Of a DNA stretch of 64,000 nt, positions 1 through 64,000 are shown one piece after another (within the stretch, counting starts at the first letter, position 1; each line of letters begins with the position of its first letter). The position numbers and the translations under genes were made by a program. Under the pieces are notes generated by a model, which saw only the letters and a program-made list of their open reading frames with translations, had not been told where the DNA came from and did not search any database. Origin of the DNA: an uncultured Planctomycetia bacterium (lineage in GTDB: Bacteria; Omnitrophota; Gorgyraeia; VGKH01; JBHPFN01); assembly GCA_964406665.1 (NCBI GenBank), contig CAYOSQ010000003.1, positions 186,558-250,557 of the forward strand. Direction: 5' to 3'.

Positions 1-1
1 A

Positions 2-331
2 ATGCGTAATATGTACGCTAAAGTAGATGATATGTTTGAGGCAACCATTAGAGCATTAAGGTATAACGATAAGGAGATGTCAGATAAAGTTATGCTGTTT
101 GAGGGTGAAATTAATCTTATGCAAAAAACTTATCTGGCTAGCCATACTCAAAGGTTGTGTGATAAAAAATGTGAACCTTTCAGCGCTTTGGTTTTTGTTG
201 ATTACGTAAATAACCTGGAGAAGATCGCAGATCATTTAACCAACGTTGCCCAGGCAGCGCGTGACGAGTTTGCTTTAGAGAGAATTGTATCGGTTCATAA
301 CGACATTTTTAATAAACCAGAAAAAAAATAA
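2..331 (+). CDS. PhoU-like domain protein, C-terminal fragment (5' end outside window)
   Basis: The ORF is open to the window edge. The ...EKIADHLTNVAQAAR... segment resembles the PhoU-family helical motif (xRIGDHxTN) found in Na/Pi-cotransporter-associated domains. Confidence 0.45.
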   Translation: MRNMYAKVDDMFEATIRALRYNDKEMSDKVMLFEGEINLMQKTYLASHTQRLCDKKCEPFSALVFVDYVNNLEKIADHLTNVAQAARDEFALERIVSVHNDIFNKPEKK

Positions 332-370
332 ATTTAATTTTTGACTAGTTCCTTGTTTCTAGGTAGATTC

Positions 371-401
371 AGCGACCCCGTATTTTACGGGGTCGTTTTT
401 A
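371..401 (+). terminator. Rho-independent terminator after the fragment ORF
   Basis: Hairpin cgaccccgta/tacggggtcg with a tttt loop, followed by a T-run. Confidence 0.7.
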
Positions 402-536
402 TTGACAACACAGAGTGCATTCGAATACGCTCAGGGCTCAGTCTTTCGAAATAGCTCAGGACTGAGTATGTTTTATCAAGTATAAAACATACACAAAACT
501 CAAACATCACGTTTTCTTAAGGGGCATATGAATGTG

Positions 537-565
537 TTGACATAATAATATTTATTTGATATAGT
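537..565 (+). promoter_or_regulatory. Sigma70-like promoter of the rib operon
   Basis: ttgaca (537-542), a 17-nt spacer, then tatagt (560-565), just upstream of the FMN aptamer. Confidence 0.5.
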
Positions 566-569
566 TAAG

Positions 570-700
570 TTCACCTTCGGGAGAGGGGTGAAAATCCCCG
601 CTGGTAGTTAGAGCCTACGAGCTTGCCAAAGAAATAGTGGCGGGCAGACCAAGTGAAATCCTTGGGCCAATAGTTAAAGTCTAGATGGGAGAGGGTAAGC
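570..700 (+). promoter_or_regulatory. FMN riboswitch (RFN element) aptamer
   Basis: Matches conserved RFN blocks: cttcggGAGAGGGGTGAAAATCCCCG..., AGTGAAATCC, and ...AAAGTCTAGATGGGAGAGGG. It sits upstream of ribBA. Confidence 0.8.
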
Positions 701-721
701 AATACGTTTAATTTTGTTAAT

Positions 722-756
722 ATATCCCGAAGGTCACTTCGGGTTATTTTTTTAAA
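722..756 (+). terminator. FMN riboswitch expression-platform terminator
   Basis: Hairpin cccgaag-gtca-cttcggg followed by ttattttttt. Confidence 0.7.
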
Positions 757-891
757 TGAAGGCACAATTTAGTGAAGCAGAAGCAAGCTAAATCGTTTGC
801 CTGAATTTATCCCGCCGAAGTCCAACAATGAAAAAATGCGGACGCAGGCGGGAATGGAGAATACAACTGTTTTAAGTGGCGGCCGAAAAAT

Positions 892-917
892 CCCGCAACT
901 TCCCAAGAAGTTGCGGG
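892..917 (+). other. Perfect 11-bp stem-loop in the rib leader (no T-run)
   Basis: cccgcaacttc / gaagttgcggg with a 4-nt loop, 60 nt upstream of the ribBA start codon. Confidence 0.5.
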
Positions 918-978
918 GCTAAGTTGGATCAAACCTAAATAAAGCATAGTTAAATATTCGTATTTTTAAGGAGCTTCA

Positions 979-2214
979 ATGAACTTCAATGCAATTTCTG
1001 AAATAGTCCAGGATTTGAATCAAGGTAAGATGGTTATCGTTATTGATGATGAGGGCCGTGAGAACGAAGGCGATTTGTTAATGGCTGCCGGTTTTATTAA
1101 ACCGGAAGATATTAATTTTATGGCCAAGGAAGCGCGCGGGCTTATCTGTGTGCCTATTGAAGAAGAAAGAGCCAAGTCCTTAAATCTTAAATCAATGGCA
1201 GATGAGCATATTAAAGAGTCGGCAAAGACAGGTGATCCATATGGCACTGCCTGGATGATGTCGGTTGACGCTGCCAAAGGAATTACCACGGGTATTTCTG
1301 CATTTGATCGTGCACGTACTGTGGAAATATTGGCTAACCCTCAATCAAAACCAGAAGATTTAATCCGTCCGGGACATGTATTTCCGCTTAAGGCGGCCAA
1401 AGGTGGCGTTTTGGTGCGCGCCGGCCACACTGAAGCGGCAGTTGATCTATTGAGACTTTCAGATGTTTATCCTGTAGGTGTAATTTGTGAAATAATGAAT
1501 GAAGATGGTTCAATGGCCAGGACTCCTGAATTATTAGAGTTTGCCAAAAAACATAACCTTAAGATTTGTACGATAAAAGATTTAATTCAATATCGTCGCA
1601 AAGCAGAGAAGCTTGTTAAAGTAGTTACCGAGGCAAAATTACCCACAGAGTTTGGAGAATTTCGTTTGGTATTTTACGAGTCAGAAATAGATAAGCTTTC
1701 TCATATTGCTTTAGTTATGGGTGATGTTGGTTCTAGTGAACCTGTTTTGGTTAGGGTGCATTCGCAATGCTTGACCGGAGATGTCTTTGGTTCACAGCGC
1801 TGCGATTGTGGTTATCAGCTAAAGAAGGCTATGCAGATGATCGGGGAGAGGTCACGTGGAGTTATTCTTTATATGAATCAAGAAGGCAGGGGAATCGGTC
1901 TTAAAAATAAACTCTGTGCATATTATTTGCAGGATAATGGAATGGATACGGTTGAAGCAAACGAGGCTTTAGGATTTGCTCCTGATCTAAGGGATTATGG
2001 TATAGGTGCTCAAATTTTAGTGGATTTAGGGGTTAAGCAAATTAATCTTATGACAAATAATCCACGTAAGATTGTAGGGTTAGATGGTTATGGGCTTCAG
2101 GTGGTTGAAAGAGTTCCCATTGTGGGAGGTTCCACACCATCTAATAAACATTATTTAAAGACGAAAAAAGAAAAACTAGGACATTTATTAGAGGAGGGGG
2201 GAAGCAATGGTTAA
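979..2214 (+). CDS. ribBA: Bifunctional 3,4-dihydroxy-2-butanone-4-phosphate synthase / GTP cyclohydrolase II
   Basis: N-terminal RibB motifs ([15 protein letters not shown]) and C-terminal RibA motifs ([21 protein letters not shown]), downstream of the FMN riboswitch. Confidence 0.95.
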
Positions 2215-2677
2215 AGTTGTTGAAGGTCAGTTAATCGCAAAGGGTAAGAAGTTTTGTATTGTTAATTCGCGATTCAATGATTTTGTAAGTAAAGAACTTT
2301 TAAGCGGCTGCATTGATACATTGTCTAGACACGGAGTTAAAGATAATGAGATTCAAACCGTGCTGGTACCGGGATCTTTTGAGATTCCTACCGTAGCAAT
2401 GAAGCTAGCTAAAAGCAAGTCATTTGACGCGATAATCTGTTTAGGAGCGGTTATCCGTGGAGCAACGCCTCATTTTGATTTTATCGCATCTGAAGTTGCA
2501 AAAGGTGTAGCTCAGGTTTCACTTGAAACAGGTGTGCCGGTAATCTTCGGCGTGATTACAGCTGATACTATCGAACAGGCAGTTGAGAGAGCAGGAACAA
2601 AAGAAGGCAACAAGGGAAAAGATGCTGCAGTCAATGCTATCGAGATGGTTAATTTGCTGGATCAGTTAAAAAAATAA
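2207..2677 (+). CDS. ribH: 6,7-dimethyl-8-ribityllumazine synthase
   Basis: 156 aa with typical lumazine synthase motifs ([21 protein letters not shown]). Confidence 0.95.
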
Positions 2678-2708
2678 AAGTTTTAACAAAAATTAAGCGG
2701 ATAAAAAA

Positions 2709-3128
2709 ATGAGAAAACGTACAAAAGCACGTGAGTGTGCCTTGACAATTCTTTACCAGATAGAAATTACCCGGGAACCATTTAGAGAATTAATAAGAAA
2801 TCATTGGCAGACTCAGGAAGATGCGGATAAGTCTGTTAAAGATTTTACCATGAGGCTTGTTGAGGGAACCATTGCTAATCTTAAGCAGATAGATAAAACA
2901 ATCACCAGCTGTGCCACTAACTGGGAGCTTAAGAGGATGGCAGTTATCGATAGAAATATCTTAAGGATGGCAGCCTTTGAAATAATATTTTTAGATGATA
3001 TTCCGGTGAAAGTGGCAATCAATGAGGCAGTGGACTTAGCCAAGAAGTTCGGCGATGTTGATTCTGGAAGATTTGTAAACGGCATCGTTGATAAAATAAA
3101 AGATACCAGTTTGAAAGAGAAAAAATAA
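2709..3128 (+). CDS. nusB: Transcription antitermination factor NusB
   Basis: 139 aa with a NusB-like N-terminus (RECALTILYQ), in the conserved ribH-nusB arrangement. Confidence 0.85.
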   Translation: MRKRTKARECALTILYQIEITREPFRELIRNHWQTQEDADKSVKDFTMRLVEGTIANLKQIDKTITSCATNWELKRMAVIDRNILRMAAFEIIFLDDIPVKVAINEAVDLAKKFGDVDSGRFVNGIVDKIKDTSLKEKK

Positions 3129-3967
3129 TGGAATTTGCAGATCTACATATTCATACCAGTTTTTCTGATAGTTCTTCAGACCCTCTAGACGTTATAAAGC
3201 GTTCAAAAGAGGCAGGATTAGCTGCTATAAGTATTACCGATCATGATTCTATCGATGGGATAAAGCTGGCGGTTCAAGAGGGCCAGAAGCAATCGATTGA
3301 AGTTATCCCAGGAATTGAAATGACAAGTGAGATCGACGAAAAAGAGATTCATATTTTAGGATATTTTGTTGATATTAATAATGAAGATTTTTTGAGTAAG
3401 TTACAAGATTTGCAGCAAATTAGGGTCGAGAGAATATTTAAGATGGTGGAGAAGTTAAAAGAGCTAGGGGTTAATAATCTTGATGCCAAAGAAGTTATAG
3501 AGTTTGCCGGAAAAGGTGCAGTGGGTAGGTTGCATTTAGCAATTATGCTGCAGAAAAAAGGTTGGATCTATTCTCCCTCGGAGGCATTCTATAAATATAT
3601 TGGAGATAAATGCCCCGCATATGTAAGTAAATTTAATCTTTCTCCTGTAGAAGTAGTAAATATTATAAAAAAATCCGGAGGCATAGCGGTTTTGGCACAT
3701 CCGCATGTTTGCACAGATGCGACTGAGCTAATAGATTCTCTGGCAAAGGTAGGTTTAAGAGGTTTAGAGGTATATTATCCTAAATATACTGCTCAGACTA
3801 TAGGAAATTATAAAGCAATCGCTGAAAAGTACGGGCTTTTGCTTACCGGTGGTTCTGATGATCACGGTTTGCAAAAAGATGATACCTTAATTGGTAAAGT
3901 GAAGATCCCTTATGAATTGGTGGAAAAATTAAAGCAGGAAAAATGTCAAAACAACAACTCTTCATGA
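3128..3967 (+). CDS. PHP-domain metal-dependent phosphoesterase
   Basis: DLHIHTSFSD...ITDHD PHP-family motifs. Confidence 0.8.
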   Translation: MEFADLHIHTSFSDSSSDPLDVIKRSKEAGLAAISITDHDSIDGIKLAVQEGQKQSIEVIPGIEMTSEIDEKEIHILGYFVDINNEDFLSKLQDLQQIRVERIFKMVEKLKELGVNNLDAKEVIEFAGKGAVGRLHLAIMLQKKGWIYSPSEAFYKYIGDKCPAYVSKFNLSPVEVVNIIKKSGGIAVLAHPHVCTDATELIDSLAKVGLRGLEVYYPKYTAQTIGNYKAIAEKYGLLLTGGSDDHGLQKDDTLIGKVKIPYELVEKLKQEKCQNNNSS

Positions 3968-5013
3968 GAGAGGCTATTAATTTAGCGCTTAAGGCAAGAG
4001 GAAAAACTAGCCCCAACCCTTTAGTTGGGGCGGTATTAGTTAAGGGTAATAAAATTGTTGGCCGGGGTTATCATAAAAGAGCCGGGGCAGCTCATGCCGA
4101 GATTATGGCGATACGCAGTGCCAACGGTAAATCAAAAGGTGCTACTCTTTATGTCACTCTTGAGCCCTGTGGTCATTTTGGAAAAACCCCTCCTTGTGTA
4201 GATGCTGTTATTAAAAGCGGAGTAAAAAAAGTAGTTATTGCGACCAAAGATCTGAATCCTTTGAACAATGGTAAATCTATAGTAAAGCTTAGAAAAAACA
4301 GTATAAAGGTAGAAAGTGGATTATTAAAAAATGAAGCGCTTATGATAAACGAGGCGTTCAATAAATTTATTACAAAAAGAATTCCTTTCGTTACTGTAAA
4401 AGTAGCCCAGACCCTTGATGGGAAGATTGCCTTGGGTTCTGGCGAATCTCAGTGGATTACAAATAAAAGCTCGCGTGATTATTCTCACAGATTAAGAAAA
4501 TATTATGATGCTATTTTAGTAGGGGTGAACACGGTGCTGAAAGATAATCCTTTATTGAAGGCAAAAAATAAAGTAATAGTTGATTCTTTTTTGAGGACCT
4601 CTGTAAATTCTAGAATTTTTACTCGCTCAACCGGAACAGTTATAATTGCAACTACTGCTAAGGCTTCTAAGATAAGAATCGCTAAATTAAAAGCAAAAGG
4701 TGCAACTATTGTTGTCCTACCGGCGAAAAATGGAAGAGTTAATTTAAGGGCTTTGATGCGTATCTTAGCAAAAATGGAAATAACTAATATTTTTGCTGAA
4801 GGCGGAGGAAGTATTATTGGAAGTTTGCTTGATGAAGGCTTGGTTGATAAAACGATGTTTTTTATTTCACCTAAGGTTTTTGGTGGAAAGGGTTCAATAA
4901 GTTCTGTACAAGGAGAGGGAATAAAAAATATAGCTAGTTCTATTAAATTAAAAAATATTAGCATAAAAAGATTCAAAGAAGATATTTTGGTTGAGGGAAA
5001 TGTCAAACGATGA
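3943..5013 (+). CDS. ribD: Bifunctional diaminohydroxyphosphoribosylaminopyrimidine deaminase / 5-amino-6-(5-phosphoribosylamino)uracil reductase
   Basis: CDA zinc motifs (HAEIMAI, LEPCGHFGKTPPC) and a C-terminal reductase domain. Confidence 0.9.
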   Translation: MSKQQLFMREAINLALKARGKTSPNPLVGAVLVKGNKIVGRGYHKRAGAAHAEIMAIRSANGKSKGATLYVTLEPCGHFGKTPPCVDAVIKSGVKKVVIATKDLNPLNNGKSIVKLRKNSIKVESGLLKNEALMINEAFNKFITKRIPFVTVKVAQTLDGKIALGSGESQWITNKSSRDYSHRLRKYYDAILVGVNTVLKDNPLLKAKNKVIVDSFLRTSVNSRIFTRSTGTVIIATTAKASKIRIAKLKAKGATIVVLPAKNGRVNLRALMRILAKMEITNIFAEGGGSIIGSLLDEGLVDKTMFFISPKVFGGKGSISSVQGEGIKNIASSIKLKNISIKRFKEDILVEGNVKR

Positions 5014-5123
5014 CACTACTTATGGACAGCGAGCGAAGGTCGCTGGAACATAAGTTGTATTTCGGCCCTTCGCTTCGCTCAGGATTCCTCGAAGAGTCCC
5101 GAGAGAAATCGAGGGAAATTTGT

Positions 5124-5169
5124 CCCAGCACTTATTAAAAATTAAAAATATTAGCAAATAAGTGCTGGG
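5124..5169 (+). other. 13-bp perfect inverted repeat stem-loop in the ribD-ribE spacer
   Basis: cccagcacttatt, a 20-nt loop, then aataagtgctggg. No T-run follows. Confidence 0.6.
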
Positions 5170-5233
5170 TAAGTTCGTGAATTCAATTTACGTTCTTACG
5201 ACTTCGTCGCGTTCCGTAAAAGGACACTCACTA

Positions 5234-5824
5234 ATGTTTACAGGAATAATCGAACAATTAGGAAAAGTTAAATCAATAGAAAACTATAGCGGGATTCGCT
5301 GTCTAAGAATCGAGTCTGAAGACATTGCTTTAGATACAAAGATAGGAGACAGCATTGCTGTTAATGGTGTGTGTCTTACTGTAACAAAAATAGATGGAAA
5401 AATCCTAAGCTTTGAGGTTGTGTCCGAAACCTTAAACAATACTAATTTAAAAGACGTAAAAATTAATGATAAAGTAAACCTTGAGAGAAGCCTAAAGCTG
5501 CAAGATAAATTGGGGGGACATTTAGTAAGCGGCCACGTTGATTGTTTGGGGATTATCCGCAAGAAATTTTCCAGAAGTGGAACTGAAGTTTTCGAAATAG
5601 CTGTTCCGTCAGAGTTTTCCCGCAACATCGTGGATAAGGGTTCTGTGGCACTTGATGGGATAAGCTTGACAGTAGCTAAGGTTAGCGGTAATGTTTTATC
5701 AGTTAATGTCATTCCGCATACATTAAAAGAAACTACTTTGGGGTTAAAAAGCTGTTCTGTAAAATTGAACGTAGAATTTGATGTGATTGGCAAGTACGTT
5801 AAATCTTTTTTAAAAGATAAGTAG
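5234..5824 (+). CDS. ribE: Riboflavin synthase alpha subunit
   Basis: MFTGIIE start and duplicated lumazine-binding halves. The ORF-track start at 5162 lies inside the stem-loop, so I trimmed to the ATG at 5234. Confidence 0.9.
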   Translation: MFTGIIEQLGKVKSIENYSGIRCLRIESEDIALDTKIGDSIAVNGVCLTVTKIDGKILSFEVVSETLNNTNLKDVKINDKVNLERSLKLQDKLGGHLVSGHVDCLGIIRKKFSRSGTEVFEIAVPSEFSRNIVDKGSVALDGISLTVAKVSGNVLSVNVIPHTLKETTLGLKSCSVKLNVEFDVIGKYVKSFLKDK

Positions 5825-5931
5825 TATTGATTTCTTTGGATAATCTGAATAAAAGGAAATCAGCATTGCCTTTTTTAAAAAGGCTAACAAATTAACTTGA
5901 CAATATAACCGTAAGTCATTATCTTCAATAT

Positions 5932-7173
5932 ATGGAAGAAAAACGCATAGTAATTACTGGAGTTGGAGTCATTGCCTGTAACGGTATCGGCAAAGATGCT
6001 TATTGGAAAGCTTTGGAGGAAGGTAAAGACGGCTTTAGAGAAGTTAGCCTGTTTGATACCGAAGGAATAAGTGTTAAGACAGCAGGGGAGATTACTGATT
6101 TTGACCCTAAGCAGTTTATGGGAATAAAAGGCTTAAGAAGCCTTGACCGCAGTACAAAACTTATCTGTTCTGCAGCAAAGCTAGCAAAAGAAGATGCTAA
6201 GCTTACAATAACCGAAGATAATACTGATAATATAGGTGTTGCTTTAGGTACTACTTTAGGAAGTGTTTACAGTATAAGTGAGTTTGATAAGCAGGCTTTA
6301 CGAGAAGGCCCGCGATATGTTAATCCTGCATTATTTCCTAATACAGTTATAAATTCTCCTGCGAGTCAAGTTTCGATTTGGCATAATATCAAAGGTTTTA
6401 ATACTACTATCTCTACAGGATTTTCAGCTAGTTTGGATGCAATTAGTTATTCTATAGATTTTCTGAAAATGAATAGGGCAAAGATTATCTTTACCGGAGG
6501 AGTAGAGGAGCTTTGTATCCAGACTTTTTTAGGATTTTATAAGATTGGATTTCTTTCAGGTTCAAAAGATGGAGAATTTATTGGTTCCTGTCCATTTGAT
6601 AAAAGAAGGAATGGAATCGTCTTAAGCGAGGCAGGATGTTTGTTGACTTTTGAAGATTTAGATTCTGCAAAAGAGAGAAATGCAACAATTTATGCAGAAG
6701 TAGAAAATATTGCTTCATTCTTTGATCCTTTTAGAATGAATAAGTTTAATCCTAAAGGTACTGGTTTAAAAAAGGCAATGAAAAAAGTATTAGAAGACGT
6801 TAACTTAAAACCAAAAGATATAGATTATATTTGTGCTAATGCGAATTCTACAATTAAGGCTGATAAAATAGAGACAGAGGCTATTAAGGAAGTTTTCTCC
6901 AGCGCAGCAGATAAAATTCCGGTAAGTGCAATTAAATCAATGACAGGAGAGAGCTTTAGCGCATCGGGTTCTCTGCAGGTTGCTGCAGCAGTAGGGGCGA
7001 TTAATAAAGGTTTTATTCCGCCAACTATGAATTATAAAGAAAAAGATCCAGAGTGTGATTTAGATTATGTTCCCAATAAATCCCGCAAGCAAAAAGTTAA
7101 TCGAGTATTAATTAATTCTTTCGGCCCCAGCGGGAATAATACCTGTTTAATTTTGAAAGGATACAAGTCATGA
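5932..7173 (+). CDS. Beta-ketoacyl-ACP synthase (FabF/KAS II) homolog lacking the catalytic Cys-His-His triad
   Basis: Thiolase/KS fold with FabF-like blocks, but each triad position differs from FabF. STGFSAS stands for TACASG, CANANST for NAHGTST, and KSMTGES for KSMTGH. Confidence 0.7.
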   Translation: MEEKRIVITGVGVIACNGIGKDAYWKALEEGKDGFREVSLFDTEGISVKTAGEITDFDPKQFMGIKGLRSLDRSTKLICSAAKLAKEDAKLTITEDNTDNIGVALGTTLGSVYSISEFDKQALREGPRYVNPALFPNTVINSPASQVSIWHNIKGFNTTISTGFSASLDAISYSIDFLKMNRAKIIFTGGVEELCIQTFLGFYKIGFLSGSKDGEFIGSCPFDKRRNGIVLSEAGCLLTFEDLDSAKERNATIYAEVENIASFFDPFRMNKFNPKGTGLKKAMKKVLEDVNLKPKDIDYICANANSTIKADKIETEAIKEVFSSAADKIPVSAIKSMTGESFSASGSLQVAAAVGAINKGFIPPTMNYKEKDPECDLDYVPNKSRKQKVNRVLINSFGPSGNNTCLILKGYKS

Positions 7174-7916
7174 AATTAAAAGGTAAGGTCGCAATAGTAA
7201 CTGGAGCAACGAGGGGAATCGGTCGGGCTATCGCATTACTACTTGCTAAGGAAGGTGCAGATATTGCTTTTACGTATTTAAGCAGCAATGATTTAGCTTC
7301 AAGTCTTAAGAAAGAAATTGAGGATTTGGGTGTTAAGGTTTTTGCATCTAAAACCGATGTAAGCAATTTTAAGGCTTGTGGAGATTTTGTTACAAAGGTA
7401 AAAAAACAATTAGGCTCTTTGGATATTTTGGTTAACAATGCCGGCATCTTAAAAGATAAGGCTCTTATGATGATGGAAGAGTCTGACTTCAGAGATGTAA
7501 TTGATACCAATTTAACCGGTGTATTTAATATGTCACGTTCCTGTATTGTATCTTTTTTACGTGAAAAAAAAGGAGATATTGTAAATATTTCTTCGGTTAG
7601 CGGTATTGTAGGAATTCCGCGGCAGACCAATTATTCTGCCAGTAAAGGTGGAATAATTGGTTTCACAAAAGCTTTGGCTAAAGAAGTAGCAGCTTATAAT
7701 GTTCGGGTTAATGCTGTTGCTCCTGGTTTTATTCAAACAGATATGGTTGAAGGCCTGAAAGATGAGCACAAACAACAATTCACTGAGATGATACCATTTA
7801 AACGCTTCGGCACTGCCGAAGAAGTAGCCAGCACAGTTTTATTTCTTTTATCAGATAAATCTAAGTATATTACCGGTCAGATTATTCAAGTTGACGGCGG
7901 TCTGGCAATGAGGTAA
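7170..7916 (+). CDS. fabG: 3-oxoacyl-ACP reductase
   Basis: SDR family: TGATRGIGRAIA, NAG, YSASKGG. Confidence 0.9.
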   Translation: MKLKGKVAIVTGATRGIGRAIALLLAKEGADIAFTYLSSNDLASSLKKEIEDLGVKVFASKTDVSNFKACGDFVTKVKKQLGSLDILVNNAGILKDKALMMMEESDFRDVIDTNLTGVFNMSRSCIVSFLREKKGDIVNISSVSGIVGIPRQTNYSASKGGIIGFTKALAKEVAAYNVRVNAVAPGFIQTDMVEGLKDEHKQQFTEMIPFKRFGTAEEVASTVLFLLSDKSKYITGQIIQVDGGLAMR

Positions 7917-7942
7917 GATTATTAAAAGCAAAGGATATTATT

Positions 7943-8374
7943 ATGTTAGATATTGAACAAATTAAAACTATATTGCCTCACCGTTATCCCTTTCTCTTAA
8001 TTGACCGCGTAGTTGATTTTAGCGAAGGCCAGCAACTTACCGCGATTAAAAACGTAACAGCCAACGAACAGTTTTTTCAAGGGCATTTTCCCGATGAAAA
8101 AGTAATGCCAGGAGTATTAATAGTTGAGGCAATGGCCCAGGCAGGTGCTGTATTTTTTTATCTTGAAAAAAAACTTCAAGATAAGAAAAGTGTAGTTTAT
8201 TACTTAGGATCCGTTGATGCTAAATTTTTAAAACCTGTCTTTCCCGGAGATCAGCTAAAGATAGTTATAAAGCCAAAGAAACTACTTTCTAAGGCTGGTT
8301 TTTTTGCTGCCGAGGCCTTTGTTAAAGACGTCAGAGTAGCTAAGTCTGAAATTGGCTTTGGCGTTCAATATTAA
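7943..8374 (+). CDS. fabZ: 3-hydroxyacyl-ACP dehydratase
   Basis: HRYPFLLIDRV ... GHFPDEKVMPGVL hotdog motifs. Confidence 0.9.
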   Translation: MLDIEQIKTILPHRYPFLLIDRVVDFSEGQQLTAIKNVTANEQFFQGHFPDEKVMPGVLIVEAMAQAGAVFFYLEKKLQDKKSVVYYLGSVDAKFLKPVFPGDQLKIVIKPKKLLSKAGFFAAEAFVKDVRVAKSEIGFGVQY

Positions 8375-8475
8375 TGTATTCTATTTCCACATCTTTCCTT
8401 TAAATACAGCAGAATATCAAATTACGGATTTTTCTCTTATTTTGTGCTATACTTATTAAAATAAAGTAGTATAGC

Positions 8476-8512
8476 CTATGTTTTAGCAGGCTAGGAAACA
8501 TAGGTATTTTTT
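8476..8512 (+). terminator. Rho-independent terminator after fabZ
   Basis: cctatgttt-tagcaggctagg-aaacatagg hairpin followed by tattttttt. Confidence 0.7.
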
Positions 8513-8557
8513 TGCATTTTTTTATAGAATCGGTTATAAAAAAATATTGGTGCATAA

Positions 8558-11500
8558 ATGATTATTTTTATTGCTGTTTCAGGAGTTGTCGGCTTAGGGA
8601 TAGTTGCATATGTCTTAACTATGCCCCAGAAGCCGAAAAAAAAGATAAAGCGACAATTGCCGCAGTCGCAGGTTTCTGAAGACCAAAGGATTGTCGGTTT
8701 AGAAAATAAAATTAGCAGCCTGCAGCAAGAACTGGAAAAGGCTGGTTTTGAAAATGCCAGAGCAAAAAAAGAAGCAGAAGACGCTAAGCAAAAAGAAGCT
8801 GAATTAGAGAAAGAACTTGCCAGGCGAAAAGAGTGGGTAGAGAAGGGTCAGACAGATGTAGAAGCTGCGAAGGAAAGATTGCCTGAATTAGAGGCAACTG
8901 TAAAAGAGAAAGAAAAAAGGCTTGAGCAGGAGTTTTCTAAGAATGTTTTACAGGGTAAAGAGCTGCGTCACACCCAAGAAGAGCTTGAAGCTTCCCAGAA
9001 TGAAAACAAGAAAAAAGAAGACGAAATTACAAAACTTAAAAGAGAAATAGAAGGAAAGCATAATGAAATCAAAGGCAACATTGAAGAAATTAGATCTCAG
9101 CGTAATGCAGTAGATGAGTTAAAGAAGAAACAGGAGCAAAGCGAGTGGATTTCTAAAGATGAATATAATAAACTTAAAAAACGTTACGAAGAATTGCAAC
9201 GTCAAATTTTTACGGCCAAAAGGCAGATCGAATTAAAAGAAGAAAAAATCAATGAAGTTGATCTTGAGAGGATGAAGTATAAGAGTCGACTGTTCAGCTT
9301 AGAACGAGAGACTGGAAAAGTTTCTCAAGAGCAACAGGAGCAGGTTCAAGAGGAAGAGCAGAAGCAGCAAGAGCCTAAGGAAGCTGTAGCTGAAGCTGAA
9401 GAAAAACCACCTGCTGGTCAATCAGTTGAAGAAAAGCCAGCTGGAGAAAAAACCGCTGAAGAAGCAAAGGTTGAGGAAAAGTCTCAGGTAGAAGAAGCAA
9501 AACCGACCGAAGCAAAGCCGGCCGGAGAAAAAACCGCTGAAGAAAAACCAGCTGATGAGAAACCCGCCGAAGAAACCAAGCCAGCAGAAGATGAAAAGCT
9601 ATCTGCCGATCAATCAGCTGAAGAAAAACCAGCTGAAGAGGTACAGGCTGACGAAAAGCCTCAAGTTGAAGAGGTAAAGTCTGCGGAAGAAACTCAGCCA
9701 GAAGAGAAGGTTGAGGAAGCCCCGCCTGCACCTATAAAGAAGGCATCTGATGAAGAGATAGCTGAAATAAATAAAAAATTATCCCAGGTAAGAAATATCG
9801 GAATTATGGCCCATATTGATGCCGGTAAGACAACTTTGACTGAAAGAATATTATTTTACACCGGGATTACTCATAAGATTGGCGAGGTTCATGACGGTGA
9901 AGCCAAGATGGATTGGATGAAGCAAGAGCAGGAACGCGGTATCACAATTACCTCAGCTGCTACAACATGCTATTGGAAAGATTCCCGGATAAATTTGATC
10001 GATACTCCCGGACACGTTGATTTTACTGTTGAAGTTGAGCGCAGCCTGCGTGTTTTAGACGGAGCTGTAGCAGTATTTTGTGCAGTCGGAGGAGTGGAAG
10101 CCCAGTCAGAAACAGTCTGGAGACAATCGGAAAAATATATTGTTCCTAAACTAGCATTCATAAATAAAATGGATAGAATGGGAGCAGATTTTTACAAGGT
10201 ATATAAAGATATAGAGGAAAGATTACAGGCAAATCTTGTTCCTCTGCAGATTCCCATCGGTGCAGAAGATAAATTCCGCGGCATGATTGATTTGCTTGAG
10301 ATGAAGGCAATTATTTTTGATGATGATTCTCAGGGTAAAGAATTCAAGATTGAAGAAATCCCCGAAGATCTTAAGCAGAAGGCAGATGAATATCGTCATA
10401 TTTTAGTTGAGAAGGCCTGTGAGTGTGATGATGTTTTAATGAAGAAGCATCTTGAAACAAAGGATGATATTTCTAAAGAGGAGCTTATTGCTGCAATACG
10501 TAAAGGCACGGTTGCCACAAAAGTTATCCCGCTATTGTGTGGAACAGCACTTAAGAATAAGGGCGTTCAGCAAGTTCTTGACGCTGTGATTAATTTCTTG
10601 CCGTCTCCAGCAAATCTTCCACCGGTTGAAGGAACTGACCCAGATGATGCTGAAAAAAAGATTATGAGAAAACCGGATGCCGGCGAAGCTTTTTCTGCAT
10701 TAGCCTTTAAAGTTCAGTCTGACCCGCATATCGGAAAGCTCGTTTATGTAAGAGTTTATTCAGGAATACTATCTTCAGGTACATATATTTACAATGTCAC
10801 CAAAGGCAAAAAAGAACGCGTAGGAAGAATAGTGCGTATGCATGCAAATGAGAGAAGTAACTGTGATGAAATTCATGTTGGAGAGATCGCAGCTGTTGTT
10901 GGTTTAAACTATACAGCCACCGGGGATACTCTTTGCGATGCAGATGGTCAGGTTATTCTTGAATCAATCGAGTTTCCAGAGCCGGTTGTATCATCTTGTA
11001 TTACTCCGGTAAGCCGGAAAGATTCTGATAAATTAAGCAAGGCTTTGATTAAATTGGCTGAGGAAGATCCAACGTTTACTGTTAAGACAGATCGAGATAC
11101 TAAAGAGACTATTTTGTCCGGGATGGGTGAGTTACACTTAGAAATTATTGCAGATAGACTTAAAACCGAATTTAAGGTAGAGGCAGAAATAAGCAGGCCC
11201 GAAGTTGCCTACAGAGAAACTGTTACAGTTGAAGTTACTGAAGAATATAAACACGTTAAGCAGTCAGGTGGTAGAGGTCAATATGCTCATACTGTTATGG
11301 AGATTTCTCCTGCAGAATCAGGTGCTGGGTTAGTATTTAAGGATAGCATAAAAGGTGGAGTTATTCCTAGTGGCTATATTCCTTCTTGTGAAAAAGGAGT
11401 CTGCGCTATTATGGAAAGAGGTATTTTAGCCGGATATCCTGTTGTTGATATTAATATTAATTTAATCGATGGTTCACATCATGATGTTGACTCATCGGAT

Positions 11501-11866
11501 ATTGCATTTAAGATTTGTGCTGGAGAGTGTTTCCGTGGAGGGTTTAAGAAAGCTACTCCTGTTTTGCTTGAGCCGTTCATGAAGTTAGAAGCATTAGTTC
11601 CGGAAGAATACGTAAGCAGTATCGTAGGATATATCTGCTCTAAAAGAGGAAAGATTATGAACATGGACGCTAAAGGAAATCAGAAGATAATTCATGCTGA
11701 AGCTCCTTTGGCTGAGATGTTTGGATATGCTGCATCATTTCGTTCTTTAAGTAGTGGCCGGGCAACTTGCTCTATGGAGTTTGCCAGGTATTCTCAGGTT
11801 CCTGCAGAAATTGCCAATAAGGTAATAGAAGAAAGACAAAAAAAGAAGGAAGAAAAGTCAGAATAA
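8558..11866 (+). CDS. fusA: Elongation factor G with a ~400-aa N-terminal extension (TM helix, coiled coil, acidic EKPA-rich linker)
   Basis: One uninterrupted ORF. Residues 1-21 are hydrophobic, ~40-300 are heptad-like K/E-rich, and ~300-400 are a low-complexity [12 protein letters not shown] linker. A complete EF-G follows ([28 protein letters not shown], through the C-terminus). No in-frame ATG or RBS lies at the canonical EF-G start. Confidence 0.75.
9400..9730 (+). repeat. In-frame low-complexity repeats encoding the EKPA-rich linker
   Basis: ggagaaaaaaccgctgaagaa occurs at 9443 and 9524, an 81-bp period, inside purine-rich gaa/aaa/cca codon tracts. Confidence 0.5.
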
Positions 11867-11954
11867 AAGCGCTTCCTTTTTACTGTTTCCCTGCCTTGAA
11901 AAATCCCGTTATTGTGTTATATTTGTATAGGATATAAAAAATAAAAAGCGTTTT

Positions 11955-12045
11955 GACGATAATGGCAAACCTGGAGTAATCCAGGGGCGCAAAGCTATAG
12001 GGCCCCGAATATTTTCGGGGTAGCCAGACCGCCGAAACAGAACGC
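11955..12045 (+). promoter_or_regulatory. Candidate c-di-GMP-I (GEMM) riboswitch
   Basis: GGCAAACC, a GNRA-capped hairpin (tggaGTAAtcca), GGGCGCAAAGC, and a P2 hairpin (GGGCCCCgaatattttCGGGGtaGCC) follow the order and sequence of the Vc2-type GEMM aptamer. It sits in the 5' leader of a secreted-protein gene. Confidence 0.55.
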
Positions 12046-12118
12046 CTTTTTATTTGTATTTACATTCAAGCTAAAAACCCCACCAGCCACGGAAGGGGAT
12101 CAAAATAGAAGGTGTGAG

Positions 12119-13615
12119 ATGAAGAGAGTAATGTTCATAGTTGTTTTAATGCTGCTGGTTTCTCAAGCATTTGTAACTGCAGGAGAAATTCGCGAGGTTA
12201 CTGTTGGTGCGATAAGCTATCTTAGCTTAGAATACCCTGGTAGTTTTGCTGACCGCATTACTCTTCTACAAGAGAAGATTGATAGTGCGTTGACTAATTC
12301 TGAAGGATTTAATCTAGATTTGATCTTTGAGCCAGAGTATACGTTAGTACGCAGTCATTATTCTTCGAGTGATCCTTCTATTGTTGAGATTATTGAAAAT
12401 GGACCAGGAGATTATAGTGTTTCTTCTATTGGCACATTAGAAAGTGATCTTGTGGTAGATCATATTAATACTTGGTTGATAGAGCGTGCTCAAGAGCACC
12501 ACGTTAATTTCTTTACTAATGTTCATGAAAGAGTAGAGTATGAGCCTGGACAATATGCTCATGGTATAACTGGAATAATAATTAATCATCTGGGTAATAT
12601 TGCTGGGATTAAGCGCAAGATAGAGTTTCATCCTACAGAACAAATGCAGCAGATTGTCGGACCCACAATCAATAGTTTTACGCTTTTGAATCAAGAGGGG
12701 AAGTCTTTTGTTGTGTTGCCATTTATTTGTGCAGACCTCTGGACAACCGAGACACTTAATTGGTATGCGCAGATGCTTCATGATAATAATGCTAAGCCTG
12801 CAGATATTGTAATACATTCAGTAGCAATGGGTGATTGGTTGTATCATCAATTGTTTTTCGATATTCAAGATGGAACATTTGATCCGGATAATCCTCCAGT
12901 GGATATGTATGATTGGTTTTGGAATGAAACAGTAGAGCCAACTTTAATACAACACTATATGCAACAGGAAAAATTAATAAAGTCGATAAACAGTTATTAC
13001 TTCGCAACTGATCGGGTAGGTAATGATGAATTTGGTTCAAACACCGGAGCGTTCGAATTAATTTCTTTTCCTTTGGGACCTAATCCATTTTCTTTAGAAG
13101 ACTATTTATTTACAGATGATTATCTTATTGCCAAAGTGGATATATATTATCCTTCTGGCGGTGGAGGATGTTTCTTATCTGGTACGCCGATTCTTATGGC
13201 TGACGGAACTAAGAAATCAATTGAGAAGATAAAGATAGGAGATAGGGTCTTGGCTTTTGATGAGGAGTCGGGAGATTTAAAAGAAGATGTTGTAAAAGAG
13301 TTCTTTGTGCACACTACGCATGATTATCTTTTAATCAATAATTATTTAAGAGTCACTAAGAATCATCCTGTATTTTCAAACGGAGAGTGGGTTGAGATTG
13401 GAATCTTAAAAGTAGGAGATACCTTAACAGGTTCACAAGGCAAACCTATAAAGATATCATCAATTAGAGAAATTAATCATCCGGATATCGATATCCCGAT
13501 ATATAACTTAGAAGTCAATCCGTATCATACATATATTGCTGGTGGAATTATAGCACATAATAAACCACCCAAAAAGAAAGTGGCTGATTCTTTGGCAGAT
13601 CCTCCAGAAGAATAA
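12119..13615 (+). CDS. Secreted protein with a putative CN-hydrolase-like N-domain and a C-terminal Hint (bacterial intein-like) autoprocessing domain
   Basis: It starts with a signal peptide. The C-terminal ~140 aa begin GGGG-CFLSGTPILMADG and end IIAHN, the Hint/intein N- and C-splice blocks. The N-domain carries E, K and C in the nitrilase-superfamily order (FEPEY, KRKIEFH, ICADLW), a weak assignment. Confidence 0.7.
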   Translation: MKRVMFIVVLMLLVSQAFVTAGEIREVTVGAISYLSLEYPGSFADRITLLQEKIDSALTNSEGFNLDLIFEPEYTLVRSHYSSSDPSIVEIIENGPGDYSVSSIGTLESDLVVDHINTWLIERAQEHHVNFFTNVHERVEYEPGQYAHGITGIIINHLGNIAGIKRKIEFHPTEQMQQIVGPTINSFTLLNQEGKSFVVLPFICADLWTTETLNWYAQMLHDNNAKPADIVIHSVAMGDWLYHQLFFDIQDGTFDPDNPPVDMYDWFWNETVEPTLIQHYMQQEKLIKSINSYYFATDRVGNDEFGSNTGAFELISFPLGPNPFSLEDYLFTDDYLIAKVDIYYPSGGGGCFLSGTPILMADGTKKSIEKIKIGDRVLAFDEESGDLKEDVVKEFFVHTTHDYLLINNYLRVTKNHPVFSNGEWVEIGILKVGDTLTGSQGKPIKISSIREINHPDIDIPIYNLEVNPYHTYIAGGIIAHNKPPKKKVADSLADPPEE

Positions 13616-13626
13616 AGGTGAAAAAA

Positions 13627-13776
13627 ATGAATTATTCAATTACTGATAACAAAAAATCTAATTTTGATTCTGTGCTTCGTCTGGGACAGATAACAGGTGT
13701 TATCTGTGAGAAATCCCAAAAAAGGAATATTGGAAAGATAAAGAAGTTTATTGAACACAAAGTAAGACAACTTTAG
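13627..13776 (+). CDS. Possible small basic ORF (49 aa) before the terminator
   Basis: ATG directly after an aaggtg-poly(A) tract and read-through to TAG. It is shorter than the ORF-track cutoff, with no homology support. Confidence 0.2.
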   Translation: MNYSITDNKKSNFDSVLRLGQITGVICEKSQKRNIGKIKKFIEHKVRQL

Positions 13777-13808
13777 ACTGTGGCAAGAATTTAGTTTACG
13801 GTTTATCA

Positions 13809-13836
13809 GGCCCCCGCTAAAAGCGGGGCCTTTTGC
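13809..13836 (+). terminator. Rho-independent terminator
   Basis: ggcccccgc-taaaa-gcggggcc followed by ttttgcttt. Confidence 0.7.
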
Positions 13837-13993
13837 TTTATTGGGCAAAAGAAACATTAATCTTCACAAAAGCGAAATTATTGACGAAACCTACCTAAAA
13901 TGCTAAACTAATGTATTGTTAACTTCGAAAAATTCCCTATAGTTATTATTTTTAGTTAGTTAAGCCAAATATGGTTTTCTAATTTAAATATTA

Positions 13994-14071
13994 CGGGGCG
14001 TAGCGCAGTTTGGCTAGCGCGCTTCGTTCGGGACGAAGAGGTCGGCGGTTCAAGTCCGCCCGCCCCGACCA
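13994..14071 (+). tRNA. tRNA-Pro (anticodon CGG)
   Basis: Cloverleaf with cggggcg/cgccccg acceptor, anticodon stem cttcg/cgaag, loop ttCGGga, T-arm ggcggTTCAAGtccgcc, encoded CCA. Confidence 0.85.
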
Positions 14072-14084
14072 TATAAATTTCCAG

Positions 14085-14104
14085 TTATATAACATGTTAT
14101 ATAA
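14085..14104 (+). promoter_or_regulatory. 20-bp perfect palindrome (candidate operator) upstream of acyP
   Basis: ttatataacatgttatataa is its own reverse complement. Confidence 0.4.
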
Positions 14105-14122
14105 CAATTTATAGTTAAGACT

Positions 14123-14392
14123 ATGAAACGTATACACGTTTACTATTCCGGGAGAGTTCAAGGTGTAGGTTTTAGATTTATTGCCCAACGCATTGCTCAA
14201 AATATAGGAATAGCTGGTTGGGTTAAAAACTTGCCTGATGGAAGGGTTGAGCTTGTCGGTGAAGGTGAAGAAGTGCAGCTTAAGAAACTCACCTTAGAGA
14301 TAGATGAGTATTTAAAGGATTACATTAGCGATACTGAAGTTAATTGGATGGAAGCAACAGGAGAACATAAGGATTTTGGAGTAAGATTTTAA
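14123..14392 (+). CDS. acyP: Acylphosphatase
   Basis: 89 aa: VYYSGRVQGVGFRF ... GWVKNLPDGRVE. Confidence 0.9.
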   Translation: MKRIHVYYSGRVQGVGFRFIAQRIAQNIGIAGWVKNLPDGRVELVGEGEEVQLKKLTLEIDEYLKDYISDTEVNWMEATGEHKDFGVRF

Positions 14393-14443
14393 TTATTGTA
14401 TAACCTATGGAGCATGAGTTGACGTAAGTTATAAGTTGAAAAT

Positions 14444-14480
14444 GACCCCTGACATCAAAGATGTCAGGGGCTGTTCGAGC
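14444..14480 (+). terminator. Candidate terminator hairpin after acyP
   Basis: cccctgacatc-aaa-gatgtcagggg followed by a weak T-run (ctgttcg). Confidence 0.45.
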
Positions 14481-14524
14481 TTACAATTTGTGTTTACTTT
14501 CGTTCCACAAATTTAATACTCACT

Positions 14525-17256
<2,732 letters not shown>

Positions 17257-17272
17257 ATTAAGGAGGTTTTGT

Positions 17273-17797
17273 ATGTTTGTTAGATTTAATAAGATTATAA
17301 TTATGTTGCTAATTGTTTCTTTGTTTAACTTATCCGGCTGTGCTGCTTTAAAGAAAAAGTTTACCCGAAAGCCAAAGGATAGGGATGAGAAGAAAATTGA
17401 GGATGTTGTGTTGATCCCCGAAGAGTATCCTGTCTCCGATGTAGACCCCGAAGTTAAATATAAGGAGCATTATATTCTTTGGAAATCTTGGCAGGATGAG
17501 CTTATCATGAGTTTAAATCCTGACGGAAGTAAAAAAAGACAACTATTCTGTTTTAACGGAGTTATTTTCAACCTGGAGAAGATGCAATCATTGTTAAATA
17601 CAAAAAAAAGACAGGAGCTTCAGGAGTATATCGACACGATAAAAATAGTAATGGATAGAGTAGAATACGATAGATTAAGTTCTGTCAACATAGTCAGATA
17701 TCAGGATAAGATGAATAGAGTCAGAAGGAAGATTAAGTTAGAGTTTTCTTACAGAGACATAAGCGAATTTATAACCGGGACTAAAGATGATATTTGA
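17273..17797 (+). CDS. Lipoprotein, function unknown
   Basis: Signal peptide with a lipobox (LSGC). Confidence 0.6.
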   Translation: MFVRFNKIIIMLLIVSLFNLSGCAALKKKFTRKPKDRDEKKIEDVVLIPEEYPVSDVDPEVKYKEHYILWKSWQDELIMSLNPDGSKKRQLFCFNGVIFNLEKMQSLLNTKKRQELQEYIDTIKIVMDRVEYDRLSSVNIVRYQDKMNRVRRKIKLEFSYRDISEFITGTKDDI

Positions 17798-18389
17798 GAC
17801 AGTTGTAGTTGGACCAATGCAGGTAAATTGTTATATTGTTGCATCTAGCAAAACAAAGCGTGCTTTAGTGATTGATCCTGGTGCAGACTTTGAAAAAATC
17901 AGTAAGACTATAAAAGATAAGGGTCTTGTTGTTGATAAAGTCGTAATAACCCATGGACATTACGATCATATTGGTGCATTAAGACAGTTTAATCTGCCGA
18001 TTCATATTCATTCAAGTGATGCAGAATTCTTAAACGACCCCCAGAAGAATCTTTCATCGTTTTTCGGAATTAACGACGAGTTGGATTTAGACCTTCAGAT
18101 TTTAGAAGATGCGGATACGATAACAGTAGATGATTTGACTTTTGAGGTTATTCATACACCAGGACATACTCCAGGAGGGATATGTTTGCATATAGATGAT
18201 TTACTTTTTTCAGGAGATACCTTATTCGCTGGCGGGGTAGGTAGAACAGATTTACCTGATGCATCTGACGAACAACTTATGGAATCACTACAGAAGCTTT
18301 TTTTGCTCGAAGATGAAGTAAGGGTTTTTCCGGGCCATGGACCAAGTTCTACAATCGGAGTGGAGAAAAAGACCAATCCTTTTTTATAA
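17787..18389 (+). CDS. MBL-fold metallo-hydrolase
   Basis: ITHGHYDH and HTPGHTPG motifs. Confidence 0.85.
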   Translation: MIFETVVVGPMQVNCYIVASSKTKRALVIDPGADFEKISKTIKDKGLVVDKVVITHGHYDHIGALRQFNLPIHIHSSDAEFLNDPQKNLSSFFGINDELDLDLQILEDADTITVDDLTFEVIHTPGHTPGGICLHIDDLLFSGDTLFAGGVGRTDLPDASDEQLMESLQKLFLLEDEVRVFPGHGPSSTIGVEKKTNPFL

Positions 18390-18392
18390 GAT

Positions 18393-19277
18393 ATGAGAGA
18401 ACTAATTGAAGATTTTATGAATTACCTTTCGGTTGAGCGCGGACTGGCAAAGAACACGCTGGAGTCCTACAAAAGGGATCTGAAAAAGTACACCAAATAC
18501 TTAAAAAGAAAAAATATCACAGATCCTAATAATGTTACCCGTTTGGAGGTAAATAACTTTATGCTTTTCCAGAAGGATAAAGGGCTGTCGATGAGCTCTA
18601 TCAGTAGAAGCCTTGCTGCTGTTAAGGTGTTTCACAAATTCTTAGCCAGAGAAGGTTTTGCTAAAGAGGATAAAACTAGCCTTATCGATTCGCCAAAGCT
18701 TTGGAAGAAAATACCTGAGGTGCTTTCTCGTGACGAAGTAGAATTAATCATAAAAGCAGTTTATCCTAGAGACACTTTGACAATGCGCGATAAAGCTATT
18801 TTAGAGTTGATGTATGCATCCGGCATGCGCGTTTCTGAAGTAGTGGGAATAAAATTGAATGATTTGAATTTGGATATTGGTTTTGTACGTTGTATCGGAA
18901 AGGGTTCCAAGGAGAGAATTATCCCGGTAGGCAAAAGCGCAATTTTAGCCATTACCAGGTATTTAGAGAAGTCTCGAGGCAAGTTAAGCAAGCAACCCAA
19001 TAGCTTTGTTTTTTTAAACCGCTCAGGAAATAGAATCAGCCGTCAGAGCGTTTGGAAAATAATCAAGAAATATGCAAAGATGGCTAAAATAAGAAAAGAA
19101 ATAAAACCACATACGCTAAGGCATTCTTTTGCAACTCATCTGCTTGAAAGGGGAGCGGATTTGCGTTCGGTTCAAGAGATGTTAGGTCATTCTAATATTT
19201 CTACAACTCAGATATATACGCATGTAAATAGAGATAGATTAAAAGAAATACATGAGAAATTTCATCCCAGGCCATAA
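18393..19277 (+). CDS. xerD: Site-specific tyrosine recombinase XerC/XerD family
   Basis: ERGLAKNTLESYKRDL N-domain and C-terminal RHSFATHLL...Y catalytic residues. Confidence 0.8.
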   Translation: MRELIEDFMNYLSVERGLAKNTLESYKRDLKKYTKYLKRKNITDPNNVTRLEVNNFMLFQKDKGLSMSSISRSLAAVKVFHKFLAREGFAKEDKTSLIDSPKLWKKIPEVLSRDEVELIIKAVYPRDTLTMRDKAILELMYASGMRVSEVVGIKLNDLNLDIGFVRCIGKGSKERIIPVGKSAILAITRYLEKSRGKLSKQPNSFVFLNRSGNRISRQSVWKIIKKYAKMAKIRKEIKPHTLRHSFATHLLERGADLRSVQEMLGHSNISTTQIYTHVNRDRLKEIHEKFHPRP

Positions 19278-19278
19278 A

Positions 19279-20556
19279 ATGAAAGTAAAATTAATTAATA
19301 AACTTCCTAAAGAAAATGTAATCTTGTTGCGAAAAATCGGCAAGCTCGCGGATACTTTTGGTGTTGAGGCATATATTGTTGGTGGAGTTGTAAGAGATAT
19401 ATTCTTAGGTAGACATAATCTTGATATCGATATTCTTGTTGAAAAAGATGCAATCGGTTTTGCAAAGTTTGTCAGCGCAAAACTAAAAGCAAAGCTGGTA
19501 AAGTATCCTAAGTTTTTAACCGCGACTATAATTCTACCCAAAGGAAAAAAGATTGATTTTGCAACAGCAAGAAGAGAAGTGTATTTAATGCCGGGGGCAT
19601 TACCGCTGGTAACTCCAGGGGCAATTCAGGAAGATCTTGCCCGCAGGGATTTTACGATAAATGCCTTGGCGGTAAAAATTAACAACAACTCATTCGGGGA
19701 GTTGTTTGACTATTTTTCTTCGGTTAAGGATATAAAGAATAAAAATGTTCGAGTATTGCATGATTTAAGTTTTATAGATGACCCTACAAGAATATTTAGG
19801 GCAGTACGTTTTGCCAAAAGGTTTGATTTTCAAATTGAGAAACATACACAAGCGCTTATCAAAAATGCATTAAAGAAAAAAGCCTTCTTAAGTATTAAGC
19901 CACAAAGGATGTGGAATGAATTAAGGCTTATACTAAATGAACCAAAACCCAAAAAATATATTCTTGAGTTATCAAAATATGATTTAAATTTTATTAACCG
20001 TGGTTTAAAATTCAACAGGGAATCACAAAAGTTATTTGATGAAATTGACCTAATCCTTAATCAACATAAAAAGTATGAGGAAATATATGGGTCTGTTGAT
20101 TCTGCGATAATTTATTTTATTGCTTTGGTTAGTTATTTAAAAGAGGATACTTTAAAGAAAATAGCTTGGAAATTTTCTATTAACAACAGATATCGCAAAA
20201 GTTTATTCTTTTATAAAGGAATAGACCGTAAAAAAATACATAGAGAGCTTTTTGGCAAAAGAATTAAACCCAGTACGATTTTTAAAAATTTAAATAGATT
20301 TAATCTAGAAATTCTACTTCTGCTTAAAGCCGCATCGGTGGATAGAGCGGTAAGGAATAAAATTGATAGGTTTTTAAAAGAATATCAGTATGTAAAAACT
20401 AGCTTAACTGGAAATGATTTGAAGAAAGCTGGAGTTGCACCGGGAAAAAAATTTAAAGATGTGCTTGATCAGGTATTGTACGAGAAATTAGATGGTAAGT
20501 TAAAGTCTAGGCGCGAAGAATTAGTGTTGGTTGATAAAATCGCAAAAAAATTATGA
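19279..20556 (+). CDS. cca: CCA-adding tRNA nucleotidyltransferase / poly(A) polymerase family protein
   Basis: GGVVRD...DIDIL head-domain motifs. I trimmed the start to the ATG at 19279 to avoid overlapping xerD. Confidence 0.8.
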   Translation: MKVKLINKLPKENVILLRKIGKLADTFGVEAYIVGGVVRDIFLGRHNLDIDILVEKDAIGFAKFVSAKLKAKLVKYPKFLTATIILPKGKKIDFATARREVYLMPGALPLVTPGAIQEDLARRDFTINALAVKINNNSFGELFDYFSSVKDIKNKNVRVLHDLSFIDDPTRIFRAVRFAKRFDFQIEKHTQALIKNALKKKAFLSIKPQRMWNELRLILNEPKPKKYILELSKYDLNFINRGLKFNRESQKLFDEIDLILNQHKKYEEIYGSVDSAIIYFIALVSYLKEDTLKKIAWKFSINNRYRKSLFFYKGIDRKKIHRELFGKRIKPSTIFKNLNRFNLEILLLLKAASVDRAVRNKIDRFLKEYQYVKTSLTGNDLKKAGVAPGKKFKDVLDQVLYEKLDGKLKSRREELVLVDKIAKKL

Positions 20557-20834
20557 CCATCGGTTTGTTAAAGGTTGAAATCTTAATCCCAGCAAGTCAG
20601 TCATTAAAAGAGAAGCGCCAAGTTTTGCGTAGTCTTAAGGACCGCTTAAGAAATAATTTCAATATTTCTTTAGCTGAATTTGATGGCCATGACAAGTGGC
20701 AGAGGTCTTCGATTGCGATTGTGAAGGTAGATAAGCAGCGCTTACGGATTGATCAATCTTTCTCTCATATTGTTAGATTTATAGAAAATTTTAATCATGT
20801 TCAATTGAGTAACTACGAAATGGAGATGTTTTAG
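20553..20834 (+). CDS. DUF503 family protein
   Basis: 93 aa, LKVEILIPASQSLKEKRQVLRSL, in the conserved position upstream of rbfA. Confidence 0.7.
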   Translation: MTIGLLKVEILIPASQSLKEKRQVLRSLKDRLRNNFNISLAEFDGHDKWQRSSIAIVKVDKQRLRIDQSFSHIVRFIENFNHVQLSNYEMEMF

Positions 20835-20836
20835 TC

Positions 20837-21208
20837 ATGAGCCGCATAGATAAACTGAATGAAGCGTTTAAGAGACAAATTAGCAATATCATTTCTAATG
20901 AGTTGGAAGATCCCCGGTTAGAATTTGTTACTATTAACCGGGTTGAGGTTACAAAAGATCTAAGTTATGCTAGGGTGTATTTTAGCGTTTTTGGAAATAA
21001 GATTAAACAAGAGAAAGCTGAGGCTGGTTTACTTGGTGCAGCAAAATATATGAGAAGGCTTCTTGGTAAGTTGATGGACTTAAGGAAAATACCAGAGTTA
21101 ATTTTTTTAATGGATATCTCAACAGAATATAGTATACAAATTACAAAAGAACTTGAAAGGATTGAGAATGAGCGTAAAGAAAGTAGTTCAAGCGATAAAG
21201 AAGCATAA
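20837..21208 (+). CDS. rbfA: Ribosome-binding factor A
   Basis: RLEFVTINRVEVTKDLSYARVYFSV motif. Confidence 0.9.
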   Translation: MSRIDKLNEAFKRQISNIISNELEDPRLEFVTINRVEVTKDLSYARVYFSVFGNKIKQEKAEAGLLGAAKYMRRLLGKLMDLRKIPELIFLMDISTEYSIQITKELERIENERKESSSSDKEA

Positions 21209-22118
21209 AAGTTTTCTTATCAGTGCACATGTTGATTTAGAAGGAGATGCGCTTGGTTCCGAGATTGCACTTGCCTATCTTCTGAAAAAACTTAAAAAGA
21301 AAGCATTTATAGTCAATCAGGATGGCGTGCCAGAGTGTTACAAGTTTTTACCAGGTAGAAATATGATAGTAAAAGGAAGGAATATCCCGTTTTTTGATAC
21401 GGCTCTAATTGTAGACTGTTCTGATTTACGCCGCATCGGAAAAGTTAAAGGCTCTATCGCTGAGGATAAGTTTATTATTAATATTGATCACCACTTAAGC
21501 AATGAAAAGTTTGGCCATGTAAATTGGGTGGATGATAAAGCATCGTCTGCATCAGAGATGATTTATAGATTATATAAAGAGTTTAACTTGTCAGTTCCCA
21601 AAGATGCTGCCTTGGCTTTGTATGCAGGAATTTCTACTGATACCGGATTTTTCAAATATTCTAATACCAGGGCACTGACTCACAAAATTACTTCAGAATT
21701 ACTTAATCATGGTTTTGATAGTTACAAAGTATATAAAACTATTTATCAGAATATTCCTTTAGCTGATATGCGCTCGGTTGCTGATATAATCAGTGGTTTT
21801 AAAACAGATGGCGCAAATAAAATTGCCTGGGTAAGCATTAGTAAGAAAGCCGGAGAAGGAATTCTTAAAGGTGAGCTAACTGATATGATTTTTGGATTTT
21901 TGCGTTCTATAAAAGATATTGAAGTAGCTGTTATTTTTAGAGAGAAAGGCAAGGCAGTTACAAAAGTTAATTTACGTGCGCAGGGAAAGGTTAATGTGGG
22001 GAAACTTGCTGTCAGTTTCGGCGGAGGCGGACATAAAAACGCAAGTGGGTTTAGTCTTAATAAGAATATAATCACAGCAAGAAAGCTAGTGCTTTCAAAG
22101 ATAAAGAATCTTATTTAA
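21153..22118 (+). CDS. nrnA: DHH-family bifunctional oligoribonuclease / pAp phosphatase
   Basis: DHH (IDHH) and DHHA1 (GGGH) motifs. Confidence 0.8.
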   Translation: MKGLRMSVKKVVQAIKKHKSFLISAHVDLEGDALGSEIALAYLLKKLKKKAFIVNQDGVPECYKFLPGRNMIVKGRNIPFFDTALIVDCSDLRRIGKVKGSIAEDKFIINIDHHLSNEKFGHVNWVDDKASSASEMIYRLYKEFNLSVPKDAALALYAGISTDTGFFKYSNTRALTHKITSELLNHGFDSYKVYKTIYQNIPLADMRSVADIISGFKTDGANKIAWVSISKKAGEGILKGELTDMIFGFLRSIKDIEVAVIFREKGKAVTKVNLRAQGKVNVGKLAVSFGGGGHKNASGFSLNKNIITARKLVLSKIKNLI

Positions 22119-22124
22119 ATAAAT

Positions 22125-22790
22125 ATGCTAGAAGGTATCCTTGTAGTAGATAAGCCAGGTGGAATTACATCTCATGATGTGGTTGATGTTGCCCGGGAAA
22201 GGTTAGGTATCAGAAGGGTTGGCCATGCCGGCACGCTGGACCCTATTGCAACTGGAGTTTTGGTTTTGTTAATCGGGAAGGCGACAAAGCTTTTTTCTAG
22301 ATTTCAGGATTTTCCCAAGGAATATGAGGCAACTCTTACTTTAGGAAAAACTACTACAACAGGTGATATTGAGGGTAAGCTTGTTGAGGAATCTGAGTAT
22401 GAAAATATTTCTCAAGAGAAAGCCGAAGAAACATTCTCTAATTTTATGGGAAATAGAGAACAAATACCTCCGATGGTTTCAGCAATTAAACATAACGGCC
22501 GCAGATTATATAAGCTGGCCAGAGAAGGAGTAAGCGTTCCCAGGAAAGCGCGAAACATTACCATTTATGAATTAAAGATAGATAAATTCTATTTACCAAA
22601 TATTGATTTTTATACTAAGTGTTCCAAGGGAACTTATATACGTCAGCTGGGTGAGGATATTGCCTTAGAATTAAATTCCGGTGGGCATATCTCAAGAATA
22701 AGACGTGTCGGGATAGGTCCGTTTGGTATCGAAGATGCAGTAGATTTGGAAGGGATAAATGAAAGTCGCATTCGCAGCTGGAAAGATTAA
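22125..22790 (+). CDS. truB: tRNA pseudouridine(55) synthase
   Basis: VDKPGGITSHDVV ... GHAGTLDP. Confidence 0.9.
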   Translation: MLEGILVVDKPGGITSHDVVDVARERLGIRRVGHAGTLDPIATGVLVLLIGKATKLFSRFQDFPKEYEATLTLGKTTTTGDIEGKLVEESEYENISQEKAEETFSNFMGNREQIPPMVSAIKHNGRRLYKLAREGVSVPRKARNITIYELKIDKFYLPNIDFYTKCSKGTYIRQLGEDIALELNSGGHISRIRRVGIGPFGIEDAVDLEGINESRIRSWKD

Positions 22791-23697
22791 AAGCAAGACA
22801 AAAAAGCGCATTCTAACTTTAGGTATATTCGACGGAGTGCACAAGGGGCACATCCGTTTGATAAAAGATGTTGTTATGCGTGCACGTAACTGCAAAGGGA
22901 TTAGTGTTGCGCTTACTTTTTATCCGCATCCTTATCATATACTGAAGCCAAAGAAATATCTTCCGCTTTTAATTTCTCTTGAGCATCGCGTTGACTTGAT
23001 TCGCTCTTTAGGGGTGGATGTTTGTTTGGTTCAAGAGTTTACTGATAAGTTTTCTAATACTTCTGCAGTAGAGTTTGTTGAAAATTCCGTGATAAAAAAA
23101 GTAAGGCCAGATGAAATAATCGTGGGAAGTGATTTTAGTTTTGGAAAAAAAAGAGAAGGAAACATTGATTTGTTAAAGACACTAGCAGAAAAATATAATT
23201 TTAAACTTAAAGTAATTGAGCCGGTAAAAATCGGACATAAAGTTGTAAGTAGTACATTAATTAGAAAATTTATTCAGGATGGTAATTTGAAACAGGCTGC
23301 TTTATTTTTATCTCGTAAGGTAAGTGTTGTCGGTAAGGTTATCGAAGGTAAAAAGAGAGGAAGGATTTTAGGTTTCCCTACAGCAAATATTGATTGTGGT
23401 CCTGAAGTTGTTCCTCCGCGCGGTGTTTATTTAGTTAAGGTAATCATCAAGAGAAAAAAATATTTTGGAATTGCCAATATCGGATTTTGCCCATCTTTTA
23501 AAAATTCTTGCCCTAGAGTTTCAACAGAGGTTCATGTTTTTAATTTCAAAGGAAACATGTACGGGGCAATTGTTGAAATAGAATTTTTAAAAAAGATTAG
23601 AGATGAAAAAAGATTTTCTTCCCAAGAAGCCCTAGCCAGTCAAATTAGAAAAGATGAGAAAAAGGCGAAAGGCATCATAAAATATCTGCAGTTATAA
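22759..23697 (+). CDS. ribF: Bifunctional riboflavin kinase / FAD synthetase
   Basis: GIFDGVHKGH nucleotidyltransferase motif and a C-terminal riboflavin kinase domain. Confidence 0.9.
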   Translation: MKVAFAAGKIKSKTKKRILTLGIFDGVHKGHIRLIKDVVMRARNCKGISVALTFYPHPYHILKPKKYLPLLISLEHRVDLIRSLGVDVCLVQEFTDKFSNTSAVEFVENSVIKKVRPDEIIVGSDFSFGKKREGNIDLLKTLAEKYNFKLKVIEPVKIGHKVVSSTLIRKFIQDGNLKQAALFLSRKVSVVGKVIEGKKRGRILGFPTANIDCGPEVVPPRGVYLVKVIIKRKKYFGIANIGFCPSFKNSCPRVSTEVHVFNFKGNMYGAIVEIEFLKKIRDEKRFSSQEALASQIRKDEKKAKGIIKYLQL

Positions 23698-23798
23698 GAA
23701 TTTTTTCCGCATTCACATTAATTACATACCACATATAGCTTCGACACACTTTTTTAACACAATTTGTTGTGTTTCATAAAAATAGGGAAATTTTGCCC

Positions 23799-23827
23799 TT
23801 GACAAAGTGGTTCAATTTATGTATAGT
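23799..23827 (+). promoter_or_regulatory. Pmra promoter of the dcw cluster
   Basis: ttgaca (23799-23804), 17 nt, then tatagt (23822-23827). Confidence 0.6.
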
Positions 23828-23836
23828 AAACATACA

Positions 23837-23862
23837 AAGTGGCATAAAGTGGGGCGAAGTGG
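23837..23862 (+). promoter_or_regulatory. MraZ-box direct repeats
   Basis: AAGTGG at 23837, 23847 and 23857 on an exact 10-bp register, with a fourth copy at 23805. This matches the GTGG direct-repeat operator MraZ is known to bind. Confidence 0.55.
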
Positions 23863-23879
23863 TTTAGGATAAAAAAACT

Positions 23880-24314
23880 ATGTTTTACGGTGAATATAAA
23901 CATACGATTGACCGAAAAGGGCGGATTGTCCTTCCTTCCAAATTTCGTGAATCGGCTAAAGTCGGATTCGTGGAAAAATTCTATATTACCCGCGGTTTAG
24001 ATAAATGTCTTTTTATGTTTGCTGAAGACGAATGGCGAACACAGGAACAGAAATTTAAAACAATGTCTTTTACCAAACAGGAATCTAGAAAGTTTAACCG
24101 TCTTTATTTTTCTGGTGCAGTTGAAATTATTCCTGATGGTCAGGGAAGAATATTACTACCGGTATATTTAAAAGATTTTGCCGATATAAAGAGAGACGTC
24201 GTCATCATCGGAGTCTCTAACCGAATTGAAATTTGGAGTAAAAAGTTATGGGAAGATTTTTATGCTTCCTCAAAAGATTCTTTTGAGGACATAGCGGAGA
24301 AACTAATTGAATAG
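23880..24314 (+). CDS. mraZ: Transcriptional regulator MraZ
   Basis: Duplicated MraZ domains (DRKGRIVLP), first gene of the dcw cluster. Confidence 0.9.
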   Translation: MFYGEYKHTIDRKGRIVLPSKFRESAKVGFVEKFYITRGLDKCLFMFAEDEWRTQEQKFKTMSFTKQESRKFNRLYFSGAVEIIPDGQGRILLPVYLKDFADIKRDVVIIGVSNRIEIWSKKLWEDFYASSKDSFEDIAEKLIE

Positions 24315-25206
24315 TATGGCTATAATGCACAAACCAGTAATGATACAAGAGACAATGGAGAACCTAAATCTTAGGCCAGGTCAGACTGTGCTCGATTGTA
24401 CTTTAGGTACCGGCGGACATGCAGAAGAAATTTTAAAGTGTATCACTCCGGGAGGTAAACTAATCGCAATTGATAGGGATAAAGATTCTATTGATTTAGC
24501 AGCTGAGAGATTAGGCCGGTTTGAAGGTTCTTTTGAACTTATCTGTGACGACTTTAGAAATATCGACAGCATAATGAGAACTGCGGAAATTGAAAAAGTT
24601 GACGCCATATTTTTTGACTTAGGGATTTCTAGTTATCAACTTGAAAACCCTGAGAGAGGATTTAGTTTTATGAGAGAAGGTCCTTTGGATATGCGCATGG
24701 ATAGGAGTAGTTATATTTCAGCTTATGATCTTATCAATTCTCTTTCTGAGACAGAGCTCTCAGGAATTTTGAGAACTTTCGGTCAGGAACGTTGGCATAA
24801 CCGTATCGCTAGAGTTCTTATAAGAGAGAGAAGCATAAGGCCGATAGCTACTACCAGAGAGCTTTCAGAAGTTGTTATGAAGGCTGTTCCACATGGCAGG
24901 GGTTATTCAAAAATTCATCCTGCAACAAGAACATTTATGGCTTTTCGTATCGCAGTAAATCGTGAACTGGAGGCATTAGATTCAGCGCTGAATAAAAGCA
25001 TTGGTTATCTTAAGAAAGGTGGCCGGATTGTAGCTATAGCATTTCATTCTTTGGAAGATAGGATTGTAAAAGTGAAATTCCGAACATGCTCTAAAGAAAA
25101 CCAATTGATCCTTTTAACAAAAAAGCCTTTAAGGGCAACACCAGAAGAAATGCACGATAATGCTCGCTCTCGTAGCGCCAGGCTAAGGGCGGCTGAAAGG
25201 ATATAG
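24307..25206 (+). CDS. rsmH: 16S rRNA (cytosine1402-N4)-methyltransferase
   Basis: DCTLGTGGH and DLGISS motifs. Confidence 0.9.
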   Translation: MNSMAIMHKPVMIQETMENLNLRPGQTVLDCTLGTGGHAEEILKCITPGGKLIAIDRDKDSIDLAAERLGRFEGSFELICDDFRNIDSIMRTAEIEKVDAIFFDLGISSYQLENPERGFSFMREGPLDMRMDRSSYISAYDLINSLSETELSGILRTFGQERWHNRIARVLIRERSIRPIATTRELSEVVMKAVPHGRGYSKIHPATRTFMAFRIAVNRELEALDSALNKSIGYLKKGGRIVAIAFHSLEDRIVKVKFRTCSKENQLILLTKKPLRATPEEMHDNARSRSARLRAAERI

Positions 25207-25596
25207 ATGCGACTATCGAGATTTTTGAATTTGTTGTTGATTGTAACTGTAATGGCGTTGGTTTTTGTGCAGTTGCAGGTTGAGATAGTCAAGCTTGCCT
25301 ATGCTTGCAAAGACGAAGAAACTTCTATGAATAAGTTGCTTGATGATAAGGAAATATTGATGTATAATATCCATAAGTTAGAGTCAGCGGACAACATAGG
25401 GCAGATTCTTCTTTGCAAAGATTCAGATTTGAATTTTATCGAAAAGAGCCAACTGGCCGAGCTAAGGTTACCTGTGGGCTCAGGAAATAATTTCACTTAT
25501 CCGTCTGGAGGATTGAAGGCCAAGAGGCAGAACTTCGTTGCCAGACTTTTTAGCCTAAAATCACAGGCAGAAGCTACCGAAAGACTAAACAAATAA
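25207..25596 (+). CDS. ftsL: Cell division protein FtsL-like
   Basis: Single TM helix plus coiled coil, in the position between rsmH and ftsI. Confidence 0.6.
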   Translation: MRLSRFLNLLLIVTVMALVFVQLQVEIVKLAYACKDEETSMNKLLDDKEILMYNIHKLESADNIGQILLCKDSDLNFIEKSQLAELRLPVGSGNNFTYPSGGLKAKRQNFVARLFSLKSQAEATERLNK

Positions 25597-25602
25597 AATA
25601 TT

Positions 25603-27285
25603 GTGTATATCAGAAAGTATAAATTCCGCCTCCAGGCGGTTTTTGTCCTCGTTTTATTCTCTCTAATCTTCCTTTTTGCAAAACTCATACTCATTCAAAT
25701 TTTCAAAGCTGATTATTTAGCTGGAATTGCCAAAAAACAGCACAATTTACTTCTAGAATTAAAACCTGATAGAGGCAATATCTATGATCGTAACATGCAC
25801 CCGCTATCATTAAATGTTCCATCACAATCTATGTATGTTGTTCCAGGCGAAGTAAAGAACAAAGAATCAGTAATTAAACAGTTTTCTAAACTACTGGGAT
25901 TAGATAAAGATTTCTTGCACGATAGATTAAATAGGAAGAAGTCTTTTATCTGGTTGGCAAGGAAATTGTCTCAGGATAAATATTTAGCGGTAAAAAGCCT
26001 GGGTATTAAAGGTATCGGCTTTAGAGAAGAGAGCAGCCGTTATTACCCTAATGGGCATCTAACTTCGCATGTAATAGGCTTTACCGGCATAGATCATTTT
26101 GGACTCGAAGGGCTTGAAAGACATTTTGATAAATATCTTAAAGGTGAATCTGGATGGTGTTTTATTATACGAGACGCTAAGCAGCAAGGATTGTTGTTGG
26201 AAAACGAACTGTTTCCTCCTAAAGATGGATATGATTTAGTTTTAACTATTGATGAGAATATCCAGTATATTGTAGAAAGAGAGCTTAATTGGGGTATAGA
26301 AAAATTTAAAGCCAAAGGAGCAACGTTAGTAATGCTTGATCCTAAAACAGGAGAAATTTTAGCAATGGCTAACAGGCCTACCTACGATCCAAATAAGCTA
26401 ACAAGTTCACCAAAGGATTACAGACGTAATAGAGCAGTAACAGATTTCTTTGAACCAGGTTCTGTGTTTAAGATTGTAACTGCATCTGCTGCCTTAGAAG
26501 AAGGAGCCGTAACAGAAGAAGACGAATTTTTCTGCGAGAATGGTGAATACCGAGTTGCAAATCATATTTTACATGATCATAGACCACATGGAACTTTAAC
26601 TTTCAGAGAAGTTATTGAGCAATCCAGCAATATCGGAGTTTGCAAAGTCGCACAGCTTATCGGTCCTAACTCAATTTATAAATACATTAAGCTTTTTGGC
26701 TTTGGTGCTTTAACTGGCGTTGATTTGCCCGGTGAGGTAATCGGCATAACAAAGAAACCTTCTGTTTGGTCTAAGACTTCTATATCTGCAATTCCTATGG
26801 GGCAAGAAGTTACTGTAACAGCCCTGCAGCTTGTTAGGGCGATTTCTATAATAGCTAATGATGGAATAAGCATGAAGCCTTATGTTGTTAAAAAGATCAT
26901 GGACAAAAAAGGTGAACTTATAAAAGAGTTTTCTCCTGTTGAGACAGGAAGAGCTATTTCTTCAGATACTGCAAAGCGCATGCAAGATATTTTAACCGGT
27001 GTTGTGGAAAGAGGAACGGGACGTTGGGGTAAGCTAAAAGGTATTAATATTGCCGGTAAAACAGGAACTGCTCAAAAAGTTGTAGATGGGATGTATTCTC
27101 ATAGCAAGTTTATGGCAACTTTTATTGGATTTGTTTATGATGAAGAAGGACCAATTATCGCTATGTCAGTTGTGTTTGATGAGCCCAGGACTACGCATTT
27201 TGGCGGTACTGTTTCTGCTCCTGTATTTAAACGGATTGCTAAAGATACATTACGTTATTTAGAAAACAAAGAAAGAAGTAGATAG
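25603..27285 (+). CDS. ftsI: Peptidoglycan D,D-transpeptidase (PBP3)
   Basis: SVFK, SSN and KTGT transpeptidase motifs. Confidence 0.9.
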   Translation: MYIRKYKFRLQAVFVLVLFSLIFLFAKLILIQIFKADYLAGIAKKQHNLLLELKPDRGNIYDRNMHPLSLNVPSQSMYVVPGEVKNKESVIKQFSKLLGLDKDFLHDRLNRKKSFIWLARKLSQDKYLAVKSLGIKGIGFREESSRYYPNGHLTSHVIGFTGIDHFGLEGLERHFDKYLKGESGWCFIIRDAKQQGLLLENELFPPKDGYDLVLTIDENIQYIVERELNWGIEKFKAKGATLVMLDPKTGEILAMANRPTYDPNKLTSSPKDYRRNRAVTDFFEPGSVFKIVTASAALEEGAVTEEDEFFCENGEYRVANHILHDHRPHGTLTFREVIEQSSNIGVCKVAQLIGPNSIYKYIKLFGFGALTGVDLPGEVIGITKKPSVWSKTSISAIPMGQEVTVTALQLVRAISIIANDGISMKPYVVKKIMDKKGELIKEFSPVETGRAISSDTAKRMQDILTGVVERGTGRWGKLKGINIAGKTGTAQKVVDGMYSHSKFMATFIGFVYDEEGPIIAMSVVFDEPRTTHFGGTVSAPVFKRIAKDTLRYLENKERSR

Positions 27286-27291
27286 TTAACA

Positions 27292-28776
27292 ATGAAATTA
27301 AGAGAGTTAATACCCATATTGGTTATCAAAGAAAAAAAGAAATTTCTGGATTTGAATATTTCCGGAGTAACTTGTGATTCTAGGTTTGTTAAGAAAAATT
27401 TTATATTTGTGGCAATTAGAGGAACAGATGCCAACGGAGAGAAATTTATTGATCAGGCAATTAAAAATGGTGCGAAAGTTATAATTTTAAGAAGTAAATC
27501 GAATAAAATCAAAGCAGCAGTTTGTTTCGGTGTATTATTTATTGAAGTTAAAAGTCCACGCAAAACACTTTCTGAACTTTCTGCAAAAATATGTGCAAAT
27601 CCATCTAGTAAAATCAAGGTTATCGGTATAACCGGTACAAACGGTAAGACCACAGTATCTTTTCTAATAGAGTCAATATTGAAGCGTGCTGGTTTTTCAA
27701 CTGGTCTTTTGGGCACAATAAAATACAAATCCGGAAAAAAAGTACAAAAATCTTCTAATACTACTCCGGGGCCAGAATGCGTGCAATCTCTTTTGGCAAA
27801 GATGGTAAGAGAAAAAACAGATTATTGCATTATGGAAGTATCATCTCATGCGCTTGATCAAGACAGAGTGGCAGATGTGGATTTTAGATCAGCAATATTT
27901 ACAAATCTTACCAGAGATCATTTAGATTACCATAAAACTTTTAGTAAATATCTGTTAGCAAAATCAAAATTATTCAAGTGTCTTAGAAAATCATCAAAGG
28001 CATTTATTAATTTAGATAGTCCTTCTGCAGGAAAAATAGTAAAAGGCACACCAGCCAAAATTACTACCTATGGCTTAACTGAGAATTGCGACATAAAGGC
28101 AAAAGATGTTGAACTTAGCTTCTGGGGCATTATCTGTAACATAAGTACACACCAGGGAAGTTTTCCTATAAAGACGAAATTAATCGGTGTGCATAATTTA
28201 TATAACATTTTGGCAGCAGTAAGTTTCTGTTTGAAGGAAGGTATAGATTCTGACATAATAAAGGATACTTTGGTTAACTTTCGGGGAGTTCCGGGTAGGC
28301 TTGAACCGGTTGAATGCGGCCAGCCGTTTAAGGTATTTATTGATTACGCCCATACTGATGATGCATTAAAGAATGTGTTGGAAAGTCTAGCAATAATTGA
28401 TAAAAGAAAAATTATTGTTGTGTTTGGTTGTGGTGGAGATCGAGATAAAACTAAGCGACCTAAAATGGGCAAAGTCGCAAGCGAACTTGCTGATGAATTT
28501 ATCTTAACTAACGATAATCCGCGTAGCGAGGTTCCCAGGAAAATTGTAAAAGATATTGAAAAGGGGATTCCTAAAAAGTTTAAAAATTATTGTGTAATTT
28601 TAGATAGGGCTAAAGCGATAAAAAAAGCAATGCTTAGGGCCAAGAAAAGTGATGTAGTTTTAATAGCCGGTAAAGGTCATGAAAATTATCAGGTTATGAA
28701 GGATGGAAAGTTTTTGTTCAGTGATAAAAAAGAAACAAAACGCATACTTAAATGTTTAAAACAGAAGAAATCTTAA
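27292..28776 (+). CDS. murE: UDP-MurNAc-L-Ala-D-Glu--2,6-diaminopimelate ligase
   Basis: GITGTNGKTT; the DNPRSE motif indicates meso-DAP specificity. Confidence 0.9.
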   Translation: MKLRELIPILVIKEKKKFLDLNISGVTCDSRFVKKNFIFVAIRGTDANGEKFIDQAIKNGAKVIILRSKSNKIKAAVCFGVLFIEVKSPRKTLSELSAKICANPSSKIKVIGITGTNGKTTVSFLIESILKRAGFSTGLLGTIKYKSGKKVQKSSNTTPGPECVQSLLAKMVREKTDYCIMEVSSHALDQDRVADVDFRSAIFTNLTRDHLDYHKTFSKYLLAKSKLFKCLRKSSKAFINLDSPSAGKIVKGTPAKITTYGLTENCDIKAKDVELSFWGIICNISTHQGSFPIKTKLIGVHNLYNILAAVSFCLKEGIDSDIIKDTLVNFRGVPGRLEPVECGQPFKVFIDYAHTDDALKNVLESLAIIDKRKIIVVFGCGGDRDKTKRPKMGKVASELADEFILTNDNPRSEVPRKIVKDIEKGIPKKFKNYCVILDRAKAIKKAMLRAKKSDVVLIAGKGHENYQVMKDGKFLFSDKKETKRILKCLKQKKS

Positions 28777-30137
28777 AAGCAACTAGCGGAAAAATTATCA
28801 GCGGGAATGCTAATATCAGTATAAAAGGTATTTCTACGGATACAAGAACCATAAAGCCTGGTGAAATTTTCTTGGTGTTAAGCGGAAAAAACTTTGACGG
28901 GCATAATTTTATTAAAGCTGCGTTAATGAAAGGTGCTTGTGGTGTAATGGTAGAAAAAAATCCTAAGTTTAAATTGCCCGATAGATTTTTGTTGATTAAG
29001 GTAAAAAGTACGCTTGATGCTTTAGGGGCAATTGCAAACCTTCACCGTAAGCGTTTTAACATAAAAATAATTGCAATTACCGGAAGCAACGGAAAAACTA
29101 CAGCTAAGGATATGGCGGCACATTTGCTCTCTAGAAAATATAAGGTTTTGAAAACTGAAGGAACTAAAAATAATCAGATAGGAGTTCCCCAGACTTTATT
29201 GAAATTAAATAAGAGTTTTGATGTTGCTGTTTTAGAATTAGGCACAAACCGTTACGGCGAAATAGAAGCACTTTCTAAAATTGTTATGCCGGATATCGGC
29301 ATAATCACGAATATAGCCCTATCTCATATTAAATGCTTGAAAAATTTAGCCGGTGTGTATAGAGAGAAGATTTCTTTGTGTAAAGGCTTAAAGAAAAAAG
29401 GATGTTTAATTTTCAATGCTGATGATAAATACTTAAGAAATATCAAAAAACTAAAAAGGATAAACAAGAAACTCCCTTTTACAATAAATGAGAAAAGCAA
29501 ATTCAAAGCAAGCAGAATTAAAAAAGAAAAAAGCAGTCTCAGTTTTTTACTTAATGGAAAAATTCGTCTTAAGATAAATTCTTTGGCAGAGCATAATATT
29601 TATAATGCACTTGCTGTAGTGGCATCTGTTCGAGAATTGGGAGTATCTTATAAAGAGATTAAATTAATTCTAAATGAATTCCGCTTTCCTCAGGGAAGGG
29701 TTTCATCAACTAATTTAAAGAAAGTAAGTATTGTTGATGACACGTATAACTCAAATCCGCTGTCTTTAAAAAGCTCTATAGATTTACTCTGTCAATATAA
29801 TGGCAGAAGAAAAATATTAGTCTGTGCAGATATGTTAGAGTTAGGTGTTCAGTCTCGAACGCTTCATTCTGCAATTGGTAAAAAAATCGCAAATTCTAAT
29901 ATTGATATTTTGTTTACCCTGGGAAATTTGTCTAAAGAAATTCATCGTGCAGCGAAGAAGAGATCAAGAGGTTATGAGCAGATCAATCATTGCCGCAGCC
30001 ACAGTGATGTAGTCGATAAGCTGGTTAAAATATTGAAATCTAATGATGTTATACTGGTAAAGGGTTCTCGGTCAATGAAAATGGAAAAAGTTATTGAAGG
30101 GCTTAAGCAAAAACTTAAGAAAAATAAGGCGAGGTAA
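28752..30137 (+). CDS. murF: UDP-MurNAc-tripeptide--D-alanyl-D-alanine ligase
   Basis: Mur ligase motifs (ITGSNGKTT), positioned after murE. Confidence 0.9.
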   Translation: MFKTEEILKATSGKIISGNANISIKGISTDTRTIKPGEIFLVLSGKNFDGHNFIKAALMKGACGVMVEKNPKFKLPDRFLLIKVKSTLDALGAIANLHRKRFNIKIIAITGSNGKTTAKDMAAHLLSRKYKVLKTEGTKNNQIGVPQTLLKLNKSFDVAVLELGTNRYGEIEALSKIVMPDIGIITNIALSHIKCLKNLAGVYREKISLCKGLKKKGCLIFNADDKYLRNIKKLKRINKKLPFTINEKSKFKASRIKKEKSSLSFLLNGKIRLKINSLAEHNIYNALAVVASVRELGVSYKEIKLILNEFRFPQGRVSSTNLKKVSIVDDTYNSNPLSLKSSIDLLCQYNGRRKILVCADMLELGVQSRTLHSAIGKKIANSNIDILFTLGNLSKEIHRAAKKRSRGYEQINHCRSHSDVVDKLVKILKSNDVILVKGSRSMKMEKVIEGLKQKLKKNKAR

Positions 30138-30139
30138 GA

Positions 30140-31228
30140 ATGTTATATTATTTGTTATATCCTTTAAGAGACTTGTTTATTGGTTTTAATGTTTTCCGCT
30201 ATATTACTTTCCGTTCTGCAATGGCGGTAGTAACTACTTTTTTGTTAAGCGTTATCATCGGACCGTTTATTATTAAGAAATTAACTGCTTTTGGTATATG
30301 CCAGCAAGTGAGAAAAGACAAGGATAATATTTCTTATCCTGAACATCAGCATAAACAAGGTACTCCTACAATGGGTGGGATTATAATACTTTTAAGTATT
30401 TTTGTCGCTGTTTTGCTTTGGGCTGATATCAAGAATATTTATATACAGCTTACGCTTTTTACCAGTGTTTGGTTAGGTTTGCTGGGATTTATTGATGATT
30501 ATATTATGATTAAAAATAAACGCTCTAAGGGATTAACTGCCCGGGCAAAATTGTTCTGGCAGGCGGCCTTAGGTGTTATTATCGGTACGATTCTGTATTT
30601 GAATCCAGAATTTAGCACTACACTTGACGTTCCTTTCTTTAAAAATATTATTTTTGATCTTGGTATATTATTTATTCTTTATACTGTTATAGTTTTACTC
30701 AGTACTTCAAATGCTGTAAATTTAACTGACGGATTGGACGGCTTAGCCATCGGTTGTGTGATTGCGGTTGCGGTTAGTTTTAGCATATTAAGCTATATAA
30801 CCGGACACGTTAAATTAAGCGAATATTTATTAGTTCCCTATATTGCTGATGTCGGTGAGTTAGCTGTTTTTTGTTCAGCGATTATTGGTGCTGGATTAGG
30901 ATTTCTTTGGTTTAACTGTCATCCTGCAGAGGTATTTATGGGTGATGTAGGTTCTTTATCTTTAGGCGGAATGTTGGGGGTAATCGCGATTTTTATCAAT
31001 AAAGGTCTTTTGCTAATTATTGTAGGAGGAATTTTTGTCGCTGAGGCATTTTCTGTAATACTTCAGGTAGGTTCGTTTAAGCTTAGAAAAAAAAGAATTT
31101 TTAAAATGTCACCTTTGCATCATCATTTTGAAAAAATGGGCTGGGATGAATCTAAGGTTATTATTCGGTTTTGGATTGTGGCTTTGATACTTGCTTTGAT
31201 AACATTAGCTACTTTAAAGATTCGTTAA
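30140..31228 (+). CDS. mraY: Phospho-N-acetylmuramoyl-pentapeptide transferase
   Basis: Polytopic membrane protein with NAVNLTDGLDGLA and HHHFE motifs. Confidence 0.95.
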   Translation: MLYYLLYPLRDLFIGFNVFRYITFRSAMAVVTTFLLSVIIGPFIIKKLTAFGICQQVRKDKDNISYPEHQHKQGTPTMGGIIILLSIFVAVLLWADIKNIYIQLTLFTSVWLGLLGFIDDYIMIKNKRSKGLTARAKLFWQAALGVIIGTILYLNPEFSTTLDVPFFKNIIFDLGILFILYTVIVLLSTSNAVNLTDGLDGLAIGCVIAVAVSFSILSYITGHVKLSEYLLVPYIADVGELAVFCSAIIGAGLGFLWFNCHPAEVFMGDVGSLSLGGMLGVIAIFINKGLLLIIVGGIFVAEAFSVILQVGSFKLRKKRIFKMSPLHHHFEKMGWDESKVIIRFWIVALILALITLATLKIR

Positions 31229-31231
31229 ATT

Positions 31232-32494
31232 ATGGATTTAAAAAATAAAAAAGTTACAATTTTTGGTTTGGGAAAAAGTGGATTAGATTTAGTTTTGCTG
31301 CTTGATGGTTTGGGAGCAAAAGTTTATATTACTGACGAGAAAGACAGCCTTCAGGCACGAGAGAATGCAGAAAAGATTCAAGGAAAGGCTAAAGTCGAAA
31401 TAGGAAAACATAGCGAGGCATTTATTGAGGGAAGTGATTTAGTGGTGCTAAGTCCCGGAGTGCGACAGGATTTACCAATTCTTTTAAAAATTAAAGAAAA
31501 AGGAATTATGGTTATTGGAGAGATCGAATTAGCTGCTTCTCTTTGCAAGGGAACTATTGTTGCTATAACCGGAACTAACGGAAAAAGCACTGTTACTACT
31601 TTGGCATCTGAAGTGCTTAAACTTTCAGGAAAAAATGTATTTCTCTGCGGTAATATCGGCATACCATTCAGTCGCTGCATACCTAAAATTCAGAAGGATG
31701 ATATTGCTTGTCTAGAGGTGAGTTCCTTTCAGCTTGAAACCACTAAGAATTTTAAACCAAAGGTCGCAGCATTTTTAAACTTTAGTAGAAATCATCTAAA
31801 TCGGCACAAAGACATGGATGAATATTTTCAGGCTAAAAAAATGATATTTGCTAATCAGGACAAAACTGATTGGGCTGTATTGAATGAGCGCGATGAAATT
31901 GTCAAGAATATTGCTGGAGAAATAAAGTCCCAGGTTGTGTATTTTAACAAGTCTAACGAAGATCCTGGTAAATTTTCTAATCCTAATTATTCTGCAGTCA
32001 GAGCAATAGCTTCGATCTTTGGAATAAGCAGTGATGAGTGCAATAAAGTTTTCAATAATTTTAAGGGATTAGAGCACCGTATGGAATTTGTCAGTACAGT
32101 TAAAGGAATTGATTTTATTAATGATTCTAAGGCTACAACAGTTGTTGCTGCTCTTTGGGCGCTTAGAAGTGTTAGTAAGCCGGTTGTGATGATTGTCGGT
32201 GGTCGAGATAAGGGAGGGGATTTTACAGTTATTAAAGATTTGGCAGTTGAGAAAGTTAAAGAATTGATTGTCATTGGTGAGGCAAAAGAAAAAATAAAAT
32301 CAGCTTTAAAAGATTTTCTTAATATAAAAGAATCTCAGAGTTTTCAAGAAGCGGTAAAGCTAGCTTTTGCCGACGCTAAAGAAAATGAATGTGTTTTGCT
32401 TTCTCCTATGTGTGCTAGTTTTGATATGTTTTCAAGTTTTGAAGAAAGAGGGAAAGTATTTAAGGAATTAGTAAGCGAGTTAGCCTATGCGTAA
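31232..32494 (+). CDS. murD: UDP-N-acetylmuramoylalanine--D-glutamate ligase
   Basis: ITGTNGKST Mur ligase motif, in dcw gene order. Confidence 0.9.
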   Translation: MDLKNKKVTIFGLGKSGLDLVLLLDGLGAKVYITDEKDSLQARENAEKIQGKAKVEIGKHSEAFIEGSDLVVLSPGVRQDLPILLKIKEKGIMVIGEIELAASLCKGTIVAITGTNGKSTVTTLASEVLKLSGKNVFLCGNIGIPFSRCIPKIQKDDIACLEVSSFQLETTKNFKPKVAAFLNFSRNHLNRHKDMDEYFQAKKMIFANQDKTDWAVLNERDEIVKNIAGEIKSQVVYFNKSNEDPGKFSNPNYSAVRAIASIFGISSDECNKVFNNFKGLEHRMEFVSTVKGIDFINDSKATTVVAALWALRSVSKPVVMIVGGRDKGGDFTVIKDLAVEKVKELIVIGEAKEKIKSALKDFLNIKESQSFQEAVKLAFADAKENECVLLSPMCASFDMFSSFEERGKVFKELVSELAYA

Positions 32495-33575
32495 CACAAG
32501 AATATTTCTGGTTATGACAACTGCCGTATTGATTTGCATCGGCATTGTTATGATATATAGTTCTAGTAGTATTTTTTCCTGGAAAAACTTAAGCGAAAGT
32601 ACTTATTTTCTTAAAAGACACGTAATCTATATTATAGTAGGCTTGCTATCTAGTTTAGCAGTCATGGCAATTGACTATCGTGTATTACAAAAATACTCAA
32701 GGGTAATTCTAGGAGTTGCCTTGTTGCTTCTGCTTTTGGTTTTGATACCGGGGATAGGTAGAGAGATTGGCGGAGCAAGAAGGTGGTTTAGATTTTTCGG
32801 CTTTAGCTTTCAGCCTTCAGAAATTGTCAAAATAGCATTTATAATTTATTTTGCAGACTTTCTCTCCCGTAAACAAAACCAGGTTAAGAATCTATTTCAC
32901 GGATTTGTTCCTGCTATGATAGTTATGGGAGTTATTGCTTTGGCGATATTATTGCAGCCGGATTTAGGTACTTCAATTGTTATTGTTGTTATAGGTTTTA
33001 CTATGTTTTTCTTAGCTGGTGGAAAAATAAAACATCTAGCAATTACTATTTTGTGTGCGCTGCCTGGTTTTTACTTTTTGATTTGGAATTCTTCCTATAG
33101 AAGAGCGCGTATAATTTCATTCTGGAATCCCTGGGCAGATCCTCAGGGAAGTGGTTTTCAACTTATCCAATCTCAGCTGGCCTTAGGCTCTGGAGGAATT
33201 TTTGGTGTCGGCTTAGGCCAGAGTAAACAGAAACTGTTTTATTTGCCCGCCGCTCATACAGATTTTATCTTTTCTATAATCGGAGAAGAAGGTGGGCTTA
33301 TTGGAACTTTATCAATGGTGATTATTTTTGCTCTTTTTTTGTGGCAGGTAGCTAGAATAGTTCGTCGGGCACCTGATAATTTTGGATATTTTACAAGCTG
33401 TGGAATATTTGTTATGTTAGCCTTTGAATCGATAGTTAATATGGGAGTTGCTACAGGAAGTTTACCCACCAAGGGATTACCTCTTCCGTTTATAAGTTAC
33501 GGGGGTTCAGCTTTGGTGATTGCAATGATGAGCGTTGCTTTATTGTTGAATATTTCAAGAACTAGGGAAATATGA
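32487..33575 (+). CDS. ftsW: Peptidoglycan glycosyltransferase FtsW (SEDS family)
   Basis: Ten-TM SEDS protein with the conserved AHTDFIFS block. Confidence 0.9.
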   Translation: MRNTRIFLVMTTAVLICIGIVMIYSSSSIFSWKNLSESTYFLKRHVIYIIVGLLSSLAVMAIDYRVLQKYSRVILGVALLLLLLVLIPGIGREIGGARRWFRFFGFSFQPSEIVKIAFIIYFADFLSRKQNQVKNLFHGFVPAMIVMGVIALAILLQPDLGTSIVIVVIGFTMFFLAGGKIKHLAITILCALPGFYFLIWNSSYRRARIISFWNPWADPQGSGFQLIQSQLALGSGGIFGVGLGQSKQKLFYLPAAHTDFIFSIIGEEGGLIGTLSMVIIFALFLWQVARIVRRAPDNFGYFTSCGIFVMLAFESIVNMGVATGSLPTKGLPLPFISYGGSALVIAMMSVALLLNISRTREI

Positions 33576-34657
33576 AAGTATTAATTGCATGTGGTGGTAC
33601 AGGTGGGCATGTTTTTCCCGCTATTGCTTTAGCCCAAGAGCTACAAAAGAAAGAAATTGAAATCCTTTTCTTGGGGACTAAGCGTAAAATGGATTCTTAT
33701 GTTTCCCAGAAAGGATTTAAATCAGTAAGTCTTGATATTACTGCGATTTCTTTTAGTTCAATAAAAAAATTATTAAGATCACTCTTAAAGCTTATAAAAG
33801 CAACATTAGATTCTTTTTCTTTATTGTTTAAGTTTAAACCTGATGTAGCAGTTGGTTTTGGCGGATATGTTTCTGGTCCAGTTATGTTTGCTGCTTATAT
33901 TATGCGTATACCTACGGTTATTCATGAGCAAAATGTAAAGCTCGGTAAGGCAAATTATATCTTATCTAAATTAGTTGATAATGTTGCTATAACTTTTGAG
34001 CAAAGCAGATGTTATGGAGCTCCCAAGAAATCCGTATTAACCGGCTGTCCCATAAGGAAGGAACTTCTACAAGTTGATGAAAGCAAAGCGTTAGATTATT
34101 TTGGTTTTAAGAAAGATGCCTTTACAGTATTTATTATGGGAGGAAGTCAGGGAAGTCACAAAATAAATAAAGAGTCTCTCAAGGCTTTTTCGAAATTTAA
34201 AGCAAAAAGCAATTTACAGGTTATTCACATATCCGGAAGTAGTGATTTTGAAATTGTTAAAGAAGAATATAAAAAAATAGGAATTAATGCTGAAACTTTC
34301 GAATTTTTTGATAAAATAGAATATGCTTATAGAGTTTCCGATCTTTTAATTGCTCGTGCGGGTGCATCAACGATATCTGAAGCAGTGGCATTCAATTTAC
34401 CTGCAGTTATTATTCCTTATCCATTTGCAGGAGGGCATCAGCTGTTGAATGCAAAATTCCTTTCTGATAAAGGTGCCGCAGTTTTGATTAAAGACAGTGA
34501 TTTATCAGAGAAATCTTTACTAAAGTATTTAGAAGAATTTTATTCAGATAGAGATAGCTTGCGGGAGTTAGAAAAAAGTTTAAAAAAGATTTCAGTGCTA
34601 GAAGCTGATAGGCTTTTATCTAAATTGATTTTAGAAGCGGGAGAAGTTAATGATTAG
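33572..34657 (+). CDS. murG: UDP-GlcNAc:undecaprenyl-PP-MurNAc-pentapeptide GlcNAc transferase
   Basis: GGTGGHVFPA N-terminus, GT28 family. Confidence 0.9.
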   Translation: MKVLIACGGTGGHVFPAIALAQELQKKEIEILFLGTKRKMDSYVSQKGFKSVSLDITAISFSSIKKLLRSLLKLIKATLDSFSLLFKFKPDVAVGFGGYVSGPVMFAAYIMRIPTVIHEQNVKLGKANYILSKLVDNVAITFEQSRCYGAPKKSVLTGCPIRKELLQVDESKALDYFGFKKDAFTVFIMGGSQGSHKINKESLKAFSKFKAKSNLQVIHISGSSDFEIVKEEYKKIGINAETFEFFDKIEYAYRVSDLLIARAGASTISEAVAFNLPAVIIPYPFAGGHQLLNAKFLSDKGAAVLIKDSDLSEKSLLKYLEEFYSDRDSLRELEKSLKKISVLEADRLLSKLILEAGEVND

Positions 34658-35432
34658 AAAAATATTCTTAGCAATCTTGGTTGTTTGTTTAGTGGCACCA
34701 GTTGTATTCTCTAAAGATAAAGAATGGGAAGTTAAAAAGAGCACGCATTTTATCGTCTATTATAAAGAAGCTCCCAAAGAATTTATCGAGAATATCATAG
34801 AGTCCGCAGAAGACTATTATCATTCTATTAGTAGTGAATTGGGTTTAAGAAGAAAGGATTACTGGCTCTGGGATGATAGAGCGAAAATATATATCCATAG
34901 CAATAAGGATGAGTACGTAAAAGCTTCCGGCCAGCCACATTGGTCAAGTGGCTCGGCACTTTATGAACTAAAGACCATTCATACATATCCTCTTGCTTCT
35001 GGTTTTTTTGATACATTGTTGCCTCATGAGTTGGGACATATAATTTTCAGAGAGTTTATTGGTTTTAGAAGAGATATCCCTATTTGGTTAGATGAGGGAA
35101 TTGCTATGTATCAGGAAAAAGCTAGGCGCTGGGGTTCAAATGATGTGGTTAAGAAAGCAATAAAAGATGGTAGTTTCATACCGCTTGATGAACTTTCAAA
35201 AATGAGATTGTGGTCTGGCTTAGGAGACGAGACGATTACTTTGTTTTATGCAGAGTCAACCAGTGTTGTTTATTTCCTTCTTCAAGAATATGGCAGGCAT
35301 AGTTTTATCAAATTTTGCAGAGAATTAAGAGACGGCAAAGAGCTGGAAGAGGCTTTTGATGATGCATATGTCCGTTTTGATACTTTTGAAGAACTTAATA
35401 CAGCTTGGGTAAGATATTTAGAAAATGAATAA
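34650..35432 (+). CDS. Secreted peptidase-MA-like (HExxH...E) protein
   Basis: Signal peptide, then HELGH with a downstream WLDEGIAMY block (gluzincin-type third ligand). Its placement between murG and murC is unusual. Confidence 0.55.
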   Translation: MIRKIFLAILVVCLVAPVVFSKDKEWEVKKSTHFIVYYKEAPKEFIENIIESAEDYYHSISSELGLRRKDYWLWDDRAKIYIHSNKDEYVKASGQPHWSSGSALYELKTIHTYPLASGFFDTLLPHELGHIIFREFIGFRRDIPIWLDEGIAMYQEKARRWGSNDVVKKAIKDGSFIPLDELSKMRLWSGLGDETITLFYAESTSVVYFLLQEYGRHSFIKFCRELRDGKELEEAFDDAYVRFDTFEELNTAWVRYLENE

Positions 35433-36804
35433 ATCAATACATTTTATCGGCATCGGTGGCATTGGTATGAGCGGTATTGCTCAGATTATGATAAGGCAGG
35501 GTTATCGTGTTAGTGGTTCAGATGTAAAGGATGGCCCTAATTGTGAGCGCTTAAAAGCTTTAGGAGTAGAGGTTTCTATAGGTCATAGCCAAGATAATAT
35601 TAAAGACGATGTTGATTTAGTAGTTTATTCTTCTGCAATAAAACAGGATAATAGCGAGTTATTTGCTGCAGCTGAAAAACACATCCCTATTCTTAAGCGT
35701 GCTCAGGTATTAGCAGATTTGATGAAAGACAAGATAGGCATTTCTGTTGCCGGAGCCCACGGAAAAACCACAACTACCTCATTAGCTTCTTTTGTGCTTA
35801 ATCATGCGGGGTTACTCCCGACGGTTGTTGCCGGTGGCATAGTAATTAATTTTAATGATAATGCTATGCTTGGTGATAGTAATTATTTTGTTGCAGAGAT
35901 GGATGAAAGCGACGGGTCATTTTTATATTTTAAGCCCACTTATGCCACAGTTACAAATATTGATTATGAACATGTTGATTATTATCATAGTTGGGAAAAC
36001 ATTGTAGATGCATATAGAAGATTTATTAATCTTGTTAAGCCCGATGGTTGTTTATTTGCCTGTCTAGACAACGAGCATGTTGAGAGCTTAATAAAATCTT
36101 ACAGCGGAAAATGTATTACGTTCGGTTTATCTGACAGGTGTGATATATATGCTGAAAAAATAGAATCGAAAAACTTCGTTTCGACCTTTTATTGTATATA
36201 CAAAGGAAAAACTTTAGGAAAAATAGAATTAAAAGTTCCAGGCAAGCACAATATTTCTAATGCTCTTTCTGTTATTGCCTTAGCATTAGAACTGAAAATT
36301 GATTTTAAGGTTATTCAAAAAGCTCTAGCTTTGTATAAAGGGGTACAGAGAAGATTCCAAATTAAACCATGTGAAAATAATATAACTATTGTTGATGATT
36401 ATGGACATCACCCCACAGAAATAGAAGCTACTTTAGAGGCTTTGAATTCTAATAATACAAAAAACTCAATCGTAATATTTCAGCCACATCGCTATACTAG
36501 AACTAAATTTCTTATGGATGAATTTGTAAGAAGTTTAAGCAAGGCCGAAAATCTTATAATCACAGATATTTATCCTGCAAGCGAAAAACCTATCGAAGGT
36601 GTAAGTGCGATGAATATGTGCGAGAGATTAAAAAACCTAAATTGCAACAATGTGCAGTTTATTCCTAAAGAAAGAATAGTTGAGCACGTAACGAAAATCG
36701 CAAAGCAGGGAGATTTTATTTTGACTTTAGGCGCAGGAGATATTGGAAGGATTTCTGATGAGTTATTATCAAGCATTAAAGAAAATAATAAAGGGAAAAA
36801 TTAA
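35425..36804 (+). CDS. murC: UDP-N-acetylmuramate--L-alanine ligase
   Basis: GIGGIGMSGIA and GAHGKTTTTS motifs. Confidence 0.95.
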   Translation: MNKSIHFIGIGGIGMSGIAQIMIRQGYRVSGSDVKDGPNCERLKALGVEVSIGHSQDNIKDDVDLVVYSSAIKQDNSELFAAAEKHIPILKRAQVLADLMKDKIGISVAGAHGKTTTTSLASFVLNHAGLLPTVVAGGIVINFNDNAMLGDSNYFVAEMDESDGSFLYFKPTYATVTNIDYEHVDYYHSWENIVDAYRRFINLVKPDGCLFACLDNEHVESLIKSYSGKCITFGLSDRCDIYAEKIESKNFVSTFYCIYKGKTLGKIELKVPGKHNISNALSVIALALELKIDFKVIQKALALYKGVQRRFQIKPCENNITIVDDYGHHPTEIEATLEALNSNNTKNSIVIFQPHRYTRTKFLMDEFVRSLSKAENLIITDIYPASEKPIEGVSAMNMCERLKNLNCNNVQFIPKERIVEHVTKIAKQGDFILTLGAGDIGRISDELLSSIKENNKGKN

Positions 36805-37708
36805 GCAAAAAGAGTCTTTGGCACATCACACTACTCTTAGAATAGGTGGTCCGGCAGCTGCATGGGTGGAACCAAAGGATCTTGAGGATTTGAAGGCTGT
36901 TGTTAAATTTGCCTATGATAAAAAGATTTCTTTGTTTTGTATTGGAGCAGGAAGTAATCTCCTTGTAGGCGATAAAGGTATAGACGGGATAATTGTAAAA
37001 CTAAATTCACCGTTTTTTAAGACAGTAGAGAAAATAAACAAAAATCATATTGTTGCATCAGGTGGAGCTCATCTTAAGGATTTAATAAGTTTCGCACACG
37101 GAAATTACCTTACTGGATGTGAATTTTTAATCGGTATTCCTGGTTCAATCGGTGGCGCATTAGCAATGAATGCAGGAATAAATATTTATTATAAAAGAAG
37201 ACGCAGGAAACATTACATTTCCGATATTGTAAAAGAAGTTACAGTAATGGATTTTCGAGGTCGGATAAGAACGTTGAAGAATAAGAATATCAGTTTTGGT
37301 TATAGAGCATCAAGTCTATCACATTTTATTGTGATTAGTGCGAAGTTTCTTTTGCATCAGGCAACAAAAATTGATATCAGGCGTGAAGAGAAACGATATT
37401 TAAACGCAAGAAAATCAACCAGCAATTTAAGATACCCAAATGCCGGTTGTGTGTTTAGAAATCCTGAACTAAATTCAGCATTTAAGTTAAGAGATTATTC
37501 ATTTTCTGCCGGATGGTTTATTGATCAGTGTGATTTAAAAGGCAAACGCATAAATGATGCTGCTATTTCCAATAAACATGCAAACTATATAGTTAACCGT
37601 GGTAAAGCTAAAGCTAAAGACGTGCTCTCGCTTATACAGTTGGTTCAGTGTACTGTAAAAAATAGGTTTAATATAGATTTAGTTTCGGAGATTAAAATTA
37701 TATGTTAA
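36758..37708 (+). CDS. murB: UDP-N-acetylenolpyruvoylglucosamine reductase
   Basis: HTTLRIGGPA FAD-binding motif. The ORF track starts at 36743; the ATG at 36758 overlaps murC less. Confidence 0.85.
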   Translation: MSYYQALKKIIKGKIKQKESLAHHTTLRIGGPAAAWVEPKDLEDLKAVVKFAYDKKISLFCIGAGSNLLVGDKGIDGIIVKLNSPFFKTVEKINKNHIVASGGAHLKDLISFAHGNYLTGCEFLIGIPGSIGGALAMNAGINIYYKRRRRKHYISDIVKEVTVMDFRGRIRTLKNKNISFGYRASSLSHFIVISAKFLLHQATKIDIRREEKRYLNARKSTSNLRYPNAGCVFRNPELNSAFKLRDYSFSAGWFIDQCDLKGKRINDAAISNKHANYIVNRGKAKAKDVLSLIQLVQCTVKNRFNIDLVSEIKIIC

Positions 37709-38664
37709 ACATGGAAAAAAATTGCAATTCAAAGTTTGGAAAAATTGGCGTTCTTATGGGAGGGGTTTCTTCTGAGAGAGATATATCGCTAAAGTCAGGC
37801 AAGGCAATTTATGATGCCTTAGGTAAAAACGGATGTAATGTTATGCCTCTTGATTTGACCACAGAAACAAAGCAACAGGTAAAGTCTTTCCTGAAGGCCT
37901 CTAAAATCTCAATTGCTTTTATTGCTTTGCACGGACGTTTTGGGGAAGATGGAGCCATTCAGGAAATTTTAAATGAAATGAGCATACCTTATACTGGTTC
38001 TGGTGTTCTTGCCAGCAGATCTGCAATTGATAAAATTGTTTCGCATAAGATTTTTGAGCGCTATAATGTTCCGTCACCGCGCTATAGTGTAATCTCCAGG
38101 GATAAAAGCTCAGATCTAAATTTGCAGATAAAGAGCCTAGATTCATCCGCCGTTGTTGTTAAGCCGGCTAGTCAGGGTTCAAGTATTGGTGTTACTATAG
38201 TAAAGAGTAGAGATAATCTTCAGCATGCGGTTGATTATGCTTTTGATTATGAAGATAGAATAATTATTGAAGAATATATCCCTGGTAGAGAAATGACCGT
38301 TGGGATTTTTGAGGATAAGCCTTTGCCGATCATTGAAATTATACCTAAAAAGAGTTTCTTTGATTTTCAGGCAAAGTACGAAAAAGGAATGACAGAATAT
38401 ACAAAAGACGTTAATTTACCTGAAAATGTATACAAAAAAGTTCAGGAAGTAGCTTTAAACGCACACTTAGCGCTAGGCTGTAAAGATTTCTCCCGAGTAG
38501 ATTTGATGTTAAAGGAAGATGATTCTTATGTTTTAGAGGTCAATACTATCCCTGGGTTTACCGCAACAAGTTTGCTGCCAAAGGCAGCAAGTGCGGTGGA
38601 TGTTGATTTTCCACGTCTGTGTATTCGTTTACTGGAGTTAGCTCATGGCAAAAAAGAAGAATAA
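37702..38664 (+). CDS. ddl: D-alanine--D-alanine ligase
   Basis: ATP-grasp domain with a Ddl N-terminal domain. Confidence 0.9.
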   Translation: MLNMEKNCNSKFGKIGVLMGGVSSERDISLKSGKAIYDALGKNGCNVMPLDLTTETKQQVKSFLKASKISIAFIALHGRFGEDGAIQEILNEMSIPYTGSGVLASRSAIDKIVSHKIFERYNVPSPRYSVISRDKSSDLNLQIKSLDSSAVVVKPASQGSSIGVTIVKSRDNLQHAVDYAFDYEDRIIIEEYIPGREMTVGIFEDKPLPIIEIIPKKSFFDFQAKYEKGMTEYTKDVNLPENVYKKVQEVALNAHLALGCKDFSRVDLMLKEDDSYVLEVNTIPGFTATSLLPKAASAVDVDFPRLCIRLLELAHGKKEE

Positions 38665-39409
38665 AAAGAATAAAAAATCAAAGAAAATAAATGTTTTTCC
38701 TATCGCTTTAGGGATTATCGTTGCAGCAATTTTATGTTTTGTTTCTTTTAAGTTTTTTATTTTTATTAAAGGAATGGATAATTTTAAAGTTGAGAATATT
38801 TCTTGTCTCACAGAAGACTATCCTGCACTTGTAAATAAAATAAAAAGTATAAAGGGCAGGAATATTTTTTCCTTAGATTTAGATTATCTTGAGAGAAGGC
38901 TTATCAATAGCTTCCCGGGCATATATCAAGTGAGACTGCTTCGTGAGTTTCCTGATGAAGTAATAATCGATTATAAAAAACGAATTCCACTGGCAAAGCT
39001 ATATTATGGAAACAAGTATTATTTTATTGATAAAGAAGCTGTTGTTTTGCCGTATCGAGAAAATTTTTCTCAAGGCAATCTTTCAATCATTAGAGGAATA
39101 AAAATTAAGCCTGATAAATTGAAGACGGGTAGGGCAATAAGTGGTAAAAATTTCAGATTAGCACTTTATTTGGTAAGTGAACTTAATTCAGTTAACGAAT
39201 TTTTCGATTTTATTCCCCTTACCATAGATATTTCCAATAACAATAATATAGTATTTTATCTCGATAAAGTAGAAATACGTATCGGTCTAGAAAATCAGAA
39301 AGAAAGATTAGGGATCCTAAGGATACTTCTTAGACAGCCAGATATTGATTTGGGTAATATTAAATATATTGATTTGCGGTTTAAAGAACCGATTGTAGGA
39401 AAAAAATGA
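38645..39409 (+). CDS. ftsQ: Cell division protein FtsQ/DivIB
   Basis: N-terminal TM plus POTRA-like region, in the dcw position before ftsA. Confidence 0.7.
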   Translation: MAKKKNKKNKKSKKINVFPIALGIIVAAILCFVSFKFFIFIKGMDNFKVENISCLTEDYPALVNKIKSIKGRNIFSLDLDYLERRLINSFPGIYQVRLLREFPDEVIIDYKKRIPLAKLYYGNKYYFIDKEAVVLPYRENFSQGNLSIIRGIKIKPDKLKTGRAISGKNFRLALYLVSELNSVNEFFDFIPLTIDISNNNNIVFYLDKVEIRIGLENQKERLGILRILLRQPDIDLGNIKYIDLRFKEPIVGKK

Positions 39410-40623
39410 GAAATAAAACAATTTTCGCAGTTGATATCGGAGATACTTCCATAGTCGCTGTTTTAGCTGAAGTCGATAGGAAAGGCAAAGTTCTTTCTAT
39501 CGATTTTTCTGACGGAAAAAGCAGGGGGATTAGTCAGGGAGTAATAAGCGATATCCAAATGTTGGCTGATTCTCTGCATAAAGTTATTGAGAGTCTAAAA
39601 AGTAAAACAAAGAAAGACGTTCATGAAGCATATATTAATGTTTCTAATTGTAGTTGTCAGATAAAACACAGCCATGCTGTTATGCCTTTAACTGAAAGAG
39701 GCAGCAAAATTATCACCCAGGATGATATAAAAAATATTAATAACCAGGCTCGTCTTCTGGGATTGAATATTGACGAGGAGGTAATTTATTGTACTCCTTT
39801 AGAGTATAGAGTTGACGGCCACGGTCCGCGCAAAAATCCTTTAGGCCTATATGGTAGGAAACTTGAAGTTTCGCTTTTGATGGTCATTATAAAAATGGGC
39901 TATAAAGAAAATTTAATTAAAATGCTTAACCACACAGGGATTGAAGCTAGAGATCTGGTGTTTTCGTCTTTGGCTACAAGTCTTTCTGTGTTAGAAGAAG
40001 ACCAGAAGCAGCAGGGCTGTGTTTTGTTGGATATCGGCGCGACCACAACAAGCTTTTTAGTTTTCAAAGATGGTGGTTTGGTTGAAGTTGATGTAATCCC
40101 ATTTGGTGGTAGGGCTATTACAGAAAGCATTGCCGCAAAAGCTAAAATTCCAAATGACCTTGCTGAAGATTTGAAGAAGTCTTACGCTCTGGCATTTTGT
40201 GAAGATATTGATGAGAATGATGAAATTCTGATAAAGAAAAGCTCTGCATATCTTCCTATAAAAAGAAAACTTATCTGTGAGGCGGCTCAGTCAGAGTTGG
40301 CAAAATTTATATCACTTCTTCTGGAAAAAATTGAAAAGGTAAGAACAGTTGCAACCGGAGGTGTTGTTATTACCGGTGGTGCTGCTCAAATGGATGGTTT
40401 GGCAGAGTTAATCGAGAATAAATTACATATGCCTACGAAAGTAGGTAAAATAAAAGGGATATTTTTATCTTCTACAAAAGCCTCGCTTTATTCTACCGCA
40501 ATAGGTCTTGTTTCTTATGCGGTAGATAAGCAAATATTGCGCAAGGGCGTTGCTGATTTAGGTAAAGGATATTTAAAATCGCTTATGCTAAAGGTAAAAA
40601 ATCTGTATCAGGATTATTTTTAA
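39406..40623 (+). CDS. ftsA: Cell division protein FtsA
   Basis: Actin-like ATPase (AVDIGDTSIV..., LDIGATTT). Confidence 0.9.
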   Translation: MRNKTIFAVDIGDTSIVAVLAEVDRKGKVLSIDFSDGKSRGISQGVISDIQMLADSLHKVIESLKSKTKKDVHEAYINVSNCSCQIKHSHAVMPLTERGSKIITQDDIKNINNQARLLGLNIDEEVIYCTPLEYRVDGHGPRKNPLGLYGRKLEVSLLMVIIKMGYKENLIKMLNHTGIEARDLVFSSLATSLSVLEEDQKQQGCVLLDIGATTTSFLVFKDGGLVEVDVIPFGGRAITESIAAKAKIPNDLAEDLKKSYALAFCEDIDENDEILIKKSSAYLPIKRKLICEAAQSELAKFISLLLEKIEKVRTVATGGVVITGGAAQMDGLAELIENKLHMPTKVGKIKGIFLSSTKASLYSTAIGLVSYAVDKQILRKGVADLGKGYLKSLMLKVKNLYQDYF

Positions 40624-40692
40624 TTAAGAATGGTGAAAAACCTTGACATTTGTTCTATTATGATTTAGATTTAGATTGAAAGGGAGGAAGAT

Positions 40693-41016
40693 ATGGTCAA
40701 AACAAAAAGAACTAAAAGTGTAAAGCGAGCAAAAAAATCAACTAGGTCATCTAGTGCTAAAAGGATGATGCAATTCTTGCTGGATGCTCCCCAAGCCAGC
40801 AGAGTAAGTGTTGCTGGAAGTTTTAACAACTGGGATACTCAATCATTGTCAGCCAAGAGAGACAAAAAAGGTACGTGGAAAGTTCGCTTATCTCTTCCTA
40901 AGGGAAGGCATGAGTATCGTTTTATTGTTGATGATCAGTGGTGGAGTGATCCTCGCAGCAGCGAATGCGTATCAAATGAATTTGGTAGTATTAATAATGT
41001 GCTGGAAGTAAAATAA
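40693..41016 (+). CDS. Small CBM48/AMPK-beta-like glycogen-binding domain protein
   Basis: VAGSFNNWD...HEYRFIVDDQWW is a classic CBM48 signature. It sits in the slot where ftsZ would be expected. Confidence 0.7.
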   Translation: MVKTKRTKSVKRAKKSTRSSSAKRMMQFLLDAPQASRVSVAGSFNNWDTQSLSAKRDKKGTWKVRLSLPKGRHEYRFIVDDQWWSDPRSSECVSNEFGSINNVLEVK

Positions 41017-41045
41017 TTTTTTGTGCTAAAAAAGCTTAGATAGAA

Positions 41046-41072
41046 AGGGATAGAAACAACTATCCCTTTTTG
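41046..41072 (+). terminator. Rho-independent terminator
   Basis: gggatag-aaacaa-ctatccc followed by ttttt. Confidence 0.75.
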
Positions 41073-41083
41073 TACAAAAATAT

Positions 41084-41803
41084 ATGAAATATATCTATGG
41101 CCCGGTAAAGTCAAGAAGGTTGGGTGCCTCCCTTGGGATAAGCCTAACACCTTATAAAGTTTGTAGTTTCGACTGTATTTATTGTCAATTGGGACGCACA
41201 ACTAAAAAAACCCAACAAAGATCACAGTACATAAACATTGCTGAAGTTTTAAAAGAGCTTCAAGCTTTCCTCGGAATTCAAGAATCTAATGATGAAAAGA
41301 TAGATTATATCACCCTCGCTGGTTTCGGCGAGCCTACACTTAATAGCAATATCGAAGAATTAATCCTATCAATTAAAAGACTTACCTCAATACCTATTGT
41401 TATACTAACAAATAGTTCTCTGTTGTCTTTAGCAGAAGTACGCAAGGCTTTATTGAATGCCGATATTGTTATGCCGACTCTTTGTTCAGTAGAGGAAGAC
41501 GATTTCGAACTGATTAATCGTCCTGTAAGAGATTTAAAGATAAAAGATATTGTCAAAGGGCTTATAGAATTTCGTAAAATATTTAATGGTAAGATTTGGC
41601 TTGAGATAATGGTTATTAAAGGTGTAAACGATAGCGTTGTTAAGATGAAAAAAATCGAAGAGATTATTAGTCAAATAAAACCAGATAAAGTATTTTTAAA
41701 TTCTCCTGTGCGTCCACCATCAGAGGAGTTTATTGAGCCGGCTGATAAAAGAACGCTTATCAGGATGCGCGAATCTCTAGGAGATAATGTTGAGATTATA
41801 TAA
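41084..41803 (+). CDS. Radical SAM protein (CxxxCxxC; COG0731-like)
   Basis: GPVKSRRLGASLGISLTPYKVCSFDCIYC cluster, with GFGEPTL. Confidence 0.75.
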   Translation: MKYIYGPVKSRRLGASLGISLTPYKVCSFDCIYCQLGRTTKKTQQRSQYINIAEVLKELQAFLGIQESNDEKIDYITLAGFGEPTLNSNIEELILSIKRLTSIPIVILTNSSLLSLAEVRKALLNADIVMPTLCSVEEDDFELINRPVRDLKIKDIVKGLIEFRKIFNGKIWLEIMVIKGVNDSVVKMKKIEEIISQIKPDKVFLNSPVRPPSEEFIEPADKRTLIRMRESLGDNVEII

Positions 41804-41809
41804 TTTTAT

Positions 41810-42343
41810 ATGAAGCAGAAGGAGAAAATGGAGGAAATAAAAAAAATAATTGATATTAATCTGCCTAAGAGAGATTTGATATGGACGGGCATTTGTGTTG
41901 AAAGGAATAAGAATGTTTCCATTCTTATTAATTACGATGAGAAAAAGAAGGAATTTAATGGATACACGGTGTTTAAGTCTAAAGAAATTAAACGCTACAG
42001 GTATTGGGGAAAGAATGAATGCAGGGGTGTAAAAATAAGAACATCTTTTCGATTCATGGATAAAATCAAATCAAAAAATAGTAAAACATTCTATTCATCC
42101 TTAAAGGAAGCAAGTCAATTTGGGTTAATTGCTTTTTTTGTTGAGAATAAAACTAATAGTTATTTCGTGGGTCAGTTGACTTCAGTTAATAATGAATTTG
42201 CAAATTTTAGATTAATTGACAGAAAAGCAAGATGGGCAAGATATAAGAAAATAAAACTCAAAAATATTAACTTTTTCTCATTTGGTACAGTTTATGAAAG
42301 AACGCTTTTTAAAAAGGTAGATAGGAAAAGAGGAATAAAATGA
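41810..42343 (+). CDS. Hypothetical basic protein
   Basis: ORF with consistent codon usage and no recognisable motifs. Confidence 0.5.
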   Translation: MKQKEKMEEIKKIIDINLPKRDLIWTGICVERNKNVSILINYDEKKKEFNGYTVFKSKEIKRYRYWGKNECRGVKIRTSFRFMDKIKSKNSKTFYSSLKEASQFGLIAFFVENKTNSYFVGQLTSVNNEFANFRLIDRKARWARYKKIKLKNINFFSFGTVYERTLFKKVDRKRGIK

Positions 42344-43593
42344 ATAAACCAAATAATAAAAAAAGCTTTGCCCTGATTACTGCTTTAGGTTTATGTATTC
42401 TCTTCGGTGCTATCATTACCGGAGTATTTATGTCTTCGGTAAGAGAAATCTCTTCTACCAAAAGACAGATTGGTACCACCCAAGCACTCTGGCTAGCAGA
42501 ATCAGCTGCCAGAGAAAAGATCCAAGAGATAAAAACATACTTTGATACTGGTGAGTTTCCTAAACATTTCCCCGTAGACCCTGATAAGGATATAGGTAAA
42601 GAGTATGATTGGGGTTTTGAGTCTGGAGAAGGTGAAACCCATACCGTCCCATCAGGACACGATCCTGATTCAGGGGGTGATCCTGATTCGGGCAATGTCG
42701 GTGGTCGGTCAAAAGTCTCGCCTCCCTGGAGGGGAAATATTGAAAGCATTGTTTATGCCATGGATAATTCCATGGATATTCCAACTATAGCTGCCAGCGC
42801 TCAACTAATCAGCGTCAACACTTACGGCTCTGGAGCAGGGAAACCTCCTATCCCAGGAGACTACATTTATCTTTTAACTGCATCTGCAACAGTTCCTATA
42901 TTAGGAGGCTCAACATTAAAGACAGTACAATGCTCAGTAAAATACAGCTATGTTGCCCCTATGAACATTGAAGTTGGTGATGCAACTGTGGGAGAAGATG
43001 GGGTATTGCAACCTGGGTTTAGTAATATTATTTATTATTCAGATTTGAATCTGCCTACAGGTAAATATGATATAAGCTATTCTGCTAATTACGATAAGAT
43101 TGAAGGTCCGGGGGGCGGTACAGCAGAAATTCATCAGAGCCTTCAACATGAAAATGTATATATTTCTTTAGGAAAAACTGAGGTATTACTTAAAGAATGG
43201 GTGGATGATGGCGAGGGTTTTGATGAATCTGGAAGATTTCCCTGCAAGGCCAACGACGGTGAAGCCTGTTACGGAGAATTTAATATTCCTTGGGATTTGC
43301 AGACAGGGTTTACTGAGCAGTTTACTCATATTGCTGATAATGGGATTAATCAAGAACCACAATATTATTTTCAAGTAGATTCAGAGCCTTTTTTAGGAGA
43401 ACTGTTTTTTCTATCTCCCGCCGGACTTCCGGTTTCTTATGATGAAGTTAATAATGATTGTGATCTTGATGAAGAATCTACATGCAGTAAGATGTGTGAC
43501 AAAATTGATGAAGGTTGCGGGAGAAATGGTGCTGGAGGATGGTTTGTACGACTTGCGGACATATGGAATTTAGGTATAGTTTTAGGGAGCTGA
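42340..43593 (+). CDS. PilX-N-like (type IV pilus minor pilin-like) secreted protein
   Basis: The N-terminus SFALITALGLCILFGAIITGVFMSS..QALWLAESAAREKI resembles the PilX N-terminal domain. The rest is unknown and cysteine-containing. Confidence 0.4.
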   Translation: MNKPNNKKSFALITALGLCILFGAIITGVFMSSVREISSTKRQIGTTQALWLAESAAREKIQEIKTYFDTGEFPKHFPVDPDKDIGKEYDWGFESGEGETHTVPSGHDPDSGGDPDSGNVGGRSKVSPPWRGNIESIVYAMDNSMDIPTIAASAQLISVNTYGSGAGKPPIPGDYIYLLTASATVPILGGSTLKTVQCSVKYSYVAPMNIEVGDATVGEDGVLQPGFSNIIYYSDLNLPTGKYDISYSANYDKIEGPGGGTAEIHQSLQHENVYISLGKTEVLLKEWVDDGEGFDESGRFPCKANDGEACYGEFNIPWDLQTGFTEQFTHIADNGINQEPQYYFQVDSEPFLGELFFLSPAGLPVSYDEVNNDCDLDEESTCSKMCDKIDEGCGRNGAGGWFVRLADIWNLGIVLGS

Positions 43594-43991
43594 TTAAAGG
43601 TAAGCATCCTGATCGTGATGATTGGCTTGTAAGCAGGAACAGGCGTCTTGACTTAGATCTTTTAGGTCAAATGCCACCCCGAGGAGGATGGTCTTACCGA
43701 GCCCAGGATGAACTTTCCAAGATTATAGCTCAAGCATCAATTGATGAGATTTCTAAAGTCGTGGGATTCCCGGATTGGCTAGGGTTTTTAGGACTGGGAT
43801 TTTGTTATTGCGAACACGTAGAAAGATCTAATCGCCGATTAACACTAGCGTTAGTGCCGCAACTCATCATTCTTGTTGACCAGAATTCAGACGCTTATTC
43901 TAAGCTGAATGATATTTTAAACAGTGATAAGTTAATTCTGCACTGGGGAGACCTAGAATTGGTCGAGAAGGGGATAGAACAAAATAAGTAA
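43564..43991 (+). CDS. Hypothetical protein
   Basis: ORF; I trimmed its start to the first ATG that minimises overlap with the upstream gene. Confidence 0.4.
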
Positions 43992-44020
43992 TAAGGAACA
44001 CTTCAAGCAAGGAGAACTGA

Positions 44021-45073
44021 GTGGAAAACGACAACTTATATAAAATGCTATTAAAGAATATAGAAGCATGCGATGAAGCTTGTAAGAAGCCTAAAGATCA
44101 AATGCTGTTAGGCGAAGGGAGTTTAAATGCAGATGTTATGTTTGTTGGCATAGCCCCTAATATGTCTTTTGATGGTAAGGTAAATAGGAGCGTCTTCGGA
44201 GAATATAGTCGAGCAGGAGAAAAAGTAAGACCAACAATGGCGGCACTGGTTGAGAAATATAGCAAAATAAATAATAGTCAGGAAATACTATTTTGGTTAA
44301 CTAATATAATAAAATGCGGCTGCGGAAAAGACGCGTTTGCTAGCAATATGAAAAGATGCGATAAGTTCTTGAGAGAAGAGATAGGTATAATTAAGCCGAA
44401 AGTCATAGTTTTATTTGGGCGTAAAATTATAAAACATTTCCTAGGTGAAGTGATGGTGCATGGTAAAATTTCAAGCTTAGATAATCAATACGCATGCGTA
44501 CATTCATATCATCCCGCAGCTAGGGGTGGTTTGTTTGAGAATGGGACAGATAAGTTAATGGATGCAGTTGTTGAAGCGATGGGGGAAGGAATTCATAGGA
44601 GAGATGGTTTAAAGGACGAATTAGTTAACAAGAGCAATGAAAAGATACAAGGGGTTATTGATGCGAGACAGCGAAGATCTCATAAGAAGAAAAGCAGAGT
44701 AATTATAACTTCAGCTGAAATGCTTCTTTTGAGCGCTGGTAGTCATAATGCAAGAAGCTTATTTAATAATTTCTCAAATAGAATTAAATCAAAATTTCCT
44801 TTGGTTTATAATGAACCGCATACAGATTCTTTTATTTTCTATATTAATTACGAGGGTAGACAGAAAAGACTATTTGATGTTCATGTAAGCAATACAGGTT
44901 TGAGGGTGCATTTGATGAATAGGAAGAAAGAAATTCAAGATCCTTTTAAAATATGCACTCTTAAAATGAGGAAGAGTGGTGCGACACGCATGGAAGTGAA
45001 AATTGAGAGAGTCGATGATATTGATAGACTTCTGTTTGTTGTTGAACAAATATATAAAATTAATACAACATAA
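44021..45073 (+). CDS. Uracil-DNA glycosylase superfamily (family 4/5-like, Fe-S) protein with a C-terminal extension
   Basis: LGEGSLNADVMFVGIAPN (motif A-like), SYHPAARGG (motif B-like) and Cys residues placed as in 4Fe-4S UDGs, plus ~170 extra C-terminal aa. GTG start with an aaggag RBS. Confidence 0.55.
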   Translation: MENDNLYKMLLKNIEACDEACKKPKDQMLLGEGSLNADVMFVGIAPNMSFDGKVNRSVFGEYSRAGEKVRPTMAALVEKYSKINNSQEILFWLTNIIKCGCGKDAFASNMKRCDKFLREEIGIIKPKVIVLFGRKIIKHFLGEVMVHGKISSLDNQYACVHSYHPAARGGLFENGTDKLMDAVVEAMGEGIHRRDGLKDELVNKSNEKIQGVIDARQRRSHKKKSRVIITSAEMLLLSAGSHNARSLFNNFSNRIKSKFPLVYNEPHTDSFIFYINYEGRQKRLFDVHVSNTGLRVHLMNRKKEIQDPFKICTLKMRKSGATRMEVKIERVDDIDRLLFVVEQIYKINTT

Positions 45074-45129
45074 TAAAGATGAGCTTTGTGATTTTTTGAG
45101 AAATAAAAGTCTGAGAGGTAGTATAAAAA

Positions 45130-46707
45130 ATGGACGACAGTTTTAAAAATTATGACTCTTTAGAGCAAATAATAGAGGACAGGCAAGACCTTTTTGTCCC
45201 TCAGCGGAAGAAATATCTCACCAAGTCTAAATATATAAACGCTCTTCAATGTCACAAGTATTTGTGGATGAGGTGCAATAGGCCTGAGGATATTCCGGAG
45301 CCAAGTAAAAGCTTACAACACATATTTAGCGTTGGTAAAGAAGTTGGTCGGTTGGCTCAGCAAAGGTTTCCCGGAGGCATAAATATTTCAGAGGAAGATT
45401 TTTTTGAAAATTTAAAGACAACAGAGGCGCTATTGAAGCAGCCTGACCGTAAGCCGCTTTATGAGGCGGGAATCTCATCAGGACGTCTTTATGCACGGGC
45501 AGATGTTCTTTGTCCAGTTGACAATGAAGCATGGGATCTAATCGAAGTGAAATGCTCAACCTGCTCAAAAGAGATCAAAGATGTCTATTATCATGATATT
45601 GCCTTTCAGAAATATTGCTATGAAAAGTCCGGGTTAAAGATTCGTAAATGTCTTCTATTGCATATCAGCAAAGAATATATTCGTGATGGAGAGATTGACG
45701 TTAATGATTTTTTTACATTGCAAGATTTAACCGAGCCTGTAGGGAATTTGCAAGAAGGAATCGATGAAAATGTCGAGGGATTTTTGAAGATAATTGACAT
45801 GGCAGCACTTCCAAATTGTTCTATTCATGAAGGTTGCCGTAAGCCTTATGAATGTCCCCTTATAGAGGAGTGCTGGAAGTTTTTACCTCCTTTTAATATT
45901 TTTCAATTATATGGCATGCGATGGAAGAGTCGTTTTGATTTCTTCGATAAAGGATTAAGAGACATAAAAGACGCTCCTAAGGATGACAAAAAAATAAAAG
46001 AAAAACATTTAATGCAAATAGAAAGCGTTGAGACTGGGGAGCCTCATATCGAGTCTCTGGGAATTTCTGATTTCTTAAAAGATTTACAATATCCAATTTA
46101 TTATATGGATTTTGAGACAATGTTTGAAGCAATTCCTCCGTTTAATGGGACGAAGCCGTATCAGCAAATACCTTTCCAGTTTTCAGTTCATGTTCAAGAC
46201 AATCCGGGAGGAGATTTAAAGCATTTCTCGTTTTTATGGAAAGAGTCAAGTGACCCGAGAGAGAGTTTTATTCGAGAATTAAAGGATTGTTTAGGAGGTC
46301 AAGGAAGCATCGTCGCGTATTATTATAGTTTTGAGAAGAGTCGCTTAACGGAATTAGCAGAATTGTTTCCAAAGTATAAGGATTGGGTTGATTCTATATT
46401 GAATAGAATGATTGATCTTCTTGGGCCGTTTAAGAATTTTCATTATTATCACGCTTCTCAGAAGGGCAGCGCCTCTATAAAAAAAGTTTTGCCTGCAATT
46501 ACCGGCAAGGGATATGAAGGAATGGAAATTTCAGGTGGAGGCGAGGCAAGTTTGGAGTATGCGAGAGTGACTAATGGAGATGCCTCAGAAGATGAAAAAA
46601 ACGCAGTATATAGCGCTTTAGAAAAATATTGTACTTTAGATACTGAGGGGATGGCGTGGATTGTAGAGAAGTTGAGGAAACTAAGCAAAGAAACAAGTGG
46701 AGGCTGA
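45130..46707 (+). CDS. DUF2779-like protein: Cas4/RecB-like PD-(D/E)xK nuclease N-domain plus C-terminal domain
   Basis: D...DLIEVKCS...Y PD-(D/E)xK-like core with flanking cysteines, and a C-terminal YYMDFETMFEAIPPF...QIPFQFSVH block typical of DUF2779. Confidence 0.5.
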   Translation: MDDSFKNYDSLEQIIEDRQDLFVPQRKKYLTKSKYINALQCHKYLWMRCNRPEDIPEPSKSLQHIFSVGKEVGRLAQQRFPGGINISEEDFFENLKTTEALLKQPDRKPLYEAGISSGRLYARADVLCPVDNEAWDLIEVKCSTCSKEIKDVYYHDIAFQKYCYEKSGLKIRKCLLLHISKEYIRDGEIDVNDFFTLQDLTEPVGNLQEGIDENVEGFLKIIDMAALPNCSIHEGCRKPYECPLIEECWKFLPPFNIFQLYGMRWKSRFDFFDKGLRDIKDAPKDDKKIKEKHLMQIESVETGEPHIESLGISDFLKDLQYPIYYMDFETMFEAIPPFNGTKPYQQIPFQFSVHVQDNPGGDLKHFSFLWKESSDPRESFIRELKDCLGGQGSIVAYYYSFEKSRLTELAELFPKYKDWVDSILNRMIDLLGPFKNFHYYHASQKGSASIKKVLPAITGKGYEGMEISGGGEASLEYARVTNGDASEDEKNAVYSALEKYCTLDTEGMAWIVEKLRKLSKETSGG

Positions 46708-46725
46708 TATGAATCGGAGGTTGAA

Positions 46726-47943
46726 ATGTTAACAGCATTGGTTGTTGTCGTTGTTGTAATTAATATCGTGATATTAATTATATTGCTCACGCGTAATTCG
46801 GATACGAATCTTATTAAGTTTGAAGGCAGCATCAGAGATGAAGTGTCAAAAAATCGCGAAGAAATGTCTAAAACACTAAAAGACTTCAGCGATTCATCTC
46901 TAAAGCAGTTTTTAGGTTTAACGCAAATAAACGAGCAGAAGCTTGAGAATGTGCGTAAGACAATTGAAGAAAGGCTTAAGTCTTTACAGGATGACAATTC
47001 TCAGAAGCTCGAAAAGATGAGAGAAACAGTCGATGAAAAATTACACAATACTCTAGAGAAGCGATTGGGTGAGTCGTTTAAATTGGTCAGCGATCGACTT
47101 GAATCGGTTCAACAGGGCCTTGGAGAAATGCAGGCATTGGCAACAGGGGTAGGCGATCTTAAAAAAGTATTAAGCAATGTTAAAACAAGAGGAACATTGG
47201 GTGAGATTCAGCTAGAAACATTATTGGATCAAATACTGACTCCGGATCAGTATGCGAAAAACGTCGCTACCAAGAGTGGAAGTCGGGAAAATGTTGAGTT
47301 TGCCATAAAGTTACCAGGCAAAGAGGATAAGATTCTCTGGTTGCCAATAGATGCAAAGTTTCCCAAAGAGGATTACGAGCGCTTAGTAGATGCTCAAGAA
47401 CAGGCCAATCCCGATCTTGTAGAAGAATTAGGAAAGGCACTTGAGCAACGCATTAAGTCTGAGGCAAAAGATATCCAAAACAAATATATCGATCCACCAA
47501 ACACAACCGATTTTGGGATTTTGTTTCTAGCAACCGAAGGGTTGTATGCTGAGGCACTCCGAAGGCCAGGCCTATTTGAATCATTACAGAGAGAACACAG
47601 AGTTATACTCACCGGACCGACAACAATAGCAGCGTTATTGAATAGTTTGCAGATGGGATTTAGAACTCTTGCGATAGAGAAGCGCGCAAGTGAGGTCTGG
47701 AACTTATTGGGAGCGATTAAGACGGAATTCGCTAAGTTTGGAGATCTTCTAGTAAAAACACACAAGCAATTAGCAGCTGCCAGCAATACAATAGAAGGTG
47801 CAACAAGGAAAACAAGAACGATTGAAAGAAAATTAAGAGATGTTCAGGAGCTTCCAGTTAAGGAGTCAGCTAAATTATTAGGCAAAGTTGAAGATTTCGA
47901 TATGGAAATTGATACAGAAAATAATTCAGAAGAGCAAGAGTGA
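46726..47943 (+). CDS. rmuC: DNA recombination protein RmuC
   Basis: N-terminal TM, coiled coil, and a C-terminal RmuC nuclease-like domain (TRGTLGEIQLETLL...WLPIDAKFP). Confidence 0.85.
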   Translation: MLTALVVVVVVINIVILIILLTRNSDTNLIKFEGSIRDEVSKNREEMSKTLKDFSDSSLKQFLGLTQINEQKLENVRKTIEERLKSLQDDNSQKLEKMRETVDEKLHNTLEKRLGESFKLVSDRLESVQQGLGEMQALATGVGDLKKVLSNVKTRGTLGEIQLETLLDQILTPDQYAKNVATKSGSRENVEFAIKLPGKEDKILWLPIDAKFPKEDYERLVDAQEQANPDLVEELGKALEQRIKSEAKDIQNKYIDPPNTTDFGILFLATEGLYAEALRRPGLFESLQREHRVILTGPTTIAALLNSLQMGFRTLAIEKRASEVWNLLGAIKTEFAKFGDLLVKTHKQLAAASNTIEGATRKTRTIERKLRDVQELPVKESAKLLGKVEDFDMEIDTENNSEEQE

Positions 47944-48067
47944 GGATTAAAGAAGATTGTCATTTTTGTACTTATAGAGATACGGTTAGGGATATTGTGT
48001 AAAATATGAAGCACATGACAAATGTTTTATAGTTGAAAATAAGACAATATAAAGGTATGCTAATGAG

Positions 48068-48237
48068 GTAGCTAGATGGCTTTTAGCTTAGAACATCACG
48101 GTGTTTCACCGTGGACGCGATAAAGGCTAGACTACCCTTTTCGGATCTCATAGTCGCGTATTTGTGTGGTACCCAAACACGCGAATATGACATCCGGGCA
48201 CTTTGAAAGATTAGTAAGGAAAAAGCCATCTAGCTAC
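48068..48237 (+). ncRNA. Retron msr-msd non-coding RNA flanked by a1/a2 inverted repeats
   Basis: A 17-bp perfect inverted repeat, gtagctagatggctttt (48068-48084) and aaaagccatctagctac (48221-48237), brackets a structured region. That region has an msr-type hairpin (cacggtg-tttc-caccgtg) and a long imperfect msd stem, and it lies immediately upstream of a retron-type RT on the same strand. Confidence 0.7.
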
Positions 48238-48257
48238 ACTCGTATTAAGGGATTTTT

Positions 48258-49766
48258 ATGTCATTAGACAAACTAAAGAAAATAGAAGAATTGATTTCTT
48301 CTAAGGAACATAAAGATAGATTAAAATCTATATCCTTGATAAAAGAATTGTCAGTTGATGAAGTAAAGACATTGTTAATTAAGTATGCAACTTTTTGGGA
48401 TAAACAATTCAAAAGAGAATTTTCTAAAGAGGCACTTGATCAGTTCGGAAAAGAAATTATCGAGTCCATAGTTAATTTAGTAAAGAACGAAAATCTTCCC
48501 ATAAAATTCACGATAAATCTTCTGAGTAAATTCGATGATCCTTTCGTTATTGATTTCATTGCAACGTACCTTTCGCATTTTCGAACAGATATTAGGCTTG
48601 AATCTCAGAGGATCATCTTGGAATACAGTAGCGAATATGCAGTTTTTGTGCAATGGTGCAATGATTTAAAGGATTTCAAATTATTGCAAAATCTACTGGA
48701 TAAAATTCCAGTTGAAAATATCGCTAAATATATAGATCGTTTAAACGATTGGGACCGTAATGCTTTTTTAGGTAAGCCTGCCACTAAAGAATATTTAGCG
48801 CATAGAAAACTTACCAATCTATTTGCAGTCATCGATGATTCTACTGAAGGTAGGCTTTTGGTGAGAAAAACAGAATCGTCAAAAATATATTTAGAGAGTA
48901 TTTCAGAGCGACTTCAAGCACCAAAAGGACTTATAGGATGGGTGGTTAGAAATTGGGATGCTGTTGATTCTCTCTATGCGACCTTTACAATTCCAAAAAA
49001 AAGTGGAGGCCAGCGCTCGATATCTTCTCCACCAGATAAACTTAAGTATGTGCAGGAGCTAATTTATAAAAATGTGTTGTCTAAAGCTTTGCTCCATCCA
49101 TGTTGCCACGGCTTTATATCGGGACGATCCATAATAACCAACGCCGAATATCATACAAATAAGGATGTGGTAGTCAATGTGGATATAAAAGATTTCTTTC
49201 CATCCATATCAGCTTCGAGGGTTTATGGAGTATTTCAATCTCTCGGATTTAACAAGCATGAGGCAAGACTGCTAACACGTATTGCAACACGGAATAATTG
49301 TTTACCACAAGGAGCCCCAACAAGTCCTATAATAGCAAACATAACATGTAAAAGACTTGATAGTAGGCTTTCTGGGTTAGTTAAAAAAATGGATGGTAAA
49401 TATAGTCGATACGCAGATGATCTTACCTTTAGTGGCGATGAAAAAATATTAAAAGTGATTCCTCGTATTTATAAAATTATAGGCGCCGAAGGATTTCTTG
49501 TCGCAATAGAAAAAACTAGAGTTACACGAAAAGGAAATCGTCAGGAAGTAACAGGCTTAACGGTAAACAAGAAAATCTCGATACAACGAAAAAGGCGCAA
49601 GAATCTAAGGGCTATTATTCATCATTTCAAAACAAGTAAAAGTATTCATTGGAACGGGAAAGATTTATCTGTTCAAAGCCTAAAAGGGCACATTGCCTTT
49701 TTAAAGTCAGTACATCCTGAGACCGCGAGTAGCTATAATGATGTAATTAAGAAAAGTAAAAAGTGA
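48258..49766 (+). CDS. Retron-type reverse transcriptase with a ~240-aa N-terminal extension of unknown function
   Basis: RT motifs are present: SGGQRSISSPP, HGFISGRS, VNVDIKDFFPSI, LPQGAPTSPIIAN, YSRYADDLTF. The retron-specific NRQEVTGLTVN (VTG) motif is also present. The RT domain begins near residue 245, preceded by an alpha-helical-looking domain. Confidence 0.8.
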   Translation: MSLDKLKKIEELISSKEHKDRLKSISLIKELSVDEVKTLLIKYATFWDKQFKREFSKEALDQFGKEIIESIVNLVKNENLPIKFTINLLSKFDDPFVIDFIATYLSHFRTDIRLESQRIILEYSSEYAVFVQWCNDLKDFKLLQNLLDKIPVENIAKYIDRLNDWDRNAFLGKPATKEYLAHRKLTNLFAVIDDSTEGRLLVRKTESSKIYLESISERLQAPKGLIGWVVRNWDAVDSLYATFTIPKKSGGQRSISSPPDKLKYVQELIYKNVLSKALLHPCCHGFISGRSIITNAEYHTNKDVVVNVDIKDFFPSISASRVYGVFQSLGFNKHEARLLTRIATRNNCLPQGAPTSPIIANITCKRLDSRLSGLVKKMDGKYSRYADDLTFSGDEKILKVIPRIYKIIGAEGFLVAIEKTRVTRKGNRQEVTGLTVNKKISIQRKRRKNLRAIIHHFKTSKSIHWNGKDLSVQSLKGHIAFLKSVHPETASSYNDVIKKSKK

Positions 49767-50013
49767 AAAGGTGCTTGTTAAAAAAGACAGCCAGGTTTTT
49801 ATCTTTAAATGCAATAACGGACACGGCGAGAAAGCAGAGATAGAAGAAATTTTTGAGAAAATGCTTCAAAATTTTCAATTCACGGAGGAAGGTTTGAATT
49901 AGGGCTTGCGACTGGCGACAGCCAGGAGCAGCACCGAAAGGCAGCTTAGCTTTAATGGATTGTTATTGCAGGCAGTCCTGGAGCAAAGCGAAAGGGATTG
50001 AGGTGAGGGGGCG

Positions 50014-50568
50014 ATGATTTATTTACCATTACTGGTTGGCATCGGCATCATTATTGCTAAGGTGATTTATCGCATGAGGAAAAAGAAGGCGATTGCTCCG
50101 AGATGGCTCAATAGGTTTTTGACTATTTGTGCAACAGTCTGTTTGATTTCTTCACTCATTCCAATACTTTTCACTGCATGGTTTTTTAGTTCTATGTCAA
50201 TGTCTGCAAGTAAAGTTTTTCAAAGATATATTGCTGACCCTATTCCCACCACTGTACGCATTGTCTATGGTAAGGGTGTTTCATGGCAAGGATATTCAGC
50301 CCAAGTAGTTTTTACTACTGATAAAAAGACTTTTAGCGAACTTTTTTCGGATTACCAAATCTTGCCTTTTGAGTGTGACTATCCTACTGTCAATCGCTGT
50401 TGCGATACTGAGATATATTATGACAATAAACTTTTCAAAGAGGATTTAAGCAAAGTGTCTGGACTTCAATGTTTTTATAAAGAGGGAGATGTTAAGCGAG
50501 GACAAAATTCTGTAGTTTATTGGGACAAGGATAATAACAAAATATTCTTTAGAAGTAGTGGTGGATAA
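50014..50568 (+). CDS. Two-TM membrane protein (candidate retron effector)
   Basis: Two N-terminal hydrophobic helices, then a ~120-aa soluble Cys-containing domain, directly downstream of the retron RT. Confidence 0.5.
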   Translation: MIYLPLLVGIGIIIAKVIYRMRKKKAIAPRWLNRFLTICATVCLISSLIPILFTAWFFSSMSMSASKVFQRYIADPIPTTVRIVYGKGVSWQGYSAQVVFTTDKKTFSELFSDYQILPFECDYPTVNRCCDTEIYYDNKLFKEDLSKVSGLQCFYKEGDVKRGQNSVVYWDKDNNKIFFRSSGG

Positions 50569-50651
50569 TGAGTGTATTTAAACGAAATAATATTTATAAA
50601 AAATAAACTAGAGATTGAGCATAGCAGCTTCTTTGATATAATATAAACATC

Positions 50652-50725
50652 TGCGCCCATAGCTCAATTGGATAGAGCACCAGTCTTCGGAACTGGGTGT
50701 TGCAGGTTCGAGTCCTGCTGGGCGC
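50652..50725 (+). tRNA. tRNA-Arg (anticodon UCG)
   Basis: Cloverleaf with gcgccca/tgggcgc acceptor, anticodon stem ccagt/actgg, loop ctTCGga, T-arm gcaggTTCGAGtcctgc. Confidence 0.8.
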
Positions 50726-50738
50726 GTAGATTATTAAA

Positions 50739-51672
50739 GATGAAAAAGACTTTTCTTATAATATTCTTATTATTTTTTGCGACGACGTGTTTTGCTCAAG
50801 AAAGAGTAGTCGCCGCAAGAATGCAATATAACAACCTGCCAATTAACCTCATAATTACTCCTGAGAAGAGAGTTTTTGTTTTAGGGGAACCAGTAATGGT
50901 AAAAACCGAACTCAAAAATAATTCTGATAAAGAAGTAATGATCGTTATTCCTGCAGATGGCTCTGAGGCTAAAATGAGATATCCGCATTTTTATTTTGAA
51001 TTCACAGGTAAAGATGCAAAGGCTGTTAAGAACAAAGCCAGGTGCGGAGTTGTGGACCCTCTTGTGCTAGATTCTTTTGCAGTTGTTCCCTCCGGGGAAG
51101 GAATTGCATTAAGTTCAATGTGGTCAGAAGGAGATATTAGCAAATTTATGGATATCCCTACAGGAGAATATAGAGTTCATTGTTTTTACTCAACAGATAC
51201 AGAAGATGAAAAATCTTGGCATGGTAGGTATTCTGATGAAGAATGGAAAAAACGTGATAAGAATGAATTCTGGGCGAAACGGGATGAAGAGATGAGGAAG
51301 ATAAATCAACTGCTTAAAAAAGTACCCAGAATGAATCTAAAATCTAATTCTGTCAGGATAAAGATTGTCGATAAGTTAGAGTCTTTCAGTGATAAATATT
51401 ACCAGATAAAAGAAGCAATGAGTAGAGTTGATGTTGGGAAATTTCTAGGTGAGCCAGCGCGAAAAAAAATTGCAGTTTTACCAAGGGGACCATTTTACGG
51501 TCCACAAGAAGGCCTGGTTAAAATTCTAAAGCCTGGAAGTGAATATGAAGAGTGGGAGTACGAATCTGATAATATTATTTATTTTATTTGGTTTGGATCT
51601 GTTGGAGATGTTAATTCAGCAAACTGGAAAGTAATCGACGTGGGAGAATATCCTAAGGGCGCTGTATTTTAA
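50739..51672 (+). CDS. Secreted hypothetical protein
   Basis: Signal peptide (MKKTFLIIFLLFFATTCFAQ). I moved the start out of the tRNA to the ATG at 50739. Confidence 0.6.
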
Positions 51673-51690
51673 ATCATACATAAGGGTAAA

Positions 51691-52392
51691 TTGATAATGA
51701 AAAAGATATTTTTGATTTTAGTAGTTTTATTGATGTTTTCTGTCAGCAACTCTTTAGCTCAAGATGCAATAAAGCCACACAGGATAAAGAATTTCTTTCC
51801 AAAAGGAGAAGCTCTTCTTGATGGATATTTAGTCGATTATTCCCAATGGAAGCGTTATTCGGCCTTTAATAAAGCCTTATTTATCAAAGAGTATATTATG
51901 GAGTTAGAAGATGAATTTAACGTTGTTATAAAATTCAGACGCTGGGGATTGGGTCCTTTTGATAAATATATTGATGAAAAGATAAAGAAGGAAGAAGATA
52001 AGATTATTGTTTATAATTTTATTAGAGAGTTTCTTAAAGAGCAGTGTGCTTTTCCTTCAACGGAAAGTGGTTGCGATGATTTATACAAATACGATACTAA
52101 TGATGTTCCGGAAGTATTCTTTTTTCCGATTAGCCTGTCTCGCTGGGATGGTACAAAAATAGATGTTATGTCGTGGGGTAAGCTTGATTCACTTTTGAAA
52201 GAGAAGTTTATGCTGGAGTATTCTAAGGTACTTGAGATAAAATATGATACTACAATTAAGTTTGATAAATATGTTTATCTTGCTATTTTGGATGGCATGG
52301 CAAAAGAACCAGATGCAATGTGGATGACCGATTTATTCGAGCGTGCATTAAAAGAAGATGATATAATCAAAGAAAAAGGAGAGAAAGAATAG
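51691..52392 (+). CDS. Secreted hypothetical protein
   Basis: Signal peptide; no recognisable motifs. Confidence 0.55.
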   Translation: MIMKKIFLILVVLLMFSVSNSLAQDAIKPHRIKNFFPKGEALLDGYLVDYSQWKRYSAFNKALFIKEYIMELEDEFNVVIKFRRWGLGPFDKYIDEKIKKEEDKIIVYNFIREFLKEQCAFPSTESGCDDLYKYDTNDVPEVFFFPISLSRWDGTKIDVMSWGKLDSLLKEKFMLEYSKVLEIKYDTTIKFDKYVYLAILDGMAKEPDAMWMTDLFERALKEDDIIKEKGEKE

Positions 52393-52393
52393 A

Positions 52394-52882
52394 ATGGAGA
52401 ATATTACAGCGCTTAGAAAGATAAATAAATATTCATTTAGACTTTTGGTAATTGTTCTTTTTGCTTGTTTAAGTTTTATTGGTTGTTCTTCAAAAGCAAA
52501 GAATGTCTACAATATAGATCTTGACAATGATAGAAGAGAAGAAGTTGTAAAGGTCAAAGGTTTAAAGGTTGTGGTTTCCAGAAAAAACGGTAAGGTAATC
52601 GGGAAGATTGACCTTTTGGACTATTCTGAAAAGATAGAATTTGTTGATTTAAACAAGGACGGTAAGAAGCAGATAGTTCTTTGGGCACAGGGAGACGAAG
52701 GTTTTTCTCAAGGGATAGTTATTTATGGTTTGATCAATAACAAGCTTTTGGAGATATTCAGACTTGATGTAGATTCTCAGATCGAAGTTGATTTTGTTTC
52801 TACACCCCCTGTAATCATTGGAGGTAGTACTAGGTGGATATGGGATGGCTCTAGATTCAAGGGTTCCTTAGAAAATTTTTAA
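52394..52882 (+). CDS. Lipoprotein with an FG-GAP/VCBS-like DxNxDG motif
   Basis: Lipobox (FIGCSS) and DLNKDGKKQ. Confidence 0.5.
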   Translation: MENITALRKINKYSFRLLVIVLFACLSFIGCSSKAKNVYNIDLDNDRREEVVKVKGLKVVVSRKNGKVIGKIDLLDYSEKIEFVDLNKDGKKQIVLWAQGDEGFSQGIVIYGLINNKLLEIFRLDVDSQIEVDFVSTPPVIIGGSTRWIWDGSRFKGSLENF

Positions 52883-52922
52883 AATTTTATGAAGAATAAT
52901 TTATTTCAAGGAGGTTGTTAAG

Positions 52923-53348
52923 ATGAGAGCAATAGCACTACTAATTGTTTTTTTAATGTTTTGTGTAAACGTGTATGCTGAGGATTCATCTGGTTTGTTG
53001 ATTATTAAAAATCCCAATCTTTCTGCTGCAGTTGTAAGCAGTAAAGTTGATATGGGAAAGATGGATTATGCGTACAATAATCCTACAACAGTTGATAAGA
53101 GCGGTAATTTTTATTTTTGTAGTTCAGAGAATAATCGATTAGATTCTTTATGGAAAGTAAGCAGGGTCAATTCTAAAACCGGGAACATTGATGAAATCTG
53201 CAGGCTTGATTTAAGCTCTAATAAGTATAGGTTTATCCGCTCAATTAACTATGTAGATTCCGGGAAACTCTATATTTGGTTGGCAACAGAAAGAGCACGT
53301 TCAGGAGAATGGCAGGGGGCATTAGTAGAAATTTCCGGACTTCAATAA
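52923..53348 (+). CDS. Secreted hypothetical protein
   Basis: Signal peptide. Confidence 0.5.
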   Translation: MRAIALLIVFLMFCVNVYAEDSSGLLIIKNPNLSAAVVSSKVDMGKMDYAYNNPTTVDKSGNFYFCSSENNRLDSLWKVSRVNSKTGNIDEICRLDLSSNKYRFIRSINYVDSGKLYIWLATERARSGEWQGALVEISGLQ

Positions 53349-53460
53349 GCTCATATTTTTGCAATTTAATTCTTATAACTATAATTGCCATAGGTTTTTA
53401 CTGCAATTTAATCTTGCCTAAAAGGTTTTAAATGGTATAATAATTTTCGATAAATCAGTG

Positions 53461-53535
53461 GGCCGTTAGCTCAATGGTAGAGCAGGAGCCTCTTAAGCTC
53501 AAGGTTGAAGGTTCAAATCCTTCACGGCTCACCAA
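53461..53535 (+). tRNA. tRNA-Lys (anticodon CUU)
   Basis: Cloverleaf with anticodon loop ctCTTaa, T-arm gaaggTTCAAAtccttc, encoded CCA. Confidence 0.8.
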
Positions 53536-53563
53536 ATCCACTTATTTTTAAATCAAAATCCGC

Positions 53564-53980
53564 ATGAAAAGGTTCGAAATCATAGAACACACCGCTGATA
53601 TTGGCATAAAGATATTCGGCAGTGATTTAAAAGAACTGTTCTGCAATGCTGCTGCAGGGATGTTCGATATTATAGCCGATTCAAAAGAAGTCAACCGAAA
53701 GAAGCATATTAACGTTGAGGTTAAAGCTGATAATATTGAAGAGCTTTTGGTAAACTGGTTAACTGAGCTCTTGTTCCATTTCAATGCTAATTTTATTATT
53801 CTTAAAGAATTTTCTATAACTGAAATATCACAAAATAATATTAAAGCTGTAGTCTCAGGTGAAAAAATCGATAAAAACAAGCATAGTATAAATACAGAGA
53901 TAAAGGCAGTAACTTATCATGAGCTTAAAGTAGAAAAAAAGGATTTTGGCTGGAACGTACAGGTTATCTTCGACGTGTAG
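53564..53980 (+). CDS. Archease
   Basis: MKRFEIIEHTADIGIKIFG... archease N-terminal signature, upstream of rtcB. Confidence 0.85.
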   Translation: MKRFEIIEHTADIGIKIFGSDLKELFCNAAAGMFDIIADSKEVNRKKHINVEVKADNIEELLVNWLTELLFHFNANFIILKEFSITEISQNNIKAVVSGEKIDKNKHSINTEIKAVTYHELKVEKKDFGWNVQVIFDV

Positions 53981-53990
53981 GAGGAATTTT

Positions 53991-54203
53991 ATGGCAAGTT
54001 GGGTTACGGTTCACACAACAAATGATGAAGCTGAGGTTAATTTAGTCAAAGGAATATTAGAGGAATATGGAATAAATTGTATTATCGAAAGCTCAAAACA
54101 TAGCCCTTGGATAACAGCACCATTGTTTAATCAGTTTGAGTTAAAAGTTTTGAAAGAGAAACTTGAAGAAGCTAAAGAAATAATTAAAACCGCAGGAGAT
54201 TAA
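53991..54203 (+). CDS. Small conserved protein (DUF2007-like)
   Basis: WVTVHTTNDEAEVNLVKGILEEYGI motif. Its start follows a ggagg RBS after the archease stop. Confidence 0.5.
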   Translation: MASWVTVHTTNDEAEVNLVKGILEEYGINCIIESSKHSPWITAPLFNQFELKVLKEKLEEAKEIIKTAGD

Positions 54204-55661
54204 ATGGCAGAGGTTTGGCAGGGTACGCTAAACAAGATTGATGATTTTCGATATGAGATCCCTAGGTCTTATAAGCAAGGAATGCGTGTCAGGGGTTTGA
54301 TATATGCGGATGATAAGTTGATAAAAAACATCCGTCATGATAAGGCAGCTGAACAAGTTGCAAATGTAGCTTTTTTACCCGGGATTGTCGGTAGCTCTTT
54401 AGCAATGCCGGATATTCACTGGGGCTATGGTTTTTCGATTGGTGGAGTTGCTGCAACTGACCCTGAAAACGGTGGTGTAGTTTCTCCGGCGGGTGTGGGT
54501 TATGATATTAATTGCGGCGTGCGGCTGCTTAGAACTAATTTAGAGTATGATGATATAAAAGATAAAATTGAAGATCTGACCTATGCGTTGTTTAACAATA
54601 TTCCTTCAGGCGTAGGTTCAAAGGGAGATATTCGCTTATCTTATAATGATGAAAAGAAGATTTTAGTAAATGGTGCTAAATGGGCTGTTGAAAATGGATA
54701 TGGTGCTGCAGAGGATTTAGAGGCTACAGAAGAATTTGGCGCAATAAAGGGCGCAGATCCTTTAAGTGTATCGGAGAGAGCGATTAAAAGAGGCAAGGCT
54801 CAGTCTGGAACACTTGGTTCAGGAAATCATTTTTTAGAAGTACAAGTAATCGATAAAATATTTGATGAAGAAAGTGCAGAAGTTTTTAATCTTCGGGTTG
54901 GTCAAATAACAGCAATGATTCATTCTGGATCCCGTGGTTTAGGTTATCAGGTTTGTGATGATTTTGTAAAAAGTATGATAAAATGTATTAGTAAATACAA
55001 AATCAATGTTCCTGACAGGCAACTTGTCGGTGCACCGGTTAATTCGCCGGAGGCAGAAGCTTATATTTCTGCGATGAGATGTGCGGCTAATTATGCTTGG
55101 GCAAACCGGCAGTGTTTGATGCATTTAACAAGAGAAGTATTCCAGAAGATGTTCGGCAGAAGCTGGCGCGATATGGATATGCATCTGATTTATGATGTTG
55201 CTCATAATATCGCAAAATTTGAAAAACACAAAGTAAAAGGTAAAGAAAAGGTTTTATGTGTTCATAGAAAAGGCGCGACGCGTGCTTTCCCACCTGGACA
55301 TCCGGAGTTACCGCAAAAGTATCAAAAGACTGGTCAGCCGGTAATTATTCCGGGGGATATGGGGAGGAATTCTTATCTTCTTACAGGGACAGAAAAGGCC
55401 GCAGAAACTTTTTACTCTACTTGTCATGGTGCTGGAAGATTAAAGTCGCGCACTGCTGCAACTAAAGAGTTTGATGCGCAATGGCTTGTTAATGATTTAA
55501 AATCTAAGGGAATCTTTGTAAAGGCCTCAGGACGTGGTACTATATCAGAAGAAGCTCCGGGAGCCTACAAGGATGTAAACGATGTGGTTGATGTTGTACA
55601 TAATGCGGGAATTTCCCACAAGGTTTGCCGTATGCGGCCTTTGGGAGTAATAAAGGGGTGA
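54204..55661 (+). CDS. rtcB: RNA-splicing ligase RtcB
   Basis: 485 aa with conserved RtcB blocks (GYDINCGVR, HSGSRGLG, CHGAGR). Confidence 0.95.
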   Translation: MAEVWQGTLNKIDDFRYEIPRSYKQGMRVRGLIYADDKLIKNIRHDKAAEQVANVAFLPGIVGSSLAMPDIHWGYGFSIGGVAATDPENGGVVSPAGVGYDINCGVRLLRTNLEYDDIKDKIEDLTYALFNNIPSGVGSKGDIRLSYNDEKKILVNGAKWAVENGYGAAEDLEATEEFGAIKGADPLSVSERAIKRGKAQSGTLGSGNHFLEVQVIDKIFDEESAEVFNLRVGQITAMIHSGSRGLGYQVCDDFVKSMIKCISKYKINVPDRQLVGAPVNSPEAEAYISAMRCAANYAWANRQCLMHLTREVFQKMFGRSWRDMDMHLIYDVAHNIAKFEKHKVKGKEKVLCVHRKGATRAFPPGHPELPQKYQKTGQPVIIPGDMGRNSYLLTGTEKAAETFYSTCHGAGRLKSRTAATKEFDAQWLVNDLKSKGIFVKASGRGTISEEAPGAYKDVNDVVDVVHNAGISHKVCRMRPLGVIKG

Positions 55662-55666
55662 TAGAG

Positions 55667-56185
55667 ATGAAGAAGTTAATTATCATTTTGATTATTGGAT
55701 TATTGTCGTTTGCATCGAATGTTTTCGCACTTGAACCAAATGAACCAGGCGAGCTAGAAGCTTACATAGTTGTCAGTGATACACCTGATTTTATCGATGA
55801 GTGGATGTCAACTCCGTTTGAAAAAGACATACATATGAAACGCATCAAAGAAGTAAGATACGAACAGATGTTTCATATTGCTGTATTGGTAACTGGTTTT
55901 GTTGTTAATAGAAATAGCAGGACAGATATAACTGCTGATTTTATATTAGAGAATCCCAACAGAACTATTCAGTTTAATGAAAAAGATATGTTTACGCATG
56001 GAAGGAAAATGCACAACTTAACAGGGTTTCTTATGCTTGATCCTGCAATAGATTTAGCATTTGAAGAAACCGATAAGCCAGGTAAATATACTATAAAAGT
56101 AAAGGTTACAGATAGAGAATTAGAAAAAACAGTGAAAGAAAAATATATTGTAGTTTTAACTGAAGAACCAAACATTGAAGAATAG
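55667..56185 (+). CDS. Secreted hypothetical protein
   Basis: Signal peptide (MKKLIIILIIGLLSFASNVFA) with an aagggg RBS. I trimmed the start from the ORF-track value. Confidence 0.55.
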   Translation: MKKLIIILIIGLLSFASNVFALEPNEPGELEAYIVVSDTPDFIDEWMSTPFEKDIHMKRIKEVRYEQMFHIAVLVTGFVVNRNSRTDITADFILENPNRTIQFNEKDMFTHGRKMHNLTGFLMLDPAIDLAFEETDKPGKYTIKVKVTDRELEKTVKEKYIVVLTEEPNIEE

Positions 56186-56197
56186 AAAAGGTGAGAA

Positions 56198-57466
56198 ATG
56201 TTAGATCTTAAATTTATTCGCGAGAATACTGATTTAGTAAAAAAATCAATAAAAGACAGAGCAGCTAAAGTTGATTTAGATGAGATTGTCAAACTTGATG
56301 CAGCTAGGCGCAAGGTATTAACTTCACTTGACGGATTACGCTCTGAAAAAAATAAAGCCAATGATGAAATTTCTGTTTTGTTGAAAGAAAAAAAGGATCC
56401 CAAAAAGAAAATTGCAGCGATGAAAAAAATCTCTACTGAAATTGGAAAGTTAGAGAAAGAATTAAAAAAACTTGAACCAAAACTATATGATCTTATTTTA
56501 ACCGTACCCAACATTCCTCACGAGTCGCTTCCCGTGGGAGCAGTTGAAAAAAACAAAGTTATTCGTAGCTGGAGGGAGCCGAAGAAGCCTGATTTTTCTG
56601 TAAAAACACATGATGAACTTGCTGAGAAACTTGACATCATTGATTTTAAACGAGCTACAAAAATTACGGGCTCAAATTTTATTTTGTATAAAGGTTGGGG
56701 TGCACGTTTAGAAAGGGCATTATTAAATTTTATGTTGGATTTTCATACTGAGAAACACGGTTATACCGAGGTGTTTCCACCTTTTTTAGTAAATCGAGCC
56801 TCTATGACAGGTACCGGGCAGCTTCCCAAGTTGGAAGAAGATATGTATAGGCTTAAAGATGATGATTTGTTTTTGATTCCTACTGCAGAGGTTCCTGTCA
56901 CGAATATCTATAGAGATGATATATTAAATGAAGATGATTTACCGATTAATTATACGGCATATACAGCCTGTTTTAGGAGAGAAGCAGGTTCTTATGGTAA
57001 GGATACCAAGGGTCTTATGCGCGTGCATCAGTTTAATAAAGTTGAATTGGTTAAATTTGTGAAGCCCGAAGACTCTTTTAATGAATTAGAAAAACTTTTA
57101 GGAAATGCTGAAGATGTCTTGCAAGCTCTTGGTTTGCCTTATAGAGTTGTTATGCTGGCAACCGAAGATCTCAGCTTTGCAGCAAGCAAATGTTATGACA
57201 TTGAGGCTTATGCATCTGGAATTGATAAGTGGCTTGAAGTTTCAAGCTGTAGTAATTTCTGTGATTTTCAGGCAAGACGGGCAAATATTAGATTCAGAAA
57301 CAGCACGACTAAAAAACTTGCCTTTATCCATACGTTAAATGGTTCTGGAGTCGCCTTAGCTCGCACCATGATTGCAATTTTAGAAAATTATCAACAAAAA
57401 GACGGTACTGTAATAGTTCCCGATGTATTAAGACGGTATATGGACGGGAAGGAAATCATTGAGTGA
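56198..57466 (+). CDS. serS: Seryl-tRNA synthetase
   Basis: N-terminal coiled-coil arm plus class II aaRS core; 422 aa. Confidence 0.95.
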
Positions 57467-58064
57467 TCATATAAAAAATTTAGTTATTTTTATTTGTACG
57501 TATTTTTTACTACCTGTATCAGTAGGAATTTCGGTAAGTTTTTATTCTCAGCTGGGTGCGGCAGGAATTGATGTAAGAAATATTTTTTTCGCAGGTTTAT
57601 TTAGCTTCCTAGTTCTGTATCTGTTTGTTTGGGAGCCGCATTTTTTACACGATAAAGGACAAAGTTTTATCGGCAGGTTATGTAGTTTTTCTCCTTCGTT
57701 TGCTAATAGCGCATCTTTTTTTGTCTCAGCATACACTGCATTGTTTTTAATTATTTTTGTGATTTTCTCTTTAATCATAAGAACACATAAATATGATAGT
57801 GTTTTTATTTTTATTATAGGATTGAGCATTGGATTATATCTTGTTTTTACAGCGAAAAACTTAAAGAGCCAGCTAGAAGATTTTGTGAGTTCTAGATATT
57901 TCTTTACATTGGAAGTTGCTTATATGATTAACTTAACTATTGTTGCTTTTGTATTTAATTACCTTTTTAAAAGCTTTTCTTTTGTTAAGTTTTTTCAACT
58001 TTCTTTGAAAATTGCTGGCGATATTTATTATGTAGTCTTTGGGCAATTATTTTTTGTTTCATAA
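57459..58064 (+). CDS. Polytopic membrane protein, function unknown
   Basis: Multiple hydrophobic helices. Confidence 0.5.
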
Positions 58065-58136
58065 ATATTGAACTCAGATTGCACAAAGTTTTTTCCAATG
58101 GTATAATAAAACTCACTACGTTTATTTAGTTTTTTT

Positions 58137-58223
58137 GGAGGCGTGGCTGAGTGGTTGAAAGCGGCAGTCTTGAAAACTGTTGTGGGCGTAAGTCCACCAG
58201 GGGTTCGAATCCTCTCGCCTCCG
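58137..58223 (+). tRNA. tRNA-Ser (anticodon UGA)
   Basis: Class II tRNA with a long variable arm, anticodon loop ctTGAaa, Ser-type D-loop (gagtggttgaa). Confidence 0.8.
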
Positions 58224-58252
58224 AAAGAAATAGATAGAGTTAAAATCTATCT

Positions 58253-58338
58253 GGAGAGGTGCGAGAGTGGTTGAATCGGCCGGTCTCGAAAATCGGTAGG
58301 TCATTTTGGCCTCCTGGGTTCAAATCCCAGCCTCTCCG
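58253..58338 (+). tRNA. tRNA-Ser (anticodon CGA)
   Basis: Class II tRNA, anticodon loop ctCGAaa, long variable arm. Confidence 0.75.
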
Positions 58339-58390
58339 GTAAGCTATGTGAGAAAATTAAATATTATAATTAAAACATATTAATAGGGAG

Positions 58391-58672
58391 GTGGTCATAG
58401 TGTTTATTGATGGAACAATTATTCTAGTTTTAAAGATAGTAATGCGCATGTTGATAGCATTAGCTTTTGCCTGCAGCCTTTTTTTATTGGTTACTCCCGA
58501 AGGTTATTTGAAACTTAGTAGGATTCTAGAGAAAGAATATGGCCTTAGAAAAAAGATTATTCCTTCCATAGAAAAAGAAGAAGGAGTTATTGATAATTTC
58601 TTATTACGCTTTAGAATGGTTATCGGCGCCATTTTCCTTTTTGTTTCAATAGTCCTACTGTCCCAGTTTTAA
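58391..58672 (+). CDS. Small membrane protein
   Basis: Hydrophobic. GTG start at 58391, or at 58400 with better RBS spacing. Confidence 0.4.
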   Translation: MVIVFIDGTIILVLKIVMRMLIALAFACSLFLLVTPEGYLKLSRILEKEYGLRKKIIPSIEKEEGVIDNFLLRFRMVIGAIFLFVSIVLLSQF

Positions 58673-58705
58673 TTTTAACAGAATTACTAGTTTTAAATTC
58701 TTTTG

Positions 58706-58793
58706 GGAGAGGTGCTGGAGCTGGTCTAACAGGCATGTTTGGAGAACATGTGAACCCGTAAGGGTTCCGGGAGTTCGAATCTCCCCCTCTCCG
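58706..58793 (+). tRNA. tRNA-Ser (anticodon GGA)
   Basis: Class II tRNA, anticodon stem catgt/acatg, loop ttGGAga, long variable arm. Confidence 0.7.
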
Positions 58794-58852
58794 CTGACTA
58801 CCTAAAAAAAGATAAAAAACTTAATACTAACTCAAGGAGAAAAGAGGATTTA

Positions 58853-60217
58853 ATGGATAACAGAGAGCTGCTCAAGATTGAATTGGAAGTGGTGGATAAA
58901 CTAAGAGGAAAAATCAGCTTGCTTCAGAAAGATGATGAAAAAGAACGGATAGTTCTTGAGGTTCTCTCTGAAATATGTGGATTATTGGAAAAAGAAACAT
59001 TGCTGGGTGAAGTAAAAACTTTAAAGACCGAAGAAGAACGTAAACATTTTACGAAGAACTTCTTTTCTTATGGAGTTATTGAAGAGCTATTGTGTGATCC
59101 TAATGTAGAAGATATCATTATTAATGCTTTGAACCCTATTTTTGTTCATCACTCTGAAAAAGGTTTAATAAAAACGCACTGCCAGTTTAACTCTGAAAGA
59201 GAACTTGATTTATTTCTTCACAAATTGATAGTTTTTTCAGGAAGAAAAGAATTAAAAAGAGTTAATAATCTTGAGCTGCCTAATATTCAAGGGCGTGTGA
59301 ATATAGTGCTTTCTCCTTTGGGACCTCAGATTACAATAACCAAGGCAAAATATGAGCCACTTAGCATTATTGATTTAATCGAAAAAGAATCAATGACTTA
59401 TGATCTCGCTGCACAGCTTTGGTTGTATCTGGAGGGTCTTCAGGTAAGGCCAGCCAACGTTATTATTTCTGGTGGGCCTGGTTCTGGGAAAACAACTTTA
59501 CTTAATGCTTTATTTAGTTTTGTTCCCTCCAGTGAAAGAATGGTAATCATAGAGGATACGCTGGAATTAAATACTCAGTTTGAAGAAAGCTGTTCCCGTT
59601 TAGAGAGTGATGAATATATGGATCTAGCCGAACTTGTAAAAAATAGCTTAAGGATGCGTCCTGATAGAATAATTATTGGTGAGGTTCGAGGTGAGGAAGC
59701 AAAGGATTTAATGACCGCAGTTAACGTAGGAAAATATTGCATGGGTACAATACATGCAAGCACAGCTAGGGAAGCAATTATCCGTATGCAGAACCAGCCG
59801 ATGAATGTTCCGGAGATTTTAGTTGGCCTTGTTGATGCTTTTATTATAATGAAGAAATTTTCTTCAAAAGATAAAGTTTATCGTGTTGTTGAAGAGCTTG
59901 TAGAAACTGGTGGAATTGAACAAAAAACTGTTTTACTTTCACAAGTGTGGAAATACAATTATGAGAGAAACAAGATAGAGAAGGTTTCTCCTAGTACAAT
60001 TTATCGAGATAGGCTCTCAAAAGCATCAGGGATGTTACCTAAAGAAATTATCGAAGAAACTCATATTCGCTCTAGAGTTTTAAAGACTTTAAAGGAAAAA
60101 AATCTAACTACTATGAAAGAAGTTACAACTTTCTGCAGAGCTTATAGCGAAGATTGCGATTCTGCGTTAGCTGGTTTGAATCTTCGCAAGAAAGATCTTG
60201 TTGTATTGGACGATTAA
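58853..60217 (+). CDS. Type II/IV secretion-system ATPase (CpaF/TadA/VirB11 family)
   Basis: Walker A GGPGSGKTT, plus RPDRIIIGEVRGEEA and GTIHAS blocks. Confidence 0.85.
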   Translation: MDNRELLKIELEVVDKLRGKISLLQKDDEKERIVLEVLSEICGLLEKETLLGEVKTLKTEEERKHFTKNFFSYGVIEELLCDPNVEDIIINALNPIFVHHSEKGLIKTHCQFNSERELDLFLHKLIVFSGRKELKRVNNLELPNIQGRVNIVLSPLGPQITITKAKYEPLSIIDLIEKESMTYDLAAQLWLYLEGLQVRPANVIISGGPGSGKTTLLNALFSFVPSSERMVIIEDTLELNTQFEESCSRLESDEYMDLAELVKNSLRMRPDRIIIGEVRGEEAKDLMTAVNVGKYCMGTIHASTAREAIIRMQNQPMNVPEILVGLVDAFIIMKKFSSKDKVYRVVEELVETGGIEQKTVLLSQVWKYNYERNKIEKVSPSTIYRDRLSKASGMLPKEIIEETHIRSRVLKTLKEKNLTTMKEVTTFCRAYSEDCDSALAGLNLRKKDLVVLDD

Positions 60218-60247
60218 TTTTCTGAAAATTAAAATTTAAAAAAGTTA

Positions 60248-60373
60248 GCGCCTGCCCCAAAAAAATGGGAATGGCGCAAAAGAAATGATGCGCCTGCCCC
60301 AAAAAAATGGGACTGGCGCAAAAGAAATGATGCGCCTGCCCAAAAAAAATGGGACTGGCGCAAAAGAAATGAT
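60248..60373 (+). repeat. 3 x 42-bp direct tandem repeats abutting tRNA-Arg
   Basis: Units at 60248-60289, 60290-60331 and 60332-60373: GCGCCTGCCCCAAAAAAATGGGA(A/C)TGGCGCAAAAGAAATGAT. Each begins with the tRNA 5' 7-mer gcgcctg and contains a GCGCC...GGCGC hairpin. Confidence 0.85.
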
Positions 60374-60447
60374 GCGCCTGTGGCCCAATTGGATAGGGCA
60401 ACTGCCTACGGAGCAGTAGGTTGGAGGTTCGAATCCTCCCAGGCGCA
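60374..60447 (+). tRNA. tRNA-Arg (anticodon ACG)
   Basis: Cloverleaf with anticodon stem actgc/gcagt, loop ctACGga, T-arm ggaggTTCGAAtcctcc. Confidence 0.8.
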
Positions 60448-60465
60448 CTTAAGAAGCAGGAGAAG

Positions 60466-60942
60466 ATGCAAAGAGAAAAAGAATATTTTATGCAGGAGGC
60501 ACTTAAAGAAGCAGTTGTAGCATTTGAAAATGATGAAGTTCCCGTTGGAGCAGTTGTTGAATTCAAAGGAAAAATTATCGCAAAAGCACATAATCAAGTT
60601 GAGCTTCTAAAAGACCCCACCGCACATGCAGAAATGATAGCTATTACTCAAGCTGCTAATTTTTTAAAATGCAAATGGTTGAACGACTGTTCGGTCTATG
60701 TTACAATTGAGCCTTGTAGCATGTGTGCCGGGGCGTTAATTTTAGCCAGGATTAAAAATTTGTATTATGGTGGAAATGATCCGAAAGCCGGGGCATGTGG
60801 ATCAGTGACTTCTGTTGCAAATGAAAAGCAGTTAAACCATCATATTAATATTGAAAAAGGTATTTTATCAGCAGAGAGTGGTTTGTTACTTAAGGAATTT
60901 TTCAAGAAAAAACGTAAACTACAATCGGTAAAGAATAATTAA
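60466..60942 (+). CDS. tadA: tRNA-specific adenosine deaminase
   Basis: HAEMIAI ... PCSMCAGAL zinc-deaminase motifs. The start moves to the ATG at 60466 (aggag RBS) because the ORF-track start lies inside the tRNA. Confidence 0.9.
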   Translation: MQREKEYFMQEALKEAVVAFENDEVPVGAVVEFKGKIIAKAHNQVELLKDPTAHAEMIAITQAANFLKCKWLNDCSVYVTIEPCSMCAGALILARIKNLYYGGNDPKAGACGSVTSVANEKQLNHHINIEKGILSAESGLLLKEFFKKKRKLQSVKNN

Positions 60943-60972
60943 GTTGTTTCTTTGAAAATATTAAAGTTTATC

Positions 60973-61061
60973 GGAGAGGTGGCTGAGCGGTTGAAAGCAG
61001 TTGCCTGCTAAGCAATTGGGCTGCGCAAGCGGCCCCTCGGGTTCGAATCCCGACCTCTCCG
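60973..61061 (+). tRNA. tRNA-Ser (anticodon GCU)
   Basis: Class II tRNA, anticodon loop ctGCTaa, long variable arm, T-arm cgggTTCGAAtcccg. Confidence 0.8.
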
Positions 61062-61108
61062 CATATTTGAAAAAAATTATAACCAATAAAAGAAAGGGGA
61101 AACAAAAT

Positions 61109-61741
61109 ATGAAGAAGTTAATTGGCTTTGCAGTAATCATTTCGATATTCTTTTTTACCCCCAGCAGTGTTTTTTGTCAGTGGCAAGAACCAGGATTTAA
61201 CTTCCAGCAATATACAAGATTTGATACTAACGATGAAGAAGATAACTTATTGCGAAATCGCTTAGAGGCTAATCTTATCTATTCTTTAAAAGAAAACTTT
61301 AATTTTGTTGTAAGCCCATTTATAGAGTTGGATCACAATTTTGACCGTAACGAATTTGAAAGAATGGAGTTCGGCGCTGAATTCGGCTCGAACTTTGCAG
61401 AGCATTTTTATCTTGGATTAGGCTTTCAATATGCAATGCTTTCATACAATTGGCCGGCATATTCATGGTATCCTGAGACGGATGATACTTCAGAGATGGA
61501 ACCGCGTTTTTTATTCCAATATCCTCTTATAACAATTGATGAAAAAGAATTAACCGGTTTTATTCTTGATGAATATACTTATGATTTTCGGTTTGGAAAA
61601 GGCGTGAGAAACGAAGTTTGTATCGGTTTAAAATATCCCATATGGGAAAATTTAACTGGTAGTCTTGGTTGGAGACATGTCGATAGAATTCATGACTATG
61701 ACTCTGATACTATTGAAATAGGAGGAATTTTTAATTTCTAA
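61109..61741 (+). CDS. Secreted hypothetical protein (possibly outer-membrane beta-rich)
   Basis: Signal peptide. The start moves to the ATG at 61109 because the ORF-track start lies inside the tRNA. Alternating aromatic/hydrophilic pattern, ending in F. Confidence 0.5.
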   Translation: MKKLIGFAVIISIFFFTPSSVFCQWQEPGFNFQQYTRFDTNDEEDNLLRNRLEANLIYSLKENFNFVVSPFIELDHNFDRNEFERMEFGAEFGSNFAEHFYLGLGFQYAMLSYNWPAYSWYPETDDTSEMEPRFLFQYPLITIDEKELTGFILDEYTYDFRFGKGVRNEVCIGLKYPIWENLTGSLGWRHVDRIHDYDSDTIEIGGIFNF

Positions 61742-61743
61742 AA

Positions 61744-63420
61744 ATGTCTTATTTAGTATTAGCCAGAAAATGGCGGCCAAATAACTTTGATGAGGTTATA
61801 GGTCAAATAAGTACTACAACAACATTAAAGAATGCAGTAAAGCAAGGAAAGTTGGCTCAGGCATATCTTTTTGCCGGTCCCCGTGGCATAGGAAAGACAT
61901 CTTGTGCAAGAATCCTAGCAAAATCTTTAAATTGTAAAAAAGGTCCTGCGCCATCTCCTTGTAATTCTTGTCCGTCTTGCGAGGATATATCCAAGGGAAG
62001 AAGTTTTGATGTAATAGAGATAGACGGTGCATCCAATAGAGGTATTGATGAAATAAGGTCTTTGAGAGAGAATGTTAAGTTTTCCCCGAGTAGCGGAAAA
62101 TTCAAAATTTATATAATTGACGAAGTTCATATGTTAACTACTGAGGCATTCAATGCTCTGCTTAAAACGTTGGAAGAGCCACCTGAGCATGTAAAATTTA
62201 TTTTTGCTACGACCCAGCCAGATAAACTTCCCTCGACAATAGTTTCCCGTTGTCAGCGGTTTGATTTTAGGCCTATTTCAGTAATAGATATTATCAAAAA
62301 ATTAGAGATTATTGTTAAGCATGATAAATTTAAGGTTGATAAAGAAGCATTATTTGCTATTGCCCGTGCAGCATCTGGTAGTATGCGGGATGCCGAATCT
62401 ATACTTGATCAGTTAGGCGCATATTCTCAAAATAAGATTGCAGTTAGCGATGTATCCGATATGCTTGGTTTGGTTATGCAGAATTCGTTATTTGAAATAG
62501 CCGAATCTATTGCTAAAAAAGATGCAAAAAACGCCATAGAGCTCGCTGATAAGATTATTGGACAAGGAAAAGACCCATATCAGTTCATAATTAGCCTTAT
62601 GGAGCATTTTCGTAATCTGATGATTGCTAAAGTTGGTGGAACTGTATTGGGAAATATGTTAGATTTACCGTCGGAAATGCAAGAGAGAATAATCAATCAA
62701 AGCAATGCTTTTACTTTAAATGAAATCTTAAATACAATTGATAAATTAATTGAAGCAAAAGATTTATCTAGGAGGATTGATTTTTTACGTCTGCCGCTTG
62801 AATTGACGTTGGCAAAATTGACTTTAAGCGAGGAGGAATCATCTCTGGAATCTCAAAAACCTTCTGAAACTTTGAGACTGCCGGTAAAGAATAATTTTAA
62901 TGAACAAGTTGAAAAAAATCCCGTTAGTAAACCAGCTGTTCAGAATCCTATAAAGGCAAAGACTAGTCTTAATTCAACAAAAGGAAGCGTGGGTTTTGAT
63001 GCCCAAGAGCCTACAGAGGAAAAGCCAGCTGAAGAAATTAAGGGTGAAGAAAAAATAGAACCACAGCAGGTTGATCTTGAACAAATCAAGCATTCTTGGC
63101 ATAGATTAATTAAACAACTTAGCACCATAAAGATGTCTGTATCAATGTTTCTTCAGGAGGGTGAGTTAACAAAGATTGATAAAAATATTTTAACTATAAC
63201 ATTTCCTCAGAGTGCCAAATTTCATAAGGAGTCTTTAGAGGAAATGGCAACTCGTTCTATGATCGAGGAACATATCAGAGATATTTTTGATCAGGATATA
63301 AGGTTAGATTTCGAACTTGCTGATAAAAAACCAGAAGAAGAATCTGTGGAAGATAACACCATGGTTAAGTCTGCGTTAGATACTTTTCGCGGAAGAATGA
63401 TTGGAAAATTTTATAAATAA
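61744..63420 (+). CDS. dnaX: DNA polymerase III subunits gamma/tau
   Basis: AAA+ clamp-loader motifs (GPRGIGKTS, DEVHML), zinc Cys cluster, SRC motif. Confidence 0.95.
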   Translation: MSYLVLARKWRPNNFDEVIGQISTTTTLKNAVKQGKLAQAYLFAGPRGIGKTSCARILAKSLNCKKGPAPSPCNSCPSCEDISKGRSFDVIEIDGASNRGIDEIRSLRENVKFSPSSGKFKIYIIDEVHMLTTEAFNALLKTLEEPPEHVKFIFATTQPDKLPSTIVSRCQRFDFRPISVIDIIKKLEIIVKHDKFKVDKEALFAIARAASGSMRDAESILDQLGAYSQNKIAVSDVSDMLGLVMQNSLFEIAESIAKKDAKNAIELADKIIGQGKDPYQFIISLMEHFRNLMIAKVGGTVLGNMLDLPSEMQERIINQSNAFTLNEILNTIDKLIEAKDLSRRIDFLRLPLELTLAKLTLSEEESSLESQKPSETLRLPVKNNFNEQVEKNPVSKPAVQNPIKAKTSLNSTKGSVGFDAQEPTEEKPAEEIKGEEKIEPQQVDLEQIKHSWHRLIKQLSTIKMSVSMFLQEGELTKIDKNILTITFPQSAKFHKESLEEMATRSMIEEHIRDIFDQDIRLDFELADKKPEEESVEDNTMVKSALDTFRGRMIGKFYK

Positions 63421-63436
63421 TTCTTAAGGAGGAAAA

Positions 63437-64000
63437 GTGAGAAATTATACAAATTCATTGGAGAGCTTAATCCGCAAGCTCACCAAACTCCCGGGGATAG
63501 GTAGAAGGAGTGCGGAGAGAATAGTGAATTATGTTTTAAGCGCACCGGGGCAGGAAGTAAAATCATTGACTGATGCAATTATTTTAGCAAAGCATAAAGT
63601 AAAACTTTGCCAAGTTTGCAGTAATTTAACTGAAGATGATGTTTGTTCAGTCTGCCAAGATCCTCAAAGAAAAAAGGATATGGTTTGTGTGGTAGAAGAG
63701 CCCAAAGACGTAATTTCTATAGAAAAGACAGGAACATTTGATGGCTGCTATCATGTGCTCATGGGTTCCATTGCTCCTTTGGAGGGAAAAGGTCCTGAAG
63801 ATTTGAGAATTAAAGAACTATTGACAAGAATAGAGGAACAAGGTATAAAAGAAATCATTATTGCCACTGATTCTGATACAGAAGGCGAAGCAACAGCTCT
63901 TTATTTAACTAAGATGATTAGGCCTTTAGGGATTAAGGTAATGAGGATCGGTTTAGGTATTCCTGTTGGAAGCAACTTGGATTATATCGACACTACAACG
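63437..64000 (+). CDS. recR: Recombination protein RecR (3' end outside window)
   Basis: HhH (LPGIGRRSAERI), C4 zinc finger (CQVCSNLTEDDVCSVC), Toprim. GTG start after a ggagg RBS. Confidence 0.85.
   Translation, partial: MRNYTNSLESLIRKLTKLPGIGRRSAERIVNYVLSAPGQEVKSLTDAIILAKHKVKLCQVCSNLTEDDVCSVCQDPQRKKDMVCVVEEPKDVISIEKTGTFDGCYHVLMGSIAPLEGKGPEDLRIKELLTRIEEQGIKEIIIATDSDTEGEATALYLTKMIRPLGIKVMRIGLGIPVGSNLDYIDTTT

Follow-up and report, generated by a model that had tools for sequence, protein, structure and literature searches.

The 64-kb stretch of DNA analysed here (the window) had all of its 57 open reading frames of at least 110 aa and all of its 8 tRNA genes on the plus strand. The local gene order was Archease, DUF2007, RtcB, an ORF, SerRS, another ORF, two tRNA-Ser genes, ORF93, a further tRNA-Ser gene and a CpaF-type ATPase gene, followed by a tandem repeat array, tRNA-Arg(ACG), tadA, tRNA-Ser(GCT), a DUF2490-like gene, dnaX and recR. 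The stop codon of the CpaF/TadA-type secretion ATPase gene (58853..60217, +) lay 30 nt 5' of the first repeat unit, and the nearest named relatives of the ATPase were proteins of Candidatus Omnitrophota MAGs. The tRNA-Arg(ACG) gene (60374..60448, +; 60447 in another end call) was found by ARAGORN and scored 70.4 bits with the Rfam tRNA model. The gene for the tRNA adenosine(34) deaminase, tadA (60466..60942, +; NCBIfam TadA equivalog, 151.5 bits against a cutoff of 150), began 18 nt 3' of this tRNA, which is the substrate of the enzyme.

The array is real. Tandem Repeats Finder placed it at 60248-60380, with a period of 42, 3.2 copies, 97% matches, no indels and a score of 252, in agreement with the three 42-bp tandem repeats reported in a previous sequence-only reading of this DNA. 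The consensus unit was GCGCCTGCCCCAAAAAAATGGGACTGGCGCAAAAGAAATGAT. The last, partial copy coincided with nt 1–7 of tRNA-Arg(ACG), as expected from the earlier claim that the units open with the first 7 nt of the tRNA. In Units 2 and 3 the match to the tRNA start reached nt -1 (TGCGCCTG). GCGCCTG was present four times at the locus, in the three units and at the tRNA start. A 30-mer of the unit, searched with at most one mismatch, gave three matches in the window and none in 100 dinucleotide shuffles.

Each unit was composed of a 31-nt hairpin and an 11-nt spacer, AAAGAAATGAT, all on the plus strand. The Unit 1 hairpin with a discriminator-like A (GCGCCTGCCCCAAAAAAATGGGAATGGCGCA) occupied 60248..60278 and was followed by a spacer at 60279..60289. 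The Unit 2 hairpin (60290..60320) and spacer (60321..60331) came next, then the Unit 3 hairpin (60332..60362) and a spacer (60363..60373) that formed the 5' leader abutting tRNA-Arg(ACG). Unit 2 was a consensus copy. Unit 1 carried an A at unit position 24, which disrupts pair 7, and Unit 3 an A at unit position 11. With the covariance model R1 (see below), the three hairpins scored 39.6, 43.3 and 39.8 bits, respectively. The spacer resembled the sequence 3' of tRNA-Ser(TGA) (58225-58236) and the tRNA-proximal leader of relatives. The plus-strand tail after the unit hairpin was A-rich, AAAAGAAATGAT.

The outer stem of the hairpin was a copy of the acceptor stem of the tRNA downstream. The 5' arm, GCGCCTG, was identical to nt 1–7 of tRNA-Arg(ACG) (7/7), and the 3' arm with the next base, CTGGCGC-A, matched the 3' acceptor strand and discriminator, CAGGCGC-A (CAGGCGCA), at 7 of 8 positions. 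The copy amounted to six of the seven base pairs and the 3' A, and the single difference in the 3' arm left stem position 6 as a U.U mismatch. The unit folded as GCGCC.G.CCCC-loop-GGGG.C.GGCGC with -17.6 kcal/mol (z = -4.5), and the 243-nt region folded as three hairpins and a cloverleaf. The hairpins claimed before were thus recovered, and the copy of the acceptor strand in their 3' arms, which had been missed, was added.

The two acceptor strands and the discriminator were the only recognisable tRNA parts in the units; D, anticodon and T arms of a cloverleaf were not found. No tRNA-like gene was called by ARAGORN or Rfam in 60248-60373, and the T-arm motif GGTTCRANYCC was absent from all units. 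A degraded tRNA with a T arm was rejected, as a right-aligned unit was identical to the T arm in the last 6 nt only. A mimic of the TadA substrate was rejected as well, the unit loops being devoid of the UACG anticodon-loop motif. A plus-strand intrinsic terminator was likewise dismissed: no U-run followed the units, and canonical terminators were found elsewhere in the genome. Rfam, searched for known RNA families with the region, the whole window and four relatives, returned just tRNAs and two riboswitches, and no group I intron or known leader element. The 147-aa minus-strand ORF over the array (60123-60566), already considered spurious, was antisense to the tRNA, had no Pfam match and contained the repeat-encoded peptide three times.

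An identical ATPase protein was encoded by seven further contigs, drawn from JGI, ENA and Logan assemblies. Six of these, from independent assemblies of different samples (L004–L009), carried the array base for base, including two unit-specific SNPs. These SNPs are 72 nt apart, within the span of an ordinary read, which fixed the copy number at three. The seventh contig, Logan unitig L010, terminated inside the array, as a collapsed or duplicated repeat might cause. This is opposed by the agreement of the six assemblies down to the two SNPs, and we regard the artefact reading, which had been named as the way in which the repeats might be refuted, as itself refuted as far as short-read data allow. 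The contigs carrying the array differed from the window by 0–3 SNPs over 7–11 kb (99.97–100% identity). All seven contigs represent one population, which excludes an artefact and is uninformative on the stability of the copy number in the long term.

The array appeared to lie inside a long transcript. A weak sigma-70-like match, TGGACG-17-TAAAAT (9/12; 60207..60235, +), was present directly 5' of Unit 1. It is probably non-functional, because the other tRNA promoters of the window read TGnTATAAT (TGGTATAAT or TGATATAAT). No TGnTATAAT promoter was found 5' of the array. In relatives without units (L023, L027, L029–L031), the gap between the ATPase stop and the tRNA was 4–25 nt, which implied that the tRNA is co-transcribed with the ATPase gene there. 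Canonical terminators, with a hairpin and a T-run, were seen in the window at 373-395 and 726-743; downstream of the array locus, none appeared until past the tRNA-Asn gene located 3' of recR. The short gaps in the relatives, the lack of a promoter and the late terminator together suggested that the array is part of a long mRNA/tRNA co-transcript, in which it would form the intercistronic leader between the ATPase gene and the tRNA. The tadA gene probably belongs to the same transcription unit.

The synteny of ATPase, tRNA-Arg(ACG), tadA and tRNA-Ser(GCT) was kept in every recovered locus that reached that far. A search for the unit elsewhere, which the earlier reading had proposed, gave the three copies in the window, one to three diverged units in some relatives and none in others. 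Three diverged units preceded tRNA-Arg(ACG) in L021 (ATPase identity 82%), two in L022 (76%), and one each in L028 (68%) and L014/L015 (58%). In L028 both the unit and the tRNA began with GCGCCTA. No unit was present in L003, L016, L023, L025, L027 and L029–L031 (55–69%).

The foot of the stem was conserved in the unit-bearing lineages, as GCGCCTG[C/T]CCCG ... CGGG[G/A]CTGGCGC-A. The tip of the hairpin was variable, from an A7 loop to 13–30 nt, and the stem ranged from 12 to about 20 positions. A fixed minihelix size of 12 bp, which holds in the window, was for this reason discarded as a defining feature. In an alignment of 10 units, 84.6% of the cells paired, compared with 31–43% when the partners were slid. 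Both sides of a pair had changed at 7-66 (GC/AU), 8-65 (UA/CG) and pair 11 (CG/UA). The covariation score was 0.182, against 0.136 +/- 0.016 in shuffles, and was reached by one of 500 shuffles, in a small sample of 10–14 units of which three are near-identical. The U.U (T.T) mismatch at position 6 was kept in 13 of 14 units; in the exception, the L014 unit, U6 faced an A beside a bulge.

The covariance model R1 was built from the 10 units and scanned over 180 kb of window and loci. All matches were in the orientation of the tRNA. They comprised only the known units before tRNA-Arg(ACG), which in the window meant the three described above, and a second array after recR, with 30.3 bits in L021 and a weaker score in L004.

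The L004 contig belongs to the window's own genome and runs 2.2 kb past the window end (adding 52852 to an L004 position gives the position in the window). The second array, four hairpin units at L004 11193-11421, started about 45 nt beyond the window end and preceded tRNA-Asn(GTT) at L004 11454-11527. It is known from two genomes, those of L004 and L021, and the L021 locus, on contig JBHPFN010000017.1, ends within it at locus position 9359. The tRNA-Asn(GTT) starts with TCCCCTG and ends with CGGGGGA-G, and the outer stem of the units, (T/A)CCCCTG...CTGGGGA, copied these two strands. One well-preserved unit in L021 read TCCCCTG TCCCGAG..CGGGG CTGGGGA-A, and another, in L021 and L004, ACCC(C)TG CCCTGAC-A6-CGTCAGGA CTGGGGA. 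From the Arg to the Asn units, the outer stem changed from GCGC/GCGC to (U/A)CCC/GGGA and so tracked the downstream tRNA, while the core, the U.U mismatch and the loop types were common to both. Pair 3-70 was G-C in seven units and C-G in three.

Both unit-bearing tRNAs, Arg(ACG) and Asn(GTT), have CCTG at nt 4–7, and the seven tRNAs of the window without CCTG had no units. By our own calculation, this association in the window's genome has a Fisher p of about 0.03.

These results supported well the identity of the element. The units belong to a family of stem-loops of related Omnitrophota that occupy the leader separating a protein gene from the tRNA 3' of it, and the array in the window is a recently amplified member of this family. 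The family is apparently undescribed: the literature searched contained no account of leader hairpins copying the acceptor stem of the tRNA they precede. The duplication of tRNA material proposed before thereby gained support and breadth, since the 3' acceptor strand is copied too and the family extends to relatives and to a second tRNA.

How the copies arose can reasonably be inferred from the borders of the repeat. The spacer AAAGAAATGAT matched the sequence directly 5' of the tRNA in L028 (AAGAAATAGAT) and L026. The spacer being the native tRNA-proximal leader in relatives, the repeat unit is the hairpin plus that leader, with TGCGCCTG at both borders. Exactly the hairpin and spacer would be duplicated, giving the 42-bp period, if the TGCGCCTG opening a single ancestral hairpin and the identical TGCGCCTG at the tRNA start underwent slipped-strand mispairing or unequal recombination. 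We consider this the most likely origin of the three copies. The L028 locus, with one unit, a leader and the tRNA, would show the state before amplification. The 97% identity among the copies in the window suggested that the amplification was recent relative to the diverged units of L021 and L022.

Other arrangements of tRNA pieces and hairpins were seen at the same locus in relatives. In L012 and L026, a pseudo 5' tRNA part was broken after nt 12 by two hairpins, and the base of hairpin 2 showed a compensatory change from T..A to C..G between the two loci. L002 contained a 16-nt copy of the tRNA 5' end and then two hairpins. In L032, the tRNA-Arg(ACG) gene was split at ACGGAG by 400 bp, and the halves, once joined, folded as a cloverleaf. 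The insert held another tRNA-Arg(ACG), intact and differing in its acceptor stem, as well as repeats of 92–97 bp, each ending with ACGGAG. The inserts of the relatives and the units shared the motif TCCCGAGCTT and loops of the type CTTG..TAA.CGAGG. The locus is thus a hot spot, at which hairpins and tRNA pieces duplicate together.

As the best explanation overall, we tentatively propose, at a probability of about 40%, that the array is an amplified hairpin mimicking the acceptor stem, which arose by slippage and caps the ATPase mRNA after cleavage by RNase P. The array would be transcribed together with the upstream ATPase gene and the tRNA, and RNase P would cleave at the tRNA 5' end. The stable acceptor-stem-like hairpins would then remain at the 3' end of the ATPase mRNA, or of the recR mRNA at the second array, and would serve as processing punctuation and as a barrier to 3' exonucleases. 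Enzymes of tRNA processing may also recognise the hairpins. As a side effect, the units would compete for the 3' acceptor strand of the tRNA in the unprocessed precursor. A candidate regulatory or processing array, one of the possibilities raised before, is the most attractive functional reading of the sequence, and capping at the RNA level is our best guess for the role of the hairpins.

Several observations count against the capping role. The units are dispensable, as several relatives have none, and no units were present at the tadA–tRNA-Ser(GCT) and ORF93–tRNA-Ser(GGA) junctions of the same operon. A protective hairpin would need neither a copy of the acceptor stem nor a kept U.U mismatch. 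The stem length is variable (12 to about 20 positions) rather than constant at the 12 bp of an acceptor/T-arm minihelix, and the T-loop motif is absent. The patchy presence and variable copy number resemble selfish or neutral repeats, and the family may prove to be a by-product of repeat dynamics.

The latter could be a selfish or neutral DNA palindrome, REP-like or a miniature palindromic element, with no dedicated function in RNA. We rate this as possible, though below an even chance by a good way. Such an element would persist and multiply as DNA beside tRNA genes with CCTG in their 5' ends: slippage mediated by microhomology would multiply it, and template switching in the quasi-palindrome would correct the second arm. 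The copy number of 0–3 among syntenic relatives and the restriction of units to both CCTG tRNAs, with 0/7 at the others, are in keeping with this. So are the rearrangements at L012, L026, L002 and L032, and the Arg and Asn arrays of one genome, which share unit interiors and differ in outer stems. A conserved mismatch is typical of hairpins that are bound by proteins as DNA, such as REP and IS200/IS605 ends, and the unit hairpins keep theirs as those do. On the other hand, the units occur at two loci only in 66 kb of the genome, each directly 5' of a tRNA and in the tRNA orientation, and no RAYT (Y1 HUH) or other transposase gene was found among the 57 ORFs of the window. A CTG target-site duplication around a mobile core fails in L028 and L021 Unit 1, which have CTA...TTG flanks and a compensated pair. 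A viral or mobile source also gained nothing when 2.9 million viral contigs were scanned with GCGCCTGYCCC-N6-36-GGGRCTGGCGC: the one match lay inside a high-GC coding region with no tRNA and was taken as chance. The hairpins might instead act in the leader as decoys for the acceptor strand, and so as a brake or regulator of tRNA maturation, which we find unlikely. By swapping strands in the precursor they would slow processing by RNase P, to a degree tuned by the copy number. The 5' arm of the unit pairs perfectly with the 3' acceptor strand of the tRNA, better than with its own U.U-mismatched 3' arm, and the 3' arm can pair with the 5' strand of the tRNA. In an equilibrium ensemble, which ignores co-transcriptional folding and the tertiary structure of the tRNA, the probability of the native acceptor stem was 0.99 without the leader and 0.42, 0.09 and 0.04 with one, two and three units; shuffled leaders gave means of 0.6–0.8. 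It was 0.00–0.39 in L021, L022 and L014, and 0.97–0.99 in unit-less relatives. The centroid fold of the precursor paired Unit 1 with the 3' end of the tRNA, and the minimum-energy fold of the Asn precursor likewise paired a unit with the tRNA 3' end. A decoy would explain why the cognate tRNA is mimicked and why the mismatch is kept in 13 of 14 units. Against it, competition would arise in this kind of calculation from any copy of the 5' strand; moreover, the model leaves out that each unit can close on itself ahead of transcription of the tRNA, and L028 showed no effect (0.85). We also know of no need to throttle tRNA-Arg(ACG) or tRNA-Asn. The ensemble calculation is therefore only suggestive. 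A broader version is similarly doubtful, in which tandem acceptor-stem decoys of Omnitrophota in the 5' leaders of particular tRNAs gate RNase P by strand swapping, the more so the more copies there are, or are released by RNase P and RNase Z as free minihelices that titrate a factor binding acceptor stems.

Attachment-site scars, or stacked small integrative elements with GCGCCTG as the leftover recombination core, had also been suggested. The direct repeats are indeed identical to a tRNA segment, and events of the insertion type do occur here, as in L032 with its split tRNA-Arg(ACG) and the 400-bp insert with a replacement tRNA. We nevertheless consider scars very improbable: the core measures just 7–8 nt and comes from the tRNA 5' end, and the copies are 35 bp apart. 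The neighbours are housekeeping genes, and no integrase or element gene was found for more than 40 kb; the sole tyrosine recombinase of the window (18393-19277) resembles Xer. The compensatory stem changes and the same design before tRNA-Asn also speak against scars. Still less credible are minus-strand intrinsic terminators that would protect the operon against antisense transcription. On the minus strand, TAACTTTTTTAAATTTT comes after Unit 1, and the related unit N4 before tRNA-Asn was flagged as terminator-like on that strand. However, the terminator scan flagged none of the three units in the window on either strand, the tails of Units 2 and 3 are ATCATTTC, and the units of relatives are without T-rich tails. 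The earlier description of hairpins with T-rich tails on the minus strand was thus weak, and its companion statement held: there is no minus-strand gene in the whole window. Taken as a whole, the sequence-only interpretation was partly supported.

Among known systems, the nearest textbook example of tandem repeats seeded by a tRNA end is the one at E. coli tyrT/tyrV. The tyrT-tyrV repeat (rtT/RttR RNA, tpr) is co-transcribed with the tRNA. We checked it on NC_000913, where it was 178 bp x 3.1 (L034 705-1263) and overlapped the 3' end of tyrV. As in the array here, an end of the neighbouring tRNA gene makes up the last, incomplete copy. However, the E. coli repeat is 3' of the tRNA and seeded by its last ~19 nt, whereas the array here is 5' and seeded by nt 1–7, and the E. 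coli units have four times the length and do not form acceptor-stem hairpins. To our knowledge, a repeat of this type does not occur before other tRNAs with matching stems.

The REP and BIME sequences of proteobacteria stabilise upstream mRNA against 3' exonucleases, and are often clustered and carry a conserved mismatch. Like the units, they are short (about 20–40 nt), imperfect, GC-rich intercistronic palindromes in an AT-richer context. REPs are dispersed in hundreds of copies that alternate in orientation, and are accompanied by a RAYT transposase. The units differ in that two tRNA-linked arrays were seen in the window and the 2.2 kb beyond, in one orientation and with no RAYT in the window, and in that their outer stem follows the neighbouring tRNA.

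Attachment repeats at tRNA genes (CIME/ICE) usually comprise 15–60 bp from the 3' portion of the tRNA, and kilobases of element DNA, integrase included, lie between them. The units share with them the direct repetition of a tRNA gene piece, sometimes several in tandem, but have a short 5' core and no element DNA or integrase. In animal mitochondrial genomes, slipped-strand duplication gives units with partial tRNA copies and hairpins. Unlike the units here, these are organellar, usually lie in control regions and form no conserved family of acceptor-stem mimics.

In plant mitochondria, t-elements and acceptor-stem-like stem-loops have been proposed or shown to guide cleavage by RNase P or RNase Z and to define mRNA ends (Forner et al. 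2007, PMC1920247), which is in line with the capping role proposed above. They resemble the units in mimicking an acceptor stem inside polycistronic transcripts (PMC1920247), with the reservation that cleavage of the units is only a candidate property. The t-elements keep the T-arm motif GGTTCRANYCC, which the units do not have. Moreover, they are organellar and non-tandem, and do not copy the acceptor stem of the next tRNA.

What would surprise a tRNA specialist is the matched mimicry of the acceptor stem at two different tRNAs, together with a U.U mismatch that is retained nearly throughout. Whether the family acts in RNA or only as DNA, such arrays generate spurious ORFs and can disrupt short-read assemblies beside tRNA genes. 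If it acts at the DNA level only, palindromes and tRNA 5' ends would seed the duplication of each other, a specific route that would account for the tRNA fragments and split tRNA genes at this locus in relatives. If it acts in RNA, the family would parallel, in bacteria, the tRNA-like signals for processing in plant mitochondria, with the new feature that the mimic is matched to the following tRNA and varies in copy number. The structure of the pre-tRNA leader would then add a layer, both regulated and evolvable, to the expression of tRNAs and mRNAs in a phylum without cultured members.

The genome carries a second hairpin array related to that of tRNA-Arg(ACG). It lies just beyond the end of the window, between recR and tRNA-Asn(GTT) (11193-11527 of L004, the locus of the window's own genome, equivalent to 64045-64379 of the window), and comprises about four hairpin units related to the tRNA-Arg(ACG) units. 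The outer stems of these units copy the acceptor stem of tRNA-Asn(GTT), and the tRNA gene has a canonical terminator on its 3' side. The same array was found in L021, a relative with units before tRNA-Arg(ACG), at positions 9224-9359, where the locus ends before the array is complete.

A short motif, AAGAAAT(A)GAT, recurs at the tRNA genes. It was found directly 3' of tRNA-Ser(TGA) (window 58225-58236), in the spacer of the repeat units (60279-60289 and repeats), and directly 5' of tRNA-Arg and tRNA-Asn in the related loci (4453-4465 of L028, another relative with units, and 11443-11453 of L004). This motif may be a processing site or a leader/trailer element.

Other arrangements were seen at the same locus in further relatives. 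Three of them contain partial 5' copies of tRNA-Arg(ACG) upstream of the intact gene (L012 4365-4453, L026 4385-4550 and L002 5428-5550). Pairs of GC-rich hairpins break up these copies, following either nt 12 or nt 16. L012 and L026 share conserved hairpin stems that differ by a compensatory change. In L032 (2610-3084), a non-coding insert of 400 bp splits a tRNA-Arg(ACG) gene itself at ACGGAG; the two halves of this gene, once joined, form a proper cloverleaf. Within the insert lie another, intact tRNA-Arg(ACG), whose acceptor stem is different, and hairpin-rich repeats of 92-97 bp, each ending in ACGGAG. The left junction of the insert is shared with L026.

Hairpins were also present near tRNA genes in relatives without upstream units. 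In two such lineages, L029 (1651-1770) and L030 (1703-1822), GC-rich hairpins of the form GGAGTCCCGACG..GTCGGGAC separate tRNA-Arg(ACG) from tadA, and the stems of these hairpins are similar to those of the L002 hairpins. In a third relative, L003 (1953-2063 and 8110-8210), intact tRNA-Ser genes are followed by a tRNA-Ser 3' fragment consisting of the T arm, the acceptor strand and the encoded CCA. The T loop of this fragment holds an inserted double hairpin, TCCCGCC..GGCGGGA plus TCCCGC..GCGGGA. The window has hairpins with identical stems at 810-917, in the interval from the FMN riboswitch terminator to ribBA.

Elsewhere in the window, the gene at 48258-49766, within the region 46726-49766, encodes a 502-aa reverse transcriptase of the retron type (PADLOC RT_XIII, 326 bits). 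Its N-terminal ~240 aa gave no match. The immediate upstream neighbour is RmuC, and the downstream side has five ORFs that match no Pfam family; the gap of 315 nt upstream of the reverse transcriptase could accommodate its non-coding RNA. A c-di-GMP-I riboswitch (57 bits; 11954-13615 with the downstream gene) precedes a gene for a 498-aa protein that ends in a C-terminal HINT/pretoxin-HINT domain. The EF-G-like protein of 1102 aa (8558-11866) has an N-terminal extension of ~400 aa that matched no Pfam family.

The plus strand of the window (1-64000) carries every one of its 57 ORFs of 110 aa or more and its eight tRNA genes; the 64 kb contain no minus-strand gene. The tadA gene starts 18 nt past the end of tRNA-Arg(ACG) (60374-60942 for the pair). 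Its product, a tRNA adenosine(34) deaminase exceeding the NCBIfam equivalog cut-off, has tRNA-Arg(ACG) as its sole bacterial substrate. The order tRNA-Arg(ACG)-tadA, followed by tRNA-Ser(GCT), is kept in almost all related loci that extend that far; in L023, a relative without units, an additional ORF separates tRNA-Arg from tadA. Immediately upstream of the CpaF-type ATPase gene and the repeat array, genes for Archease, DUF2007 and the RtcB RNA ligase cluster with SerRS and three tRNA-Ser genes (53564-58794). This neighbourhood is tRNA-centred.
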